Positions 1 to 64,000 of a stretch of DNA of 64,000 nucleotides are shown here, one piece after another. The first letter of the stretch is position 1, and each line of letters opens with the position of its first letter. The stretch lies in NCBI GenBank assembly GCA_041660745.1, contig JBAZVT010000002.1:15210-79209 (forward strand). Direction: 5' to 3'. A model generated the notes under the pieces. The model made no database searches, had not been told where the DNA came from, and was given only the letters and a program-made list of their open reading frames with translations. The position numbers and the translations under genes are program-made. The DNA is from Minisyncoccota bacterium. Lineage in GTDB: Bacteria; Patescibacteriota; Minisyncoccia; Phycocordibacterales; JBAZVT01.

Positions 1-228
1 TTCAAGTCTGAAGTATCAAGTCTCGTTCCTTCGTTTATTATTGCTTGTGATGCTGGAACCGGTGCTTCAACTCCAGTTGTTGCTTCAACAACAAATGTCG
101 CGGATATTGCCGCTACATCTTGTGCTGCTGACGGATCATTTGCTGTAGTTGCAACCTCAAAAAAGGTATCAACATGTACAGCAACACTTACAGCAACAGG
201 AACATTGTTTTCTACTGATTGTGAATAG
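1..228 (+). CDS. partial CDS (3' end): Cys-containing secreted/pilin-like protein C-terminus
   Basis: Open frame 1 from window edge to TAG at 226-228 (…ATSCAADGSFAVVATSKKVSTCTATLTATGTLFSTDCE*); Ser/Thr/Cys-rich like C-terminus of downstream pilin; followed by hairpin terminator. Confidence 0.4.
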   Translation, partial: FKSEVSSLVPSFIIACDAGTGASTPVVASTTNVADIAATSCAADGSFAVVATSKKVSTCTATLTATGTLFSTDCE

Positions 229-246
229 TTAATCCCGTTAACTAAT

Positions 247-284
247 GCAAACAAAAACTGCCTAAAAGGGCAGTTTTTGTTTGC
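247..284. terminator. Rho-independent terminator (perfect 16-bp inverted repeat gcaaacaaaaactgcc/ggcagtttttgtttgc)
   Basis: Palindrome read directly in sequence, T-run on both sides. Confidence 0.7.
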
Positions 285-396
285 ATATCCATCTTATGCG
301 TAGGTCTTTGGTTATCCCCAGCATGTTTTTTTTCTTTCTGGTATAATATGGGGTATTAGAATCCATTAGGATTTATTTATTAATATTTAAAAACAT

Positions 397-816
397 ATGA
401 ATAGAAACAAAGGTTTTACACTTATCGAACTTCTCGTCGTTATCGCAATTATTGGTATTTTGTCATCAGTTGTTTTGTCTTCTTTGAGTACTGCACGTAC
501 CAAGGCACAGCTTGCTGCTGCACAGTCAACCGTGGGAGGGCTTCTTCCAAGTTTAATAATCTGTCTGGATGAAACCACAGCTTTTACAGCCCCTGTTGCT
601 GCGACAGCCGACGGAAAAGGGACGGGAAATGCAACTGGTGTTGTGTGTGGTGCTGGAACTCCATATCCAAAATTACCTAACGGTTGGTTGTATAGAAGTG
701 CTACTATGGATAAGCCTACGGGTGTAATTAGTCTGGTGGTTTCGAATGGAACGACCGCTAATACTAGTGATAAAATAACTTGTGATCAGAATTCTTGTGT
801 AACCGGAAAATATTAA
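397..816 (+). CDS. type IV pilin-like protein (prepilin N-terminal methylation motif)
   Basis: N-terminus MNRNKGFTLIELLVVIAIIGIL = class III signal peptide (G|FTLIE); Cys-containing C-terminal D-region; TATAAT-like box at 334-341. Confidence 0.8.
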   Translation: MNRNKGFTLIELLVVIAIIGILSSVVLSSLSTARTKAQLAAAQSTVGGLLPSLIICLDETTAFTAPVAATADGKGTGNATGVVCGAGTPYPKLPNGWLYRSATMDKPTGVISLVVSNGTTANTSDKITCDQNSCVTGKY

Positions 817-846
817 TTAGTAAAAGTTAATATCTCTTCTATTTCT

Positions 847-882
847 TAAAAAACACCAAGCTAAAAGGCTTGGTGTTTTTTA
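847..882. terminator. Rho-independent terminator
   Basis: aaaaacaccaagc-taaaa-gcttggtgtttttt hairpin plus T-tract. Confidence 0.75.
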
Positions 883-986
883 ATTTCCACTCCTATTATT
901 AGAGGGATGTTGTTAATGGTATGTGTGCGGGACTTTATTAAAAAGGAGTTATTCCTAGTCATTTGGAAGAGGGGAATATATAATAT

Positions 987-1826
987 ATGCATATGGATAT
1001 TTCTTTTGGAATTTTCTTTTTCATATTAGGGATAGTTGTAGGCAGCTTTTTAAATGTTGTGGTTCTCCGTTACCGCTCTGGACTGAAGGCTACTCAGGGA
1101 AGGTCTATTTGTTTTACCTGTGGTAAAACACTTCACTGGTACGAGCTTATCCCCGTAGTCAGCTTTTTCATTCAAGGTGCACGCTGTCGTGGATGTAAGA
1201 GTCGTATTTCTTGGCAGTATCCTCTTGTTGAACTTCTTACTGGTGTTATTTTTACCCTTGTCTATTTCAAAGAGGGACTCACAATAATTCTTCCACTACA
1301 GCTCATCCTCTGGTGTGTGCTTATTGCAATACTTGTCTATGATATGAAGCATATGATTATCCCTGATGCCATGGTAATTATTTTTACCATTCTTGCATTT
1401 ATGATACTTGCACTCGAGGCTTCCACTATCGGTGGTGGAGTAGAAATGGTCGATGTGTTCGCAGGAGTGTTTCTCTTTATCCCATTTTATGCACTGTGGT
1501 TTTTCTCATATGGGAAATGGATTGGACTCGGTGATGGAAAACTCGCCATTGGTATCGGTACGCTGCTTGGTATTTCTGGAGGAGTATCGGCGGTAATGTT
1601 GGCGTTTTGGATTGGGGCAATAGTCAGCGTCTTTTTGCTTATTCTTGATCGAGTTTTGAAACATGGGCCGGTTCGAAGAATACTCAGTAGATTCTTCCCT
1701 AGGGGTTTGAATATAAAAAGCGAAATTCCTTTCGCGCCGTTTCTGATTGCAGGCACATTCCTTGCGTATTTCTATTCTATTACCTTCACCACATTGAGTG
1801 TTTCATTGTTTTCACTACATTTGTAA
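987..1826 (+). CDS. pilD: prepilin peptidase (A24 family, PilD-like)
   Basis: CFTCGKTLHWYELIPVVSF…CRGCKSRISWQYPLVELLTG tetracysteine zinc motif, DMKHMIIPD catalytic Asp box, multi-TM. Confidence 0.85.
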   Translation: MHMDISFGIFFFILGIVVGSFLNVVVLRYRSGLKATQGRSICFTCGKTLHWYELIPVVSFFIQGARCRGCKSRISWQYPLVELLTGVIFTLVYFKEGLTIILPLQLILWCVLIAILVYDMKHMIIPDAMVIIFTILAFMILALEASTIGGGVEMVDVFAGVFLFIPFYALWFFSYGKWIGLGDGKLAIGIGTLLGISGGVSAVMLAFWIGAIVSVFLLILDRVLKHGPVRRILSRFFPRGLNIKSEIPFAPFLIAGTFLAYFYSITFTTLSVSLFSLHL

Positions 1827-2002
1827 CATACATGTATATGGTTAAAATTTTTTCAAAAAAAAGGGGGTTACTTACAAAAGGGTTTACCCATGCACTAATT
1901 TTGGCATCGTGTTTATATTGCTTTCTCAAAAAAGTGATAAATAAAGTATTTTCTCTACATGATGTCTTGTGCATTAAATTTTTTAAAAAACACAAAGCAA
2001 TA

Positions 2003-2581
2003 ATGCCAAAGTTGGTGTCGGGGTTCACGCTTGTGGAGATGCTTATTGCGATCGGTATTATTACGGCATTAAGCGGGGTTGTTTTGTTTAACTACGGCTC
2101 TTTTAATTCTAGTCTGGCTCTTACAAACCTCGCATATGATATTGCGTTGACTGTCCGCCAGGCAGAGTATTATGGTATCGGCTCAAAGAGTTCTGAAGGA
2201 GATTTTACAACAGGGTATGGTGTTCATTTTGATACAGTACAGAATACAACATATAATATTTTCAGTGTCTTGAAAGAGGAGACGAGTTATGCATTTCTAG
2301 ATCCAAATCAAGTGGTTCAGATTTTTGACTTGAATAATGGAAATTATATTTCTAGTATACACAAAATTAATCCTTGTGAGCCGGTTTCTGGGAATGTGGA
2401 TGTTGTATTTTTCCGACCATTGCCGAAGGTTTATTTCTCGTATGGAGGTACGACAGAGCTTTCCAATGGTATAGTTGTCGAAATAAAATCTACGCGTGCA
2501 GATGATAAAAAAATGTATGTTAAGATATTATCATCAGGGCAGATCGGGGTGAGTAAGACGTCTGAATGTTACCCGTCATAA
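2003..2581 (+). CDS. pseudopilin / minor pilin (prepilin-type N-terminus)
   Basis: MPKLVSGFTLVEMLIAIGIITAL prepilin motif; longest ORF begins 1832 but motif-containing start at ATG 2003. Confidence 0.7.
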   Translation: MPKLVSGFTLVEMLIAIGIITALSGVVLFNYGSFNSSLALTNLAYDIALTVRQAEYYGIGSKSSEGDFTTGYGVHFDTVQNTTYNIFSVLKEETSYAFLDPNQVVQIFDLNNGNYISSIHKINPCEPVSGNVDVVFFRPLPKVYFSYGGTTELSNGIVVEIKSTRADDKKMYVKILSSGQIGVSKTSECYPS

Positions 2582-2586
2582 AAAAC

Positions 2587-3102
2587 ATGAATACTACTAA
2601 TACAAAAAAGGGCTTCACGTTGATAGAACTTATGGTTGCCGTATCTATTTTTGCTATGGTTATGACGTTGGCAACCGGAGCAACTCTTTCAATTATTTCT
2701 CAAAATAGGCATGCTCGCGCAATGCAAGCAGTGATGATGAATCTTAATTATGCTCTGGAAACCATGGCAAGAAATATACGATATGGTAGTGGCTATAACT
2801 TGATGCCTGACGGGTCCCTGTCTTTTATATCAAAGATGTCTGACGGCGAACCAACCGCATATCGTTTAGGAGATCCAGATCTAGGTGAAAATGATGAAGT
2901 TATTTATCTCGAAGTTAATGGGCTAGCGACAGAGCTCACATCTCCACAAGAGGTAATAATTGATGATTTCTCTTTTGACATTACGGGCGATACAAGAAAA
3001 TTTATTTCTATTTTTATAGGGGGCTCTGCGAAGATTGATGGCGGGAATACGGTCCCGTTTACTCTACAGACTGCGGTTTCCTCAAGATCAGTTGAATTAT
3101 GA
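2587..3102 (+). CDS. pseudopilin / minor pilin
   Basis: MNTTNTKKGFTLIELMVAVSIFAMV prepilin motif; start ATG 2587 just after upstream stop. Confidence 0.7.
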   Translation: MNTTNTKKGFTLIELMVAVSIFAMVMTLATGATLSIISQNRHARAMQAVMMNLNYALETMARNIRYGSGYNLMPDGSLSFISKMSDGEPTAYRLGDPDLGENDEVIYLEVNGLATELTSPQEVIIDDFSFDITGDTRKFISIFIGGSAKIDGGNTVPFTLQTAVSSRSVEL

Positions 3103-3680
3103 TTGCACTTATGAAAAAGATTTTGAAAAAAGAAAATTTAAAAAAGACGAAATCTGGATTTGCACTTATAGAGTCGCTGGTCGCCATTCTTATTTTGTCG
3201 ATCATAACCACATCCGCTTTTTCTGCAATTGCAAGCAGTATAGGATCCATTAATGATGTGCGTGACGAACTGGTTGCATACCAATTAGCAAATGAATCGT
3301 ATGAGATGCTTCATTTTGCGAAGGATACAGCTTATGACGATTGGTCACTAAGCCCCACTGAAAATCCTCCAGAATGGCCTTTGTCAGGATTTGGTGCTGG
3401 TGAATGTGATTCGGGAGGTGACAGGTGTATTGTTAGGATTGTTGGGTCTACTGTAGAAGTTATTACATCGATACCAAACGTTTCTTTATATAATACATCC
3501 GAGGGTAGATTTGTGGATTCAGGAGTAACTGTTCCTGGTGACAAGATATCAAAATTTTCTCGATGGATTACAATTGAGAATACGAGTGATTTATTCTCCA
3601 AAAATATTGCAGTACATGTTCGATGGGAGAGTAAGGGTAGAACAAGAAACGTTGCGATTAATGGTTTGTTGTATAAATAA
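3099..3680 (+). CDS. pseudopilin / minor pilin
   Basis: …KKTKSGFALIESLVAILILSII prepilin motif; ATGA overlap with upstream gene (alt start 3111). Confidence 0.7.
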   Translation: MIALMKKILKKENLKKTKSGFALIESLVAILILSIITTSAFSAIASSIGSINDVRDELVAYQLANESYEMLHFAKDTAYDDWSLSPTENPPEWPLSGFGAGECDSGGDRCIVRIVGSTVEVITSIPNVSLYNTSEGRFVDSGVTVPGDKISKFSRWITIENTSDLFSKNIAVHVRWESKGRTRNVAINGLLYK

Positions 3681-3684
3681 TTAT

Positions 3685-4233
3685 ATGAGAGAAAAGATTC
3701 ACCGCTCACAGGGGGTTACATTATTTATAGCAGTACTTGTTGTTTCCATGCTTTCTTTGGCATCGCTTTCAATATCAAACATTGCCTTGAAACAAGTACT
3801 TATTGGTGGTTCTGTAAAATCTTCCCAAAAAGCCTATGTTGCGGCAGATAGTGGGATGGAATGTGCGTTGTATTGGGATACTCATAACTATGACAATGAA
3901 GGAAGTCTGTTTAATCATACATATTCTCCCGAAACTTTTACTTGTGGCACTGGAGTAGTGAATGATTTGGGGCAAGTAGATGATGGGGGATATGATGGTG
4001 TTTTTGATTGTGTTAATAGTACTACCGGAGAGCCTTACGATGATGGTTTGCTAACTTCAGAATTTGAAGTTGATTACGATTTGCTTGCTTGTTCAATTGT
4101 TTCTATTAAGAAAACTTGTGATGGTGATAAAGTAAACACTGTAGTCAGTGCTCGTGGGTACAACGTTGGTTGTGCTTCTGAAAATTTTGATTCTAATCGC
4201 GTTGTGGAGCGTGCGATTCAGGCAGTGTACTAG
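3685..4233 (+). CDS. pilus-associated protein with N-terminal TM anchor (PilX-like?)
   Basis: MREKIHRSQGVTLFIAVLVVSMLSLASLSISNIAL hydrophobic N-term, Cys/Asp-rich C-term; follows pseudopilin genes in same operon. Confidence 0.5.
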   Translation: MREKIHRSQGVTLFIAVLVVSMLSLASLSISNIALKQVLIGGSVKSSQKAYVAADSGMECALYWDTHNYDNEGSLFNHTYSPETFTCGTGVVNDLGQVDDGGYDGVFDCVNSTTGEPYDDGLLTSEFEVDYDLLACSIVSIKKTCDGDKVNTVVSARGYNVGCASENFDSNRVVERAIQAVY

Positions 4234-4345
4234 GTTTTATAGTGATTCTTTTTGGCGGGGATTAGAAAAGTTATCAACACATGCTCTGGTATGAGTGTGG
4301 TATTATTATACTAACTTTAAAAGTCATATATTAACGATCTTTTTT

Positions 4346-5620
4346 ATGAGGCATTATAAAAATATACTCGGTATTGGTTTGGGAGTTATCAGTATCATTG
4401 GTATTTTATTGTTTGTTATAACATTCCAAACAATGACACTGAAATCAGTACCAGAAGCTCTTGCCGTGACTGGTCCTGGAAGGGCTCTAACAGGGACAAT
4501 TTGGTCTAGTAATGTCGGTTGGGTGAGTCTTAATTGTATTAGTGCAAATGGAGACGAAAGTGCTTGTAGTCCTACGCGGTACGGAGTTTTTTTTGATGAA
4601 GCAACCAAAACTTTTTCCGGTGCCGCATGGTCTAATAATGTTGGTTGGATAACTTTTAATGCTGCAAACGTTTTGAATTGTGCCAATCCAGATACTGCTA
4701 GTGTTGTTTCCACTTCTGGTCAAGCAGCGCAGATACGAGCTGATAACCGTCTTGTTGGCTGGGCAAGAGTTTATTCTGAGATTGGAAGAAGCGATGGTTG
4801 GAATGGTTGTATAGATCTTTCAGGTACTACAAAAGGTACCGCATCTTCGTATGTTCCCGCAACGGGTGTTATAAGTTCGGGGAGTGTGTGGGGTTCAGAG
4901 GTTTTTGGGTGGGGACAGCTTCAAAGTGTGAAAGTGAACAGTGCGGTAACGTTTTCCTGTACAGGTGCTAGACCTCTAAATACTCTCGTGTGCGCAAATG
5001 ATGAATCAGGTCTTACCGCAAACACCACCTGGACCTCACGATCGGGAAGTTCGGGATGCACCACTGCTCTAAAATGTGAATATTATCCAGATCCTAATTA
5101 TCACGATCCAGCCACGAAATGTACTCAAGGTGAATTTAATACTTTAGGATCTGATGCGGTGATGTGTGGTGCTGTTAATAGTACAAATCATTCGGGTAAT
5201 TGGTATAACTTAGGAGAATTTTCCTCTCCATCTGAACCAACTTCTTGTGGTGGCTGTGAATATTACACAAGGGACACTGGCGGGGGTGAGGGAGAAGAAG
5301 ATGAAGAAGTTTCTTGTTCTTTGACGGTTACAGGAACTATCGGGGGTGTTCCTGCTGCTCCGGTTGGTGCTCCTGTGACGTGGACTGTGACTGATAGTGA
5401 CGGCGCTATAATCACTGGAAAGACAGTTTATTCATCGGCATCGGCAACATCTGCATCGTGGGGAATTTCAAATAGTGCTGGGAAAATTATAAAACCATAT
5501 TCTACAGTGGGGTACAAAAAACTTTACATAGATGATATTACTGGTGATGGAGTGAGAAACCAGTGTGGAACAGATCAGGTTTTAATTACCAATAACCCAA
5601 GCGATATTCGTGAGAATTAA
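4346..5620 (+). CDS. large Cys-rich secreted/TM-anchored protein (pilus tip or surface adhesin candidate)
   Basis: N-terminal TM, repeated WSxNVGW(V/I)xxN motif, many Cys, acidic GGGEGEEDEE stretch; last gene of pilus operon. Confidence 0.5.
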   Translation: MRHYKNILGIGLGVISIIGILLFVITFQTMTLKSVPEALAVTGPGRALTGTIWSSNVGWVSLNCISANGDESACSPTRYGVFFDEATKTFSGAAWSNNVGWITFNAANVLNCANPDTASVVSTSGQAAQIRADNRLVGWARVYSEIGRSDGWNGCIDLSGTTKGTASSYVPATGVISSGSVWGSEVFGWGQLQSVKVNSAVTFSCTGARPLNTLVCANDESGLTANTTWTSRSGSSGCTTALKCEYYPDPNYHDPATKCTQGEFNTLGSDAVMCGAVNSTNHSGNWYNLGEFSSPSEPTSCGGCEYYTRDTGGGEGEEDEEVSCSLTVTGTIGGVPAAPVGAPVTWTVTDSDGAIITGKTVYSSASATSASWGISNSAGKIIKPYSTVGYKKLYIDDITGDGVRNQCGTDQVLITNNPSDIREN

Positions 5621-5638
5621 TAGCTAATTATCATAATC

Positions 5639-5974
5639 ATGGATCCATTACAACAACCTGAAGTAGATCTACAATTTAAGAACACTTCATCAAATTCAAG
5701 AAAATGGGCGTATGCGGCTGGTGTGATTGTTTTACTTATGCTTGCGGGGTTCTTCGCACAGAAATATTACTTTGCGTCATGGAGAAACGTACCTGCAGAA
5801 CCTGTACAAAAAAGATTACTAAGTGATGTAGAGCGTGCAGAGATTCAAAAACAACTCGCCCCAACAACCCAGCTATCGGTGGAAGAGCGAAATAAAATCC
5901 AGAAAGAACTTGCACCGACAGCAAGTTTGACGGATGCAGAACGAATAGAGATTCAAAACCAGCTCAAACCTTAA
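5639..5974 (+). CDS. small TM protein with tandem ~17-aa repeats
   Basis: One TM helix then 3 repeats (E)IQKQLAPT…L(S/T).(E/A)ER. Confidence 0.45.
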   Translation: MDPLQQPEVDLQFKNTSSNSRKWAYAAGVIVLLMLAGFFAQKYYFASWRNVPAEPVQKRLLSDVERAEIQKQLAPTTQLSVEERNKIQKELAPTASLTDAERIEIQNQLKP

Positions 5975-5992
5975 TAATTAAAAGTTTACTCG

Positions 5993-6841
5993 ATGAAACA
6001 AAAATTACTCGAAACTATAAAAATTCTCACCATTGCTATCCTTGCTCTCGCTGGCGTCGCCTATGCAGGCCCATGGACTGGACCAACACAATCATTTCCA
6101 AACGGTAATGTTGGTGCTCCCATAAATGTGGGCAGTAGTAGTCAAACAAAGACAGGTGCATTCTGGTCACAGGCATCTTTAGGGACCGATGGAAGTGGTT
6201 CTTTTAATGGTGGGGGTGTTTATATAAATCGAAATGCAGCAGATCCTTTTATTGTATTTAAGAGGAATGCTGCTAATGCTGGACAGATTCGGGGAGGTAG
6301 TGACGGTTTACTTGTAACAAATGCAGATGCATCGAAGACTTTGTTAAAGGTTAAGTATGCTGGAGATGAGGTTTCGACTAACGGTGATGTTCGGGTTAAT
6401 GGAGGTGACGTGTATATGGGTAACGGAAATAGTCATTACTATGGTGATGCGAATAATCTTGCTGCTCGCATGAGTGGATCCTTTCATGTCCAAGGTGCTG
6501 ATGGTACTGGGAGTAAAGATGTCTATGCGAACGATTACTATATTGGAAAGACGGGTAAGTGGGCAAGTGAGTCAGCAGGAGGAGGGCTTACGGTCGGGCA
6601 GAGTTATGGGGTTGCTTTGCATAGTGCGGATGATGCCGAAAAAATAGTTTCTATGGGAAGTAGTCATAAATTTTGTGCTCTTACATATACAAACACCTAT
6701 TCATATCAAGAGTCAAGGGGTGTGTGTGAGATATATAAAGAGGGGACTGAGTGGAAACTGAGAGCTATCTGGCAAACTACAAAAGCTACAAGCAATCCCA
6801 GTAATGGTGTGGTTGGTTGTACAGCGGCATGTTTGGATTAA
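5993..6841 (+). CDS. secreted protein, paralog family member 1 (signal peptide AYA|GPW)
   Basis: MKQKLLETIKILTIAILALAGVAYAGPWTGPTQSFPNGNVGAPINVGSSSQTK; conserved 4-Cys C-terminal domain. Confidence 0.6.
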   Translation: MKQKLLETIKILTIAILALAGVAYAGPWTGPTQSFPNGNVGAPINVGSSSQTKTGAFWSQASLGTDGSGSFNGGGVYINRNAADPFIVFKRNAANAGQIRGGSDGLLVTNADASKTLLKVKYAGDEVSTNGDVRVNGGDVYMGNGNSHYYGDANNLAARMSGSFHVQGADGTGSKDVYANDYYIGKTGKWASESAGGGLTVGQSYGVALHSADDAEKIVSMGSSHKFCALTYTNTYSYQESRGVCEIYKEGTEWKLRAIWQTTKATSNPSNGVVGCTAACLD

Positions 6842-6938
6842 GTTATTATTACTTTTTGAAAAGGTTAATGTGGAAGAAGGGACCTTTGAAGTGGTTTGGG
6901 TGTAGAATTACTGGTGTATGTAAAATTAATTTTATTAT

Positions 6939-7655
6939 ATGAAACAAAAATTACTCGAAACTATAAAAATTCTCACCATCGCCATTCTTGCTCTCGCTGG
7001 CGTCGCCTATGCAGGTCCATGGATTGGACCAGCACAAACATTTCCAAACGGTAATGTTGGTGCGCCCATAAATGTGGGTAGTAGTAGTCAAACAAAGACA
7101 GGTGCATTCTGGTCACAAACATCTCTTGGGTCTGATGGCGGAGCTTATTTTGGTGGAAGTAGCGTTAAATTACGCAGGGCTACAGCGGGTCCTGTAGAAT
7201 ACGTTCTATATAATGGAGGAGGGCAGGCGGAATGGAGCTTGCGTCAGTCTGCGGCAACGGATCCTACTTTCCGGCTTTCGCGTTTTATTTCGGGCACATA
7301 TACTGACGCGCTTACTGTTGATACAAGTGACACTGTGCGTGTGGTAAATAAATTACGAGCGAAGAAACTTCGTATTGATGGTGATGCCGATCCTGTTATA
7401 GGACAAGTTTTGACAGCGGTTGATGCAAATGGAAATGCTCAGTGGCGACCACAAACATTTGGCGGTCTTTATATGAAAGCTGGAGATTCAAATACATGCC
7501 GATATTCAAACCCTCTGACTGGGGCATGTAGCTGTCCTTCTGGTTATGCTGAATATCAATTTTGGGAATGGGTAAATGGGGTTGGGGATGCTTACGGTAG
7601 TCCTGCAGGGTTTAATAATAACGTCGTAATGTTTCAGTGTATTTGGAAGCCCTAA
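6939..7655 (+). CDS. secreted protein, paralog family member 2
   Basis: First ~185 nt ~93% identical to 5993 gene, divergent C-terminus. Confidence 0.6.
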   Translation: MKQKLLETIKILTIAILALAGVAYAGPWIGPAQTFPNGNVGAPINVGSSSQTKTGAFWSQTSLGSDGGAYFGGSSVKLRRATAGPVEYVLYNGGGQAEWSLRQSAATDPTFRLSRFISGTYTDALTVDTSDTVRVVNKLRAKKLRIDGDADPVIGQVLTAVDANGNAQWRPQTFGGLYMKAGDSNTCRYSNPLTGACSCPSGYAEYQFWEWVNGVGDAYGSPAGFNNNVVMFQCIWKP

Positions 7656-7720
7656 TTTTTCAAATATTCTTTTGAAGCAAAAGTAAATTTATTAGAATTC
7701 AAAATAAAATAAAGGTAACC

Positions 7721-8491
7721 ATGTTTAAGAATAAATTGAAAGATATGCTAAAAATTATTGTGGCGGTGATCCTTCTTTCTGCTGGCCTCGCTTATGCAGG
7801 CCCCTGGACTGGACCAACACAAACATTTCCAAATGGTAATGCTGATGCGCCCATAAATGTGGGCAGTAGTAATCAAACGAAACTTGGGGCAATTGGAGCG
7901 ACGAATTTTATTACTGCTAAGGCTAGTGTTAACAATGATGGTAGTGCATCATTTGCAGTGGGAAAGATAACTATTGGATCAGACGGTGCTTTGAGTATAA
8001 AAAACAGTTCAAATGTTCAAACAGCAAGAATCGGCCCCGCCGGAGTGGGTACTTTTTCTTCTCTTAAGGTTACAGGGGGTTCTCCTGTTGCGGGTCAGGT
8101 TCTTGGTGCGAAAGATGGAGAGGGTAATTTGGAGTGGAAAAATATCTCTTCCCCCACAACTTCTTCCGGAGTCTCAAAAATAATTGCGGGAACCAACGTT
8201 ACAATTAGTCCTACAAGTGGTGTTGGAAATGTAACTATAAATTCAAACGCATCTTCTCCATCTCCATCGGTGGTTAGATATGAGAATTTAAAACATGGTA
8301 GTCAAAAAGATATTGGCAATCATACCTTTTGCGCCTTAAGCGTAGCGCGTTCTATTGAGTACGAGACACGTATTGCATATGGTTTTTCTTGCGAGGTTTA
8401 TAAGAGTGGTAGTTCGTGGATTTTGAAAAATGAAACAACAGCTGGTGCTCAGGAGGGAGTAATGTGTGCCGCCTACTGTATGGATTTTTGA
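7721..8491 (+). CDS. secreted protein, paralog family member 3
   Basis: AYAGPWTGPTQTFPNGNADAPINVGSSNQTK conserved N-domain; C-terminal FCAL…CEVYK…C.AYCMDF domain shared with member 1. Confidence 0.6.
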   Translation: MFKNKLKDMLKIIVAVILLSAGLAYAGPWTGPTQTFPNGNADAPINVGSSNQTKLGAIGATNFITAKASVNNDGSASFAVGKITIGSDGALSIKNSSNVQTARIGPAGVGTFSSLKVTGGSPVAGQVLGAKDGEGNLEWKNISSPTTSSGVSKIIAGTNVTISPTSGVGNVTINSNASSPSPSVVRYENLKHGSQKDIGNHTFCALSVARSIEYETRIAYGFSCEVYKSGSSWILKNETTAGAQEGVMCAAYCMDF

Positions 8492-8495
8492 TTTA

Positions 8496-10573
<2,078 letters not shown>

Positions 10574-10592
10574 ATGCTAGTATAATCTTCAT

Positions 10593-10880
10593 ATGATAGA
10601 TATCAAAGATATTGAAAAGCTTGCAGAATTAAGTCGTATAAAGCTTACTGATGAAGAAAAACAGAAATTCGGCACAGAAATCGAATCTATTTTGGCGTAT
10701 GTTAATCAGATTCAAGAGGTGGCAGGTGCTACAGCTTCAGAACAACCTGTTGTGGGAGAGGTGAGAAACGTAATGCGCCCCGATACTAATTCAAACGAAA
10801 GTGGTGCTAATACAGAAATGATTCTTGCAGAAGCTCCAGCTCGGGAAGGTGATTTGCTTAAGGTTAAGAAAATACTTTAA
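10593..10880 (+). CDS. gatC: Asp-tRNA(Asn)/Glu-tRNA(Gln) amidotransferase subunit C
   Basis: MIDIKDIEKLAELSRIKLTDEEKQKF…; immediately upstream of gatA. Confidence 0.8.
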   Translation: MIDIKDIEKLAELSRIKLTDEEKQKFGTEIESILAYVNQIQEVAGATASEQPVVGEVRNVMRPDTNSNESGANTEMILAEAPAREGDLLKVKKIL

Positions 10881-10889
10881 TTAGCTTCT

Positions 10890-12317
10890 ATGATTGATAT
10901 AAAAAATCTGACAATTAAGAAGGCACATGAATCACTATTGAAGGGTGATTTTACCGTACGAGAACTTACAGAAACGTATCTTGCAGAAATACAGAAAAAG
11001 AATCCAGAAATTAATGCATATTTAGAAGTGTATACAGATGCTCTTGAACAAGCTGACGAGGCTGATAAAAGAATAAAGGCGGGGAAGGCAGATATTCTTA
11101 CGGGTATTCCTTTTGCAATAAAAGATAACCTTTTGATTAAGGGTAGAATTGCAAGTGCTTCGTCAAAGATGCTGGAGAAATATTGTGCAACATATACAGC
11201 TACTGCTGTACAGAGATTAGTTGAACAAGGTGCGGTTTTGCTTGGCCGAGCAAACATGGACGAATTTGCTATGGGTGGTTCCACAGAAAATTCTGCATAT
11301 GGTGTTACAAAAAATCCTCACGATATGAGCCGTGTTTCTGGGGGATCTTCGGGTGGTTCAGCGGCTGCGGTAGCTATGGATGGAGCTCTTGCTGCGCTCG
11401 GTACCGATACTGGCGGTTCTATTCGTCAGCCTTCAAGTTTTTGTGGAACAGTGGGTCTCAAACCGACATACGGATCTGTTTCTCGATACGGAGCTATTGC
11501 CATGGGTTCTTCTCTTGATCAGATTGGTCCAATAACAAAGACTGTTGAAGACGCAGAAATTATTTTTAATGTAATTAAGGGTGCAGATGGTTTTGACAGC
11601 ACTACAATTTCAGATACTACTTTTGCAAAAGAACCATATAAAGGAAAAAAGCCTGTTATTGGTATACCGACTGCGTTTTTGAATCAGGGTGGTATTGATG
11701 AGGCTGTCCTTGCAAACTTCAATGAGTCTGTAGAGAAATTCAAGAATCTTGGGTTTGAGGTCAAAGAAATTTCTTTGCCAAACATTGGATATTCTCTTGC
11801 AGTGTATTACGTGCTTATGCCTGCAGAAGTATCTGCAAACATGGCTCGTTTTGATGGTGTGAAATATGGCTTGCATAAAGATGGTGTAAACATGGTTGAT
11901 GATTACTTTGTTTCTCGCCGTGAAGGATTGGGTAGAGAAGTTCGTCGCCGTATCATGCTCGGCACGTACGTGCTTTCCACAGGTTACTACGATGCCTATT
12001 ACAACAAGGCAAACATCGTGCGTAATTTATTGCGAGAAGATTTCAAGAAAGCGTTTGAGACAGTGGATGTTATTTTAACACCTACAGCCCCGACACCAGC
12101 GTTTAAGATTGGCTCTAAGACAGAGGATCCTATTCAGATGTATCTTGAAGATATTTTTACGGTTACCGCAAACCTTGTCGGTGTTCCAGCACTCGCTGTG
12201 CCTTCAGGATTTGTGGAGCGAGAAGGAAAACAATTACCGCTTGGTATTCAGATTACAGCTGCTCATGGTAGGGAGGATACATTGTTTATGGTTGGAAAAG
12301 AATTTCGTAGTGAATAG
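10890..12317 (+). CDS. gatA: Asp-tRNA(Asn)/Glu-tRNA(Gln) amidotransferase subunit A (amidase)
   Basis: Amidase signature GGSSGGSAAAVA, 475 aa. Confidence 0.9.
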   Translation: MIDIKNLTIKKAHESLLKGDFTVRELTETYLAEIQKKNPEINAYLEVYTDALEQADEADKRIKAGKADILTGIPFAIKDNLLIKGRIASASSKMLEKYCATYTATAVQRLVEQGAVLLGRANMDEFAMGGSTENSAYGVTKNPHDMSRVSGGSSGGSAAAVAMDGALAALGTDTGGSIRQPSSFCGTVGLKPTYGSVSRYGAIAMGSSLDQIGPITKTVEDAEIIFNVIKGADGFDSTTISDTTFAKEPYKGKKPVIGIPTAFLNQGGIDEAVLANFNESVEKFKNLGFEVKEISLPNIGYSLAVYYVLMPAEVSANMARFDGVKYGLHKDGVNMVDDYFVSRREGLGREVRRRIMLGTYVLSTGYYDAYYNKANIVRNLLREDFKKAFETVDVILTPTAPTPAFKIGSKTEDPIQMYLEDIFTVTANLVGVPALAVPSGFVEREGKQLPLGIQITAAHGREDTLFMVGKEFRSE

Positions 12318-12379
12318 GAATCTATTTTTTGTGAGGGGTGTGGACAGTCACGATAAGAAAAAGTGATATAATAAAAAGC

Positions 12380-13105
12380 ATGGCTGATGATAAAAAACCA
12401 AAGGGGGGTGATAAGGGAAAGAAGCCAGCTGAAGCTGTTGCGCCAACTGGTTTTGGAGGTACTTCATTAACTCTTGAGGAGGCGATTTTGTTCGCTATTG
12501 TTATTGTTGTAATTTTTGTTGCAGTTGGTGGAACAATGTTTTTCAAAAGCTTTTCGATTTCTCCGCATTTTTTCTCAAACCTTTTTTATGGATTTTTGAA
12601 TTATTCTGTCGCATTCGGGCTAAGTGTCTTAGATTGGTTTAGCATTGTTTCTTTTGGACTTACATTTTCACTCTCAGTATTGATAGCTATTGTTTTCTTT
12701 AAAACTGATAAAATCGGACATGCTGAACATGAAAAATATTATCCTACCGACTCGAATAATTCTTTGATTGAAATGACTTCCAAGACCGTTAAAAATCAAA
12801 AATGGGAAAATATACTTTTGCATGTTTCTTCTGACAAACAGAATGACTGGAAGATTGCAATTCTTGAAGCTGATATTATGCTTGGTGATATGTTGGAGCG
12901 TATGGGGTACCGCGGAGAGGGTATTGGTGACATGTTGAAGTCTATTGAAAAAAGTGATTTCACTACTTTGGATAGCGCGTGGGAGGCCCACAAGATTCGA
13001 AATATGATTGCTCACGAAGGACAGGATTTCATTCTCACAGAACGAGAGGCACGCAGAGTTATTGAATTATATAAGGCCGTCTTTAATGAGTTTAAGTTAA
13101 TTTAG
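12380..13105 (+). CDS. membrane-anchored protein with C-terminal HEPN-like (Rx4H) domain
   Basis: Basic N-term, 2-3 TM helices, C-terminal …AHKIRNMIAHEGQDF… matches HEPN R-x4-6-H signature (DUF4145-like). Confidence 0.45.
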   Translation: MADDKKPKGGDKGKKPAEAVAPTGFGGTSLTLEEAILFAIVIVVIFVAVGGTMFFKSFSISPHFFSNLFYGFLNYSVAFGLSVLDWFSIVSFGLTFSLSVLIAIVFFKTDKIGHAEHEKYYPTDSNNSLIEMTSKTVKNQKWENILLHVSSDKQNDWKIAILEADIMLGDMLERMGYRGEGIGDMLKSIEKSDFTTLDSAWEAHKIRNMIAHEGQDFILTEREARRVIELYKAVFNEFKLI

Positions 13106-13149
13106 AATTCCTGGATAATTTTAAGTGAAAGTAGTATGAGGCCGACCCC

Positions 13150-13178
13150 TTGCGGTTTTTTGTATTATTTTGTATAAT
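13150..13178 (+). promoter_or_regulatory. sigma70-type promoter with extended -10 (TTGCGG-17-TGtTATAAT) upstream of initiator-like tRNA
   Basis: tgtataat at 13171-13178, TTG-containing -35 17 bp upstream. Confidence 0.45.
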
Positions 13179-13193
13179 AGTTCGACTGTTAAT

Positions 13194-13264
13194 CGCGGAG
13201 TAGAGAAGTAGTATCTCGGGAGGCTCATAACCTCCAGGCCTTGGTGCAATTCCAAGCTCCGCAA
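13194..13264 (+). tRNA. initiator-like tRNA-fMet (CAT) with degenerate D/T loops
   Basis: CGCGGAG…CTCCGCA-A acceptor with C1xA72 mismatch, A11:U24, anticodon loop CTCATAA, GC-rich anticodon stem, A73; strong similarity to E. coli tRNAfMet ends; D-loop AGTAGTA lacks GG and T-loop TGCAATT has G55. Confidence 0.5.
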
Positions 13265-13315
13265 CACATAACAAAAGAATCCCGAACTGGGGTTCTTTTG
13301 TTATGTGTTGCGGAG
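13257..13315. terminator. long perfect hairpin (23-bp stem, 13-nt loop) overlapping tRNA 3' end
   Basis: ctccgcaacacataacaaaagaa[tcccgaactgggg]ttcttttgttatgtgttgcggag. Confidence 0.5.
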
Positions 13316-13453
13316 AGAATACAAATAGTTTTGTATTCGTCAGGAATTGCAGGCCGGAGATATGTCGTGAGTCTTCGAGACGACATCGAGGCGGGGTTGA
13401 GAGTACTTTGGCTTTTGAAGGCTTTTGCGACAAAAGACTTAGTAACTCGTGAC

Positions 13454-13473
13454 CAATTCCAAGCTCCGCAACA
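13454..13473 (+). repeat. direct copy of initiator-like tRNA 3' terminal 20 nt (tRNA-linked repeat)
   Basis: caattccaagctccgcaaca identical to 13247-13266. Confidence 0.7.
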
Positions 13474-13475
13474 AT

Positions 13476-13512
13476 AAAGAAAAACACCTTCGTTCCGAAG
13501 GTGTTTTTCTTT
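13476..13512. terminator. bidirectional Rho-independent terminator between convergent tRNA units
   Basis: aaagaaaaacaccttcg-ttcc-gaaggtgtttttcttt. Confidence 0.75.
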
Positions 13513-13541
13513 ATGCGCGGCTGAGCGGGTTAAGACTTGAA
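13513..13541 (-). repeat. degenerate copy of tRNA-Asp 3' end (T-arm 3' half + acceptor 3' strand)
   Basis: minus strand reads ttcaagtc(ttaac)ccgctcagccgcgcat vs tRNA ggttcaagtccgctcagccgcgca. Confidence 0.6.
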
Positions 13542-13623
13542 TCTTACAGATTCAGTACAGGTTTCCCAAAATTAAAAATAAGAATTTTTGATTTTATGGG
13601 AGAACCTCTTCAAGTCCGCTACG

Positions 13624-13643
13624 GAAGCAAAGCAGTTTGCTTC
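13624..13643 (-). repeat. conserved hairpin motif gcaaactgctttgc (tRNA-spacer module)
   Basis: minus strand gaagcaaactgctttgcttc; same core recurs at 14108 and 14359 with compensatory outer-stem changes. Confidence 0.6.
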
Positions 13644-13684
13644 CTCAGCCGCAAAAAAACAGCCCTAAAGCTGTTTTTTCAATG

Positions 13685-13758
13685 CGCGGCTGAGCGGACT
13701 TGAACCGCCGACCCCTCGCGTGACAGGCGAGTGCTCTAACCAGCTGAGCTACAACCGC
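13685..13758 (-). tRNA. tRNA-Asp (GTC)
   Basis: rc: GCGGTTGTAGCTCAGCTGGTTAGAGCACTCGCCTGTCACGCGAGGGGTCGGCGGTTCAAGTCCGCTCAGCCGCG, anticodon loop CTGTCAC, discriminator G; followed by hairpin terminator. Confidence 0.85.
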
Positions 13759-13819
13759 ATAGGTTAACCATAAGAGGATATCAGATTAAACGTTTTTATT
13801 CAACCCTGAAGATCTCTTG

Positions 13820-13893
13820 TGTCGGCGGATGGGATCGAACCATCTACCTTGGGCTTATGAGTCCCACGCTCTAACCAATTGAGCTACGCCGAC
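13820..13893 (-). tRNA. tRNA-Met (CAT), elongator-type (G1-C72 paired)
   Basis: rc: GTCGGCGTAGCTCAATTGGTTAGAGCGTGGGACTCATAAGCCCAAGGTAGATGGTTCGATCCCATCCGCCGACA. Confidence 0.8.
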
Positions 13894-14007
13894 ATTCTCT
13901 TATATTATCCACAAAAAACGACTTTTCGCAATATGGGGTTTGAAAATTTGATTGAAAAAACTGAGTATCTATAGTATGCTCTTCGTATACATTTTTTAAT
14001 TGTATAA

Positions 14008-14080
14008 GCCGTTGTAGCTCAGTCGGTAGAGCACGTCATTGGTAATGACGAGGTCACCAGTTCAATCCTGGTCAACGGCT
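14008..14080 (+). tRNA. tRNA-Thr (GGT)
   Basis: GCCGTTGTAGCTCAGTCGGTAGAGCACGTCATTGGTAATGACGAGGTCACCAGTTCAATCCTGGTCAACGGCT. Confidence 0.85.
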
Positions 14081-14107
14081 CAAGCGCAAAGCGATTGGGC
14101 TGTTGAA

Positions 14108-14129
14108 GCACGCAAACTGCTTTGCGTGC
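14108..14129 (+). repeat. conserved hairpin motif gcaaactgctttgc + inverted T-loop fragment (14132-14143 ccaggattgaac)
   Basis: gcacgcaaactgctttgcgtgc; followed by reverse complement of tRNA T-loop/stem. Confidence 0.6.
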
Positions 14130-14225
14130 GCCCAGGATTGAACGGCGGAACTATATTTTTCAGTAGAAAAATAAGTGAGCTGGTGCCTAGGCAAAACTTT
14201 TTGACGAAAAAGTTTTAGTCGCGGG

Positions 14226-14244
14226 CAATCCCGCTCAACGGCTC
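14226..14244 (+). repeat. degenerate copy of tRNA-Thr(GGT) 3' end
   Basis: caatcccgctcaacggctc vs tRNA caatcctggtcaacggctc (17/19), forms own mini T-arm hairpin gcggg-caat-cccgc. Confidence 0.6.
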
Positions 14245-14261
14245 TATTTTAAAAAACGCAA

Positions 14262-14334
14262 GCCACCTTAGCTCAGTTGGTAGAGCACTACTTTCGTAAA
14301 GTAGGGGTCCGCAGTTCGATCCTGCGAGGTGGCT
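14262..14334 (+). tRNA. tRNA-Thr (CGT)
   Basis: GCCACCTTAGCTCAGTTGGTAGAGCACTACTTTCGTAAAGTAGGGGTCCGCAGTTCGATCCTGCGAGGTGGCT. Confidence 0.85.
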
Positions 14335-14358
14335 CTGAATCCGTGAAGAGACAACACA

Positions 14359-14380
14359 GTAAGCAAACTGCTTTGCTTAC
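14359..14380 (+). repeat. conserved hairpin motif gcaaactgctttgc + inverted T-loop fragment (14383-14393 gcaggatcgaa)
   Basis: gtaagcaaactgctttgcttac then rc of ttcgatcctgc. Confidence 0.6.
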
Positions 14381-14444
14381 GGCAGGATCGAAAGGGTTTT
14401 CCTTATCGAGTCTTTGAGATGGAAAACCACCTGGCTACGTGGTA

Positions 14445-14478
14445 GTCGATCCTGCGAGGTGGCTCCGAATCTGTGAAG
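14445..14478 (+). repeat. direct copy of tRNA-Thr(CGT) 3' end plus 15 nt of 3' flank
   Basis: gtcgatcctgcgaggtggctccgaatctgtgaag vs gttcgatcctgcgaggtggctctgaatccgtgaag. Confidence 0.7.
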
Positions 14479-14528
14479 GGGAATAGATTAAGCTTTATTT
14501 TTGAAGCTATTTTTCCTCTTGACTTTTT

Positions 14529-14556
14529 ATAACCTATAACCTAGGATATAGGTTAT
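14529..14556. promoter_or_regulatory. candidate CsoR operator: perfect 10-bp inverted repeat ATAACCTATA-N8-TATAGGTTAT
   Basis: Palindrome ~30 bp upstream of csoR start, overlapping likely promoter. Confidence 0.45.
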
Positions 14557-14586
14557 ATTACTTTTAACAAATTCACGAAAAACACT

Positions 14587-14859
14587 ATGCAAGAGCATAT
14601 ACTTACAACCAACAAACAAAAAGCTCAGAAATTGAGTAGGCAGGCGGCAGGCATTATGAAGAAGGTTTTGGATATGGTAGATCAGGACTCCTATTGCCCA
14701 GAAGTTATTCAACAGGTGGATGCCGTCGTCGGTTTGCTTACAAGTGCGAAGAAAGAATTGCTTAAAGGGCACCTCGGACATTGCTTGGAGCACAGAATGC
14801 ATGAGAATAAAAAACAGACTGTAGACGAGCTTTTGAAGATTTATAATCTTTCACGCTAA
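14587..14859 (+). CDS. csoR: CsoR/RcnR-family metal-sensing transcriptional repressor
   Basis: YCPEVIQQVDAV…HLGHCL (C-H-C metal ligands), 90 aa, immediately upstream of copA. Confidence 0.8.
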   Translation: MQEHILTTNKQKAQKLSRQAAGIMKKVLDMVDQDSYCPEVIQQVDAVVGLLTSAKKELLKGHLGHCLEHRMHENKKQTVDELLKIYNLSR

Positions 14860-14871
14860 ATTAAAATTAAT

Positions 14872-17172
14872 ATGGCAGTTTTCAAAATAAAAGGTATACA
14901 TTGCGCAAGCTGTGCGGCGATCATTAGTAAAAGCATTACAAAGCTCGGTGGGATAAAGAGTGTTGATGTTAATTTTGCAACTGAAAAAGCTAAAATTGAT
15001 TTTGACCAAGATCTAGTATCTTTGGATGACATGAATAATGCAATCGATAAACTCGGATATACTCTCTACCAAGATGTGCATGCAGGTAATGGTGGTCATG
15101 TTATGTCTAATGGCGATCGCATGTCTGGAATGGATCATTCTGAGCACTCGGGTATTGGTGTTTCAAAAGATGATAAGTTAAAAGAACTTCACGTACACAA
15201 AGTGAAAATCAGATTTGCGTTACCAGTATCGCTGGTGGTGTTTGCGATTATGATGTGGGATATTGTTTCTCGAACGTTTACGGGTATTCCTAAAATACCG
15301 GTATCAATGGAAATTTTTAATACTGTCTTTATGATTGTAGCTACGGTGGTTATGTTCTGGATTGGAAAACCGTTTCTTGAGGGCGTGATTAGATTCATAA
15401 AATACCGTGTCGCGAATATGGATACGCTTATTGGTATTGGTACTCTCGTCGCATATCTCTACAGTGTTTTTGTGACGCTGTTTCCCGTTGCCCGTGAGGC
15501 GCTTGGACTTCCGGAGTTCACGTATTTTGATGTAACAATTGTTGTTATAGGCTTTGTTGCTTTTGGAAAATATCTTGAAGCGCGATCAAAACTTAAGACT
15601 GGAGAAGCAATTGAAAAATTGTTGGGATTGCAGGCAAAAATAGCTCTTGTGGTGCGGGATGGAAAAGAAATAGAAATACCCGTAAGTGATGTTGTCATTG
15701 GCGATATTATAATCGTTAAGCCTGGGACAAAAATTCCTGTTGATGGAGAAATAATAGAAGGTGCGTCTAGTATAGATGAATCCATGGTTACAGGTGAGTC
15801 AATTCCTTCTGATAAGAAAGTGGGAGATCTAGTTGTAGGTTCGACCATTAACAAGCAGGGGCATTTTAAATTCAAAGCGACGCGTGTTGGTTCTGATACG
15901 CTTCTTGCTCAGATTGTAAAAATGGTTGAAGAAGCACAGGGGTCCAAAGCGCCCATTCAAGAATTGGCCGACAAAATTTCAGGAATTTTTACTCCTATTG
16001 TTCTTGGCATTGCAATTCTCACGCTGGTATTGTGGCTCACTGTTGGTACAGCGGCATTAGGTTTCACCGCAGCGTTATCGTATGGAATATTGTGTTTTGT
16101 TGGAATCTTAGTTATTGCATGTCCATGTGCTCTTGGACTCGCAACACCAACTGCAATTATTGTCGGTGTTGGTAAGGGTGCTGAAAATGGGATCTTGGTT
16201 AAAGATGCAGAAAGTTTACAGAAATTAAGTACAGTGGATACAGTTGTGATGGATAAGACCGGCACGATCACAAAAGGAAAACCAGAAGTTACTAATATTG
16301 TCGTTATTGATAAAACTCTCACGGAAACAGACGTGTTAAGATTTGCAGGAAGCATAGAGAAAATGTCAGAACACCCTCTTGCCCAAGCTATCGTTGATAG
16401 TGCACAAAGTAAAAATATTACTTTTGTTGACATAGAAGGTTTTACAGCTCTAGAAGGGGTGGGGGTTAAGGGTATGGTTGCGGGTCAGATATTGTCGGTA
16501 TGTAAACCTTCGAGCGGTGACACAAAATATACTGAGGTTAAGGAATTGCAGGGGCAGGGAAAAACTGTGGTCATTGTTGAAATGGGCGGTAAGAATATAG
16601 GCCTGATTGCTCTTAGTGACACACTGAAAAATGAGGCAAAACAGGCCATAGAGGCACTCCATAAGAAAGGGGTGCGCGTTGTTATGCTTACAGGTGACAA
16701 TACCCTTGCTGCGCATTATATAGCTAATCAAGCGGGTATAGACGAAGTAATAGCTGAAGTATTGCCTCAGGAAAAGGCTCTTAAAATAAAGGAATTGCAG
16801 GCGCAGGGAAGAGTGGTTGCTATGGCGGGAGATGGGGTCAACGATGCACCCGCCCTTGTTCAGGCTGATGTGGGAATTGCTATGGCGACAGGTGCGGATA
16901 TTGCGATTGAGTCTGCGGGAATTACACTTCTTCATGGTGATATAGGAAAATTAGTGAAGGCGATTGTGTTGTCGAAATCAACAATGCGTACTGTTAAACA
17001 AAATTTGTTTTGGGCATTTATTTATAATGTAATTGGAATACCGATTGCAGCAGGTCTCTTGTTCCCATTTTTCGGCATTGTATTAAATCCAGTGTTTGCC
17101 GGAGCGGCAATGGCATTCTCGAGTGTTTCGGTGGTAACAAACTCCCTTAGACTTAAGCTCAGATCTTTATAA
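14872..17172 (+). CDS. copA: copper-translocating P1B-type ATPase
   Basis: N-terminal HMA ([10 protein letters not shown]), CPC motif ([11 protein letters not shown]), [15 protein letters not shown]. Confidence 0.9.
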
Positions 17173-17202
17173 TAATCTAAACGTTAAATATGAATCAAAA
17201 AG

Positions 17203-17335
17203 TAACTTGTCTGTACAAACTTCAAAATTTCGGCTGCAAACTACTCATCGCTCGTCAAGAGAGTTGTCTATCTTTCCTTACGCTTTGCAGTTTTCGCTCG
17301 AAATTTTTAAGTTTGTTTCAGACATTAGATTATTA
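17203..17335. repeat. dispersed intergenic repeat, copy R1 (imperfect long hairpin)
   Basis: ~70% identical to 62731-62862; shared blocks aacttg…tctg, aaatttYggctgcaaa, ttttcgctcRaaat, agacattagatt; internal 17-nt IR caaacttcaaaatttcg/cgaaatttttaagtttg. Confidence 0.6.
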
Positions 17336-17359
17336 TAAAGCTCTTTAAAATTATAATTT

Positions 17360-18382
17360 ATGAAAACATACACATTTCATGTTCATGGTATGCACTGCGC
17401 TTCTTGTACGGTCCTTATCGAAGGAGAGTTGAAGAAGCATTCTTCGGTGCGAGATGTAAATGCGAGTCTCTCTGGGAAAACAGTAACAATTAATGGCAAT
17501 TTTGATATAACCGAACCCCAGGCACTTGTCGCTGCTCTTGGAGAAGTTATTAAACCTTTCGGGTATACACTGTCTCTTGAGCGGGAAGAAAAAAAGAAAA
17601 TCCTGTGGAAAGAATTTTACATTGCAGTTCCGATTGCACTCGCATTCATTACTCTCTTCATTGTTTTGCAAAAGACAGGAATAGTTGATATTAATCCATC
17701 ACAAATGGGGTTAGGAGCAGTGTTTGCTATTGGTTTAGTTGCCTCAGTCTCTTCGTGTATGGCAGTTGTTGGAGGATTGTTACTTTCACTTTCTGCAACA
17801 TTTGCAAAGGAAAGTAGTCGTGTTTCTTCTCATGTTCTTTTTCATGCTGGGAGAATCGTCGGGTTCTTTGCTTTAGGCGGTGTGCTTGGTGCTCTTGGTT
17901 CTGTACTACAAATAAGTTTCTGGGTTCAGGCGATAATTGGAATTGTTATTGGTGTGCTTATGGTAATACTCGGTATTAACTTGATGGAAGTATTCCCTTG
18001 GATGAAAAAATTACAACCAACATTACCAAAAGGTATTTCAAAAAAAATGTTGGGGAGTGCTAATATGATTACAGGGATTGCTCCCGTGTTAGTAGGTATA
18101 GCTACATTTTTCTTGCCTTGTGGGTTCACTCAGTCTATGCAGCTTTATGCGCTTTCAACGGGTAGTTTTTGGTCTGGGGCAATGACGATGTTTGTATTTA
18201 CGCTCGGTACATTACCGGTCCTTGCTCTGATTAGTTTTGGAGCGTTCGCTTTAGGTAAAAAACGTGCGTATTCAGGAGTATTTTTCAAGGCAATTGGTAT
18301 AATAGTAATTTCATTTGCGTTGTTTAATATAGCGAACAGCTTCGCAGTGCTAGGTGTTATTCCTTCACTATTTAGTTTTTAA
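17360..18382 (+). CDS. HMA-domain-fused polytopic membrane protein (DsbD_2/TauE-like permease family)
   Basis: N-terminal MKTYTFHVHGMHCASCTVLIEG heavy-metal-associated domain, then ~8 TM helices with LPCG motif. Confidence 0.55.
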   Translation: MKTYTFHVHGMHCASCTVLIEGELKKHSSVRDVNASLSGKTVTINGNFDITEPQALVAALGEVIKPFGYTLSLEREEKKKILWKEFYIAVPIALAFITLFIVLQKTGIVDINPSQMGLGAVFAIGLVASVSSCMAVVGGLLLSLSATFAKESSRVSSHVLFHAGRIVGFFALGGVLGALGSVLQISFWVQAIIGIVIGVLMVILGINLMEVFPWMKKLQPTLPKGISKKMLGSANMITGIAPVLVGIATFFLPCGFTQSMQLYALSTGSFWSGAMTMFVFTLGTLPVLALISFGAFALGKKRAYSGVFFKAIGIIVISFALFNIANSFAVLGVIPSLFSF

Positions 18383-18398
18383 CTTTTAAAAAATTATA

Positions 18399-18827
18399 AT
18401 GAAAACATCAATTATACTATCGGTTCTGTTAGCGGGTGGAATGATATATGGAGCATACTACCTTACGAGCACTGCACCATCAGGCTCTGCTCAAATAATC
18501 AACAATTCTGGTCCTGGTGGAAATATCGATGCTTCAAAGGCTGTCGTTGTGGATGAGAATGGTACTCAGATTATTACTATTACTGCAGGACGAGGGTATT
18601 TCCCACAATCTGTTACAGCAAAGGCGGATCTACCATCGGTAATTAGAATGGTAAGTACAAACTCTTACAGTTGCGCAGCGTTTCTAGTAATTCCTTCTCT
18701 TAAATTCCAGGGAAATTTGTCAGCGTCTGCACCAACTGATATTCCAGTTCCTGCACAGAAAGCGGGGGAAGTCATTCGTGGTACGTGTGCAATGGGAATG
18801 TATAGCTTTGCAATAAAGTTTGAATAG
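18399..18827 (+). CDS. exported hypothetical protein (possible metal-binding, copper cluster)
   Basis: Signal/TM N-term, C-terminal GTCAMGMY; co-oriented after HMA-permease. Confidence 0.4.
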   Translation: MKTSIILSVLLAGGMIYGAYYLTSTAPSGSAQIINNSGPGGNIDASKAVVVDENGTQIITITAGRGYFPQSVTAKADLPSVIRMVSTNSYSCAAFLVIPSLKFQGNLSASAPTDIPVPAQKAGEVIRGTCAMGMYSFAIKFE

Positions 18828-18852
18828 TTTCGAAAATAGTTTAAAAAGAAAA

Positions 18853-18880
18853 GCCTCGGCCGTTGTGGCCGGGGCTTTTT
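18853..18880. terminator. bidirectional Rho-independent terminator
   Basis: gcctcggcc-gttgt-ggccggggc + TTTTT. Confidence 0.8.
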
Positions 18881-18888
18881 GCAATATT

Positions 18889-19107
18889 TTATACCGGGTG
18901 ATAGGATGAACCCGGTTCTGCGCGAAGTAGCTTCGCGTAAAGTTCGCTCGAGTTATGCGGGTCCTCGGCAAACACCCACGCGATCTCTTTGGGTGTTTCG
19001 GCGCCAACGTGAGGCTTCGCCGACACTTGCCCGATAAGGACTTGTACCACTGCCGCATCGTATCCATCTCCTAAGGATGGGGACTCGAGCGGCTTTTTTA
19101 TACCCAT
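18889..19107 (-). CDS. small hypothetical protein (73 aa) in locally GC-rich segment
   Basis: MGIKKPLESPSLGDGYDAAVVQVLIGQVSAKPHVGAETPKEIAWVFAEDPHNSSELYAKLLRAEPGSSYHPV; AAGGAAAA SD-like 8 nt upstream; GC visibly ~55% vs ~38% surroundings. Confidence 0.5.
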   Translation of the reverse strand: MGIKKPLESPSLGDGYDAAVVQVLIGQVSAKPHVGAETPKEIAWVFAEDPHNSSELYAKLLRAEPGSSYHPV

Positions 19108-19174
19108 TTTCCTTTTGTGTTCATGAAGCTTGTTTTGGGCTATAATTAACATATTATAAATTTGTAAACTAACA

Positions 19175-19396
19175 ATGTCTGAAACAATCAAGAACGGCGC
19201 AGCTGCAATTTTTATCACCTCTACGGTGGTTCTTACGTTTGTATCAATTTTGGGTGTGTGGGAAGTGCTTGGTAGTGATGTTATTGGCAAATCACTCGCA
19301 ACAGGAGGGATTGTATTGTTCTCATGTATTGCATCGATAATCGCATCAAGTATCGTGGAACAAAAAGCACAAGAAACCGCTACTAATATTCAATAA
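19175..19396 (+). CDS. small membrane protein (2 TM)
   Basis: Paralogous to next gene (VWEVLGSDVIGKSL vs IWGAFDRDVVGKSF). Confidence 0.5.
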   Translation: MSETIKNGAAAIFITSTVVLTFVSILGVWEVLGSDVIGKSLATGGIVLFSCIASIIASSIVEQKAQETATNIQ

Positions 19397-19401
19397 TATC
19401 T

Positions 19402-19740
19402 ATGAAACCTGAAACATACCATTCTCTCAAAAAATCAGCTGTAATTATTTTTATTGCGTGTATAGTTATATTTGCAATCGTTACTATTGTTGCAATTTGG
19501 GGTGCATTTGATCGTGATGTTGTCGGAAAATCATTCTATTCTCTCCTCGTCATTTCAGCAGGACTTTTCTTTGTTGTGGGTGCGGGGTACGTGCGTATTG
19601 CTCTTGATGTAAAACCGGTCCTTTCTATTGCCGGTAAAACAACTGGTATGCCTACGAGTTTGAAAGTAATTTTGTGGATAGTGGGGATTATATTTCTCGT
19701 GCCAATGTTTTTCCAGATTCTTGGTAGGATGATGTATTAA
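19402..19740 (+). CDS. small membrane protein, paralog of 19175-19396
   Basis: 3-4 TM helices, shared motif. Confidence 0.5.
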   Translation: MKPETYHSLKKSAVIIFIACIVIFAIVTIVAIWGAFDRDVVGKSFYSLLVISAGLFFVVGAGYVRIALDVKPVLSIAGKTTGMPTSLKVILWIVGIIFLVPMFFQILGRMMY

Positions 19741-19759
19741 TTATTTTATGTGGAAGAAG

Positions 19760-19789
19760 AAAAAATCCCCCTTATCCGGGGGATTTTTT
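19760..19789. terminator. Rho-independent terminator
   Basis: aaaaaatccccc-ttatcc-gggggatttttt. Confidence 0.8.
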
Positions 19790-20125
19790 CTTGACTAAAT
19801 TTTTGATGTAAGTAGACTGTGCATAGATTGCATGAAATAGACGACCACACTACGTGCATGCTTACTGATTGTGGTCCGTTCGCTGTCATAATGCCAATAT
19901 GAAAAAGCGGGCGATTTGAACCGATTCACAAAATGGTTTACAGATTCCGGATTTGTAGACAGGTAACACCACCACATCATCGGTTCTTTCATATCACGGG
20001 CTGTTAGTTGCTGAAGAGAATGAGGTATGGATAGGGCAGATAATGATCAACTGCTTCTGTCTACATACTGAAAACAAAGCGACTGGCAGCTTTTTTTATA
20101 CCTAAATTTCTGCTATTCTAACAAT

Positions 20126-21013
20126 ATGGATAAACTAGAAGAAGCACGACATAAAATACAGGCGATTGAGGACAGAATGGCAGATCCTTCTTTTTGGACC
20201 AGTAGGGATGTCGCTCAGGCAACAATTAAAGAGCTTGGGGAACTGAAGGCTTTTGTTGCTGGTGGTGGTAGGGGGAAATATGATGGTGGTAATGCAATCG
20301 TTACTATTTTTTCTGGTGCCGGTGGCGACGACGCAGAAGATTTTTCTCGCATTTTACTTGAGATGTATATGAAGTATGTTGATCATAAAAAGTGGTCAAT
20401 GAATTTTATCCACCAGAATGAAAATGATCACGGTGGGTATCGCAATGTTACCTTTGAAATAAAAGGTGCTGGTGCATATGGGATGCTAAAAAATGAATCC
20501 GGCGTGCATCGTCTCGTCCGCATTTCTCCATTTAACGCCAAGAAACTCCGCCACACATCTTTTTCTCTTGTGGAGGTTATCCCAGAATTTGAAAAAACAA
20601 CTGATTTAGAAATTCCCGATAAAGATTTGAAAGTTGAATTCTCTCGATCAGGTGGCCCGGGTGGGCAAAATGTGAACAAACGAGAAACCGCAGTTCGTAT
20701 TGTGCATATTCCGACCAATCTTTCTGCACACGCAACATCAGAACGTTCTCAGGCTCAGAACAAGGATAAAGCTCTTGCTATTCTGAAAGGTAAAATTTAT
20801 AAACGCTTGGAAGAGGAGCGTGTGGCGAAAGAGAAAGGGTCTTTTATTAGTAAGACAACTGATATTGAATGGGGAAGTCAGATTCGCTCATATGTTTTTC
20901 ATCCATACAAAATGGTGAAAGACCACAGAACAGATGTTGAAACTGCAAACGTTGAGGCTGTTTTAAACGGCGAAATCGAGGAATTTATTGCAGCAGAACA
21001 AAATTTAAATTAA
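20126..21013 (+). CDS. prfB: peptide chain release factor 2 (short N-terminus, no +1 frameshift site)
   Basis: SPF motif (RISPFNAKKLRHTSF), GGQ (GGPGGQNVNK); 295 aa; no CTT TGA C frameshift motif upstream. Confidence 0.8.
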   Translation: MDKLEEARHKIQAIEDRMADPSFWTSRDVAQATIKELGELKAFVAGGGRGKYDGGNAIVTIFSGAGGDDAEDFSRILLEMYMKYVDHKKWSMNFIHQNENDHGGYRNVTFEIKGAGAYGMLKNESGVHRLVRISPFNAKKLRHTSFSLVEVIPEFEKTTDLEIPDKDLKVEFSRSGGPGGQNVNKRETAVRIVHIPTNLSAHATSERSQAQNKDKALAILKGKIYKRLEEERVAKEKGSFISKTTDIEWGSQIRSYVFHPYKMVKDHRTDVETANVEAVLNGEIEEFIAAEQNLN

Positions 21014-21071
21014 CTATCGCACAGGAGTGCGCCGTGATATAATATTCATACAGTTTTCAGGTTGACCTTCA

Positions 21072-21791
21072 TTGTCGTATGTAATACTAACAGTTAACAC
21101 TCCCATGCCCATGATATATTTTGATAAAGTAACAAAAATTTATCCTGATAATTCCGTCGCTTTGGAAGAAGTGACTTTTGCGATTGAGCCAAAAGAGTTT
21201 CTTACAGTTGTGGGGCATTCTGGCGCAGGGAAAACTACACTCATAAAGATGCTTCTTGCAGAAGAAAAGCCAACTAAAGGCGCTGTATTTTTCGAATCAA
21301 AAAATATCCACAAGTTGAAGAAAAAGGAAATTAACATGGTCCGTCGTCAGATTGGCGCTGTGTTTCAGGATTTTCGACTTTTGCCAAATAAAACTGTTTT
21401 TGAAAATATTGCTTTTGCGATGGAAGCGGCTGGCAGGACCGATGAAGAAATACAATCAGATGTTCCACATGTCTTGGAACTTGTAGATTTGGGTAATAAG
21501 ATTTGGAATTTCCCACATCAGTTATCTGGGGGTGAGAAACAAAGAGTGGCTATTGCACGTGCGATTGTCAATCAACCAGATATTTTGATTGCCGATGAAC
21601 CAACGGGAAATCTTGACCCAATTAATACCTTTGATATTGTTCAGATTTTTAAAAAAATAAACGAACTTGGTACGACAGTAATCCTCACTACACACAACAA
21701 AGGCGTCGTGGATTCTGTGGGGGGTAGGGTTATTACAATGGAAAATGGCAAAATAATACGTGACGATAAGAGCGGTAACTATGTTTTATAA
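21072..21791 (+). CDS. ftsE: cell division ABC ATPase FtsE
   Basis: Walker A GHSGAGKTT, LSGGEKQR signature, DEPTGNLD; alternative starts 21105/21111. Confidence 0.85.
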   Translation: MSYVILTVNTPMPMIYFDKVTKIYPDNSVALEEVTFAIEPKEFLTVVGHSGAGKTTLIKMLLAEEKPTKGAVFFESKNIHKLKKKEINMVRRQIGAVFQDFRLLPNKTVFENIAFAMEAAGRTDEEIQSDVPHVLELVDLGNKIWNFPHQLSGGEKQRVAIARAIVNQPDILIADEPTGNLDPINTFDIVQIFKKINELGTTVILTTHNKGVVDSVGGRVITMENGKIIRDDKSGNYVL

Positions 21792-21800
21792 TCAATCACT

Positions 21801-22727
21801 ATGTTAATCACAAAAATCAAACGAGTTGTACGGTCGGGATTTAATAGTTTTTGGAGAAATGGCTTTGTGTCTTTTGTTTCGGTTTTTGTGATGGTGGTTA
21901 CTCTTTTTGTAATTGCAGGCGTTGTCTTTTCTGGAGCGCTATTAAATTCCTCACTAGAACAGATTAGAAATAAAGTGGATATTAATGTGTATTTTGTTAC
22001 GAGTGCGGAAGAAGAAGACATTCTTGCATTCAAGAAGACTATAGATGTACTACCCCAGGTTCAGAGTTCAGAATATGTGGCAAAGGATAAGGCATTGGAT
22101 ATTTTTAAAGAAAGACATGGCAGTGATCAATCGATTCTTCAGGCGCTTGAAGAGCTTGGTGAAAATCCACTTCGTGCTCTTCTCACCATTAAAGCAAAGG
22201 ATCCTTCTCAATATGACAGCATTGCAAAATTTCTTCAAAGCGATGCTACTTTGTCACAGTCTGGTAGCAATATAGTAGACACAACAAACTATCCTGAAAA
22301 TCAGGTTGCTATCGAGAGACTTGCGAAGATAGTCAGTGCTGCGGACAAGCTTGGTTTTGCGCTCACACTTATTTTTGTAATATTATCTATTCTTGTCACG
22401 TTTAGCACTATCCAGCTTGTTATCCATTCAGCCAAGGACGAGATTGCTGTTATGCGGCTTATGGGGGCAAGTTCTAAGTATATTCGTGGTCCGTTTGTTG
22501 TTGGGGGAATTATGTATGGTTTAATCGCCGGAATTCTTACGCTCGGTCTGTTGTATCCAATAACATTATACGTTGGACCGTTCACAGAAGACTTCTTTGT
22601 CGGTATTAATTTGTTTACATACTTTATGGCTAACTTTTGGCAGCTTTGTCTCATTGTTCTGGGTTCGGGTGTAATTATCGGTTCAATATCAAGTTACATG
22701 GCGGTAAGAAAACATTTGAAAGTGTAA
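21801..22727 (+). CDS. ftsX: cell division permease FtsX
   Basis: Typical FtsX N-term (RSGFNSFWRNGFVSFVSV), 4 TM, follows ftsE. Confidence 0.85.
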   Translation: MLITKIKRVVRSGFNSFWRNGFVSFVSVFVMVVTLFVIAGVVFSGALLNSSLEQIRNKVDINVYFVTSAEEEDILAFKKTIDVLPQVQSSEYVAKDKALDIFKERHGSDQSILQALEELGENPLRALLTIKAKDPSQYDSIAKFLQSDATLSQSGSNIVDTTNYPENQVAIERLAKIVSAADKLGFALTLIFVILSILVTFSTIQLVIHSAKDEIAVMRLMGASSKYIRGPFVVGGIMYGLIAGILTLGLLYPITLYVGPFTEDFFVGINLFTYFMANFWQLCLIVLGSGVIIGSISSYMAVRKHLKV

Positions 22728-22751
22728 GAATTTAATAAAAAGTAGCATGTC

Positions 22752-22801
22752 AAAGAAAGAAAAGAAGCTCTGCCTGTAGGCGGGGCTTCTTTTCTTTCTT
22801 T
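22752..22801. terminator. Rho-independent terminator (long stem)
   Basis: aaagaaagaaaagaagc…gcttcttttctttcttt. Confidence 0.75.
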
Positions 22802-22901
22802 GTGTCCTGTGTTCGGATGAGTTTTTCATGTGGACACTCATGTAAAAGGGTATATAATTTGTTAGTACAAGTTAGCAACTTATTAGTTCGCTCTAAAAAT
22901 A

Positions 22902-24551
22902 ATGGTCAAGAAAAATCACAAGTATATTTTCGTGGTTGGTGGTGTTATGTCTGGTGTTGGCAAGGGTATAGCTTCTTCTTCTATTGGAGCCATTTTGAAA
23001 GCTCGTGGTTTTGTGGTCACAGCCATTAAAATTGATCCATACATCAACGTGGATGCGGGTACAATGAACCCTACAGAACATGGTGAAGTGTTTGTGTTGG
23101 CTGATGGTGATGAATGCGATCAGGATATGGGAAATTACGAGCGTTTCCTCAATATCACGCTCTCAAGGTCAAATTACATGACCACCGGACGTGTGTATCA
23201 GGAGGTGATTCGTCAGGAGAGAAATCTAGAGTTTAAAGGCAAGAATGTGGAGGTTGTTCCCGATATTCCTCTAGAAGTTATTCGTCGTATCAAAAAAGCT
23301 TCTGATGAAGCGCAGTCAGATATTACAATTATAGAAATTGGTGGAACTATTGGAGAATATCAAAACATCATTTTTCTTGAAGCCGCTCGTATGTTGAGGA
23401 TAGAAAACCCAGACGATGTTGCAATTGTGATGGTGAGTTATCTTCCTATACCATCGAAGATTGGAGAAATGAAAACCAAGCCGACACAGTATGCCGCTCG
23501 TACACTGAACGGTGTTGGACTTCAGGCTGATGTTATTATTGCACGTAGTCAGGTACCACTTGATCAGAAGCGAAAAGATAAGATTGCTATGTTCTGTAAT
23601 ATAAAGGCAGATCATGTTATCTCTGCACCGGACGCAGAAAGTATTTATGATATCCCTGTTAATTTTGAGCGTGATCACCTCGGTTCTATATTGTCTAACA
23701 TTTTGAAATTACCGAATGGTTTTCCAACAGATTTTTCTAAATGGAAAGCTTTTATTAGAAAGTCTAAGAACACAAAGAAAGAAGTTAAAATCGGTGTTGT
23801 GGGAAAATATTTTGACTCAGGGGACTTTGTCCTTTCGGATGTATACATATCTGTTCTTGAGGCATTAAAAATATCTGCTTATTCTGTCGGTGCAAAACCA
23901 AAAATATCGTGTATTAGTTCAAAAAAGTTTGAGGGTGCTGCCGGGAAAAAGAAGCTTGCGGAACTTGCTGGGTATGATGGTATTATCGTCCCTGGCGGTT
24001 TTGGTTCAACGGGTATAGAAGGTATTATCAATACCATACAATATTGTCGAGAGAAGAAGATTCCGTATTTTGGTCTTTGTTATGGTATGCAGCTTGCCGT
24101 TATAGAATATTCACGAAATGTTGTGGGTTGGAAAGATGCTCATACTGCCGAGATTAATCCCGCATCAAAACATGTGGTGATTGATATTATGCCAGAACAG
24201 AAAAAGATTATTGCAGAAGGCAATTACGGAGCCACAATGCGTCTCGGAGAATATCCAGCTGTTTTAAAGAAAGGATCAATTGCAGAAAAAGCATACAAAG
24301 CAACTGAGATTTCAGAACGACACCGTCATCGTTATGAAGTGAACCCTGTCTTTATCCCAGAAATAGAGAAGGCGGGTTTAGTATTTTCTGGTAGATCGCC
24401 AAGCGGTGTTCTTATGGAGGTTGCAGAACTTCCACGAGACATACATCCATTCTTTCTTGGTACCCAGTATCATCCGGAATTCAAAGCTCATCCGCTCAAC
24501 CCACATCCATTGTTTACGGAGTTCATAAAAGCAAGTTTAAAGAATAAATAA
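22902..24551 (+). CDS. pyrG: CTP synthase
   Basis: MVKKNHKYIFVVGGVMSGVGKGIASSS…; C-terminal glutamine amidotransferase (GLCYGMQ). Confidence 0.9.
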   Translation: MVKKNHKYIFVVGGVMSGVGKGIASSSIGAILKARGFVVTAIKIDPYINVDAGTMNPTEHGEVFVLADGDECDQDMGNYERFLNITLSRSNYMTTGRVYQEVIRQERNLEFKGKNVEVVPDIPLEVIRRIKKASDEAQSDITIIEIGGTIGEYQNIIFLEAARMLRIENPDDVAIVMVSYLPIPSKIGEMKTKPTQYAARTLNGVGLQADVIIARSQVPLDQKRKDKIAMFCNIKADHVISAPDAESIYDIPVNFERDHLGSILSNILKLPNGFPTDFSKWKAFIRKSKNTKKEVKIGVVGKYFDSGDFVLSDVYISVLEALKISAYSVGAKPKISCISSKKFEGAAGKKKLAELAGYDGIIVPGGFGSTGIEGIINTIQYCREKKIPYFGLCYGMQLAVIEYSRNVVGWKDAHTAEINPASKHVVIDIMPEQKKIIAEGNYGATMRLGEYPAVLKKGSIAEKAYKATEISERHRHRYEVNPVFIPEIEKAGLVFSGRSPSGVLMEVAELPRDIHPFFLGTQYHPEFKAHPLNPHPLFTEFIKASLKNK

Positions 24552-24632
24552 TTAAAAAATTCAGAAGACACCTCAGGAATGGGGTGTTTTTTGTATCTTA
24601 TTAGTCTTAGATTAGATATACTTACACATAGT

Positions 24633-25502
24633 ATGGAAGGAATATTATTGGCATTTGGAGCGATGTTGTGTTGGGGGATGGGAGATTTTTTCATTCAACG
24701 AACCACACGAAAACTTGGCGACTGGGAGGCGCTTTTCTTTATTTCAATCATTGGATTTTTTGTCGTGCTTCCGTTTGTGGTAAATGATATGCGTAGTATA
24801 GTTTCTGAGATTTCTGTGCGGGATCTGCCTGTTCTTGCTATTGCATGTGTGGCAATACTCATTGCTGCTATTTTTAATTTTGAGACCCTTAAGAAGGGGA
24901 AACTTGCAATTGTAGAACCTATTCAGTCTCTTGAAATTCCTACAGCGGGCATTCTTGCCTTTTTCTTTTTGCAAGAAACAATTTCTTTTCCGCAGTTTAC
25001 TTTTGTTGCTTTGCTCATGGTTGGGTTGATACTTGTTTCTTTTAAGGGTGGAACATTTTCTAAGAAATTGCTACTTGAAAAAGGCGTGCGCATCGGTATT
25101 ATATCGGCGATTATTATGGGAGCCGCAAATTTCTTTATTGGATGGGGAGCTCGCATTTCAAATCCATTAATTATCAATTTAATTACAGATGCTTTTATGG
25201 TTATCGGTTCTGGGATCTATCTAATATTTTCAGGTAAAGTTTCCTCTTTAGCACAAGATTTCCGAAATAATTTTAGTTTGCTCATTGCTATGGGTCTCGC
25301 AGATAAAATGGCATGGGTGGCTTTTGCCTTTGCGATGGTTCTATCACCTATGGCTGTTGCTGGTGCAATTTCTGAAAGTTATATATTGATTGCTATTGTC
25401 TTGGGTGTGGTTATTAACAAAGAAAAAATACGCCCCCATCAGGCGATTGGACTTGTCTGTGCTGTGGCAGCTGCAATAATTCTAGCGGCTACTATTGCAT
25501 AA
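24633..25502 (+). CDS. EamA/DMT-family transporter
   Basis: ~10 TM helices, two EamA-like halves; start at ATG 24633. Confidence 0.6.
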   Translation: MEGILLAFGAMLCWGMGDFFIQRTTRKLGDWEALFFISIIGFFVVLPFVVNDMRSIVSEISVRDLPVLAIACVAILIAAIFNFETLKKGKLAIVEPIQSLEIPTAGILAFFFLQETISFPQFTFVALLMVGLILVSFKGGTFSKKLLLEKGVRIGIISAIIMGAANFFIGWGARISNPLIINLITDAFMVIGSGIYLIFSGKVSSLAQDFRNNFSLLIAMGLADKMAWVAFAFAMVLSPMAVAGAISESYILIAIVLGVVINKEKIRPHQAIGLVCAVAAAIILAATIA

Positions 25503-25543
25503 GTTTGTGGTCTGCGGAGATAGAAATAGGGAATTTTTTATAA

Positions 25544-25951
25544 TTATTTTTTCTTTTTTTCCTCAAACTCCAAGCATGTAGAATTTACACAATATCTTTT
25601 TCCACCCAGTGTTGGTCCGTCATTAAAAATATGTCCTAGATGTGATCCACAAAACGCGCAGGATACTTCTATTCGTTCCATACCATTTGAAGCATCCCTT
25701 GTGTATCTCACAGCTCCTTGGATTGCTTGGCTGAAGCTTGGCCAACCAGTGCCAGAATCAAATTTTACATCAGAAGTAAAAAGGGGACTACCACACGCAC
25801 TACAGGCATACATCCCATCTCGTTTTTCGGTAAGGAGTTTACCGGTAAAAGGTTTTTCAGTACCTTTTTCACGCATGATGGCATACTGTTCTGGTGTCAG
25901 TACATGTTTCCATCCACGTTCTCTTTTGGGTATATCATTATGTTTTTTCAT
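25544..25951 (-). CDS. msrB: peptide-methionine (R)-S-oxide reductase
   Basis: Two CxxC pairs (YACSACGS…, SCAFCGSHLGHIFNDGP). Confidence 0.85.
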   Translation of the reverse strand: MKKHNDIPKRERGWKHVLTPEQYAIMREKGTEKPFTGKLLTEKRDGMYACSACGSPLFTSDVKFDSGTGWPSFSQAIQGAVRYTRDASNGMERIEVSCAFCGSHLGHIFNDGPTLGGKRYCVNSTCLEFEEKKKK

Positions 25952-26481
25952 TGTAATAATTTTGCAAATTTTTTCTGTATTTTTTCAAGTTTTGGATTTA
26001 TCACAATCTGACAATATGCTGATTCGGGATGTTTAAGAAAATATTCTTTATGTTCTGCTTCTGCTTCGTAAAACATTGTTAACGGTTTGATTTCGGTAAT
26101 TATCTTGTCCAAATTTGGGGTTTCTTTTTGAAGTTTGTGTGTGTATTTTTCAGCCTCCTTCCTTTGCTGGTCCAACGTATAATAAATAACAGAACGATAC
26201 TGAGTTCCCACGTCATTGCCTTGACGGTTAAGAGTTGTCGGATCGTGTGATGCAAAAAATACTGTCAGTAGATTACGAAAAGATATTTTCTGTGGATCGT
26301 ATTCTACCCGAACAACTTCTGCATGACCTGTATTTCCAGTGCAGACGTTTTCATAAACTGGAAAGGCTGTGGTGCCTCCGGCATATCCAGGTGTGATAGA
26401 TATAACACCTGGAACAATTTTGAAAACTGCTTCAATGCACCAGAAGCAACCTCCTCCTAAAATAACTGTTTCTGTTTTCAT
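25948..26481 (-). CDS. msrA: peptide-methionine (S)-S-oxide reductase
   Basis: GGGCFWCIEAVF active-site motif; ATGA overlap with msrB. Confidence 0.85.
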   Translation of the reverse strand: MKTETVILGGGCFWCIEAVFKIVPGVISITPGYAGGTTAFPVYENVCTGNTGHAEVVRVEYDPQKISFRNLLTVFFASHDPTTLNRQGNDVGTQYRSVIYYTLDQQRKEAEKYTHKLQKETPNLDKIITEIKPLTMFYEAEAEHKEYFLKHPESAYCQIVINPKLEKIQKKFAKLLQ

Positions 26482-26635
26482 GAACATAATATTGTGCTTT
26501 GCATATGAAACTTTGATGTGAGGGTTGAACAGGAAAAGCATTTTGACATTAAGAAATGCTAAATGTCATCTATCTGTGTTACACTGACTTTGGATTCAAA
26601 CACAACAAAAATAACCCCCTGAAAGGAGGGATACC

Positions 26636-27745
26636 GTGAGTACATTGCCAAGATTGAAGATTAAGAATTTCGAGATTGAGATACCTGTTTTTCAAGGTGG
26701 AATGGGTGTTGGAGTTTCTCTTGATCCACTTGCGGGGGCGGTTTCCTGGCGGGGTGGATTGGGAATAATTTCAAGTGCCGGTTTGCGGCATATTGTTTCC
26801 GCTCGTTGTGGAAAGGAATACGACACCTATAATGCTACGCGCGCCATGATACATTGGACCCAAATACTTGCAGGAGGCAAGCCCGTTGGTATCAATGTGA
26901 TGTGTGCTGTTGTTCGGGATTACGAGGACACCATCCGCGCTGCGATTGATGCTGGCGTAGATGCCATTATCTCTGGTGCGGGTGTGCCAATGAGCCTTCC
27001 TGAAATACAGAATCCTGGGAAGACTGCTCTTATCCCGATTGTTTCCTCGGCACGGTGTCTTGAACTTATCTGTCGCCGTTGGGCGAGGGTGGGATATCGT
27101 CCAGACGCAGTGGTACTGGAGGGTCCTCTTGCGGGAGGGCACTTGGGATTCAAATACGGTGAAATCGGGAAACTGGAACATCAGCTTGAACAGTTACTTC
27201 CTCAAGTTTTGGAGGCAGCTTCTCGGTACGGTGGGTTTCCTGTCATTGTGGCGGGTGGAATCTATACACATGAAGACATTGTCTCGTTCCTTTCACAAGG
27301 AGCGGCGGGTGTTCAAATGGGGACAAGATTCCTTGCGACTGAGGAGAGTTCTGCAACAATGGCATTCAAACAAGCTGTCGTTGCATCAACCAAGGCGGAC
27401 ATCAAGGTTCTTGCCCATCCACAAAATAGTCCGGCTTCTCCATGTGGTATGCCGTTTCGAGTTCTTACTACTTCGCCGGGGTTGCAAAAACTTCGTGCAG
27501 CTAAGTGCGATCTTGGTTTCTTGCTTAGACGTGATGCAGGTGGTCATCTCACTGCATGCCAGGCAAAGCCTGGGAATCCGCAGTCTGGTGAGTACTTGTG
27601 CATCTGCAATGCCCTTATGTCTGCGGCTGGGTATGTCCCGACCCAATTACCTGTGTATACAGTCGGCAGCAATGCTTGGCGTGTGAACAAGATTCTTTCG
27701 GTTAAGGATCTCATGGCAAGGTTGTGTGGAGATGTTCCTGAGTGA
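26636..27745 (+). CDS. nitronate monooxygenase / FabK-like FMN oxidoreductase (NMO family)
   Basis: IPVFQGGMGVGVS…VAGGIYTHEDI; GTG start with strong AAAGGAGGG SD; GC-rich relative to genome. Confidence 0.7.
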   Translation: MSTLPRLKIKNFEIEIPVFQGGMGVGVSLDPLAGAVSWRGGLGIISSAGLRHIVSARCGKEYDTYNATRAMIHWTQILAGGKPVGINVMCAVVRDYEDTIRAAIDAGVDAIISGAGVPMSLPEIQNPGKTALIPIVSSARCLELICRRWARVGYRPDAVVLEGPLAGGHLGFKYGEIGKLEHQLEQLLPQVLEAASRYGGFPVIVAGGIYTHEDIVSFLSQGAAGVQMGTRFLATEESSATMAFKQAVVASTKADIKVLAHPQNSPASPCGMPFRVLTTSPGLQKLRAAKCDLGFLLRRDAGGHLTACQAKPGNPQSGEYLCICNALMSAAGYVPTQLPVYTVGSNAWRVNKILSVKDLMARLCGDVPE

Positions 27746-27758
27746 TAGTGAAGCGAAA

Positions 27759-27796
27759 GCGACGGGTCTGCAGTAGCAGACCCGTCGCTATTTTTG
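27759..27796. terminator. Rho-independent terminator
   Basis: gcgacgggtctg-cagtag-cagacccgtcgc + TTTTT. Confidence 0.8.
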
Positions 27797-27800
27797 TATC

Positions 27801-27897
27801 TTGTCATCCTCGCGACAGCAGTAGTCGATACCACTCCCGGGTATCAGGTGCTCTAGCCACCCGCGAGCGGTGGACGACCCATTCGCGGGAATGACAG
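27801..27897. repeat. IR-flanked GC-rich element, copy A (MITE/REP-like)
   Basis: Termini ttgtcatcctcgcga … tcgcgggaatgacaga (imperfect TIR) shared with copy B at 40053-40220. Confidence 0.5.
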
Positions 27898-27932
27898 ACC
27901 TTTAGGGGCTACAAGGCTAAACCTCTGTATTT

Positions 27933-28679
27933 CTATAACTCAATCTTTGAGAATTGATACATGCCGACAAGTACCATGACGATGAGTACTCCGACAAGAA
28001 CACTAAAATTTGTTAATGATGAAAAATGTTGTACTCCTGATAGCGCACCCCGTAGTCCATCCACGCCATATGTGAGTGGGTTGGCGCGTGTAATGGCTGT
28101 TAGGAAGCCCGGAATGCCTGTGATAGGAAATAATGCCCCTGAGAGGTAGAAGAGGGGTTGAATCACAAAGTTGATGATGAGCGGGAATCCTTGCATGTCA
28201 TCCAGTCTCGCTGCGATTGCTACACCTACGGAAGAAAATATGAGTGCCATGAGAACCAAGAAAACAAATGCAAGTGGTAGGGTGTATATATTGTACACCC
28301 GGTATCCGACGAGGAAGGTGATAAAAAATACCAGTACTCCCTGGATAATTGCTACAGTTGCTCCCGCGAATATTTTGCCGATTAATATTTCAAAACGGGA
28401 GACGGGGGCAACAAAAGTTTCTTTTAAAAAACCAAATTGTTTGTCCCAAATAATTTCCACGCCAGTGAATATTGAAGTAAATAAAACTGTCATGGCAATG
28501 ATGCCTGGTGAAAGGAATTGTATGTAGTTGCCCTGTCCCGCACGTGCAAAAATGGGACTCAGTCCTAATCCAAACGCCACTAGGAAAATAAGGGGTTGAC
28601 CCAACGCGCCCACCAGACTCGCTTTTTTGCGGATAAATCTTTTGAGTTGTCTAAGCCATAAAATATAGATAGTTCTCAT
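27933..28679 (-). CDS. ABC-2 type transporter permease
   Basis: 6 TM, ABC-2 family N-term (WLRQLKRFIRKKASL). Confidence 0.75.
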   Translation of the reverse strand: MRTIYILWLRQLKRFIRKKASLVGALGQPLIFLVAFGLGLSPIFARAGQGNYIQFLSPGIIAMTVLFTSIFTGVEIIWDKQFGFLKETFVAPVSRFEILIGKIFAGATVAIIQGVLVFFITFLVGYRVYNIYTLPLAFVFLVLMALIFSSVGVAIAARLDDMQGFPLIINFVIQPLFYLSGALFPITGIPGFLTAITRANPLTYGVDGLRGALSGVQHFSSLTNFSVLVGVLIVMVLVGMYQFSKIEL

Positions 28680-28689
28680 GAGGTTTTTG

Positions 28690-29472
28690 TTACATTAGTT
28701 TACTGCTCGTCCTCATTAAATTCTTGCTGACGTTGCCAGCTTCATCTCTAATTTCGTGTCCTGTAAGTGATATGAAGGCATCCTCAAGATTTTTAGCCCC
28801 AGCTTTTGCGCGAATTTCTTCTGGGGTCCCTTGTTCAATAATTTTTCCATGATCAATAATGGCGATTCTGTCTGCATAGCGCTCCACCTCTTCCATGTGG
28901 TGGGTGGTGAAAAATACAGTGACCTTTTCTTTTTTATTCAGGTCGCGAATGTAGTTCCAAATATGATTTCTCGTCTGTGGGTCCAGTCCGATTGTGGGTT
29001 CGTCTAAAAACAATACTTTCGGTAAATGAAGTAGTCCGCGAGCTATTTCTAAACGGCGTTTCATTCCTCCGGAAAAATTTTTTACAAAAGCATCCTTTCT
29101 ATCAGTCAGTTCAACAAGTGCCAAAAGGGTATTGATACGCTCTTTGTAAGAACCTTTCGGTAATCCATAGAGAATTGCATGTAATTGCATGTTCTCAAAT
29201 GCTGTTAGTTCGTTGTCGAGGCTTGGATCTTGGAAAACAATACCAAACGATTTTCGGGTTTTGTGTGGGTCTTCAGTTACATTGTGTCCATCCAAACAAA
29301 TCTCTCCAGAGGTTGGATGTGAGAGCGTGGTGAGCATTTTTATTGTTGTGGTTTTACCTGCACCGTTGGGTCCGAGGAACGCGAAAATTTCTCCTTGTTT
29401 AACGCGAAGGGAAATATTATCAACGGCGGTAAAATTTCCAAATTTTTTTGTAACGTTTTTTATCTCAATCAT
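28690..29472 (-). CDS. ABC transporter ATP-binding protein
   Basis: Walker A GPNGAGKTT, FSGGMKRRLEIA signature, LDEPT; start at internal ATG (MIEIKNVTKKF). Confidence 0.8.
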   Translation of the reverse strand: MIEIKNVTKKFGNFTAVDNISLRVKQGEIFAFLGPNGAGKTTTIKMLTTLSHPTSGEICLDGHNVTEDPHKTRKSFGIVFQDPSLDNELTAFENMQLHAILYGLPKGSYKERINTLLALVELTDRKDAFVKNFSGGMKRRLEIARGLLHLPKVLFLDEPTIGLDPQTRNHIWNYIRDLNKKEKVTVFFTTHHMEEVERYADRIAIIDHGKIIEQGTPEEIRAKAGAKNLEDAFISLTGHEIRDEAGNVSKNLMRTSSKLM

Positions 29473-29581
29473 GAAAAGAATTATATCAACGAGGGTATGT
29501 GATAAATATGAACGATTTGTATTCCGAGGACCACCTTCGGTATTTAGCCGAAGGCAGTCCTCGAAACACAATATTTTTTGA

Positions 29582-29630
29582 ATCCCTGGGTTAAACCTCA
29601 GGCAACTTGCCTGAGGTTTAACCTAGGGAT
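29582..29630. promoter_or_regulatory. 49-bp near-perfect palindrome (24-bp arms) between ABC operon start and lexA end
   Basis: atccctgggttaaacctcaggcaa-c-ttgcctgaggtttaacctagggat. Confidence 0.4.
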
Positions 29631-29637
29631 ACTTTTA

Positions 29638-30207
29638 TTAATACTTCCTGATCACTCCCTTAACAATCGCTGCGATTTTGAGTTCTTCAGTAGGGTAAAT
29701 TGGTTTGTAGTTTTTGTTGGCAGGTTGTAGGTATACGAGTGTGCCTTTCTTGCGGTAATATTTCATTGTCCAACCCCCGTCTACTTCTGCGATAACAATA
29801 TCCATGTCCTTGGGTTCACCTTTGTTGCGCTCTACGATGACCAAATCACCCTCCTTTATACCTTCTTCTATCATTGAGTCGCCTTTGACTTCTAGGAGGT
29901 ATGACGAGTCCTTGTGCTTCACGAGGTAGTCATCAATACTGAGTGTGTCCGTAAGTTCTTCTTCTGTTGCAGAGGGGATTCCAGCTTCCACAAGTCCGAG
30001 AAGGGGAATTTCATCCAGTCGGTCTGCGGGGATGAGTTTACCTTTTGCATCCTTGGTTACCACACCCATCTCCACGAGTTTGTTCACGAGTTTGTACGCA
30101 GCGTTCTTTGACTTGAAACCGACGAGGTTCATGATCTCTTGATACCCGGGCATGCGCTTGTGTGTGCGGTAAAAAGAAATAATTTTATTTTTGTAGGAAT
30201 CGAACAT
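29638..30207 (-). CDS. lexA: LexA repressor (S24 peptidase)
   Basis: N-terminal wHTH, C-terminal KGDSM…K catalytic dyad, AG cleavage region (VEAG). Confidence 0.85.
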   Translation of the reverse strand: MFDSYKNKIISFYRTHKRMPGYQEIMNLVGFKSKNAAYKLVNKLVEMGVVTKDAKGKLIPADRLDEIPLLGLVEAGIPSATEEELTDTLSIDDYLVKHKDSSYLLEVKGDSMIEEGIKEGDLVIVERNKGEPKDMDIVIAEVDGGWTMKYYRKKGTLVYLQPANKNYKPIYPTEELKIAAIVKGVIRKY

Positions 30208-30215
30208 TGTATTTT

Positions 30216-30425
30216 TTATAGTATAAAGGAGGAAACCGTACTAAATGTTTTCAAGAACCAGTGTGATTGGGCTCGGGTGGGGAGCTCACTCAAACGAGAG
30301 CGGAGAAACTTGTGTCGACGGGCTTCTTTTTCATACGAGAGACCCTTGATGATTTTCATATCAATAAGGTCATTCAATTTCTGCAATTCGCACGATATTG
30401 TTTTGTGTAATGTTTGGCTGCTCAT
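30216..30425 (-). CDS. small ORF upstream of and co-directional with lexA (69 aa)
   Basis: Stop 9 nt before lexA ATG (possible translational coupling; lexA lacks SD). Confidence 0.35.
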   Translation of the reverse strand: MSSQTLHKTISCELQKLNDLIDMKIIKGLSYEKEARRHKFLRSRLSELPTRAQSHWFLKTFSTVSSFIL

Positions 30426-30473
30426 ATGTGTTAATAATTATTCTTGCACTAAAATTTATATACACATAGTATA

Positions 30474-30491
30474 GGTGAACAAGTGTTCACC
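30474..30491. promoter_or_regulatory. LexA (Cheo-type) box GGTGAAC-AAGT-GTTCACC
   Basis: GAAC-N4-GTTC core with 7-bp perfect arms, ~50 bp upstream of small-ORF/lexA unit. Confidence 0.6.
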
Positions 30492-30673
30492 AGTCAACAG
30501 TGGATAACCCACTGCAACACAGGGGAGATGAAATCGCAATCCTATAGGCAAAAATATATTGGAAAAACATAGTTTTTTAGGATGAAATTGATTCACAGAA
30601 CTCTCACGGGGATATTGATAATTTTGGCATAAAAAGTAGTTGATAAAACTATTGTTAATTAATAAAAAATAAT

Positions 30674-30919
30674 ATGCCCAAATATGGTAAAAAAGTTGCA
30701 GAAAAAGTTAAAAAAGTTTTGCACGAATATAAACGCGGAAAATTAAAAATGGGAAAAAGTAACAAGATGGTGAAAAGTAGGAAGCAGGCTGTTGCTATAG
30801 GACTTTCCGAGGCTCGCAAAGAAGGCGCAAAAATGCCTCCACAGAAGTCTGGAGGCTTTTCTTTGCAACAAGTAATGTTAAAACAAAAACTCCCCATAAG
30901 GGAGTTTTTGTTTACTTAG
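30674..30919 (+). CDS. small basic hypothetical protein (81 aa)
   Basis: MPKYGKKVAEKVKKVLHEYKRGKLKMGK…; ORF runs through terminator hairpin. Confidence 0.45.
   Translation: MPKYGKKVAEKVKKVLHEYKRGKLKMGKSNKMVKSRKQAVAIGLSEARKEGAKMPPQKSGGFSLQQVMLKQKLPIREFLFT
30880..30915. terminator. bidirectional Rho-independent terminator
   Basis: aaaacaaaaactcccc-ataa-gggagtttttgtttac. Confidence 0.75.
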
Positions 30920-31511
30920 GAGTATTTTTGCTGGCGGTCAAATAGATTAATGCTGTAATTACTGCACCAGACACATCCATGAACATATCTTTTTGCGCAT
31001 CCCAGATATCACCCTGTGAACCAAGAAAGGCTGCACCCGCACTTCCTCCGAAGAATTCTGCATACCACCATTCAATCCATTCGTAACAAACTGCAACAAA
31101 AGAAATTGCAAAAATCGCATATGTTGCCGCAATCCATTTTTTCGCAATGAGTCCTTTGCCGACAAGGAATTCAATAATAGGTAAAGCGTAGAAACCTACA
31201 GTGAAGTGACCAACTCGATCGAACATATTTCTTTGGAAACCAAAAAAGTTATTGAACCAGTCAAAAGGAACTAGTTCGAAGGTGTAGTGTCCTCCAATGG
31301 TGTGCCAGAATGGCAAAATAAACATGAGTAAATAGGCTGTGTTTGAAAAGCGAACTTTTCTCACATAGAGAAAAACAATAATGGCGACAAGTATTACAAT
31401 GGGCCCGTTTTCTGCATACCAAACATCACGAGAGAATGGATGTATTCCGGCAATAATAAACTCAACAATATAAACGAGTAATAATAGATGCGGAAAGTAT
31501 TTTTTTAACAT
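30912..31511 (-). CDS. DUF2238/YjdF-like membrane protein
   Basis: ~5 TM, Trp-rich; family-level resemblance only. Confidence 0.5.
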   Translation of the reverse strand: MLKKYFPHLLLLVYIVEFIIAGIHPFSRDVWYAENGPIVILVAIIVFLYVRKVRFSNTAYLLMFILPFWHTIGGHYTFELVPFDWFNNFFGFQRNMFDRVGHFTVGFYALPIIEFLVGKGLIAKKWIAATYAIFAISFVAVCYEWIEWWYAEFFGGSAGAAFLGSQGDIWDAQKDMFMDVSGAVITALIYLTASKNTPK

Positions 31512-31575
31512 ACACCTATTGTACCCTCATCTTAGTGAGTTGTTAACTGGTTACTTTTTAACTGTCCGTGCAGGT

Positions 31576-32148
31576 TTAGACTTTTAGTCTGCTACGAAAG
31601 CCTCTGCTGCCATAATATGATTCCGCACCATTGTGGTATACGAATACGTGGTCATAGCGACGATCGCAGAATAGTGCGCCTCCCAGTTTTCTAATTTCGG
31701 GAGGGGTTTTTACCCAGCTTGATGTTTTTGTATCAAAATCCTCAAATTTCTGCAGTTCTCGGTAGTCCTCTTCTGTTAAAAGCTCAACGCCCATGTCCTT
31801 CGCCATATCAACAGCATTATTTTTCGGCTTATTCTCTTTTCGTGATTGTAGAGCTGTATGATCGTAACAGGTATTTCTGCGTTCCGTAGGACTTTCCGCT
31901 GAAGAGTCTACGAAAATATATTCGCCCGTTTTTTTGATAAATCCAAAAACATCTGGTTCACCGCCAGTTCTCTCCATTTCGCTGAGTGACCACAGTTTTT
32001 CGGTATGAGCTAGAAGTCTATCTTGCACCTTTGTCCATGCGAGGTTTTTGTGACGATTCATGTTTTTCTCAAAACGAATTTTCAATACTGCGAGTATTTT
32101 TTCTCGTTGTTCCAAGGGTAACTTCTTTTTGTTGTTAGCATTTTTCAT
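31576..32148 (-). CDS. conserved hypothetical protein (190 aa)
   Basis: No TM; long ORF with good coding character. Confidence 0.5.
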   Translation of the reverse strand: MKNANNKKKLPLEQREKILAVLKIRFEKNMNRHKNLAWTKVQDRLLAHTEKLWSLSEMERTGGEPDVFGFIKKTGEYIFVDSSAESPTERRNTCYDHTALQSRKENKPKNNAVDMAKDMGVELLTEEDYRELQKFEDFDTKTSSWVKTPPEIRKLGGALFCDRRYDHVFVYHNGAESYYGSRGFRSRLKV

Positions 32149-32233
32149 GCGGTTATTGTATTTCGGTTGGAAAACTTACATACTATTTTTTTGATTTTTA
32201 AAGTGAGAATTCAGATTTCAGCATTAGATGATA

Positions 32234-32977
32234 TTACTCTTTCTTAAAACCTGTAAAAGCTTTCACGATTTCAAGGGGGAGAGTAAAGATGACTGTATTT
32301 GATTGGTCGGATGAAATATCGTTAATTGCCTGAAGTGTACGTAGATGTAATGCGCCATCTGATGCTGCAAGAATTTTGGCAGCTTGAGCCATGTTTTGTG
32401 CTGCGGCAAGTTCTCCCTCAGAGGTGATAATAACCGCCCGTTTTTCTCGTTCTGCTTCTGCCTGCTTCGCAATAGTGCGTTCCATATTTTCAGGAAGTTT
32501 AATATCTTTAAGCTCAACATTGTTAACTTTTAAACCCCATGCATCAGTTTCTTTATCTACAATTTCTCGTATTCTATCTGCTATTTTTTCGCGACCTGCG
32601 AGAAGCTCGTCCAAGGTTACTTCACCGACCATATTTCTCATTGTGGTCTGAGCATATTGAGAGACGGCATAATAAAAATTCTCAACTTCTATTATTGCCT
32701 TTTCGGCAGAAGAAACTTTGTAATAAATAACTGCATTTACAGCAACCGAAACGTTGTCACGAGTAATTGCATTTTGATCTGGCACGTCGACAGCTTTTAC
32801 GCGCATATCGACTTTTTGATACGTCTGAAAAATTGGGATGATTAGTCTCCAGCCAGGTTCCATAATTCCGACAAATTTACCAATGGTAAATTTTACACCT
32901 CGTTCATATTGATTAATCTGCTTTATACTTAGGAGAAGTATAATAATAACTATCACGGCAATAATTAATGTTGGCAT
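32234..32977 (-). CDS. SPFH/band-7 (stomatin/HflC-like) membrane protein
   Basis: N-terminal TM then SPFH domain (YERGVKFTIGKF…). Confidence 0.8.
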   Translation of the reverse strand: MPTLIIAVIVIIILLLSIKQINQYERGVKFTIGKFVGIMEPGWRLIIPIFQTYQKVDMRVKAVDVPDQNAITRDNVSVAVNAVIYYKVSSAEKAIIEVENFYYAVSQYAQTTMRNMVGEVTLDELLAGREKIADRIREIVDKETDAWGLKVNNVELKDIKLPENMERTIAKQAEAEREKRAVIITSEGELAAAQNMAQAAKILAASDGALHLRTLQAINDISSDQSNTVIFTLPLEIVKAFTGFKKE

Positions 32978-33332
32978 AGGATTAGTTAATTAATACAAAA
33001 CTAAACATATACCCCGTGTGTGAATAAATTAAGAAGAGAAAAGAGGTGGTTTTGCAGCCTTTCCTAAGTTTGATGCGAGGCTTGTATTGTGAGTATTTTT
33101 CTATAGGGTTAAATTAAAAATAGCTTCCGCTCTAGAGGAGAAGGGAAGTTTTGAAATTGTTGTTAAAAATCATGACGGACCTTATTGCCGACGTAGAGCG
33201 AATGAAGTGAAAAAATTCTGACTTTTTCACTTCTGAGCCGAGGAAGGCATCAAAGGGTAAATACCCCGCTCCTTGGAGCGGTAAAGGGTGAGCAAAGCGA
33301 ACACTTTATGTGTCCAGAGCTTGCTCTGGAGT

Positions 33333-34004
33333 TTAATACCCTTTATTCGTAACTCCCATTAATCGCACGATGTATATGGTTTGGGAATAATCAACAGTTA
33401 AACTCCTAAGCTGTTCTAGGGCAATTTTTATACCCTCGATTTTTGATCCACAAATATTAACCTTTTTCATTTTTGCCTGAGAAAAGTCGGTGTTGGTCAT
33501 GTCTGAATCAAAAAATATCACATTTTCCAATTCTGCTCCTACGAAATCAGTATCAGTTAAAATACAACTTTCAAAATAGACGTTTTTTAATTTTGAAAAT
33601 CTGAAAAGTGATAAATCTACTTTGCAATTTTTAAAGGTGATATCTCTCAGTCGGGCACCGCTCATGTGCAGTCCTGTTAAACGTGAATTCGTGATTGAGG
33701 TCCTGTCCAGGTTAGACTCTTCCAGGTTGGCGTTCGCCAGGTTCAATTTTTCTGCAACGATGTCATTTAGTTTGAAACCTTTGAGGAGGGAATTGGAGAG
33801 ATCTATATTTTTTATCAACGAAGAATAAAAAGATACATCAGTAGCTTTTGATCCTTGTAAATCAGTATCTTTTAAATACACACCTTCGCACGAAAAATCG
33901 TTTTCTAACTTTTGTATCTCAATAACTTTCAGTTCGCTGGTTTTTGGCAAAATCGGGTTTTCTGGATATTTTTCTTTTTCGTTTGTGGTTACGACGCGGG
34001 GCAT
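33333..34004 (-). CDS. pentapeptide-repeat protein
   Basis: Tandem A(D/N)LxxA-type pentapeptide repeats throughout. Confidence 0.75.
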   Translation of the reverse strand: MPRVVTTNEKEKYPENPILPKTSELKVIEIQKLENDFSCEGVYLKDTDLQGSKATDVSFYSSLIKNIDLSNSLLKGFKLNDIVAEKLNLANANLEESNLDRTSITNSRLTGLHMSGARLRDITFKNCKVDLSLFRFSKLKNVYFESCILTDTDFVGAELENVIFFDSDMTNTDFSQAKMKKVNICGSKIEGIKIALEQLRSLTVDYSQTIYIVRLMGVTNKGY

Positions 34005-34401
34005 AAAATAAATTTTGATTATAAAAAGTTGTTTATAGAAAAATAAGACAAAAACTCCCACCCCGTTCCGCCACTTTCGCAGTTTTCTTAGGGGTGAGAG
34101 TTTTTGTGCCAGCGTACCCCCTTGAGTTCTCTACTGTTATCACCAACCATTGGTGTTGCTAAGAGCCTTCTTCTCTTCAGGGTATCTTTTCTATTATACT
34201 CAGATAAACGAATCGCTTCGTACTTTCGCAGTCGTTAGACCAGCTAACTTTACTTCGGGGTTGCTCAAAGGAGTCAACCTATCTGTTTGATATGATACCG
34301 TAATGTTTTTTAAATAACAGGTTGCGTGAGTAGAAAAAGTGTGTTTTATTATAAAAAGAGACCGCGGTCAAGTTAGTTGACGTGATTTTATAAAATGTTT
34401 T

Positions 34402-34833
34402 TTATTTCTTTGTGGTTTTGTGATCAATTTTTATCTCAGCTCCTGAAGGTATTAATTCATTGATTATATTGTCAACAGTAATGTTTCTAGGTCTCTTATA
34501 TAGAGAACATATTAGCCATACGAAACTAATTACCGCAGTAATAAGAAAAACTGCTTGCCATACAAATTTTGAAAAAAGTGCATCTTTAAACTCGGTTGTT
34601 GGGAAAATTACACATATAGTTAGAAAGATTCCAAACGGAACTTGCCATGCGCGCCTGTCTTCTAGTTTGTTTAAACTTTTCATCAAACAAATTCTGATTT
34701 TACTTTCATAAAGATAAACCACACGCTCACTTAAATTTGAATGCGTAGACAAATTCTCAACAATTTTTCCTTGAAGTTCTTTTGTTACTGGACTTATTGT
34801 CACCGCTTGTTGTTGGCGTTTACGCTTGCTCAT
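34402..34833 (-). CDS. hypothetical membrane protein
   Basis: Basic N-term, 2 TM. Confidence 0.5.
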   Translation of the reverse strand: MSKRKRQQQAVTISPVTKELQGKIVENLSTHSNLSERVVYLYESKIRICLMKSLNKLEDRRAWQVPFGIFLTICVIFPTTEFKDALFSKFVWQAVFLITAVISFVWLICSLYKRPRNITVDNIINELIPSGAEIKIDHKTTKK

Positions 34834-35095
34834 TGTTTGGTTGAGATTGTTCTGGCAGTATTCCTAATACCCCAACAGCATGATGACTTAAAAAGCCACA
34901 GCGATTACATACAACTGCAATAGACGGAATCGACGGCCCTCCTATAATCACATTATTGCTTATTTGAGGCTGAAAGGAGTGATTAAAGTAACCATCAATC
35001 AAAGAAAAGTTACTATTTCCACATCTAGGACATGGGAGTCTTGCCTCTCTACTTTCTAAAGCTTGAATAATTCGGGTACGTTCCTGGGGGTTCAT
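34820..35095 (-). CDS. zinc-ribbon hypothetical protein (CPRCG…CNRCG)
   Basis: Two CxxC pairs; start at internal ATG 35093-35095. Confidence 0.45.
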   Translation of the reverse strand: MNPQERTRIIQALESREARLPCPRCGNSNFSLIDGYFNHSFQPQISNNVIIGGPSIPSIAVVCNRCGFLSHHAVGVLGILPEQSQPNNEQA

Positions 35096-35169
35096 GTTGG
35101 TTATTATTTTATAATAAAAACGTTTCAAGTATAGCTCTCTGGCCTAACCCGACAACATGCTAACTCGTG

Positions 35170-35240
35170 CTGCGGGGCTTGGACTCGAACCAAGATACCA
35201 TGCTCCAGAGGCATGTGTCCTACCATTAGACGATCCCGCA
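35170..35240 (-). tRNA. tRNA-Gln (CTG)
   Basis: rc: TGCGGGATCGTCTAATGGTAGGACACATGCCTCTGGAGCATGGTATCTTGGTTCGAGTCCAAGCCCCGCAG; U1-A72, short D-arm typical of Gln. Confidence 0.75.
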
Positions 35241-35328
35241 ATTGATGTTTCTACACAATACTAGAAAAACCCGCTTTTTTCAAGTGTGTGAGGTCGGTTG
35301 GGGAGAGTGATCGTCGATTTGTGAAGAA

Positions 35329-38300
35329 ATGGCGAAAGGCGTACAATATCTAAATACTATGCAAGAATACCTCAAAAATATTGCAGTTAAATTTTCTGAC
35401 CCACAAACAAGTGAAATGGGTTATCGAACTGATCTTGAGAATCTTTTGGTAAAGATTTTTCCAAAAGATAAAAAATATCAGATACATCATGATGCGAAAG
35501 CTGTTGGAGGAAATAAGCCCGATTTTGTTATTTTGAAAGATGGTGTGCCTCTGTTATATATAGAAGCGAAAGATATTGGTGTCAGTTTAGATAAAGTAGA
35601 AAAGAGTGATCAAATGGATCGTTATTTTGGTTATAATAATCTTGTGCTGACAGATTACGTTGAATTTCGTTTTTATCGAAACGGTGAAAGATATGGTGAG
35701 CCTGTTGCTATCTCTACATTTGATAAGACATATCGGACAATAGTAGAACTTAGTCATAATTTTTCTTTACTTTCAAAAACCATTGTGGATTTTGCTGCTT
35801 CCCACAAGGAGCCCATAAAACGTGGAAAACACTTAGCACAGATTATGGGAGGTAAAGCTCAGCGTATTCGGGATAATGTGAAGGAAATGCTCGTTGTGAC
35901 TTCAGATGCGTATGCCGACCTTCTTAAAATGCGTGATGTGGTCAAGGAACATCTCGTCTCAAGTCTTGACGATGAGTCGTTTGCCGATATGTATGCGCAG
36001 ACTCTGGTGTATGGACTTTTTGCCGCTCGGTACAATGATAAGACCGCAGATAATTTTTCACGTGCTGAGGCTCGAGAGCTTGTGCCTAAAACAAACCCAT
36101 TTCTTCGATCATTTTTTGATCATATAGCCGGAGAATCTTTTCCGGACAGACTTGGATTTATTGTTGATGAGTTATGTGAAGTTTTTACCCATGCAGATGT
36201 GCATAGATTAATGCATGAATATTTTACACAGGGAAAAATCTCTGGCGGGGTACATACGAGTCCTGATCCAGTCATCCATTTCTATGAAGATTTTCTGCGT
36301 GAGTATGATACAAAAAAGAAGATGGAAATGGGTGTTTTCTATACACCGCGCCCAGTCGTGCAGTTTATTGTGCGGGCAGTAGATAGTATTCTTAAAAGTG
36401 AATTTGGACTTGAAAAAGGTTTAACCGACACAACAAAAATTTCTGTTGAGAAAAAAGAAACGAACGAAAAAGGTAAAGAGGTAAAAGTTCAAAAAGAATA
36501 TCACAAAGTTCAAGTACTTGATGTAGCGACTGGTACGGGCACTTTTTTGAATGAAGTAATTACTCATATTTATAGTAGCTTTAAAGGTCAAGAAGGTGGG
36601 TGGCCTGCGTATGTTGAAAATGACCTTCTGCCACGACTACACGGCTTTGAGTTGATGATGGCTTCATATACTATTGCTCATTTGAAATTGGGTATGACAC
36701 TTCATGATACTGGCGCTGGGGGAATTAATAAAAGATTGGGTGTTTATTTAACAAATACACTTGAAGAGGCAAAAAATTCCATATGGGGTAATAATAGCTT
36801 ATTTGTGGGTGTGCAAGAAAGTATCACCAAAGAGGCAATTGAGGCTTCGCGCGTTAAGTCAGATTATCCGATAATGTGTGTAATTGGAAACCCGCCATAT
36901 TCCGGCATTTCTATGAACAGGCATTATACAGATAATAATGTGTATAAAGTGGAACCGGGAGGCTTGCAGAAGCTTCAAGAGAAGAAAAATTGGCTTGATG
37001 ATGATTATGTAAAATTTATTAGATTTGCAGAAAGTTTGGTTGAGAAGAATGGTGAGGGGGTCGTGGGAATGATTACTGCACATGGATATATTGATAATCC
37101 TACGTTTCGTGGGATGCGTTGGCATTTAAGGAAAACCTTTGACAAGATTTATGTTATTGATTTGCATGGAAATAGTAACAAAAAAGAAACTGCTCCCGAT
37201 GGCGGAAAAGATGAAAATGTTTTTGATATTAAAACGGGAGTTTCAATGATCTTGGCAATAAAAAATTCTCCCGATGTAAAAAGTAAGAAACTCGGGCAAG
37301 TTTATCAAACTGATTTTTATGGATTGCGAGAAAGTAAATATGAACGCTTGGATGTAGAAAGTATTGAGTCAATTAAATGGAACGAATTACCTGAAAATAC
37401 GGAAGTCTGGCGTGTTGAAGGTAAAGGAAAAAGTGAATACCAGAAAGGCTTTTCTGTTGCAGAATTGTTTCCTAAAAATACCACAGGGATAGTCACTATG
37501 GGGGATAGTTTTATCGTTGACAAAGACAAAGAAATTCTTACAAAGAGAGTTCGGGAATTTTTGTATAACAACGTTTTAGAAAATGAATTAAAGTTTAAAT
37601 ATAATCTTGGTAAAAACTATGCAAAGTGGGTTATTGATAATAAGAAAAAAATTCAAGATGATCCAAGTAAAATAGCTTCACTTTTGTATCGTCCTTTTGA
37701 TAGTAGATATACTTATTTTGATAAAAATTTAGTATGGAGAACACGCGATCAGGTTATGATTCAACTAGTTAATAGGGAAAATATTGCTTTCATTGCCTCT
37801 CGGATAAACAGGCAGGCTAGTCTTGGATACTTCTTTGTAACGAAGACTCTTACAGATTTTCATGTTTTAGACAATGCTCAAGATTCAACTTCAGTTTTTC
37901 CTCTTTATCTTTACGACGAACGAGGAGAAAAGATTCCAAACATTAATAAGGCAATTTGGCAAAAAATAAATGAACTAGTGGGAGAGACTATTCCTGAAAA
38001 TATTTTGGACTATGTTTACGCGTACTTACATTCACCGAATTATCGCGATAAGTATAAAGAGTTTCTAAAGATAGATTTTCCTCGTGTTCCATTCCCTAAA
38101 AATAAGGAAGAGTTCTGGAATCTTGTCCCGCTCGGTACAAAACTTCGTGAGCTGCATTTAATGACTTCGTCAGAGTGCAATAAGCTTATAACCACATATC
38201 CTGTAACTGGGGGCGATGTCGTAGAAAAAATAAAATACGAGAAAGAGAAAGTATATATTAATAATACGCAGTATTTTGGGAATGTCCCTAAAGTCGCTTG

Positions 38301-38463
38301 GGATTTCTATATTGGGGGTTATCAACCTGCTCAGAAATGGCTTAAAGATCGTAAGGATAAAAAACTTTCAAATGAAGATATCGAACACTATCAAAAAATG
38401 ATTGTGGTATTGGTGGAAACCGATAGAATCATGAAAGAAATCGATAAAACTTTTGAAAATTAA
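35329..38463 (+). CDS. Type IIG/IIL restriction-modification enzyme (fused PD-ExK endonuclease + gamma-class N6-adenine MTase; MmeI/Eco57I-like)
   Basis: N-terminal PD…EAK (GGNKPDFVILKDGVPLLYIEAKD), MTase motif IV NPPY (VIGNPPYSG), motif I-like DVATGTGTFL; 1044 aa. Confidence 0.8.
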   Translation: MAKGVQYLNTMQEYLKNIAVKFSDPQTSEMGYRTDLENLLVKIFPKDKKYQIHHDAKAVGGNKPDFVILKDGVPLLYIEAKDIGVSLDKVEKSDQMDRYFGYNNLVLTDYVEFRFYRNGERYGEPVAISTFDKTYRTIVELSHNFSLLSKTIVDFAASHKEPIKRGKHLAQIMGGKAQRIRDNVKEMLVVTSDAYADLLKMRDVVKEHLVSSLDDESFADMYAQTLVYGLFAARYNDKTADNFSRAEARELVPKTNPFLRSFFDHIAGESFPDRLGFIVDELCEVFTHADVHRLMHEYFTQGKISGGVHTSPDPVIHFYEDFLREYDTKKKMEMGVFYTPRPVVQFIVRAVDSILKSEFGLEKGLTDTTKISVEKKETNEKGKEVKVQKEYHKVQVLDVATGTGTFLNEVITHIYSSFKGQEGGWPAYVENDLLPRLHGFELMMASYTIAHLKLGMTLHDTGAGGINKRLGVYLTNTLEEAKNSIWGNNSLFVGVQESITKEAIEASRVKSDYPIMCVIGNPPYSGISMNRHYTDNNVYKVEPGGLQKLQEKKNWLDDDYVKFIRFAESLVEKNGEGVVGMITAHGYIDNPTFRGMRWHLRKTFDKIYVIDLHGNSNKKETAPDGGKDENVFDIKTGVSMILAIKNSPDVKSKKLGQVYQTDFYGLRESKYERLDVESIESIKWNELPENTEVWRVEGKGKSEYQKGFSVAELFPKNTTGIVTMGDSFIVDKDKEILTKRVREFLYNNVLENELKFKYNLGKNYAKWVIDNKKKIQDDPSKIASLLYRPFDSRYTYFDKNLVWRTRDQVMIQLVNRENIAFIASRINRQASLGYFFVTKTLTDFHVLDNAQDSTSVFPLYLYDERGEKIPNINKAIWQKINELVGETIPENILDYVYAYLHSPNYRDKYKEFLKIDFPRVPFPKNKEEFWNLVPLGTKLRELHLMTSSECNKLITTYPVTGGDVVEKIKYEKEKVYINNTQYFGNVPKVAWDFYIGGYQPAQKWLKDRKDKKLSNEDIEHYQKMIVVLVETDRIMKEIDKTFEN

Positions 38464-38479
38464 TTATTAGTTATCCACA

Positions 38480-38507
38480 GATGTTTTGCCGATATCGGCA
38501 AAACATC
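38480..38507. promoter_or_regulatory. perfect 28-bp palindrome gatgttttgccgat|atcggcaaaacatc between RM gene and dinD
   Basis: No flanking T-run on either strand, so operator-like rather than terminator. Confidence 0.4.
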
Positions 38508-38523
38508 AAAAAATAATAAAAAT

Positions 38524-39378
38524 ATGAAACTAGAGGTGATTCAACAATACTTGGGAAAGTTTGATCAATATGTGCATAAGGCTGGTGACGCTGAGTTCTG
38601 TTTTGCCAGAGATTTGCAGGGTTTGTTGGGATATACAAAATGGGATAACTTTTTAAATGTTATAGAAAAAGCAAAGATTGCCTGTAAGAATTCCGGTGGT
38701 AGTATTGATGAAAATTTTGCGTTTACCACGAGGCTTGTAGAGATGCCTAATGGTGGAACAAAGGATGCAGAGGATTATTTTCTTTCTAGATACGCATGTT
38801 ATCTTGTTGCACAAAATGGTGACTCGTCAAAAGAGCCGGTTGCTTTTGCAATGAGCTACTTTGCTGTTCAAACGCGAAAACAAGAAATTCTTGAAAAGAA
38901 GATTGAGGAAATTGAAAGGTTGCAGGCAAGAAATAAATTAAGTTTGTCAGAAAAGGAGTTATCTGGCGTTGTATATGAAAGAGGGGTTGATGGTCAAGGT
39001 TTTGCTGTGATTAGAAGTAAGGGAGACCAGGCACTTTTTGGTGGAAAAACTACCGCTGAAATGAAGAATAAGTATAAGGTCTCAAATTCTAGAGCGCTGG
39101 CAGATTTTTTACCTACCATTACAATAAAGGCGAAAGATTTTGCTAATGAAATTACCATTTTTAATGTTAAAAAGAATTCTGGTTTAAGAGGGGTAAATAG
39201 CATTACGAATGAACATGTCAAAAATAATAAAGATGTCCGAGACTTGTTGAAGAAAAGAGATATAATTCCCGAAAATCTCCCTCCTGAAGAAGATATTCAG
39301 AAATTAAGAAGAAGAATTGATTCTCAGGGTAAAAATATTTTAAAAGAAGTGGGTGGTAAAAGAAATGATCGGGGATAA
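38524..39378 (+). CDS. dinD: DNA-damage-inducible protein D (DinD family)
   Basis: LSRYACYLVAQNGDS…FAVQTRKQE closely parallels E. coli DinD LSRYACYLVVQNGDP…FAIQTRRQE. Confidence 0.85.
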   Translation: MKLEVIQQYLGKFDQYVHKAGDAEFCFARDLQGLLGYTKWDNFLNVIEKAKIACKNSGGSIDENFAFTTRLVEMPNGGTKDAEDYFLSRYACYLVAQNGDSSKEPVAFAMSYFAVQTRKQEILEKKIEEIERLQARNKLSLSEKELSGVVYERGVDGQGFAVIRSKGDQALFGGKTTAEMKNKYKVSNSRALADFLPTITIKAKDFANEITIFNVKKNSGLRGVNSITNEHVKNNKDVRDLLKKRDIIPENLPPEEDIQKLRRRIDSQGKNILKEVGGKRNDRG

Positions 39379-39434
39379 AAAAGTGTAATTCATGCTATAA
39401 TTCTTTCATAAGTTTAATAAATAATTCACACACA

Positions 39435-39497
39435 ATGGCAAAAGGAAATAATTCTCAGAAGAAGGACAAGAAGAAGCCAAAGCAAAACAAAAAATAG
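39435..39497 (+). CDS. Lys-rich micro-ORF (20 aa, MAKGNNSQKKDKKKPKQNKK)
   Basis: ATG…TAG immediately followed by strong terminator; no SD. Confidence 0.25.
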   Translation: MAKGNNSQKKDKKKPKQNKK

Positions 39498-39502
39498 TTT
39501 TT

Positions 39503-39530
39503 AAAATCCCCTCTGTGAAGAGGGGATTTT
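39503..39530. terminator. Rho-independent terminator
   Basis: aaaatcccctc-tgtgaag-aggggatttt. Confidence 0.75.
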
Positions 39531-39602
39531 AAATGTGGAGATGTTCATATCTGCCACACATAAATTTTGATAGAATAGATGGTATACATAACTAACAAAA
39601 CC

Positions 39603-39998
39603 ATGAACTCATACAATTGGTATTCGCAGCTTATTAAGCCGACATGGGCGCCACCGAGTTGGATATTTGGTCCAGTGTGGTCTTTCTTGTATATCGTAAT
39701 TGCAGTGTCGTTTGGAAAAGTATTTTTCATGGCGTGGCAAAAACAAGTGACACTACTTGTCCTGTTGCCATTTGTTTTGAATTTAATTTTTAATTTTGCG
39801 TTTACACCGATACAGTTTGGGCTCAAAAATAATATGCTTGCAGCTGTCGACATCGTGCTGGTGCTTGGCACTCTCATCTGGGCGATGATTGCAATATATC
39901 CACACGCACGTTGGATTACGTATGTTCAGATTCCTTATTTGTTGTGGGTTACTTTTGCAACCATTTTGCAATTTACTGTTACGTATTTAAATCGGTAG
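39603..39998 (+). CDS. tspO: TspO/MBR tryptophan-rich sensory protein
   Basis: WYSQLIKPTWAPPSWIFGPVWSFLY signature, 5 TM. Confidence 0.85.
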   Translation: MNSYNWYSQLIKPTWAPPSWIFGPVWSFLYIVIAVSFGKVFFMAWQKQVTLLVLLPFVLNLIFNFAFTPIQFGLKNNMLAAVDIVLVLGTLIWAMIAIYPHARWITYVQIPYLLWVTFATILQFTVTYLNR

Positions 39999-40015
39999 AG
40001 ATAAATTTTAGACAC

Positions 40016-40043
40016 AAAACCACTCGCCTAAGCGAGTGGTTTT
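40016..40043. terminator. Rho-independent terminator
   Basis: aaaaccactcgc-ctaa-gcgagtggtttt. Confidence 0.8.
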
Positions 40044-40052
40044 AGTGGTTGA

Positions 40053-40220
40053 TTGTCATCCTCGCGTATGCGCGTGATTCCGAATACTTGAAGGAATTAC
40101 GAACCGGACTGAACGAAGGTGAAGGAGGTGTGCCCAGAGAATCCGCTAGTATGCGGATATCTGTGGGGATCCAGGGCAAATTAAGTGGGTCTGGATTCCC
40201 ATTTTCATGGGAATGACAGA
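40053..40220. repeat. IR-flanked structured element, copy B (MITE/REP-like)
   Basis: Termini ttgtcatcctcgcg … catgggaatgacaga; multiple internal hairpins; GC-rich. Confidence 0.5.
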
Positions 40221-40236
40221 TGGCAAAGTTTTGTAT

Positions 40237-40920
40237 TTAGAGTCCGAGATTTTTGAGGAACTCTTCGAGTTCCGCGTCTTTGATTACTCTGTGAGAATTT
40301 GGTGCAAGTTTTCCGAGTTTGATATTTATGATTCTCGTACATTCTATATCTTTTACTTCAGCAAAGAGAAGCGAACAAATTTGGCGAATCGGATTCTTGC
40401 TGTCAGTCATAATTATATTAAAAGAAGATTCTTTGAGATTTGTGATTTTACTTCCGGTTACCGATTCTCCATTTTCTAAATTCATACCAGCTTCAACTTT
40501 TTCTTTGAAATTTGGGCGAAGTATACCGTTTACTTTTACGGAGTATTCTTTTTCGTGAGAATGTTTAGGATTGACCATTCTATCAATCGTGCGTCTGTCG
40601 TTTGTAAGGACTACGAGGCCATGGGAATTTTTCTCAAGACCAATGACAGGGAAAACGCCTTTCAGTGATGAGGTACTCAAGATGTCGTTTTCACCTTTGA
40701 GAGTAGGGTCGCTGTTTATGCCGAAGGGTTTGTTGTATGCATAGTAGACAAAGGCTGCGGGTTTTTTGTATGAGCGAACTTCCACAACGTCGGTTTCGTT
40801 GACTTTGTCTCCAAGCACGGCAAATTTCCCGTTTATCGTAACGAGTTTTTTGGAGATGAGTTCATCCGCACCTCTACGAGTGGCGTAATTTTTCAATGCG
40901 AGATATTTGTTGATTCGCAT
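40237..40920 (-). CDS. RsuA/RluB-family pseudouridine synthase with S4 domain
   Basis: S4 motif (MRINKYLALKNYATRRGADELI…VTINGK), LEKNSHGLVVLTNDRR catalytic region. Confidence 0.75.
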   Translation of the reverse strand: MRINKYLALKNYATRRGADELISKKLVTINGKFAVLGDKVNETDVVEVRSYKKPAAFVYYAYNKPFGINSDPTLKGENDILSTSSLKGVFPVIGLEKNSHGLVVLTNDRRTIDRMVNPKHSHEKEYSVKVNGILRPNFKEKVEAGMNLENGESVTGSKITNLKESSFNIIMTDSKNPIRQICSLLFAEVKDIECTRIINIKLGKLAPNSHRVIKDAELEEFLKNLGL

Positions 40921-41056
40921 TGGGAATTCATTTGTTGGAGTTGTGTGGGGGTTGAACTTTTTGATAGTGTTAATAGTATAGCACAAAATTTACAAAAACG
41001 CTAGGGTGTTAATAGAAAACACGATAAACTCATTCTGGTGGTGGTATTATGAATAC

Positions 41057-41581
41057 ATGAAAAAAACACTTATAGTAGCTCTGTCGCTCGTTATTGTTGC
41101 CATACTTGTCGGTTTTATTGTTGTTAGGAATGGTTCTAATGAAAAATTGGAGGGGGTGGTAAATACTGGAGTGAACAACACCTTAAACACTGTAACAAAT
41201 ACCAGCACCGTCCTTAACCTTAGTGGGCAGGGACTTACTAAAGTTCCTGAGTATGTTTTTAGTAGAACGGATTTAGTGGAGTTAAATCTTTCAAACAACT
41301 TGTTGATAGATGCTTTGCCTTCACAGATTGGTAATTTAAAAAAATTAAAAGTGCTAAATTTGAGTAATAACAAGTTTATTGGCGTGCCAGCAGAGGTGGG
41401 ACAGTTGAAAAATTTGGAAGTACTTAATCTTTCAAATAATCAACTCACAGGACTTCCGTTTGAAATTGGAAATTTGTTAAATCTTAAATTATTAGATGTG
41501 TCAGGTAATCAATATTCAGAATCTGACTTTTTAACTATTCAGAAAAATTTACCTCCAACAACAATAATAAAGATTAAGTAA
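41057..41581 (+). CDS. leucine-rich-repeat (LRR) protein with N-terminal TM anchor
   Basis: Five 23-aa LxxLxLSNNxLxxxPxxIGxLKN repeats. Confidence 0.75.
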   Translation: MKKTLIVALSLVIVAILVGFIVVRNGSNEKLEGVVNTGVNNTLNTVTNTSTVLNLSGQGLTKVPEYVFSRTDLVELNLSNNLLIDALPSQIGNLKKLKVLNLSNNKFIGVPAEVGQLKNLEVLNLSNNQLTGLPFEIGNLLNLKLLDVSGNQYSESDFLTIQKNLPPTTIIKIK

Positions 41582-41720
41582 CGGTAGAGATATTATTAAT
41601 TCGTAATTAAAATATTTTTTAAATTTTGGTTGTTCGAACATGTGATTAATGGTTAATTCATTCTGTTTGAATAAAGTCTTAGTGAGTTCGTTGCAATTCT
41701 TATTAGTAACATAAAAATAT

Positions 41721-42083
41721 ATGTCAAAATATGTTGATGGTTTTCTTATTCCAATTTTAGCAAAAAATGTTTCCGCGTATCGTCAAATGGCAAAGGATGC
41801 CGGTAAAGTATGGAAAAAATATGGAGCTCTGGACTTCAAAGAGTGTATCGGAGAGGATTTGAGCCCTAAAGGGGTGTCCTTTACTTTTGCGAAAGCTGTG
41901 AAGTTGAAAAAAGGTGAAAAAATAGTTTTTTCATACATATTGTACAAGTCACGTGCTCATAGAGATCGTGTGAATGCAAAGGTTATGAAAGATAATTCCA
42001 TGAATCAATATGAGGGCAAAGAAATGCCTTTTGATATGAAGCGTATGGTATATGCTGGCTTCGATGTTATTGTGGATGCCTAG
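41721..42083 (+). CDS. DUF1428 family protein
   Basis: MSKYVDGFLIPI…AGKVWKKYGALDFKECIGEDL…YKSRAHRDRVNAKVMKD. Confidence 0.7.
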   Translation: MSKYVDGFLIPILAKNVSAYRQMAKDAGKVWKKYGALDFKECIGEDLSPKGVSFTFAKAVKLKKGEKIVFSYILYKSRAHRDRVNAKVMKDNSMNQYEGKEMPFDMKRMVYAGFDVIVDA

Positions 42084-42169
42084 CTTTACGTGTTTATTGT
42101 AATAAGGGGCAAGATTGATATCTGATATATAGAAATATTTAATTAAAAAAGCGGTATAATATATTCACT

Positions 42170-42733
42170 ATGAATTTTCAATCAAAACATGTAATAATCT
42201 TCGGGGTAATTGTGATGCTTATTATTATCGTCGGCGTGGGTTTCGTGATTTCGTCACGTCCTGAAACACCGAAGACACCAATCCTTTCTTTTGAAGATTG
42301 TGCTCGCGCGTATCCTGTTATGGAAAGTTATCCACGACAATGTAGGACTCCAGATGGAAGGCTGTTTGCCGAGGAGTTACCAGAAAGAATTACGTACACA
42401 AACGCCACTGCGGATATGATTACAGTAGAGTTACCGTTTCCTGGAGCGGTAGTAGGGAAAGAGTTTAGTGTTATTGGAAAAGCACGCGGGACATGGTTTT
42501 TTGAGGCGTCTTTCCCAGTGGAAGTGATAGACGGGGGCGGAAAAACACTTGCTGTAGGTATTGCCCAGGCGCAGGGCGACTGGATGACAGTAAATTTTGT
42601 TCCTTTTAGTGTAAATGTGAAAGTTCCAGAATCCTATATCGGTCCAGCAACGATTATTTTGAAAAAGGATAATCCTTCTGGGCTGTCAGAGTACGATGCT
42701 TCTATTTCATTTCCAATTACTATAGAATACTAA
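42170..42733 (+). CDS. Gmad2 immunoglobulin-like domain protein (TM-anchored)
   Basis: GKARGTWFFEASFPVEVIDGGGKTLAVGIAQAQGDWMT. Confidence 0.6.
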   Translation: MNFQSKHVIIFGVIVMLIIIVGVGFVISSRPETPKTPILSFEDCARAYPVMESYPRQCRTPDGRLFAEELPERITYTNATADMITVELPFPGAVVGKEFSVIGKARGTWFFEASFPVEVIDGGGKTLAVGIAQAQGDWMTVNFVPFSVNVKVPESYIGPATIILKKDNPSGLSEYDASISFPITIEY

Positions 42734-42808
42734 GAAGGAGCTATTGGCACACTATTTACGCCCTAGGCTCTCTTGTTTTTTTGTGGGGGTTGAATGATTT
42801 GAGATTGT

Positions 42809-43312
42809 ATGTCCAGAAGAAAAAAATTCATTATTATTGTGGTATTCTTAACCTGTATTGTTGGATATGGGTCTCTTCATGTTAGAGATAATTTACTTTC
42901 TCCTACAAACAACACAGTGCCGGTAGTCCCTGTATACAACGGCCCACTGGTGCAAGTGGGTATGGTTGAGATACCGGTAGAGGTGGCTTCAAGTTCAGAC
43001 GCGATTATTAAGGGTTTATCAAATCGTGATTTTCTTAAGCCGCAGAAAGGGATGTTCTTTACTTTTTCTCAACCAGCCCGTTACAGGTTTTGGATGAAAG
43101 ATATGAATTTTCCCCTCGATATTTTGTGGATTCGGGAAGGAAGAGTTGTTGATATGCACAAGATGATCCCGGCAGATTTTGACCCACTGAAACCGGTTTT
43201 TTACTCCCCAGATTTCCCAGCTCAATTTGTGCTTGAGGTTAATGCTGGCTTTATTGATACTAACGGAATTAAGGTGGGTGATCCTGTTTTCACTAAGAAT
43301 TTGGATAAATAG
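42809..43312 (+). CDS. DUF192 family protein
   Basis: FPLDILWIREGRVVDMHKMIP…FVLEVNAGF…GDPV. Confidence 0.7.
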   Translation: MSRRKKFIIIVVFLTCIVGYGSLHVRDNLLSPTNNTVPVVPVYNGPLVQVGMVEIPVEVASSSDAIIKGLSNRDFLKPQKGMFFTFSQPARYRFWMKDMNFPLDILWIREGRVVDMHKMIPADFDPLKPVFYSPDFPAQFVLEVNAGFIDTNGIKVGDPVFTKNLDK

Positions 43313-43314
43313 AC

Positions 43315-45495
43315 ATGGAAATACTGAAAGCAAAACATAAGGATAAGGCATGGTGGAATAGATTTGTAAGGGAGAACTATCCGCCCATAGGAGCTTTCAT
43401 GCAGACGTGGGAGTGGGGTAATTTTAAAAAAGGGGAAGGAAGGAAGGTGGAGAGGTTTTATGTCAGAGATCAATCAAAAATAGTCGCTGTTTTTACTCTT
43501 GTTGAATACAAACTTCCGCTCGGGTTTTTATACGGATACGCTCCTCGAGGGCCTGTAGTCGAAAAAAATTATGCGACGGATGGCTTTGTGGCGGTTCTGG
43601 CAAGAGAAATTAGTGTATGGGCAAGAAAGGCTTTTCCAAAACTTTTATTTATAAGACTAGAGCCCCCGTATTCTCACCTAGGATCCGAGCAACGTGGACA
43701 GCACTTTCATATCCCAGACTTTTATATACAACCTCGTCACAACCACGCCGTTCTACTTGATAAACCAGAGGTGGAAATTATTGCCGGTTTTCACTCGTCG
43801 ACACGTTCAAACATACACAGAGCAGAGAACCGCGGAGTGAGAGTCGTTGTTAAAAATCACGGGAAGGAAGACTGCTACAGTCCTTTTCGGAAGATTGGAG
43901 GTGACACCATACAAAGAAATGATGGCAAGAATTTGTATCCATCCGTCAGTTACTTCGAGTCTTTTTTCAAAACTTTTTTACCATTTGAAACGAAACATAA
44001 TCCCGATACTTTAACGGTCGTGACATTTTTTGGATACCAACATGATGATTTGGCTGCGGTGCATTTTGTTCTGTTTTTTGCTGATACCGCCACATATCTA
44101 TATGGCGCATCAAGCACTGCCCATCTACAGTCGAAGGTGACTACGTATCTTCACTGGTCAGCGATGCAAGAGGCAAAAAAACATGGAATGAAGTACTATG
44201 ATCTCGGAGGAATCGATGAAAAACTGTGGCCTTCGCTTACGAAATTTAAGCGGCAATTTAAGGGTGAAGAATTTAATTACATTGGAAATATTGATTTACC
44301 ACTTAGGCCATTCTTGTATAGCATATTTAACAGTATGCAGTGGGCGAGAAAAACATTTCACCACGTACGAGAGACCCAGAATTTACAATCAAAAAAAGTA
44401 TTTGTTGCGGTATTTGTTGTGGTGCTTTTGACGGGTACAACTTTTCTCTCTCATTATTTTTGGGGCGACGATTCTCGAGATCGGCGCGTAGAGACCAGGT
44501 GTCTGGCATATCCTGCTGCATGCTCGATTGCAGCCGCTGCAATTCCTGAAGAGAAAATTTTATCTACGGACTATCATGTTTTTCAAACATTTAATAATTG
44601 TGCTCCCGCAGCCCTATCAATGGCACTCTCATATTATGGAATTCTAGACAGTCAGGAAAAAATTGCTCAGGATCTACGTCCGCATAATAATTCAACCGGT
44701 GACAATGATGATAAATCTACGCCGCCACAGGAATTGGCAGATTATGTAAAACAATACGGGCTCATTCCGTATTTTCGTCCGCATGGTAATGTTGATGTCT
44801 TAAAACAATTTCTTGCAAAAGATATCCCCGTTGTTGTGCGTACGTTGCTCTATGAAGATAAAGATTATGCACACTATCGTGTGATTAAGGGGTATGATGA
44901 CGTTAAACAGGAGTTTATTCAGGATGACTCGCTTGAAGGTAAAAATCTAGCATATTCATACGAGGATTTCCTGTTGCTGTGGAAGCCATTTAACTATGCA
45001 TATCTCGTTTTTGCTACCGCAGAGAACCAAAAAGAAATAGAAGAAATTCTGGGTGAAGATGTTCAGATTTCGACAGCATGGATGAATGCCCGTTTTGATG
45101 CGGAAAAAACATTGAGCTTATCGCCCAGCGATGTGCAGGCACGTTTTAATCTCGCTGTTGCGCTTTATTATCTTGGTGATCATGCTGCCTCGGCTATAGA
45201 GTTTGAGAAGGTAGAACAAAGGCTTTCTGCACATATGTTGTGGTATCAAATAGAGCCTATTGAAAATTATTTTATGCTAAAGAATTACGAAAAAGTATTT
45301 TCTTTGTCCGATTCCATTCTAAATAATAACAACCGTGCATTTTCGGAGCTCTATATATTACGTGGTAAGAGTTATTTGAACTTAGGGAGAAAGGATATGG
45401 CAAAAGGTGAGTTTAAGAAAGCCGTCTACTTTAATACTAATTCGGAGGCTGCTCGAGACGCACTAAACTCTGTTAGTGATGTGAGTGCTAGGTAA
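43315..45495 (+). CDS. FemAB-family peptidyltransferase fused to TM segment, C39-like cysteine peptidase domain and TPR repeats
   Basis: N-terminal FemAB-like ~350 aa; TM ~aa 360; FNNCAPAALSMALSYYG Cys-peptidase motif; C-terminal TPR-like helices. Confidence 0.6.
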   Translation: MEILKAKHKDKAWWNRFVRENYPPIGAFMQTWEWGNFKKGEGRKVERFYVRDQSKIVAVFTLVEYKLPLGFLYGYAPRGPVVEKNYATDGFVAVLAREISVWARKAFPKLLFIRLEPPYSHLGSEQRGQHFHIPDFYIQPRHNHAVLLDKPEVEIIAGFHSSTRSNIHRAENRGVRVVVKNHGKEDCYSPFRKIGGDTIQRNDGKNLYPSVSYFESFFKTFLPFETKHNPDTLTVVTFFGYQHDDLAAVHFVLFFADTATYLYGASSTAHLQSKVTTYLHWSAMQEAKKHGMKYYDLGGIDEKLWPSLTKFKRQFKGEEFNYIGNIDLPLRPFLYSIFNSMQWARKTFHHVRETQNLQSKKVFVAVFVVVLLTGTTFLSHYFWGDDSRDRRVETRCLAYPAACSIAAAAIPEEKILSTDYHVFQTFNNCAPAALSMALSYYGILDSQEKIAQDLRPHNNSTGDNDDKSTPPQELADYVKQYGLIPYFRPHGNVDVLKQFLAKDIPVVVRTLLYEDKDYAHYRVIKGYDDVKQEFIQDDSLEGKNLAYSYEDFLLLWKPFNYAYLVFATAENQKEIEEILGEDVQISTAWMNARFDAEKTLSLSPSDVQARFNLAVALYYLGDHAASAIEFEKVEQRLSAHMLWYQIEPIENYFMLKNYEKVFSLSDSILNNNNRAFSELYILRGKSYLNLGRKDMAKGEFKKAVYFNTNSEAARDALNSVSDVSAR

Positions 45496-45591
45496 TCTAG
45501 TAAGCTTTTTTTCTGTATATCAACCCGAAATCTTCATTTCTGAAATGATAGAATTTTTTGTATTAGTATTTAATAGGTAACATAATTTATC

Positions 45592-46011
45592 ATGAATAAA
45601 ATAATTCATTTTGAAATTCACGCAAAGGATCAAGATAGAATACAAAAGTTTTACGAAGATGCCTTTGGTTGGAAAATAAAAGACTTGGGGCCAGAAATGG
45701 GTCAGTATCGACTAATCGATACTGGGCCAGTGGTGGATACGGGAACAGAGACAATGGGGATAAATGGAGGTATGAGTTTAGTGCCGAGCCATGAACCTGT
45801 AGATGGTCAGTCGGTTAATGCGTTTGTGTGTATTGTCGGTGTGAACGATATTCTGGAGTCTGTTGAAAAAGTTAAAAATGCGGGTGGAATAATAACTGAA
45901 GACGTGATGGACATGCCTACTATCGGCAAACTCGCATACTGCAAAGACCCTGAAGGAAATCTTTTTGGAATAATAGAGCCTGTACCAATGACAGAACAAA
46001 AACAGCCCTAG
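45592..46011 (+). CDS. VOC/glyoxalase-family protein
   Basis: MNKIIHFEIHAKDQDRIQKFYEDAFGW…. Confidence 0.7.
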   Translation: MNKIIHFEIHAKDQDRIQKFYEDAFGWKIKDLGPEMGQYRLIDTGPVVDTGTETMGINGGMSLVPSHEPVDGQSVNAFVCIVGVNDILESVEKVKNAGGIITEDVMDMPTIGKLAYCKDPEGNLFGIIEPVPMTEQKQP

Positions 46012-46027
46012 GGCTGTTTTTGTTCTG

Positions 46028-46510
46028 TCATTTTAAAGCCTCGGCGAGTTTATCAAATGATTCGTTCCAGCCTTGTTTTGTTAAGTCACTCATCTGACCT
46101 TTTGGAACTCCAGCGTGTCGCAAAGACATTTTGGTTTTGTTTCCCTCGATTTCTTCAAAAGTAATAGTTGCTAGTAATTCTAAGGGAAATTTATTCATGC
46201 CATAATAGGATCCTGGGACGACATTACCTTTTTCATCAGCAAAACTATCCGTTACTATGATTTTGCTTGGCGGAACAATTTTTTTATATGTGCCTGTGCT
46301 CCAGTATTCTTTACCATCTGGTCCACGCATACAATATAGGGATTTCCCTCCTATTTTAAAATCATTTTTTATGTGTGGCGCAGTAAAATTTTTTGGTCCA
46401 TGCCATTTTTTGATTATTTCCGGATCTGACCATGCTTTCCATACAACTTCGCGTGGTGCATCAAATTCTCGTGTAATAAAAATTTCGTTTTCGGGTGTTG
46501 TTTTTGGCAT
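46028..46510 (-). CDS. SRPBCC (AHSA1-like) family protein
   Basis: ITREFDAPREVVWKAWSDPE…. Confidence 0.7.
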   Translation of the reverse strand: MPKTTPENEIFITREFDAPREVVWKAWSDPEIIKKWHGPKNFTAPHIKNDFKIGGKSLYCMRGPDGKEYWSTGTYKKIVPPSKIIVTDSFADEKGNVVPGSYYGMNKFPLELLATITFEEIEGNKTKMSLRHAGVPKGQMSDLTKQGWNESFDKLAEALK

Positions 46511-46704
46511 ATGTATAGTTATTAAAAATGCATTGGTAAAGACATCTTCAATTATATGTATGCTAATGAAAAAATGATGGGGTATACTTTCAAAACATTT
46601 TTTTCAAGCATCTTCTCCATGAAGAAAATACGAGCTCTTTCTTGCTATTTTGTCAATAAAAGCATAGACTTCAGTGGAATTAGATAATAACCAATAATAT
46701 ATAC

Positions 46705-47319
46705 ATGGGAAATTTCAATCGCGGAGGTGGAGGAGGTGGTGGATTCGGTGGAAACAGAGGCGGTGGCGGATTTAGTGGTGGACGACCAAGTTTCCAAAAG
46801 AAACCATGGGGTGGAAATGGAGGTGGTGGATTTGATAAACCGATGTTTAAGGCTGTTTGTGGCGAGTGTGATAAGCCTTGTGAGGTTCCTTTCCGTCCAA
46901 CCGGTGAACGCCCAGTGTATTGCAGAGAATGTTTTGCAGCAAATGGAGGTCCAACTGCAGGCAGAACAGACAGTGCTCCACAGAGAAGTTTTCACGGAGC
47001 TCCAGCAAAGCCAAGTTTCGATAATTCTAACAGAGGATCTGGTGAGGTAAAAAGTGGTTCCGATGTGTCCAGGATGATAGAGGCTCTTTCTTCAAAGATT
47101 GATAAGCTTGTACAAGCAGTTGAAGCACTTTCACCAAAGAAACCAACTCAAGAGAAGGTTGTTGCTGTGGAAGTAAAGAAGGCTCCAGTTGCAGAAACAA
47201 AAAAAGAAGATGCTCCTAAAAAGGAACATGCAAAAGGTTTTCTCAAGAAAGAAATTGCAGCAGCGGTTTCTCCAAAGAAAGTCTTAAAGAAAAAGGTTGT
47301 AGCAAAGAAGGGTAAATAA
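46705..47319 (+). CDS. Gly-rich protein with CxxC-x17-CxxC zinc ribbon and Lys-rich tail
   Basis: CGECDKPCEVPFRPTGERPVYCRECF; poly-Gly N-terminus. Confidence 0.6.
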   Translation: MGNFNRGGGGGGGFGGNRGGGGFSGGRPSFQKKPWGGNGGGGFDKPMFKAVCGECDKPCEVPFRPTGERPVYCRECFAANGGPTAGRTDSAPQRSFHGAPAKPSFDNSNRGSGEVKSGSDVSRMIEALSSKIDKLVQAVEALSPKKPTQEKVVAVEVKKAPVAETKKEDAPKKEHAKGFLKKEIAAAVSPKKVLKKKVVAKKGK

Positions 47320-47344
47320 TTTTGTTTTAATATAAAATTTACAA

Positions 47345-47375
47345 AAAACACGGCGGGAGTGCCGTGTTTTTTTGT
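47345..47375. terminator. Rho-independent terminator
   Basis: aaaaacacggc-gggagt-gccgtgttttt. Confidence 0.8.
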
Positions 47376-47424
47376 TGGTTGTTGCTCGATTCTAATTTTG
47401 CTGTTTTTGGTGTAGACTTAAATT

Positions 47425-48051
47425 ATGGATAAAATTACTGATTTAATAAACCTGTTGCAGATTACTCGCAATCAACCTCAGTATGGCTATGCTGTGGCCG
47501 GTAGTAATATAAGACTTAGTAATTTAGCTGAACATCATTATCTCGTGACTATGCTCGGATGGCAGCTTTCTGAATTGGTAAATGGGAAGGGTGCAAAAAT
47601 TGATGTATTCAAAGTGGTAAAATTTTGCCTTCTCCACGATATTGGGGAGTTGTTTGGTGGTGATATTGGCATGTATTATGCAAAAGCAAATCCTCAGGCT
47701 CGTGTGTATGCAAGGCAGTTTGAAGAGGAAAATCAAAAGTTTCTTTCAAAGTATTTCAGCAATTCTGACGAGGTCCAAACATTGGCAAAAGAAATTCTTG
47801 AATCAGAATCAGACGAGGCTCATATTTCTAAAGTTGCTGATTATCTTGAAGTAACTCACTACAAGCTTTTTAATGGTCAACTTAAGAAAAAAGATATTGA
47901 ACTTATCGCCCCGAAACTTGCCGAGAAAATAGAAAAAATACAGGATGTAATTGCTAGAGAGGAATTATTGAAGTTTGTAGACTCTTGGAAAGAAAAGATG
48001 GTGAAGTACGATTCTTTCCTTGATGCATCAACTGACGCTCTTAAGGTCTAA
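47425..48051 (+). CDS. HD-domain phosphohydrolase (YfbR-like)
   Basis: H…HD…E…GD motif (LLHDIGELFGGD). Confidence 0.65.
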   Translation: MDKITDLINLLQITRNQPQYGYAVAGSNIRLSNLAEHHYLVTMLGWQLSELVNGKGAKIDVFKVVKFCLLHDIGELFGGDIGMYYAKANPQARVYARQFEEENQKFLSKYFSNSDEVQTLAKEILESESDEAHISKVADYLEVTHYKLFNGQLKKKDIELIAPKLAEKIEKIQDVIAREELLKFVDSWKEKMVKYDSFLDASTDALKV

Positions 48052-48060
48052 TTATAAAAT

Positions 48061-48492
48061 ATGGAACTGATAATTCAAAAGCAATTTACAGCAGTTCGCG
48101 CAGTTATTGTGAATGAAGGAAAGTTTCTCGTTATCAGAGAATCAGCTACGTATGACGGTGGAGCTAATCATAAAAAATACGGTTTTCCAGGTGGGAAAAT
48201 AAAAATTGGAGAATCTGTTGCGCAGGCTATTGTGCGAGAAATAAGAGAAGAGGTTGGGATAGATGTTAAAATAGGTAAACCATTTTTTGTTGATGAGTGG
48301 AGACCTGTTGTGAAAGGGGAACAGATTCAAATAATCGGTATTTTTTACATGTGTGAGCCGGTGAGTCTAGAGGTCATGTTGAGTGCAGACCACGATGATT
48401 ATGCATGGGTATCTCTTTCCGAGTATTCATCTCTCTCATTGACCGATGCAACAAGAAATGCTTTTGAGATATTAAAAGATGATGCTGTTTAG
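48061..48492 (+). CDS. NUDIX hydrolase
   Basis: Nudix box GGKIKIGESVAQAIVREIREEVGI. Confidence 0.8.
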   Translation: MELIIQKQFTAVRAVIVNEGKFLVIRESATYDGGANHKKYGFPGGKIKIGESVAQAIVREIREEVGIDVKIGKPFFVDEWRPVVKGEQIQIIGIFYMCEPVSLEVMLSADHDDYAWVSLSEYSSLSLTDATRNAFEILKDDAV

Positions 48493-48530
48493 GTTTTATA
48501 ATAAATATTGCTAATTATCAAATTATTATA

Positions 48531-48854
48531 ATGAAAACACTTAAATTTAGACCAGAGCTAGCTTCGCTTATATTGTTAGGAGAAAAGACCAGTACCTGGC
48601 GACTTTTCGATGATAAAAATTTAACACTTGGCGATGAGATTATTCTTATTAATAAAAGTACTGGGGAGGAATTTGGTAAGGCTGTAATTATAGAATTAAG
48701 AGAAAAGAAACTAGGGGAGATCATAGATACGGATTTTTACGGACATGAAAAGTTTGAAAGTGTTGAAAAAATGTATGAAGCATATAGAAAATATTATGGT
48801 GATAAGGTAACCCCTGAGTCTATTGTTAAAATAATTAAATTTAGGTTGGTGTAA
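48531..48854 (+). CDS. ASCH-domain protein
   Basis: ~107 aa, LKFRPELASLILLGEKTSTWR N-terminal ASCH signature. Confidence 0.6.
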   Translation: MKTLKFRPELASLILLGEKTSTWRLFDDKNLTLGDEIILINKSTGEEFGKAVIIELREKKLGEIIDTDFYGHEKFESVEKMYEAYRKYYGDKVTPESIVKIIKFRLV

Positions 48855-49131
48855 GCTCGGCTACTGACCATAGGTAATCGCGGAAGTCGGGTCTTATAGA
48901 TTTTTGACAAAAAATAGGCAATATGCTACTATATAGAAGTAAGTTTTCTCTAGGAGATATGGTAAGGCACACAAGCTTCTCTGTATCTTAAAGTCCTTTA
49001 AATGGGACTTTTACGAGACTTGTAGTCACCTTACGTATATTTATCCAGACTACCAGCGCTTTCGATGCGCTTTTTATCGGGCAGATTACAAAACTGCCAT
49101 CACAACCCTTTTTAAAGGATTGTTCTAGTTT

Positions 49132-50763
49132 ATGTTTACAAAAAAAAGTTTCAGTAGTAGTTCACCTCGTCCAAGTACAGGTGTGCGCAAGCCTCGTGCA
49201 GTTTCTGCAAGCGGAGCTCATCGTAGTTCAGCTCGTTTCGGCGTGTCTGCTCCTGTGGGAAATATTAATCGTAATACCAGCCAAACTCGTTTTGGTTCAG
49301 CAAGCCCTCGTCCAGGATATGGAAGTGGTTCTTCAAGGTCTGCATCTTTTTCTTCAGGTGCAAGTAGTTTTAAAGGCTCATACACATCTACACCAACACA
49401 TTCAAGCCATGCTAGTCATGGAATATCTGTGCCTCGCGTAGGAAATAGTGCACCAGCACGTTTCAGTCCTCGCACCTCAAGTGGAAGCAGTTTTAGTTCT
49501 AGTTCATCACGCCCAGCGTTCCACGGTGGAAGCGCTCGACCAGCTATGCGATACGGTTCTGGCAGTTCTGCACGCAGTGGTGGATATGAAAGACGCACAG
49601 GTAGAGGAGGTGGTTCATATGGATCTTCAGGACGCGGAGGAAAGGGAAGAGGATTCGGCGGTCAGAGTATTCCCGTATCTCGTTATATCAACAAAGCAGA
49701 AATCACAGAGGTGATGGAAAAATTTGTTCCAGAGCATGCGTTTTCAGATTTTGCTGTTGAAGCACGTTTGAAAGCAAACATTGCGGCTCGTGGGTATGTT
49801 ACACCAACTCCAATTCAGGATAAAATTATTCCACACATCTTGCGTGGATCTGATGTGGTGGGTATTGCAAACACTGGTACAGGTAAAACTGCAGCGTTTC
49901 TTATTCCTCTCATCAACAAAGTTCTTCTTAATCCAAAAGAAAATATTTTGATTGTTGCTCCAACACGCGAGCTTGCAATTCAGATTGAGAGTGAATTAAA
50001 GATATTTACTCCAACATTAAAAATGTTTTCAACATGCTGCGTTGGTGGTGCGCCAATCGGCAGACAAATGTCACAACTTCGTTATCCAAATAATTTTATT
50101 ATTGGTACACCAGGAAGAATAAAAGACTTGATGGAACGCCGATGTATTAATTTGTCCACATTCAATACTATTGTGTTGGATGAAGCAGATAGAATGCTTG
50201 ATATGGGATTTGTCGCAGACATGAAATACATGATGGCGAAAATGCCAGAGAAGCGTCACACACTGTTCTTCTCAGCAACCTTGTCAAAAGAAATTGAAGC
50301 CCTTATTTCTAGCTTCTTGAAAGATCCCGTTCGCATTTCTGTGAAGACACAGGATGTGTCTAAGAACGTTGATCAGGATATTGTGAAAACTCAAGGTAAG
50401 TCAAAAGTAGATGTATTGTTTGATTTACTTAAACAAACAGATTTCAAAAAAGTGCTTATTTTTGGCCGTACAAAACATGGTGTTCAGCGTCTCTCAGAGT
50501 TGCTTGAACAAAATGGCTTTAGTGCTGAATCTATTCACGGTGACAAGCCACACAATCGTCGCCAGAAGGCGCTCGGTCTCTTTAAAGAGAATCGTGTCCA
50601 GGTGCTCGTTGCAACAGACGTTGCTGCTCGTGGATTGGATATTGATGGTATTAGTCACGTGATCAACTATGATTTGCCTGCGACCTTTGATGATTATGTT
50701 CACCGTATCGGACGAACCGGACGTGGAGATAAGAAAGGGAAAGCTTTAACTTTTATAGACTAG
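49132..50763 (+). CDS. DEAD-box ATP-dependent RNA helicase with N-terminal Ser/Arg/Gly-rich low-complexity extension
   Basis: Q-motif/PTPIQ, GTGKT, DEAD (VLDEADRM), SAT, HRIGRTGR; first ~180 aa low complexity. Confidence 0.85.
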   Translation: MFTKKSFSSSSPRPSTGVRKPRAVSASGAHRSSARFGVSAPVGNINRNTSQTRFGSASPRPGYGSGSSRSASFSSGASSFKGSYTSTPTHSSHASHGISVPRVGNSAPARFSPRTSSGSSFSSSSSRPAFHGGSARPAMRYGSGSSARSGGYERRTGRGGGSYGSSGRGGKGRGFGGQSIPVSRYINKAEITEVMEKFVPEHAFSDFAVEARLKANIAARGYVTPTPIQDKIIPHILRGSDVVGIANTGTGKTAAFLIPLINKVLLNPKENILIVAPTRELAIQIESELKIFTPTLKMFSTCCVGGAPIGRQMSQLRYPNNFIIGTPGRIKDLMERRCINLSTFNTIVLDEADRMLDMGFVADMKYMMAKMPEKRHTLFFSATLSKEIEALISSFLKDPVRISVKTQDVSKNVDQDIVKTQGKSKVDVLFDLLKQTDFKKVLIFGRTKHGVQRLSELLEQNGFSAESIHGDKPHNRRQKALGLFKENRVQVLVATDVAARGLDIDGISHVINYDLPATFDDYVHRIGRTGRGDKKGKALTFID

Positions 50764-50784
50764 GAAAAAATATAAATTTATAAA

Positions 50785-50822
50785 ATAAAAAACACCGTAA
50801 CAAAATGTCGCGGTGTTTTTTA
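50785..50822. terminator. Rho-independent terminator
   Basis: aaaaacaccg…cggtgttttt. Confidence 0.7.
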
Positions 50823-50990
50823 TTGTAAAAAATGTTTTCAACATTTTTTACAAAAGTATTTTTTGAATTTTTCGTGAACTTTTAAAAGTTATCAACAGTT
50901 TTTTAAAAAATACTATTGTGTTGTGCAACGCTTGTTGTACAATTAATGAGGAGCTCGTAACTCCTATTATTAGTTTAGCATCCATATCTC

Positions 50991-51089
50991 ATGGCAAAGA
51001 AAATAGTAAAGAAGACAGTCAAGAAGGCGGTGAAGAAAGCGAAGAAGACCGTCAAGAAAGTTGCTCGCAAGAGTAGTAAGAAGAGATAG
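50991..51089 (+). CDS. Lys-rich micro-ORF (32 aa, MAKKIVKKTVKKAVKKAKKTVKKVARKSSKKR)
   Basis: Isolated in 380-bp intergenic region, followed by strong terminator; KKxVKK periodicity. Confidence 0.3.
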   Translation: MAKKIVKKTVKKAVKKAKKTVKKVARKSSKKR

Positions 51090-51103
51090 TATCTCTCTTA
51101 AAC

Positions 51104-51129
51104 AAAAAACCACCTTCGGGTGGTTTTTT
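51104..51129. terminator. Rho-independent terminator
   Basis: aaaaaaccacc-ttcg-ggtggtttttt. Confidence 0.8.
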
Positions 51130-51145
51130 GTTGTGCTTTGTTTTT

Positions 51146-51841
51146 CTAGAGAGGATCTTTTGTGGGAATGCCTGTTGTGCGGGGATATAGATTTTCTGTT
51201 TCAAAAACTTTTTCTATGATAACCAGTTCATGACTTTCTAGTCCTGGAATTGTGATGGGAATTATTTCTTTAATTTTTCCACCCAAGATATTGATGGCGT
51301 GTCGCGCATCATTAACTTCTGACTCACTGTGGGTTTTCTGTGCGATACAAATACCTCCAACTTTTACAAGTGGAAGCATGTATTCTGCGAGGACAGGAAG
51401 GTATGCAACCGCACGTGCCGTAACAACATCAAATTTTTCGCGGAGTTTCTTGTTGTGTCCTGCTTCTTCCGCACGTATTTTAATTGTTTCCGCGTAGGGA
51501 AGTTTGAGAGTTGCAATAATATGATCTAAAAATGTTACTTTTTTCCCAGTTGATTCTAGAAGAGTTATTTTCATGTCGGGTCGGGCAATTTTGATTGCAA
51601 GCCCAGGAAAGCCGGCACCGCTTCCCACATCAACAATAGTATGGGATTCTTCGGGGATGTGGGGAATAATAGTAAGAGAATCGACAAAATGCTTGAGGGT
51701 TATCTCATCGGGCGTTTTGATTGCGGTGAGGTTGAATTTTTCATTCCACTCCATAAGTTCTTTTTGATATATGCCAAAAGCGCTTATTTGTTCGGGAGTT
51801 AGATTTATTCCTAATGTTTTTGTGTATTCCTGTATTGTCAT
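51146..51841 (-). CDS. rsmG: 16S rRNA (guanine527-N7)-methyltransferase
   Basis: VDVGSGAGFPGLAIKIARPDMKITLLES motif. Confidence 0.85.
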   Translation of the reverse strand: MTIQEYTKTLGINLTPEQISAFGIYQKELMEWNEKFNLTAIKTPDEITLKHFVDSLTIIPHIPEESHTIVDVGSGAGFPGLAIKIARPDMKITLLESTGKKVTFLDHIIATLKLPYAETIKIRAEEAGHNKKLREKFDVVTARAVAYLPVLAEYMLPLVKVGGICIAQKTHSESEVNDARHAINILGGKIKEIIPITIPGLESHELVIIEKVFETENLYPRTTGIPTKDPL

Positions 51842-51962
51842 GGAAGGGAGTATACCATGAAAATTGTTTTACACTAGGTTGAGCAGCTTTTTGAAAAAGG
51901 TTGCTTCATTCCTATTCATATCATGTTATAATATATGCATTATTAATTTTTAGAAAAAGATT

Positions 51963-52208
51963 ATGACTCTAGTTTACGTAGCTGTCGGGGTTGTTGCAGT
52001 TCTCCTTGGTGTATTGATTGCAACGAAAATGAAAAAAGGAAGTAATGGTGTTGTTGCAAGTATGGACGGTTCAACGTGCTGTGCTGAAGAAAAAGCACCA
52101 GAGGTTGTAGGCTCTGTCTCGGAAAGTTCATGCGTGTGCGCAGCATGTCCTCAAGACTGTACGAATTGTGAGGAATGCAAAGTTGATGCTCCACAGACAA
52201 ACGCCTAA
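51963..52208 (+). CDS. small TM-anchored Cys-rich protein
   Basis: 1 TM then CC…C.C..C…C.C..C. Confidence 0.45.
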   Translation: MTLVYVAVGVVAVLLGVLIATKMKKGSNGVVASMDGSTCCAEEKAPEVVGSVSESSCVCAACPQDCTNCEECKVDAPQTNA

Positions 52209-52226
52209 AATCTATAGGAAAGTTAC

Positions 52227-52266
52227 AAAAGTCCGACCTTTTTGCAACAAAAAGGTCGGACTTTTT
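52227..52266. terminator. Rho-independent terminator
   Basis: aaaagtccgacctttttg-caac-aaaaaggtcggactttt. Confidence 0.8.
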
Positions 52267-52323
52267 GTGAATGTTTTTTTAAACAGGAAAGACGAAGAAT
52301 GCTGTTTATGTTACCATAATCCC

Positions 52324-52947
52324 ATGTCACGAATCATTTTTTGGTTTTTAGCCGCTGTTTCTATTCTAGGAGCTTTTGTTGTGGTTATTAATGTTACTAT
52401 TTTTGGTGATACTGTTGGTTATATTCATACTTCTATCTCAAGAGTTCCTGAAGTTCCCGTTGCTCTCGTTTTAGGTTCAAGTGTAACCAATAGTAAGCTT
52501 ATGCCTGTTGCCTTAGATCGCGCCAATACAGCAATTGAATTATATGATGCTGGAAAAGTGAAATTGATTCTTGTGAGTGGAGACAATGGCACACGGTCTT
52601 ATAATGAAGTTATTCCTGTGAAAAAATATCTCGTGAGTCAGGGTGTACCCGAAGAAAAAATATTTCTGGATTATGCGGGGTTTGATACCTACGATAGTTT
52701 ATATAGAGCAAAAGAAATTTTTGGGGTAACAAATCTTGTTATTGTAACGCAGGCATTTCATCTTCCTCGTGCTGTGTATATTGCGCGATCTCTCGGACTT
52801 ACTGCTTTTGGGATGTCGGCCGACAAGAGAGAATATTTGTTAAAAAATTCTGTGCGAGAGTGGTTTGCTAATATAAAAGCCCTGTATCAGATTGATACAG
52901 GTGCACAAGCAACTGTATTAGGAGAAAGGATACAACTACCTCTGTAA
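52324..52947 (+). CDS. SanA/YdcF (DUF218) family protein
   Basis: TM then LILVSGDNGTRSYNEV…FDTYDS…HLPRA. Confidence 0.75.
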   Translation: MSRIIFWFLAAVSILGAFVVVINVTIFGDTVGYIHTSISRVPEVPVALVLGSSVTNSKLMPVALDRANTAIELYDAGKVKLILVSGDNGTRSYNEVIPVKKYLVSQGVPEEKIFLDYAGFDTYDSLYRAKEIFGVTNLVIVTQAFHLPRAVYIARSLGLTAFGMSADKREYLLKNSVREWFANIKALYQIDTGAQATVLGERIQLPL

Positions 52948-53004
52948 TTATTTTTTAAGACCAAGTTTACAATCGAACTGTAACTGTAACATAATAACCT
53001 CTAT

Positions 53005-53037
53005 TCACTATGAATAGAGGTTATTATTCGTGTCTAC
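53005..53037. terminator. bidirectional Rho-independent terminator
   Basis: aataacctctattca-cta-tgaatagaggttatt. Confidence 0.75.
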
Positions 53038-53062
53038 CGCTCTTCGGTGAGTGCTATGGTAT

Positions 53063-53266
53063 TTATCGAGCGATTTTCGGCATGATGGTCAAAATATAGA
53101 TGGCACTAATGCCAACAATTGCATAGACAACTCGGCTGAGAGCACTCATGTCACCAAAGATAGCGGCAACGAGATTAAAGCCAAATACTCCGACAAGTCC
53201 CCAGTTGAGTCCTCCAATTACGAGGAGAACAAGCGCAATCCAGTCCAGTACATTTAGTTTCATCAT
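53063..53266 (-). CDS. DUF378 family small membrane protein
   Basis: GGLNWGLVGVFGFNLVA motif, 2 TM, 67 aa. Confidence 0.7.
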   Translation of the reverse strand: MMKLNVLDWIALVLLVIGGLNWGLVGVFGFNLVAAIFGDMSALSRVVYAIVGISAIYILTIMPKIAR

Positions 53267-53361
53267 ACTATTAGTAATTATTGATAAAATGGTCTGTTTT
53301 AGTATGAACCTGTGTAGTGAAGAAAGAGTTAAGTTTTTTGGTCTAGCTTCTTTGTGTTATC

Positions 53362-53859
53362 ATGGGCTGTATGATTCTCGTTACTCATGCTGTTGTCGGT
53401 GCTACTGTTGCTAGTTTTGTTCCTGCTCATCCGGTGGAGGGTTTTGTTCTTGGTTTTCTCAGTCACTTTATCCTTGATTCAATTCCTCACTGGGATTACA
53501 ACATTAAAAGTGGTTTTATTGACCCAGATCGCAATTCACGGTTTTCTTTTTCAAAAGATATTATAGTTGATGCTATGAAGATTATTGCGGATATTCTTGC
53601 GGGTTTTGTTTTGGCATACATTCTTTTTCACAATCAGTTCAGTGGTGTTGCTGTGTACGCTGGGGTAATGGGGGCTCTCATGCCGGATATTTTGCAATTT
53701 GTGCAAGCGAAGATCCCTTGGAAACCACTTGTTCAACTCCGTCGTTTTCACGCATGGATACAGTCCGATAAACGTTTTAAATATAGGCCACTCGTGGGGG
53801 CTGGAATGCAGGTTGTTCTTATTATTGTTGTATCGGCGACTATTCTCTTGCTCCGTTAG
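53362..53859 (+). CDS. hypothetical membrane protein (possibly YdjM-like metal-dependent hydrolase)
   Basis: 4 TM, His/Asp residues (HFILDSIPHWD). Confidence 0.4.
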   Translation: MGCMILVTHAVVGATVASFVPAHPVEGFVLGFLSHFILDSIPHWDYNIKSGFIDPDRNSRFSFSKDIIVDAMKIIADILAGFVLAYILFHNQFSGVAVYAGVMGALMPDILQFVQAKIPWKPLVQLRRFHAWIQSDKRFKYRPLVGAGMQVVLIIVVSATILLLR

Positions 53860-53924
53860 GTGTATACTTAATATAGTCCATTTTTATTCTAGTTGTTATA
53901 TAAAATATAAATAGACTCTTATCT

Positions 53925-54575
53925 ATGAAAAATATTGCGTCATATAAAATTAAAGTTTTTATTGAATTCGTCACCGTGCTTGTTGCGTTTATCCTTGGGC
54001 TTGTAACGTATGAATTTATCCCTGATATGGTTGCTTCGCATTGGAATATTTACGGAATGGCTAATGGATATATGCCGAAACCGTGGGGTGTATTTTTGTT
54101 GCCAATTATTATGGCGGGGATATTTGTACTCATGCAAACCGTTCCACTACTTGATGCCCGCAAAATGTTTCGTGAACAGCTTGGCCGTAGATTTCATCGT
54201 TTTGTTGTATTGCTGTTTCTGTTTTTCTTATATCTCTATACTTTGATTTTGGCGTGGAACTTGGGGGTACAGTTTAATTTTTCTTTGTATCTTCTACCCG
54301 CTTTCTCTGTTTTGTTTTATGCAATAGGGAATCTTATTGAACATGTAGAGCCAAATATGTTTATCGGTGTTAGAACCCCATGGACGCTTTCTCATCCTGT
54401 CGTATGGGAAAAGGTGCATTCTCTAGGCGGTAGATTGTTTAAAGATTGTGCCGTGATTGCTATGTTTGGATTACTGTTTCCTCCGCTTGCCTTTGTTTTT
54501 GCGATAATTCCTGTTGTTGCCGTTGGTTTGTTTCTTATTGTATATTCATATGTAGAGTGGAGAAGGCTGGCGTAA
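53925..54575 (+). CDS. SdpI/YhfL-family membrane protein
   Basis: FIGVRTPWTLS signature, 6 TM. Confidence 0.7.
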   Translation: MKNIASYKIKVFIEFVTVLVAFILGLVTYEFIPDMVASHWNIYGMANGYMPKPWGVFLLPIIMAGIFVLMQTVPLLDARKMFREQLGRRFHRFVVLLFLFFLYLYTLILAWNLGVQFNFSLYLLPAFSVLFYAIGNLIEHVEPNMFIGVRTPWTLSHPVVWEKVHSLGGRLFKDCAVIAMFGLLFPPLAFVFAIIPVVAVGLFLIVYSYVEWRRLA

Positions 54576-54607
54576 AAAGGTCTTGTGTGTTGTCGGGATA
54601 CAATTTT

Positions 54608-55657
54608 ATGTCTCTAGGAAAGTTTACATCTATTTTTGCTATTCTTGTGGCTCTTGTCAGCATATTTTCTTTTTCTGGTGCGAGGAAGAATACACAGATA
54701 ACTGCTTCGGTCAGTGTTCCTCTTATTGTTCAGCATGTAGAACCTGTTGTTTCGTCATCTACGCGCATACTTTTTGTGGGAGATATGATGCTTGGTAGAT
54801 ATGTAGAAAAACTCCTCGCACAGAATGGTGAGTCATATTTATTTTCTGGCACACGAGAAGTATTTAGAAGCGCAAATGCTGTGGTGGGTAACCTCGAAGG
54901 TCCGATTGTGTACAATCATATACCAACGCTTTCTGGCGGTATGCAATTTTCTTTTGCTTCAGGAACTGCAAATCTTCTAGCGAGAAATGGTGTAACTATT
55001 GTTTCTCGTGCCAATAACCACGGTCTCGATCGCGGAGTACTTGGTTGGGCTGATACTTCACAGTTGCTTCAGCGTTCACATGTACAGTATTTTGGTAGTC
55101 CAACACAAACCAAACCGTCCGTGTCGGTAGCAACAACAACTATTAATAATGAACAAATTGCTTTTGTTGGTATGAATACTACATTTCCAACTTTTGTTGC
55201 TTCGGTAGGAGAAAATCTTGTGCGTGAAGTTGCGTCAACTACAGGTGCTTTTGTTGTTATTTCTATCCATTGGGGTAATGAATACGAGCTTGAGCCAAAT
55301 ATATTTCAGAAAGAGTATGCAAGGAAACTGATTCTTGCTGGGGCAGATTTGATTATAGGCCATCATCCTCATGTGGTGCAAAGTGTTGATGAATATCAGG
55401 GGGTGCCCATTTTCTATTCTCTCGGTAATTTTCTATTTGATCAGTATTTTTCGAAGGATACTCAAGAAGGGTTGGCTGTCATGTTGGAGTTTGCGGACGG
55501 TGTCGTCACATATAAACTCCTACCCCTTGAAAGTGTAAGAAGTAGTGTGTCGCTTATGTCTGGAGTGTTAAAGAGTCAATGGCTTTCAACTCTTGCAGAA
55601 AGAAGTCCTGCTGTGGCAATGGGTGTGGAAAAAGGGGAACTTGTGATTGTGAGATAG
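54608..55657 (+). CDS. CapA/PgsA-family metallophosphoesterase
   Basis: TM, ILFVGDMMLGR, IGHHPHVVQ, LGNFLFDQ motifs. Confidence 0.75.
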   Translation: MSLGKFTSIFAILVALVSIFSFSGARKNTQITASVSVPLIVQHVEPVVSSSTRILFVGDMMLGRYVEKLLAQNGESYLFSGTREVFRSANAVVGNLEGPIVYNHIPTLSGGMQFSFASGTANLLARNGVTIVSRANNHGLDRGVLGWADTSQLLQRSHVQYFGSPTQTKPSVSVATTTINNEQIAFVGMNTTFPTFVASVGENLVREVASTTGAFVVISIHWGNEYELEPNIFQKEYARKLILAGADLIIGHHPHVVQSVDEYQGVPIFYSLGNFLFDQYFSKDTQEGLAVMLEFADGVVTYKLLPLESVRSSVSLMSGVLKSQWLSTLAERSPAVAMGVEKGELVIVR

Positions 55658-55671
55658 TGTATACTATATAT

Positions 55672-55980
55672 ATGAATTCATTAATACATGCAGATATTTT
55701 TTTCTTCATTACAACTATTGCACTGATAGCGTTTAGTATTATTGGTGTTGTTGCTCTCATATATATAATTAAAATACTTGTAGATGCGCGGTTTATTGTG
55801 CGTGCATTTCGTGGTGAGGTAGAGGGGATTATTGTTGATATTAAGGATTTTAGAAGTAAGGTAAAAGAAGGTGGTGCAAAATTTCGTTTGTTTGCAGATC
55901 TTTTTAAAAAAATTATTACAAAAACTAGAAAAACACGAACTACTACTCGTAACAGAAAAGAACATGGTACAACAGAATAA
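55672..55980 (+). CDS. small TM-anchored hypothetical protein
   Basis: N-terminal TM, basic C-terminus. Confidence 0.4.
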   Translation: MNSLIHADIFFFITTIALIAFSIIGVVALIYIIKILVDARFIVRAFRGEVEGIIVDIKDFRSKVKEGGAKFRLFADLFKKIITKTRKTRTTTRNRKEHGTTE

Positions 55981-56353
55981 TAAAGCTAAAAAAAATATAT
56001 CTGACATGACAAAGATTGGTATCGGTGCATCAGTGGCAGCGGTTGTTGCTGTTGGTGCATTGGGTGCATATATGTTGTATGGCCCAGAAAACAAGAAACG
56101 TCGTCAGCATGTAAAAAGCTGGATGCTTAAAATGAAAGCAGAAGTTTTAGAAAAATTGGAAAAAGCAAAAGAAGTAAATGAGGATTCATATAAAACTATT
56201 GTTGATGGTATTGCAAAAAAATATCAGGAATTAAAAGATGTTGACCCTGTTGAATTGGCGGGAGTGATTGCGGAGCTTGCGGATTCGTTCCGTGAAATGA
56301 AAAAGGAGGGATCCGGGGGAAAGAAAAAAGCAAAAGTAGTAAGTAAAAAGTAA
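55964..56353 (+). CDS. YtxH-like membrane-anchored coiled-coil protein
   Basis: IGIGASVAAVVAVGALGAYMLYGPENKKRRQ…; 17-nt overlap with upstream gene. Confidence 0.45.
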   Translation: MVQQNNKAKKNISDMTKIGIGASVAAVVAVGALGAYMLYGPENKKRRQHVKSWMLKMKAEVLEKLEKAKEVNEDSYKTIVDGIAKKYQELKDVDPVELAGVIAELADSFREMKKEGSGGKKKAKVVSKK

Positions 56354-56360
56354 TATGTAA

Positions 56361-56399
56361 AAAATGCCGCACCCCGAAGGGGTGCGGCATTTTGTTTTT
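56361..56399. terminator. Rho-independent terminator
   Basis: aaaatgccgcacccc-gaa-ggggtgcggcatttt + T-run. Confidence 0.85.
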
Positions 56400-56584
56400 A
56401 GAAGTAAGGGAAATTTTTGGGTAAAAAAAGAGGTGGTGTGGCCCTCTCGGCATGCCACACCACCCAGGGAAGGAGGCTCAAAAATATTGAATCAAAAGAC
56501 AGTTTGAGCCTACTTCGGGAAAGAACAACGATATTTGATTACCTTACTAGTATAGCATGGTATGCAAAATTATGCAACATAAAC

Positions 56585-56613
56585 TTGCAAAAAACAAGTT
56601 TTAGGCCTATAAT
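56585..56613 (+). promoter_or_regulatory. near-consensus sigma70 promoter TTGCAA-17-TATAAT abutting ORF start (leaderless transcript likely)
   Basis: ttgcaa 56585-56590, 17-nt spacer, tataat 56608-56613, ATGs at 56614 and 56623. Confidence 0.55.
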
Positions 56614-57384
56614 ATGCCATATATGGCAAAGAATCCAACATCATGGGGTCCAGTAGCGCCTTGGTATAAAAAGCATCTTGAAGAACCTGATACATATCAT
56701 TCTCAGGTTGTTTTGCCGAATCTAACACGAATGATGGAAGTTAAAAAGGGTGAACAAGTCTTTGATTTGGCCTGTGGCGAGGGCTTTTTCTCGCGCGCTT
56801 TCGCTAGTCTCGGGGCTGTCGTTTCTGGAGCAGATATTGCACCAGAGCTTGTTCTACTTGCAAAGAAAAGTATCCCAATGGGAACTTTTACGACAACCCC
56901 ATCTCACAATCTTTCTGGATTCAAAAGTAATTCTTTCTCAAAAATCGCGTGTGTGCTGGCTTTGCAAAATATAGAAAAGGTGAGAGAGACACTTGCGGAA
57001 TGTAATCGCATTTTAGTTTCAGGTGGGACAATGTATATTGTGATTAATCACCCGGCATTTAGAATTCCAAAAAGTTCTAGTTGGGGATTTGATGAGATGA
57101 GCAGAGTGCAGTACAGACGAATGGATTCATACATGAAAGAAACCAAGGAAAAGATTGTGATGCATCCTGGAGAAAAAGAAAGTGCACAAACTGTTTCATT
57201 TCATCGACCACTCCAATATTATTTTAAAGCATTTTCCGGTGCAGGTTTTGCTGTAACACGCCTAGAAGAATGGATTTCTCACAGGGAAAGCGAGGAAGGT
57301 CCACGAAAGGCTGCAGAAGATGTGGCGCGTAAGGAATTTCCGTTGTTTATGGCGATTGAGTTAGTAAAGTTAAAAAGTTTGTAA
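56614..57384 (+). CDS. class I SAM-dependent methyltransferase
   Basis: VFDLACGEGFFSRAFASLGAVVSGADI motif I; true start probably ATG 56623 (leaderless). Confidence 0.75.
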   Translation: MPYMAKNPTSWGPVAPWYKKHLEEPDTYHSQVVLPNLTRMMEVKKGEQVFDLACGEGFFSRAFASLGAVVSGADIAPELVLLAKKSIPMGTFTTTPSHNLSGFKSNSFSKIACVLALQNIEKVRETLAECNRILVSGGTMYIVINHPAFRIPKSSSWGFDEMSRVQYRRMDSYMKETKEKIVMHPGEKESAQTVSFHRPLQYYFKAFSGAGFAVTRLEEWISHRESEEGPRKAAEDVARKEFPLFMAIELVKLKSL

Positions 57385-57524
57385 AGTTCATAAAGTAAGA
57401 AAATGCCGGCACCCTGGGCGACTTTGTTTTCTTATGAATTCTTATTCATTAGAAAACAAGAAGTACTCCTGTGGTGCGCCGGCATTTTCTTTTTGTGCTT
57501 TTAACTTTATAAACTTGTAACTAG

Positions 57525-58721
57525 TTATAGCGTATCTCTAATATGTAGTGCAAAGTATACTGCACCAATCATACAGGCGCCCAGGACGAGGAATCCATGT
57601 CCCAGATTTGTGACGAGGAGTGTAGTGGAAACAATGATGGGGGTGATAATATATGAAACAGGCCTCATCATACGGAAGAGACTGATTTTGTTACTTTCTT
57701 CGGGTTTAATTTTTTTGAAGAAATAGCTTTCGGTACATATCTCCACAATACTTGCTCCTGTGCGTGTTAGGAATAAAAGTATCGCCCAGACAGCAACTCC
57801 TGTCGTTGTGGGAAACGCCAGGGCCATTGAAGAGAATGCAATGATAATGAACCCGACAATAAGCATTTCTTTTTCTCCAAGCACATTATCTGCGAGCCAT
57901 CCAACAGGCAATTCAAAAATAAGAAATGGAATAAGCATGATTGAAAATACAATGCCGATTGCTGCCCAACTCATACCTATGTGCTCATGCAAATAGACTG
58001 GAGTGTAGATGACCATCCACGCATAAAAGAATTGTAAGAAAAAGTTTGCAATGGTGATGTTTCGGAGATCCTTGGTTTTCCAGGTAGAGCGGATTGTTTC
58101 AATGAGTCGGATGTCGTTGTAAGGCAGATCTTTGAAAGTTTTGAACTCAACCCTGAGTAGTAAAAGCATGGGGATGAGCGCAACACCGGCAAGAGCAAAT
58201 ATCTTCCAATAGTCACTGTCAGTAGTAATTAGTAATCCAGATATAAATGGGGTGCAAATCAATGCAAAATTTCCCATTGTAAAATATAGCGCATGGATTT
58301 TACCCATGTTTGGATTTTCGGTAGAGGTTTTGGATTGGGAGTACTTTTCTAAGAATTCATCCAAGTTAAGAAACAGAACCGATAGAATTGCTTGTTGAGC
58401 AATGAAAGCAACTGCGATTGTTGCGAAGGAATTTCCAAATATAAGTCCTGTAACGCAGAGTGCTTCTCCAAATATTGCAAAAAGCATTGTTTTATAGTTT
58501 CCCAATGAGCGTATGATCTTTGGGAAATAAATATAAAAGAAAATACTGAGTATTGATCCAGCGGTATAGAGAAAACCAATAGTCCTGTCCGAAGCAAATT
58601 TATTGAGAAATGATGAGTTTATAAATAACGGAAGGTAGCTGTGAAGTGACAAAAAGAGCATGAGGAGATATACCATCTCAAGCATTTTATTGCGTTTAAC
58701 CGCGCGAAGTATTGTGTGCAT
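57525..58721 (-). CDS. MFS transporter
   Basis: 12 predicted TM helices; alternative start 58769. Confidence 0.7.
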   Translation of the reverse strand: MHTILRAVKRNKMLEMVYLLMLFLSLHSYLPLFINSSFLNKFASDRTIGFLYTAGSILSIFFYIYFPKIIRSLGNYKTMLFAIFGEALCVTGLIFGNSFATIAVAFIAQQAILSVLFLNLDEFLEKYSQSKTSTENPNMGKIHALYFTMGNFALICTPFISGLLITTDSDYWKIFALAGVALIPMLLLLRVEFKTFKDLPYNDIRLIETIRSTWKTKDLRNITIANFFLQFFYAWMVIYTPVYLHEHIGMSWAAIGIVFSIMLIPFLIFELPVGWLADNVLGEKEMLIVGFIIIAFSSMALAFPTTTGVAVWAILLFLTRTGASIVEICTESYFFKKIKPEESNKISLFRMMRPVSYIITPIIVSTTLLVTNLGHGFLVLGACMIGAVYFALHIRDTL

Positions 58722-58820
58722 AGGCAATATTATAGCAGGAAAGCTTACAAAGCTGAAAGCTGTACACATATAAGAAACGGCGCCCTCTGGACGCCGTTTC
58801 TTTCCTTTTGTCTATATTAT

Positions 58821-60806
58821 TTACACTCCCAACACGACTGGTATAACAATAGGTTTCTTGGCTGTTTGCTGGAAGAGGAAACGGCTGATAGCTTCAGTGA
58901 TTGCCTCTTTTACAAAATCAAAGTTGATTGGATTCATTCCTGCGGTCTCGTCTTCGATTGTTTTCTTGATGATGAGACGAGCTTGTTGTAAGAGATCTTG
59001 AGATTCGCGTAGATAGACGAAACCTCGGGAAATGATATCTGGAGACTTGCGAAGCTTGCCAGTCTTTAGGTTGATTGTTGCAATGATGACAAACATGCCT
59101 TCTTCTGCAAGCATTTTTCTATCACGAATAACAACCTCCTGGATGTCGCCAATAGAGAAACCGTCAACCATCATAGGTGACGATGAGGCTTTTTGTTTTA
59201 ATCGAACAATGCGTTCGCCATTGTTTTGGATTTCTATGATTGTGCCGTCGTCAGGAACGATGATATTTTTCTCTGGGAATCCGAGGTTCTGTATTGCTTC
59301 GGCGTGAAGTCTTAGCATGTAGTGTGTACCATGGATAGGTACAAAGAATTTCGGATTGATTTTCTTGAACATCCATTCAAGTTCTCCACGATTTCCGTGA
59401 CCTGATGAGTGAATGAATACTTCTGATGTTCTATAGTGAATAATACGTGCTCCTTGGCGCGCAAGGTTGTCTTTAAGTTTCTGAACAGTTTTCTCGTTAC
59501 CAGGAATTATGGATGAGGAGAGAAGAACGGTATCACCTTTGCGAAGCTTAAAATATTTGTGGGATTTCGTGGCAATACGCATTAATGCTGCAAACTCTTC
59601 TCCTTGGGCACCGGTGGTAAGGGCAATGATGCGATCAGCGGGGTAGTTCTCAACTTCCTCTGCAGCGATAATAGTATCTTTTTTAATATTGAGCATGCCA
59701 ATATGAAGAGCAACCTCGATGTTGTTTTTCATACTGCGTCCTTCTACGATAACTTTCTTACCATACTTTTCTGCAATTTCAATAATCTTGATGACGCGTT
59801 CAAGTTGTGATGCGAAGGTACCTATGATCAAACGTCCTTTGATGTTTTTTATAATCTCATCAAGGTTTTCGTGAACGATACGTTCTGGTGTTGAAAATCC
59901 AGGGTTCTCCACATTGGTGGAATCATTCATCATAAGTAACACATTCATATCCTTGAAACGTGCGTATTCTTTTTCTTCTGCTTCTGTAGGGATACCATCG
60001 TAGTGATCGAGCTTTGGATCTCCTGGTTCCACGATTGCACCTAATGGGGTATGAACAACAACGCCCATAGAATCAGGAATGGTGTGACTGACAGAAAAGA
60101 AACTCACTTTCATTGTGTCGCTAATTCGAACGGTATCTTCTTTTTCTACAACATGGATATTGAGTGCTGCAACGTGAGGAAATTCTTCCTGACGTTTCTT
60201 TATCATGATTGTGGTGAGTGCGCGGGAATAGATTGGTGGATTACCAATACGATCCATGATGTAAGGGATGGCGCCAATATGGTCTAAGTGACCGTGTGTA
60301 ATGAATATTGCACGAACCTTGTCTTTTCGTTCTTCTAAATATTTCGTGTTTGGTAAAATATAATCAATACCAGGCGTATCGTCTTCTTTGAACTGGAAGC
60401 CCATATCGATTACGACAATGTCGTTCTTGTATTCAATGGCATACATGTTACGTCCAATCTCTTCTACTCCTCCAAGTGGAATAACACGAATTGTGTCGGT
60501 GGCCATGGGGGGGATCTTTTCATCTTCTTTCTTGTCTGGAGAAACATGCATTTTGTCAGTAGGCTGCCATGTTAAGTTTTGGCGTGAACCATTGCCTCCG
60601 TGTGAGGAAGGCCTGTTGCCCCGAGGACTCATACCAGTGGAGTGCGTTTTTCCTGGCGTAAATTTACGATCATGTGAAAATTTACGGAAGGGAGGATTAC
60701 CCGCTGGTTTTTGACTGGGGGTTTTTTGTGAATTGTTATGAGAAGAGTCAGCGGGATCTTTTTGGATAGCACTGAAACTTATCGGTCCTTTGTTTTTGTT
60801 ATACAT
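58821..60806 (-). CDS. rnj: ribonuclease J (beta-CASP metallo-beta-lactamase) with ~100-aa low-complexity N-terminal extension
   Basis: HxHxDH (ITHGHLDHIGA), beta-CASP motifs, 661 aa. Confidence 0.9.
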   Translation of the reverse strand: MYNKNKGPISFSAIQKDPADSSHNNSQKTPSQKPAGNPPFRKFSHDRKFTPGKTHSTGMSPRGNRPSSHGGNGSRQNLTWQPTDKMHVSPDKKEDEKIPPMATDTIRVIPLGGVEEIGRNMYAIEYKNDIVVIDMGFQFKEDDTPGIDYILPNTKYLEERKDKVRAIFITHGHLDHIGAIPYIMDRIGNPPIYSRALTTIMIKKRQEEFPHVAALNIHVVEKEDTVRISDTMKVSFFSVSHTIPDSMGVVVHTPLGAIVEPGDPKLDHYDGIPTEAEEKEYARFKDMNVLLMMNDSTNVENPGFSTPERIVHENLDEIIKNIKGRLIIGTFASQLERVIKIIEIAEKYGKKVIVEGRSMKNNIEVALHIGMLNIKKDTIIAAEEVENYPADRIIALTTGAQGEEFAALMRIATKSHKYFKLRKGDTVLLSSSIIPGNEKTVQKLKDNLARQGARIIHYRTSEVFIHSSGHGNRGELEWMFKKINPKFFVPIHGTHYMLRLHAEAIQNLGFPEKNIIVPDDGTIIEIQNNGERIVRLKQKASSSPMMVDGFSIGDIQEVVIRDRKMLAEEGMFVIIATINLKTGKLRKSPDIISRGFVYLRESQDLLQQARLIIKKTIEDETAGMNPINFDFVKEAITEAISRFLFQQTAKKPIVIPVVLGV

Positions 60807-60857
60807 AATAATAGTTTGTTAATAATTTACTTAGAGTCTATAAAATTTCACTGACCC

Positions 60858-62642
60858 TTATTTTTGTCCAATAATTTTTTCTTTATCTGCAAATATTTTC
60901 CACACAGTATCGGTTTGTATAAACCAGTCTGAAATGGATGCAAATCGTTCTGAAGGAAGAGTAATTTTGCCAATATTTGAGCCTTGTATTTTCTTCGGCA
61001 TTATATATATAAAGTCGGGAGAATATATGAACACAGCTGGGTTATCTTTTGCAATTTCCTTTTCAAACTTCTTATAAATAGCAATTAATTCTTCCGAATC
61101 ACTCGTCTGTCTTGCTTGCTCAAGAAGTTTGTCGGCTGCTAAGTTCACATACATGGCAACATTGAGTCCGGGACTATTGCGTTGAGACGAATGCCAGAAT
61201 GCATAGAGATCTAAATCACGCCCCACAACTTCTCCAAACAATAACGCGTCATATTTTCGTGGAGTAATGATATCTTGTTGAAGATTGCCAATTTCATAGA
61301 CGGTCACATTAACCTTTGCGCCAACTTTTTCCCACGTCTCTTTTATTATTCCAGCAACTTTTTTTAAATCTGGGATGTCGGGAGTAGTGATGTCGAGCTG
61401 TAAAGCAATCTGTTTTTTATTGACGGTTTTTTTCATGAGACCATCGGTAGTATCAACTTTCCATCCTGCATCAGCAAGGATTTTTTTTGCATCAGCAATT
61501 CTGTCTGTTGTGGAGGCGCTCGTTTCAGCAATATCTATATCTATAAGTCCTGGAGGAATTGGACCGTCAGCACTTTCTCCATATCCAAGCAAGACATCTT
61601 GCACGATTTTTTCTCTATCAAGACTTACCTCAAATGCTTGGCGAACTTCTTTGTTTGCAAGAACTGGGGATTTGTTTTGGTTGAAAAAGACTCCGAAGAT
61701 TCGGGGGAGAGGTGTGACATTAATATTTCCGTTGTATTTTTTTAACTCCTCAGCTTTGGCTGGGGAAATACCACCTAAACTATCGATGTCTCCATTCTTG
61801 TATGCTGAAACAGCATCCTCCTCGTTTTGATAAAAGTATATTTCAAGCGTACTGATATGTGCTGTATCGTGAACATATTTTGCAAATGGTTTCAGTGTAT
61901 ATGATGTCGGTACGTCCTTTTCTCTGGCGATACTCTTGATCATATATGGTCCTGAACCAATAGGTGAAATGTTGTAACTCGAGAGAGGAAATGCATCAAT
62001 AGAAACATCTTTCCAAATATGTTTTGGGAGAATACCTAGTGTGAGGTTTGTGAGAAAGGGCGCATATGGTAATTTTTCTGGTGTAGTGAATTGAATCTCT
62101 TTTTCACTAACTATATTTACGATAACCTTGTCCCAGTTTGCACGTCGAGGACTTTTTACTGCGCTATCTTGAATCTTGTGGATTGTGAATTCAATATCGT
62201 CGGTAGTCAGGGGTGTACCATCATGGAAGGTGAGGTTGTCCTTCAAAATAAAAGTATATGTTTTGCCGTCTGTTGAAACGGAGTAGCTCGCTGCTAGGTC
62301 GGTTGTAAGTCCACCTTTAGGATCTGGTTTTAGGAGACCAGAATATATAAGTGCAGAAAGATCTCTGTCTGCTTCGGTAATTGTAAAAATAGGGTTAATG
62401 AAATGTGCGGGTGCACTGATAATGCCTTCTCGCAGTGTTCCGCCATGCGTAGGAATGGTTACCATGTAGTTGCGACTCATAAAAAAAGTAAGTAGAAGGG
62501 CACTTAGGCAGAGGAGGGTGGCAAAGGTGTAAAAAGCAAACTTTTCGGTGATTGAAAATGAGCCGATTGTTTTTATTATTTTTTGAGAACCGGGAAAATT
62601 GAAATGCGTCCCAAGTATAGAGAGAATTTTATTTTTATTCAC
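60858..62642 (-). CDS. ABC transporter substrate-binding protein family 5 (OppA/DppA-like), TM-anchored
   Basis: N-terminal TM, SBP_bac_5 architecture. Confidence 0.75.
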   Translation of the reverse strand: MNKNKILSILGTHFNFPGSQKIIKTIGSFSITEKFAFYTFATLLCLSALLLTFFMSRNYMVTIPTHGGTLREGIISAPAHFINPIFTITEADRDLSALIYSGLLKPDPKGGLTTDLAASYSVSTDGKTYTFILKDNLTFHDGTPLTTDDIEFTIHKIQDSAVKSPRRANWDKVIVNIVSEKEIQFTTPEKLPYAPFLTNLTLGILPKHIWKDVSIDAFPLSSYNISPIGSGPYMIKSIAREKDVPTSYTLKPFAKYVHDTAHISTLEIYFYQNEEDAVSAYKNGDIDSLGGISPAKAEELKKYNGNINVTPLPRIFGVFFNQNKSPVLANKEVRQAFEVSLDREKIVQDVLLGYGESADGPIPPGLIDIDIAETSASTTDRIADAKKILADAGWKVDTTDGLMKKTVNKKQIALQLDITTPDIPDLKKVAGIIKETWEKVGAKVNVTVYEIGNLQQDIITPRKYDALLFGEVVGRDLDLYAFWHSSQRNSPGLNVAMYVNLAADKLLEQARQTSDSEELIAIYKKFEKEIAKDNPAVFIYSPDFIYIMPKKIQGSNIGKITLPSERFASISDWFIQTDTVWKIFADKEKIIGQK

Positions 62643-62730
62643 GGGGAGTTGGAGATATCAGTGTATTGAAATGACACTGATATTGAAATTAAGAGTCTGC
62701 TTATAATCTAATCGCAAAATATATTATGGA

Positions 62731-62862
62731 AACTTGCTTGTCTGCTCACTCTTCTAAATTTTGGCTGCAAATCACTCACTCCTCCTCAACAGACTTATGT
62801 ATGCTTCGTTGGATTTCGTGATTTTCGCTCAAAATCTAGAAGACTGAACTAGACATTAGATT
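62731..62862. repeat. dispersed intergenic repeat, copy R2
   Basis: Homologous to 17203-17335 (same orientation on + strand). Confidence 0.6.
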
Positions 62863-62896
62863 CTTCGCAGCCTCTAAAACGAATAATAACGCGGGG

Positions 62897-63130
62897 TTAT
62901 CTCGTGATTATAGATACAAGAGATGCTGCCGCAAACAAGATTGCGATAATGATTGTTGCAATGAAAATGACTTTGTCAAAACCACGACGGGTGCGGAAAC
63001 CTGCAGAAGAGCCGTCTGATCCAAATGAAGAACCGAGCCCTGCCTCAGATGTCTGTATCAAAACAGCCACCACGAGAAGTGCTGATAGAACGAGCTGTAT
63101 ATATGGCAATAAGTTCAGGATCGATGTCAT
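62897..63130 (-). CDS. secG: preprotein translocase subunit SecG
   Basis: 2 TM, LIQTSEAGLGSSFG motif, 77 aa. Confidence 0.7.
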   Translation of the reverse strand: MTSILNLLPYIQLVLSALLVVAVLIQTSEAGLGSSFGSDGSSAGFRTRRGFDKVIFIATIIIAILFAAASLVSIITR

Positions 63131-63263
63131 TTGAAGTATATGCTAGCACAGGATACTGAGTCGGGCAAGTAGGTGTTGTGTGTGGGTGTTGATAGTAAAA
63201 AACAGGAAATGAAAATCAAATGCGCTTTTTGAGTGCTGTTTTGTATGGTATAGTCTTTCTATT

Positions 63264-63336
63264 GTCCCCGTAGTTAAATGGATTATAACAGTCCCGTCCT
63301 AAGGGATAGTTGTCAGTTCGATTCTGGCCGGGGACA
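63264..63336 (+). tRNA. tRNA-Arg (CCT)
   Basis: GTCCCCGTAGTTAAATGGATTATAACAGTCCCGTCCTAAGGGATAGTTGTCAGTTCGATTCTGGCCGGGGACA. Confidence 0.75.
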
Positions 63337-63522
63337 CATGAGCGCAGTGAATGTGCTCCGAGAAAAGCTCCGGGGGAGCTTTGTGCCAGAATCGAAGCCT
63401 GCTTGAGATTTTCTTGAGTGACTACAGTGGGTGGTGCCGTTCTCAGGCACCATTTACTATAGTTACCCGCGAGCGGTATCTGCACGAAAAAGAAAATCCA
63501 AGTAGGGTACTGAAACTGTAAG

Positions 63523-63544
63523 TTTCGATTCTGGCCGGGGACAC
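63523..63544 (+). repeat. direct copy of tRNA-Arg 3' terminal 22 nt (tRNA-linked repeat)
   Basis: gtttcgattctggccggggacac vs tRNA gttcgattctggccggggacac; spacer also has inverted T-loop fragment ccagaatcgaa at 63385-63395. Confidence 0.7.
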
Positions 63545-63564
63545 CCGTGATATAATAATTACCT

Positions 63565-64000
63565 ATGAATCCAAAAATTCTCATCGCACAACCAGAAGCA
63601 GAGTATGAACTTCTTGATTCTGGAGAAAATGAAAAACTTGAACGATATGGTTCGGTAGTTTTGTCTCGCCCGGATCCACAGGCTTTGTGGAGGCGGTCTC
63701 TACCTCATGCAGAATGGATAAAGGCATCTGCAAAGTTTGAGCGTGGTTCACGAGATGGTTATGGTGCGTGGAAGCTTGGGGCAGAAACTCCTAAGCGTTG
63801 GAATATTTCATATGGAGGATTGAAATTTGTAGTAAAGCCGAGCGCTTTCAAACACACAGGTATTTTTCCAGAGCATGCTCCAAACTGGCAATGGATTCGT
63901 GAAAAAATATCTGAGGCCGGTAGAGAAGTGTCCGTGTTGAATTTATTTGGGTACACAGGAGGCGCATCACTCGCGGCTGCACAGGCGGGGGCAAAGGTGT
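63565..64000 (+). CDS. partial CDS (5' part): RlmI/RlmK-like SAM-dependent rRNA methyltransferase
   Basis: MNPKILIAQPEAEYELLDSGENEKLERYGSVVLSRPDPQALW…LNLFGYTGGASLAAAQAGAKV; runs off window end; TATAAT at 63551-63556. Confidence 0.55.
   Translation, partial: MNPKILIAQPEAEYELLDSGENEKLERYGSVVLSRPDPQALWRRSLPHAEWIKASAKFERGSRDGYGAWKLGAETPKRWNISYGGLKFVVKPSAFKHTGIFPEHAPNWQWIREKISEAGREVSVLNLFGYTGGASLAAAQAGAKV

Follow-up and report, generated by a model that had tools for sequence, protein, structure and literature searches.

A conserved small gene probably shares a promoter with lexA in Paceibacteria-type CPR bacteria, and a candidate LexA operator fills the promoter spacer

LexA generally regulates its own gene, and operators of the GAAC-N4-GTTC class are bound by the LexA proteins of Firmicutes, Actinobacteria, and Chloroflexi. 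Several division inhibitors of the SOS response are encoded beside lexA: sulA lies downstream of it in Pseudomonas and Xanthomonas, and yneA, sosA, and Rv2719c are divergent from it. In pseudomonads sulA is co-transcribed with lexA in the order lexA-sulA, the reverse of the order described below, where a small ORF precedes lexA. Small cofactors of LexA-type repressors are also known, namely gp7 of phage GIL01, which acts with LexA, and DdrR, which acts with UmuDAb in Acinetobacter; neither is known to head a chromosomal lexA operon. Sda of Bacillus subtilis is a DnaA-box- and damage-responsive checkpoint protein that targets a sporulation kinase. For the Patescibacteria, a comparative-genomics study of 2017 by Sanchez-Osuna, Barbe, and Erill reportedly describes the LexA motif and regulon.

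The DNA analyzed here (the window, 64,000 nt in all) carries a lexA locus with the following features, listed in the direction of its transcription:

30499-30507, minus strand: DnaA-box-like 9-mer TTATCCACT (consensus TTATCCACA), ending 1 nt before the -35 hexamer
30492-30497, minus strand: -35 hexamer TTGACT, from the promoter scan
30474-30491, no strand: candidate LexA operator GGTGAAC-N4-GTTCACC, filling the promoter spacer; core GAAC-N4-GTTC at 30477-30488
30468-30473, minus strand: -10 hexamer TATACT, abutting the palindrome, from the promoter scan
30216-30425 (stop included), minus strand: small ORF of 69 aa with a TAA stop, first gene of the probable operon
29638-30207, minus strand: lexA, 189 aa, with TIGR00498 and Peptidase_S24 matches
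29584-29628, no strand: perfect 20-bp stem-loop, 10 nt past the lexA stop, from the terminator scan

The -35 and -10 hexamers enclose exactly the minus-strand sequence GGTGAACACTTGTTCACC (30491-30474) as their 18-nt spacer, and TTGACT-18-TATACT is the top-scoring sigma-70-like promoter of the region in the promoter scan (10/12 matches). Before the -35 hexamer the minus strand reads GGG-TTATCCACT-G. A first-pass annotation of this DNA had pointed to an 18-mer with perfect 7-bp arms, and GGTGAACAAGTGTTCACC is found at 30474-30491 with a 4-nt spacer, just as it was described. The layout given there was also right, and only its distances are to be amended: the palindrome lies 48 nt from the ATG of the small ORF (about 50 had been given), and 8 nt separate the small-ORF stop from the ATG of lexA (9 had been given). 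The -10 hexamer lies 42 nt from the ATG of the small ORF. The stem-loop past lexA is the only one of its kind in the window and a possible operon terminator; because its T-run stands on the plus strand only, a role for the minus-strand operon is presumed rather than read off directly. It is probable, taking the reading as a whole, that one sigma-70-type promoter drives a two-gene operon encoding a small basic protein and then LexA, with the 5' end of the transcript predicted near 30461.

The identification of the second gene as lexA, proposed in the first pass, finds agreement among the family score, the peptidase domain, the cleavage site, and the Ser/Lys dyad. The 189-aa protein scores 118.6 bits against NCBIfam TIGR00498 (the lexA equivalog), above the cutoff of 110.95, and matches Peptidase_S24 (PF00717) with E = 1.7e-26. 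When it is aligned to Escherichia coli LexA, VEAG pairs with VAAG at the Ala-Gly cleavage site, GDSM with GMSM at the serine, and TMK with TVK at the lysine, and the alignment to the Thermotoga protein likewise shows the AG cleavage site, the serine of GDSM, and the lysine. The N-terminus gives a weak match to Pfam LexA_DNA_bind (E = 0.096), and phmmer aligns the protein with E. coli LexA from residue 20 onward, across the region of the recognition helix. The nearest homologues are 70-78% identical, cover 100% of the protein, and are labeled Parcubacteria, Taylorbacteria, Zambryskibacteria, Paceibacterota, or Patescibacteria; the host is a Parcubacteria/Paceibacteria-type CPR bacterium. The JGI call for this lexA starts at an internal Met and gives 171 aa, which is too short, because full-length homologues of 187-189 aa cover the whole 189-aa protein.

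The locus was compared with 80 loci of species-representative genomes that have a close LexA, all taken from a single genome scan. A tblastn search with the small ORF finds a match on the lexA strand, in the DNA just ahead of that gene, in 74 loci, and a profile search finds a diverged copy in 4 further loci (E from 1e-22 to 1e-26). In the 2 remaining loci of the 80 the contig ends less than 90 nt before lexA, which makes them not assessable. The small ORF is thus the immediate upstream neighbor of lexA, and shares its strand, in 78/78 assessable genomes, and the six metagenome contigs that carry two family members all have the small gene, then the S24 gene, behind the same promoter. The other neighbors of lexA are not conserved, the commonest one being found in 14 of the 80 loci. 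In 7 loci a gene for a Y-family polymerase lies 3' of lexA on the same strand, with gaps of 2-21 nt in 5 of them, which fits an SOS operon. The first-pass annotation had taken the small ORF to be real and co-located with lexA and had named conservation upstream of lexA as the check; 78 of the 78 assessable genomes now stand behind that claim.

The promoter is as constant as the gene order. The arrangement of promoter plus palindrome recurs in 70/74 related loci at 12 or more matches out of 14, and it is also found in the 4 loci missed by the first tblastn pass and in 6 independent metagenome contigs; the palindrome is present in all 78 assessable related lexA loci. In relatives it reads (G)GTGAAC-N4-GTTCAC(C/T), with TTGACx or TTGCAx on its 5' side and, in nearly all cases, TATAAT or TATACT on its 3' side. 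Across 69 related sites there is essentially no variation at positions 2-7 and 12-17, whereas the central N4 is free, a pattern that marks a dimeric repressor site and not neutral conservation. The earlier description of a Cheo-type box is supported: the palindrome is of the GAAC-N4-GTTC class and is placed as an operator would be, in the spacer of the lexA promoter.

The copies of the small ORF all start with ATG, mostly as MSK..., and vary in length from 48 to 96 aa around a median of 69, with the conserved core E..LN..ID.KIIKGL(S/P)Y..EARRHK.L. Codon entropy is 1.20, 0.86, and 1.63 at positions 1, 2, and 3, the median pairwise dN/dS is 0.29 (35 pairs in which dS is not saturated), and loci L056 and L066 differ in nucleotide sequence while keeping the amino-acid motif. 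These sequence measures show that the small ORF truly encodes a protein and is under selection. A profile search assembled 232 clusters of the small protein at 90% identity, all of them unnamed or called "hypothetical protein" and none with a Pfam domain, and an exhaustive HMM search, clustered at 50% identity, gave 367 representatives, of which nearly all measure 48-147 aa. Because homologues are called "hypothetical protein," in several public MAG annotations among others, the term "unannotated" used in the first pass is only partly right, and the gene is better described as uncharacterized.

Nothing significant was found for the small protein in Pfam, NCBIfam, PHROGs, or the PDB sequence profile, and a search of 79 members against Pfam and NCBIfam gave no match, the SulA family and LysM included. 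No similarity was found to the known SOS effector or division-inhibitor families SulA, YneA, SosA, SidA, and ChiZ. The division inhibitor named as an example in the first pass is a guess. In the literature searched, no paper mentions a small protein tied to lexA in Parcubacteria or other CPR bacteria. The family appears to be new. AlphaFold2, run with 122 sequences, predicts an antiparallel hairpin of helices 3-27 and 32-47 with pLDDT of about 95 or higher, followed by a C-terminal helix at 54-67 of low confidence (pLDDT of about 55); the model is a soluble hairpin with a short tail and has no transmembrane segment, and Foldseek against the PDB returned only generic hairpins, all with E > 1. 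The median net charge is +9. A hydrophobic C-terminal stretch is found in 66/74 members, the last residue being L or F in 62, often with W-F/L before it. The protein is thus modeled as a basic helical hairpin with an aromatic/hydrophobic C-terminal tail.

From these elements a circuit can be proposed. The position of the site and the general behavior of LexA suggest that LexA in the spacer excludes polymerase and that the operon is self-repressed: a LexA dimer on the palindrome would cover the DNA between -35 and -10 and shut out RNA polymerase. After DNA damage, RecA would stimulate the self-cleavage of LexA at Ala-Gly through the Ser/Lys dyad, and the promoter would open. The small protein and new LexA would rise together after this derepression, and in many genomes they would be translationally linked, because their genes abut or overlap. 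Once the damage was cleared, LexA would close the promoter again. The small protein may then be a short-lived damage-induced effector, for example a checkpoint or a brake on growth or division, an assignment that we make tentatively and whose chances we put somewhat below even; its C-terminal tail would be a membrane or partner anchor, or a protease degron. Such an effector would have a parallel in the sulA of pseudomonads.

The main rival to such an effector is an obligate accessory factor of LexA, made in fixed ratio with it, which would strengthen operator binding or tune self-cleavage and whose contact with LexA might be made by the hydrophobic tail or by the basic hairpin. For a LexA partner, the invariant linkage and the first-cistron position are at least as fitting as for an effector. 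A partner also accords with a co-occurrence and same-strand adjacency of 100% where all other neighbors vary, with stop and start codons that frequently overlap or abut, with the strongly basic character of the protein, which is compatible with DNA contact, and with a conserved polar surface (E13, N18, D22, Y31, R37, H38), which suggests a specific interface. However, searches of Pfam, PHROG, and PDB reveal no relatedness in sequence to proteins of the gp7 or DdrR kind, and in 9 loci the two genes are 81-301 nt apart. We regard an accessory factor as a serious candidate that is nonetheless rather unlikely.

A different origin is suggested by a resemblance to ribosomal protein bS20. If the small protein were a diverged derivative of bS20, corresponding to its C-terminal hairpin, it would bind RNA or the ribosome and lie outside the SOS response proper. 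The top eight matches are all bS20 both in the PDB profile search (E = 0.19) and in a phmmer search with one member (E = 0.02), and a tblastn search of 550 kb with E. coli bS20 returns only the small ORFs, with a best E of 6e-4. The two proteins have like motifs, of the form ID..(a)(a)KGL.h...A.RHK..L, and the small protein is, moreover, very basic. Yet all of these scores are sub-threshold, hhalign giving P = 0.045 and a probability of 1.2%, and neither Pfam S20p (PF01649) nor NCBIfam TIGR00029 matches any member tested, even at E up to 10. The likeness is to the E. coli type only and not to the Thermus or Bacillus proteins; the small protein lacks the long N-terminal helix of bS20, and the invariant His of its family is not conserved in bS20. 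A ribosomal protein repressed by LexA would also be odd. Descent from bS20 is therefore quite improbable, and the likeness is a hint that the hairpin may bind nucleic acid.

The assignment of the palindrome to LexA, on which the proposed circuit depends, was also confronted with the rest of the window. Within the window alone the core GAAC-N4-GTTC is not beyond chance: 2 copies are found where 0.8 are expected, 16 of 100 shuffles give 2 or more, and the other copy, at 13284, lies directly after tRNA-Met and is without the GT/AC flanks. The significance of the palindrome hence comes from its promoter position and its conservation, not from window counts. A weight matrix built from the 69 related sites finds the lexA site and no second LexA-type site in the window, and a search for GTGAAC-N4-GTTCAC with up to 3 mismatches gives 12 matches in the window, with 23.7 expected. 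No further LexA-type site was found within 3-10 kb of lexA in relatives or in metagenome contigs. The large ORFs of the window match Pfam families of a ligase, a CTP synthase, a type ISP restriction enzyme, RNase J, and others, with no recA or uvr gene among them, and tblastn searches with RecA and DnaA queries returned nothing in the window or the related loci. A scan of viral contigs for the 18-mer gave 120 unrelated matches, none with the promoter layout or the small ORF. Because no second site was found, the assignment of the palindrome to LexA draws on position, cross-species conservation, and motif class.

The palindrome could conceivably serve some other regulator than LexA, its Cheo-type resemblance being coincidental, and the lack of a second site adjoining a classical SOS gene in the sequence searched would agree with this. 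But the site precedes lexA in 78/78 genomes, LexA autoregulation is generally the rule, the core equals the class bound by the LexA of Firmicutes, Actinobacteria, and Chloroflexi, and a Y-family polymerase shares the operon in 7 loci, which together make a non-LexA operator very unlikely. From the sequence evidence we infer that LexA binds the palindrome and that the operon is induced by damage. The first-pass annotation had considered such a box notable outside Firmicutes, but this is not novel: the motif class was already known from several phyla of Terrabacteria, and the SOS network of Patescibacteria has been the subject of a study. An autoregulated lexA with an operator of the GAAC-N4-GTTC class is a textbook and ordinary arrangement that is not confined to Firmicutes.

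The first pass had also argued for translational coupling from the lack of a Shine-Dalgarno (SD) sequence before lexA. The SD is indeed absent, but the argument from it fails, because this lineage makes little use of SD sequences: an SD core precedes 3/37 long ORFs in the window and 17/218 in related loci (about 8%), and among the related loci it is found before 1/74 lexA starts and 1/72 small-ORF starts. Coupling is still allowed by the short or overlapping gaps of most relatives, where 47/74 junctions between the small ORF and lexA are of 14 nt or less, including 12 of the 74 that overlap (ATGA or TAATG type), and 18/74 are of 15-50 nt. Such junctions also favor co-expression, independently of the SD argument. 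Translational coupling is not universal, because 9/74 gaps exceed 50 nt (81-301 nt). That the small ORF acts only in cis, its translation bringing ribosomes to the SD-less lexA start and its peptide being functionless, would suit the short or overlapping junctions of most loci and the missing SD but is most improbable, since residues are conserved along the whole hairpin despite differing GC content and codon usage (as in L056 and L066), codon-position entropy and a dN/dS of about 0.29 point to selection on the protein, all genes here normally start without an SD, and gaps reach 301 nt in some loci.

A -10-like hexamer is found 5-25 nt before the ATG of lexA in 35/74 loci, and it arises in part from the codons for the C-terminal (V/I)L and the stop of the small ORF. 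A full promoter-like site precedes lexA in 9/74 loci, as compared with 1/222 control windows. To judge from these sites, a secondary promoter may give a near-leaderless lexA transcript in a subset of loci. An internal lexA promoter was considered for the window itself and rejected, the matching -35 being absent.

Upstream of the -35 hexamer, the promoter has a further conserved element. The 9-mer TTATCCACT of the window fits the DnaA-box pattern TTATNCACA, and TTATCCACA is the DnaA-box consensus established for E. coli and B. subtilis. Among 70 related lexA promoters, TTATCCACA is found upstream of the LexA box exactly in 49 and with at most one mismatch in 68, always in the same orientation and 4-27 nt from the box, with distances that cluster at 6, 12-15, and 23-27 nt. 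The 486 kb of related loci contain 15 other exact copies, all of them intergenic, and about 71% of these 486 kb lies in long ORFs; several of the copies stand 6-17 nt before a promoter of the form TTGACx-N17-TATAMT. Two exact copies are found elsewhere in the window, at 13905 and 38471, and both are intergenic. No RNA genes were found downstream of the other TTATCCACA promoters. Judged by its constancy and placement, the element probably adds a second regulatory input to the lexA promoter, with DnaA as the obvious candidate reader.

A gene that stays fixed beside lexA in every genome examined while its surroundings are reshuffled has a strong claim to be a missing part of the DNA-damage response; it could be a cofactor of LexA or an effector that halts growth. 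This matters in the CPR/Patescibacteria: most of them are uncultured, their regulators are very few, and hardly any of their regulatory circuits has been defined by experiment. The promoter of the lexA operon offers a clean natural case in which the -35/-10 spacer and the probable operator are one and the same, and the TTATCCACA element gives a handle on promoter architecture and on possible DnaA-dependent transcription in the lineage. In its most far-reaching form, which we consider doubtful, the proposal would make the SOS response of Paceibacteria a two-protein module, in which LexA has either an obligate partner or a new checkpoint effector at its side, with a promoter that integrates damage and, through the DnaA box, replication status, and with the reader of TTATCCACA as a global regulator. 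If this were true, the presence of TTATCCACA at a small set of other promoters would make DnaA, or another factor, global in genomes that are poor in transcription factors.

The closest described system is LexA (DinR) of the B. subtilis type with its Cheo box, which has in common with this locus the GAAC-N4-GTTC core in the lexA promoter and a repressor with a self-cleaving S24 domain, to which a wHTH domain, here only putative, is joined. The B. subtilis box is CGAAC-N4-GTTCG, whereas the flanks here give GTGAAC-N4-GTTCAC, and here a single site exactly fills the -35/-10 spacer and lexA is second in the operon. The Patescibacteria SOS network of the 2017 study concerns the same superphylum and the same regulator. 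The division inhibitors adjacent to lexA resemble the small gene in being small, damage-induced, and tied to lexA under a LexA operator, if induction here is as we suppose. They differ from it in that the small protein has neither the SulA fold, nor LysM, nor a transmembrane segment, and shows no sequence similarity to them, and in that the small gene comes first, is predicted to be co-transcribed with lexA, and is linked to it in every genome examined. The cofactors gp7 and DdrR belong to the same size class of 50-80 aa proteins acting with an S24 repressor, an action that is only proposed here, and have no detectable homology to the small protein. Like the small protein, Sda is a small helical hairpin, its promoter has DnaA boxes, and its C-terminal tail matters for its turnover; unlike it, Sda is not linked to lexA. 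No sequence similarity was found between the two, and the kinase target of Sda is absent here. With bS20, its best match in the PDB at sub-threshold scores, the small protein shares a basic helical hairpin, the KGL turn, and the A-R-H-K stretch, whereas it fails the Pfam and NCBIfam models of bS20, is missing the N-terminal helix, and carries a hydrophobic tail in addition. In conclusion, the conserved small gene, the operator that doubles as the promoter spacer, and the TTATCCACA element together are a new variation on a known type of system.

Among 70 lexA promoters of the related loci, 68 carry a TTATCCACA element 4–27 nt upstream of the LexA box, the candidate operator palindrome, and its orientation is constant across these 68. 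Across the 80 related loci there are 15 further exact copies, all of them intergenic and several lying just upstream of sigma-70-like promoters, and both exact copies within the window are also intergenic. The relevant features of the window are the following.

30499-30507, minus strand: TTATCCACA-type element of the lexA promoter
13905-13913, plus strand: exact copy of TTATCCACA, intergenic
38471-38479, plus strand: exact copy of TTATCCACA, intergenic
13194-14335, divergent orientation: cluster of five tRNAs (Met, Asp, Met, Thr, Thr)
35329-38463: type ISP restriction-modification enzyme, 1044 aa

Directly after the type ISP enzyme there are a TTATCCACA and a terminator-like hairpin. The sequence TTATCCACA is the DnaA-box consensus. 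From its placement, it looks like a promoter-upstream element that is used lineage-wide, with DnaA as a candidate reader.

In three related loci, TTATCCACA accompanies a strong promoter, TTGACA-N17-TATACT, directed toward the 3′ end of lexA.

L004, around 4278, minus strand: TTATCCACA and strong promoter
L006, around 4051, minus strand: TTATCCACA and strong promoter
L007, around 4042, minus strand: TTATCCACA and strong promoter

No ATG-started ORF of at least 50 aa starts within 400 nt downstream of this promoter in L004 and L006, and the only one in L007 is a low-complexity ORF of 152 aa, starting at 315 nt, on the strand opposite to lexA and overlapping its 3′ part. Neither a tRNA nor an Rfam family was found at any of the three promoters, which may belong to an uncharacterised gene whose product is a small RNA or a small protein.

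In 7 of the 80 genomes, a gene for a Y-family (IMS/DinB-like) polymerase lies downstream of lexA and on the same strand.

L020, L034, L049, L061, L062, L065, around 3570-5090, same strand as lexA: Y-family polymerase genes
L078, 1687-2994, same strand as lexA: Y-family polymerase gene

Because the gap between lexA and the polymerase gene is only 2–21 nt in five of these genomes, the three genes (small ORF, lexA, and polymerase) form an operon there. In the window, lexA is followed, 10 nt past its stop codon, by a stem-loop (29584-29628) with 20 bp of perfect pairing and a loop of 5 nt, the sole such structure in the window, which precedes ABC-transporter genes. Its T-run lies on the plus strand only, and it is therefore atypical as a terminator for a minus-strand operon.

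Only about 8% of the long ORFs have a Shine-Dalgarno core in front of them (3/37 in the window, 17/218 in the related loci), and at several promoters the −10 hexamer lies just 6–13 nt from the ATG, as for the small ORF in L029, L049, L059, L063, and L064. These short distances suggest that leaderless or short-leader mRNAs are frequent in the lineage. The public (JGI) call for the window lexA (29638-30207, minus strand) has 171 aa and starts at the internal Met19. Since alignments with homologues of 187–189 aa cover the 189-aa ORF completely (100%), the longer start is better supported. The 102-aa call for one homologue of the small ORF (P0186) extends across its own promoter and box.

A 6899-aa protein (P0299) matches positions 12–33 of the small-protein profile in 19 stretches, which makes it almost certainly a coiled-coil repeat artefact and not a relative. 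Curated models of the ribosomal protein bS20 gave no match to the small protein (30216-30425, minus strand) or its homologues. The hairpin of this family, ID..KGL....A.RHK..L, recurrently resembles the C-terminal hairpin found in bS20 of the E. coli type, though at sub-threshold scores.

Follow-up and report, generated by a model that had tools for sequence, protein, structure and literature searches.

A FemX-like transferase joined to a C39_2-TPR peptidase in a Patescibacteria genome: a gene fusion with a candidate role in cell-wall metabolism

Why should a FemAB-type aminoacyl transferase and a cysteine peptidase share one polypeptide? The question is raised by a 726-amino-acid open reading frame (ORF) with an ATG start that occupies positions 43315..45495 of the forward strand, stop codon included (NCBI MFA6094413.1), in the 64,000-nucleotide stretch of contig JBAZVT010000002.1 that was analysed here, referred to below as the window. 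The host is a Paceibacteria-type (CPR/Patescibacteria) bacterium. An earlier note, made from the DNA letters, had described the ORF as an unusual fusion of a FemAB transferase, a transmembrane (TM) segment, a C39-like peptidase and TPR helices. Its three-module architecture was confirmed, with Pfam and hydropathy placing FemAB (PF02388, E = 2.7e-33), one TM helix, Peptidase_C39_2 (PF13529, E = 2e-14) and TPR (TPR_8, E = 5.8e-6) in that order; both the FemAB and the peptidase assignments, at 115.8 and 54.8 bits, lie above their Pfam cutoffs of 24. The three domain calls and the TM segment exceed chance by a wide margin and are real. We propose, as a reading that is probable if only just, that a membrane-tethered FemX-like transferase and an exported cell-wall C39_2-TPR peptidase were joined here by the fusion of adjacent genes of an envelope cluster.

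An assembly chimera was ruled out, as a Logan contig (SRR18595301) is 100% identical in DNA across 5.7 kb that include the fusion ORF and the neighbouring genes are syntenic with those of a sister genome (L002). The Logan contig is the product of an independent assembler, though the same reads may underlie it, and because of this identity the fusion is not considered an assembly artefact. A sequencing or consensus error is a separate matter; a stop codon could have been lost, or an indel introduced in a run of seven adenines, in an organism that has two genes. The source is a MAG, one sequence only is available and the A7 homopolymer (44391..44397, forward strand, codons 359-361) lies exactly at the domain junction. 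Against this, the two halves share one frame with no ambiguity, a TM anchor of the C39-TPR type follows in frame straight after the natural end of FemAB, one A more or fewer restores no C39-TPR start, and the Logan DNA, possibly from the same reads, agrees throughout, so that we give such an error almost no credence.

Immediately upstream lies a DUF192 gene (42809..43312, forward strand; 167 amino acids with an N-terminal TM anchor; Pfam DUF192, E = 4.6e-27), which is a likely operon partner of the fusion gene because only 2 nt separate its stop codon from the ATG. A promoter and terminator scan around the fusion gene gave no excess over shuffled expectation, PADLOC gave no match for the fusion protein when an anti-phage defence role was checked, and tblastn found no UppP, MurJ, YkuD, alpha/beta-hydrolase or GSDH partner inside the window.

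The N-terminal half (residues 1-350; 43315..44364, forward strand) is assigned, from Pfam, PDB matches and a structural model, as a FemX-like tandem-GNAT aminoacyl-tRNA-dependent transferase domain, and it is predicted to be cytoplasmic. In addition to FemAB, Pfam reported Acetyltransf_6 (E = 1.2e-9), and PDB sequence matches were obtained to FemX of Staphylococcus aureus (E = 1.6e-10) and of Weissella (E = 1e-5, residues 16-336). The AF2 model has a pLDDT above 90 across most of residues 1-320 and, when submitted to Foldseek, returned the FemX structures 6snr, 1ne9 and 4ii9 at the top (E ~1e-14, target TM 0.74-0.75), followed by FemA, which identifies the tandem-GNAT FemX fold. In a HMMER alignment to 1NE9, Lys38, Tyr213 and Phe311-Lys312 pair with Lys36, Tyr215 and Phe304-Lys305 of Weissella FemX, residues which we take to be important in that enzyme; FemX Arg211 is not conserved. 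The score against the NCBIfam FemX equivalog (NF047883) is 52.3 bits for a cutoff of 500. As judged from sequence, this half is therefore a member of the family, yet not an equivalog of Weissella FemX. On the strength of its family membership, it would act on the cytoplasmic face, attaching a branching amino acid to the stem peptide of a peptidoglycan precursor that is lipid-linked (or nucleotide-linked).

How the two halves meet is evident from their separate relatives. Stand-alone FemAB orthologues terminate at query residues ~350-355, and stand-alone C39-TPR orthologues open with a basic N-terminus, a TM anchor and a linker, as in the fusion; in two of the latter the alignment, which takes in their own anchors, begins at query residue 360 (P0019) and 364 (P0027). 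On this comparison of sequences the fusion is an end-to-end join of two complete adjacent genes. The earlier note had placed a TM segment between the modules, and one strong hydrophobic segment is indeed found there (residues 361-384; 44395..44466, forward strand; KD hydropathy 2.1), every other segment of the protein having a value of 1.4 or less. In the alignments it falls where C39-TPR proteins that stand alone have their native signal anchor, and it would thus be the former anchor of the downstream gene, now serving as an internal N-in/C-out anchor. AlphaFold models a helix at residues 357-382 and a disordered linker at 383-412, in line with a disordered, predicted extracytoplasmic linker at residues 385-412 (44467..44550, forward strand; pLDDT below 50 over residues 373-406); in homologues the linkers are variable, ~25-60 amino acids long and frequently rich in Pro, Ser and Thr.

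The N-side flank of the TM helix has a net charge of +2 and the C-side flank one of 0, which obeys the positive-inside rule. From these charges and the build of the anchored C39-TPR homologues, the FemAB half is predicted to lie inside and the C39-TPR half outside, as the earlier note had supposed. A sister protein points the same way: in P0002 (locus L002) the C39_2-TPR module is carried on the C-terminus of UppP/BacA instead of FemAB, and since the termini of BacA are periplasmic (PMC5852022) the module should be outside in this fusion as well. Two further ideas about the junction were rejected. A frameshift at A7 was dismissed as the cause of the fusion, since A6 and A8 variants truncate the protein (to a 371-amino-acid FemAB-only product with one A fewer and a 411-amino-acid product with one more) and recreate no separate C39-TPR gene. 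Separate internal translation of C39-TPR was likewise dismissed, there being no start at codons 355-362, while the sole GTG and TTG codons fall within the TM helix.

The peptidase domain spans residues ~413-570 (44551..45024, forward strand), with the Pfam match itself at residues 424-539. Gln424, Cys429 (codon 44599-44601), His520 and Asp538, the catalytic set of a papain-like fold, are invariant in 32 homologues, and the motif FNNCAPAALSM (residues 426-436), highlighted in the earlier note, holds the family-invariant Cys429. The label 'C39-type' should be replaced by C39_2: the bacteriocin-processing Peptidase C39 model (PF03412) scored 21.7 bits, borderline under its cutoff of 22, no ABC transporter is present within the fusion ORF or among its neighbours, the predicted location is not cytoplasmic, and no double-glycine leader was found when every small ORF of the window was scanned with a regex, itself a weak test. 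The PA2778 family (NF033920) aligned over residues 424-635 with 34.5 bits for an equivalog cutoff of 150. A search of the literature on C39_2-TPR or FemAB-C39 proteins found no characterised example.

Behind the peptidase, residues ~572-720 (45028..45474, forward strand) form an all-helical TPR-like domain in which Trp643 is invariant within a family-conserved LWYQ.EP motif. A further conserved residue, Trp556, is associated with this motif at a cleft formed by the peptidase and TPR domains. TPR_8 scored 26.5 bits for a cutoff of 25.7, several sub-threshold TPR models fall within residues 589-717, and the domain matches the structures of MamA and of consensus TPR proteins, which together support its assignment. 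The C-terminal 315 residues would then constitute an exported papain-like C39_2 peptidase against which a TPR domain for peptide binding is packed. The nearest structural neighbours of this half are 3erv, PeiR, double-glycine peptidases and staphopain, with PeiR, a pseudomurein cross-link endoisopeptidase, top-ranked; endoisopeptidase activity is documented for its relatives PeiW and PeiP (PMC4592898), and Peptidase_C39_2 is counted as a catalytic domain of Gram-positive phage endolysins (PMC8223927). The same structures bear on another reading of the active site, namely that C39-TPR is a cysteine transpeptidase or acyl-transferase for which the branch amine installed by FemAB is the acceptor, in wall cross-linking or protein attachment. 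As these neighbours are hydrolases or uncharacterised, we consider this very improbable indeed.

Does the fusion then reflect a functional relationship? A second copy was sought in four ways, and none was found in a word search of 5.8-billion clusters, in a HMMER search of 1.84 billion cluster representatives (50% cluster representatives conceal some architectures, P0002 and P0003 being absent from those listed), in the best 80 of 217 GTDB species-representative loci from a scan built on an alignment of 9 close sequences, or in one metagenome scan, where the sole relative was a partial stand-alone protein (L089). The fusion looks like plain loss of the stop codon and intergenic spacer between neighbours, and as it was seen once, the physical coupling implied by the earlier note is not a general feature of the system. 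Sister genomes hold the genes apart, and the fusion is therefore probably recent, and tolerated or mildly advantageous. A mechanistic need for it is unlikely; it may help, for example by co-localisation and a 1:1 stoichiometry of the halves, and we infer any such benefit of tethering as we do the substrates of both halves.

That the two halves are functionally linked is nevertheless supported: their genes lie side by side in eight further genomic contexts, in shuffled order. C39-TPR adjoins DUF192-FemAB in loci L002, L003, L006, L008, L009, L012, L090 and L092, one of which (L092) has the exact pre-fusion order of FemAB followed by C39-TPR across a 54-nt gap. Nine contexts are reached when the fusion locus is counted, with at least six orders or orientations, and given the eight others the joining of FemAB to C39-TPR is not random. 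DUF192 and FemAB are themselves paired or fused in all of the loci just named except L006, and also in L005; within the clade, FemAB consistently has DUF192 as its upstream partner or is fused to it. The statement of the earlier note that FemAB enzymes normally stand alone thus fails in this clade, where the domain frequently has DUF192, a MurJ-like flippase or a C-terminal TM anchor as a fusion partner. Proteins of the order MurJ-like-DUF192-FemAB (P0005, P0006 and P0012) have 13-19 hydrophobic segments by crude hydropathy.

The peptidase has other partners as well. The C39_2-TPR family was found on more than 200 species-representative genome contigs and, among the 80 loci listed, is essentially confined to Patescibacteria. 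In addition to the UppP/BacA fusion described above, UppP adjoins C39-TPR in L080, a member of the family is fused to LysM (P0163), and a divergent YkuD L,D-transpeptidase, its SxGC[IV]RH motif intact, is a neighbour in 24 of 83 loci; an alpha/beta-hydrolase is also found beside C39-TPR in other Patescibacteria. A neighbour-joining tree of C39-TPR modules links seven of the nine members of the window clade to FemAB or UppP.

One alternative is that the halves are functionally unrelated, C39-TPR being a general exported protease that serves scavenging or the maturation of secreted, pilin or S-layer proteins, and the fusion a neutral accident. The fusion is a singleton, and the usual ligands of TPR domains are proteins or peptides. 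FemAB is absent within 10 kb in 76 of 80 C39-TPR loci (the best 80 of 217 species-representative loci), the commonest neighbour of C39-TPR, present in 47 of 83 loci, is an exported hydrolase of the S9/S33 type, and in L001 the gene stands beside pilin-like N_methyl, Peptidase_M3 and Peptidase_C25 genes; in a Microgenomates genome paper, the secreted C39 enzyme is simply one of four secreted peptidases (PMC7143001). Such a reading does not sit easily with a proximity to DUF192-FemAB that has outlasted at least six rearrangements across the nine contexts, or with the separate UppP and LysM fusions and the YkuD adjacency, which point to the wall, and we regard it as unlikely.

Another possibility is that a cluster of MOP flippase, DUF192, FemAB-like protein, C39-TPR and UppP makes and processes an undecaprenyl-linked polymer other than peptidoglycan, aminoacylated by the FemAB-like domain. 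Aminoacylated exopolysaccharide and a teichoic-acid-like or S-layer glycan would be candidate polymers. UppP serves all undecaprenyl-linked pathways, the fused flippase of the clade matches Polysacc_synt/PST models as well as it does MurJ, and the FemAB half falls short of the FemX equivalog cutoff. There are also weak NCBIfam matches to a PEP-CTERM-associated FemAB family and, in the fusion protein, to the PrsT TPR lipoprotein; the former is far weaker, however (2.6e-5 vs 5.1e-14), and in both sequence and structure the N-terminal half comes closest to FemX and FemA, which act on peptidoglycan. The genes next to the fusion gene include none for glycosyltransferases or polysaccharides, and the ties of the peptidase family to LysM and YkuD are peptidoglycan-specific. 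A polymer of this other kind is, on these grounds, distinctly improbable.

We therefore return to a FemX-like transferase inside and a cell-wall peptidase outside. The case for C39-TPR as a peptidoglycan endopeptidase is circumstantial and consists of its UppP and LysM fusions, its FemAB and YkuD neighbours and its PeiR-like fold, while the domain identities, the intact catalytic residues, the anatomy of the junction and the conserved neighbourhood are direct observations. The most likely role of the exported half would be to cut or trim wall peptide bonds, plausibly in the branch or cross-bridge installed by FemAB, near enzymes of the lipid II cycle; the 'peptide processing' of the earlier note was overstated, the context indicating cell-wall peptides rather than maturation of secreted peptides. 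A bolder and very unlikely version has both halves acting on the same lipid II from opposite faces, the FemX-like domain adding a branch residue inside and, once the lipid has been flipped, the tethered cysteine enzyme outside using that branch in transpeptidation or ligation instead of hydrolysis. If true, this would amount to PBP-independent, papain-fold wall cross-linking or protein attachment in Patescibacteria, and C39_2-TPR would be a new class of peptidoglycan-remodelling enzyme conserved across the radiation.

The fusion is built of known domains and its worth is that of a Rosetta-stone clue. Added to the neighbouring FemAB and YkuD genes and to the fusions with UppP and LysM, it gives the C39_2-TPR family a testable role in the cell wall; the same cluster links DUF192 with peptidoglycan branching and shows how routinely, in such reduced genomes, Fem-type transferases are attached to the membrane machinery that runs the lipid II cycle. 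The hypothesis that a branch is added inside, and a branch or cross-bridge cut outside, would not surprise specialists, and it is useful because little is understood of the cell envelope in uncultivated CPR bacteria.

Among known systems, the FemAB half shares its Pfam family and tandem-GNAT fold with FemX/FmhB (Weissella viridescens 1NE9/4II9; S. aureus 6SNR), and resembles Weissella FemX in its size of ~350 amino acids and its lack of a coiled-coil arm. It is only 22-23% identical to FemX, however, and the window protein is C-terminally membrane-tethered and continues into an extracytoplasmic enzyme. The C39_2 relatives, such as the putative C39-like protein of Bacillus anthracis (3ERV) and the PA2778 family, are not fused to FemAB and have no proven substrate. 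In PCAT/AMS proteins (PCAT1, ComA, 6MPZ) the C39 domain is cytoplasmic, is N-terminal to an ABC transporter and cuts after a double-glycine leader, whereas the peptidase described here, which lacks the features of that type, is predicted to be extracytoplasmic and C-terminal to an N-in TM anchor. PeiR, PeiW and PeiP (MEROPS C71) belong to another Pfam/MEROPS family, with 21% identity, and are archaeal-virus lysins rather than housekeeping enzymes, without a TPR domain. A precedent for membrane-fused Fem-like enzymes is MprF, in which a tandem-GNAT transferase, again dependent on aminoacyl-tRNA, is fused to the membrane machinery for handling its lipid-linked product, and whose synthase domain is among the structural matches of the FemAB half. 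Its partner is a flippase rather than an exported peptidase and its substrate a phospholipid, so that the analogy suits the MurJ-DUF192-FemAB proteins of the clade (P0005) better than the window protein. The closest parallels are the sister architectures UppP/BacA-C39_2-TPR (P0002) and MurJ-like-DUF192-FemAB, which have the same modules, 63% and ~48% identical to the corresponding halves, in the same neighbourhood; in these each module has another partner from the lipid II cycle, and only the window protein unites both.

The gene at window 43315..45495 (+) is an uninterrupted, ATG-initiated ORF of 726 amino acids, which the earlier note had read as a fusion of a FemAB transferase, a TM segment, a C39-like Cys peptidase and TPR helices. 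Each of the three domains is backed by Pfam: FemAB (with Acetyltransf_6; 115.8 bits, E 2.7e-33), Peptidase_C39_2 over residues 424-539 (54.8 bits, E 2e-14) and TPR over residues 589-717, where TPR_8 scores slightly over its cutoff and several weaker TPR models also match. Hydropathy bears out the TM segment, with a single strong hydrophobic stretch at residues 361-384, and the FNNCAPAALSM motif occupies residues 426-436. NCBIfam concurs below equivalog cutoffs only, with the ORF missing both that of FemX (52 vs 500 bits) and that of the PA2778 C39 family (34.5 vs 150 bits). The N-terminal half is a FemAB family member without being equivalog to any characterised FemX, and the middle domain is a Peptidase_C39_2 member outside both the transporter-associated C39 family and the PA2778 equivalog. 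The label 'C39-type' is better given as C39_2; PF03412 fell just under its cutoff. An identical, MAG-derived protein, MFA6094413.1, is annotated at NCBI merely as 'FemA/FemB family protein' and is the only member of its 90% cluster.

Stand-alone FemAB orthologues (P0017, P0032 and P0039; loci L002, L008, L009 and L012) end at the equivalents of residues 350-355, and two stand-alone C39-TPR proteins (P0019 and P0027), own anchors included, align from residues 360 and 364; the fusion therefore joins a complete FemAB to a complete C39-TPR pre-protein missing just its start codon. No alternative start codon was found near the junction, so that C39-TPR can be produced only within the fusion. The junction itself coincides with an A7 homopolymer (window 44391-44397, +). 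Removal of one A, the same as a -1 slip, would give a 371-aa FemAB-only product, and slippage might conceivably tune how much of the protein is made fused or unfused. That the fusion is explained by a sequencing error is very improbable. A Logan contig from SRR18595301 covers the entire gene at 100% identity over 5.7 kb; this speaks against an artefact of assembly, with the reservation that the contig may derive from the same reads. We conclude that the fusion is a real feature, correctly described from the sequence.

HMMER returned 5190 hits against 1.84 billion cluster representatives; among the best 150 the query alone spans both halves and the others cover either residues ~1-349 or ~400-721, with the proviso that 50% representatives may mask architectures, P0002 and P0003 not being listed as representatives. 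No second fusion was found by a word-indexed search of 5.8 billion clusters or in the best 80 of 217 species-representative genome loci, and in a metagenome scan the sole match was one partial stand-alone relative. A literature search found no paper describing FemAB-TM-C39_2-TPR. This is a new domain architecture made from known building blocks and not found elsewhere. The premise that FemAB enzymes normally stand alone fails in this clade, where membrane tethering and fusion are common (P0004, P0005-P0014). P0004 (451 aa), a FemAB relative at 50% identity, ends in a TM helix and, after it, a predicted coiled coil, and is a further membrane-tethered case in this group.

For residues 400-726 AlphaFold gives a model of very high confidence (pLDDT 94.3, pTM 0.91), in which a papain-like alpha/beta domain precedes a domain of helical repeats; Foldseek concurs. 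Gln424, Asn427, Cys429, His520, Asp538, Trp556 and Trp643 are invariant in a 32-member family alignment and, because Gln424, Cys429, His520 and Asp538 are among them, the catalytic machinery of the C39_2 domain is intact. The full-length model (pLDDT 87.4, pTM 0.53) places a confident FemAB domain at residues 1-320, a helix at 334-353, a second helix, the TM, at 357-382, a disordered linker at 383-412 and the C39-TPR module from residue ~413. Its top PDB matches are S. aureus and Weissella FemX (E ~1e-14, target TM 0.74-0.75), followed by other aminoacyl-tRNA-dependent transferases, among them FemA and the synthase domain of MprF. Lys38, Tyr213 and Phe311-Lys312 align by HMMER with FemX Lys36, Tyr215 and Phe304-Lys305.

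FemAB enzymes require aminoacyl-tRNA, and the TM is flanked by a net charge of +2 on its N side and 0 on its C side. All stand-alone C39-TPR homologues start with a short basic stretch and a single TM helix, which a variable linker (often Pro/Ser/Thr-rich) connects to a conserved KIL..DYHVFQTFNNC block; this layout is the hallmark of a protein that is exported and anchored in the membrane. In the sister protein P0002 the C39-TPR module directly follows the last helix of UppP/BacA, and the BacA C-terminus is periplasmic (PMC5852022). Because of these four points, the FemAB half is consistently predicted to be inside and the C39-TPR half outside, as the earlier note had supposed for the peptidase. 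Taken alone, this architecture and topology can be held with high confidence. The canonical bacteriocin-leader peptidase role was rejected, as there is no ABC exporter and the domain is predicted extracytoplasmic; it is also disfavoured by the lack of any double-glycine ORF found and by the PF03412 score.

The two modules share a neighbourhood that is conserved yet shuffled in the window's clade. L092 (MurJ-like, DUF192-FemAB, then C39-TPR after a 54-nt gap) has the exact pre-fusion state; in L090 C39-TPR precedes MurJ-DUF192-FemAB by 27 nt. In L002 the order is UppP-C39-TPR, DUF192, FemAB, with flanks (DUF1428 to DEAD helicase) syntenic with the window. C39-TPR is convergent with MurJ-DUF192-FemAB in L003 and with DUF192 and FemAB in L008 and L012, co-directional with FemAB 1.9 kb away in L009, and divergent from it with one gene between in L006. 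An NJ tree built from C39-TPR modules places the window with L002, L009, L008, L001, L051, L003, L012 and L080, and 7/9 members of this group are linked to FemAB or UppP; counter-examples within or near the clade are L001, L051, L093 and L095. As the proximity persists through at least six arrangements, and as three different fusions occur among cluster members (FemAB-C39TPR, UppP-C39TPR and MurJ-DUF192-FemAB), the neighbourhood is the main evidence that FemAB and C39-TPR are functionally linked and that the fusion is not random. P0002 (594 aa; L002 4245-6029, GCA_034680565.1) has a C39_2-TPR part 63% identical to the window protein's C-terminal half, and its gene directly precedes those for DUF192 and a stand-alone FemAB. 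L080 has separate UppP and C39-TPR genes that abut.

Throughout this clade FemAB has DUF192 as its constant partner. The DUF192 gene in the window (42809-43312, encoding a TM-anchored product) is directly upstream of the fusion ORF with a 2-nt gap, and it is likewise a separate upstream gene in L002, L008, L009 and L012. It is fused to FemAB (~480 aa) in P0007, P0008, P0011 and P0014, and to a MurJ/PST flippase and FemAB (~1000 aa) in P0005, P0006, P0009, P0010, P0012 and P0013; DUF192-bearing loci include L003 8001-11009, L090 6001-8958, L092 4460-7452 and L005 346-1788. The N-in signal anchor of the window's DUF192 protein would put the domain outside, whereas in the fusions no TM separates DUF192 from FemAB, so that both would share one side, presumably the cytoplasmic one; the predicted topologies therefore conflict.

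The remaining window genes are ordinary small-genome housekeeping genes (DNA ligase, GatA, CTP synthase, RNase J, Cu-ATPase), with GC at ~40%. GC skew is positive in 32/32 consecutive 2-kb windows (1-64000), with a monotonic rise in cumulative skew, and the + strand carries most of the large ORFs; strong strand asymmetry of this kind has been reported for a Microgenomates genome (PMC7143001). A Type IIG restriction-modification enzyme (1044 aa, 35329-38463; PADLOC REase_MTase_IIG, E 9e-281) precedes a 284-aa protein (38524-39378) matching candidate defence family PDC-S13 (E 6e-103). A 204-aa protein (46705-47319) combines a Gly-rich N-terminus, a treble-clef zinc finger (zf_Tbcl_2) and a Lys-rich tail, and the DEAD-box helicase (49132-50763) has a Ser/Gly/Arg-rich N-terminal extension of ~180 aa.

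FemAB lies within 10 kb of C39-TPR in 4/80 loci and, outside the window's clade, is absent from its neighbourhood. That C39-TPR is a general exported protease without relation to FemAB is, given the linkage within the clade, unlikely but credible. De novo clustering of neighbours in 83 loci placed a TM-anchored S9/S33-type alpha/beta-hydrolase (~355 aa) beside C39-TPR in 47 and a TM-anchored YkuD L,D-transpeptidase-like protein (~198 aa) in 24, always divergent at position -1 and with the SxGC[IV]RH catalytic motif kept in 24/24. This head-to-head pairing belongs to Microgenomates-type Patescibacteria (L013, L014, L019-L021, L026 and others). One family member, P0163, is fused to LysM, and another, P0040 (697 aa), to a glucose/sorbosone dehydrogenase (GSDH, PF07995); GSDH also neighbours C39-TPR in 12 loci (e.g. 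L025 223-1353). The hydrolase and dehydrogenase partners are non-discriminating as to the role of C39-TPR. The FemAB, UppP, YkuD and LysM partners all concern peptidoglycan, and it is quite improbable that the cluster serves a different undecaprenyl-linked polymer. Peptidase_C39_2 is also counted as a catalytic domain of Gram-positive phage endolysins (PMC8223927).

The analysis shows which domains are present, that the catalytic residues are intact, how the junction is built and that the neighbourhood is conserved. We propose that the FemX-like domain, which the TM helix would keep at the cytoplasmic face of the membrane, adds an amino acid branch to the precursor of peptidoglycan. Once the precursor has been flipped and incorporated, the Cys peptidase tethered on the outer side may, with guidance from its TPR domain, cleave or trim wall peptide bonds, with the branch or cross-bridge as the most plausible target. 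As a whole, this mechanism stands only a little on the favourable side of even. Some papain-clan relatives, such as BtrH and phytochelatin synthase, are transpeptidases or ligases, and such an activity for C39-TPR itself is highly unlikely. Since the genes stay separate in sister genomes, co-localisation and a fixed stoichiometry are probably the most that the fusion contributes. More than the one fusion, it is the conserved cluster brought to light by it that gives the finding its value, as this cluster offers testable functions for the Patescibacteria C39_2-TPR family and DUF192. Fusion of a Fem-like transferase to membrane machinery is already known from MprF, and for the proposed action of C39-TPR on wall peptides an analogue is provided by PeiW and PeiP, which cleave pseudomurein cross-links (PMC4592898).
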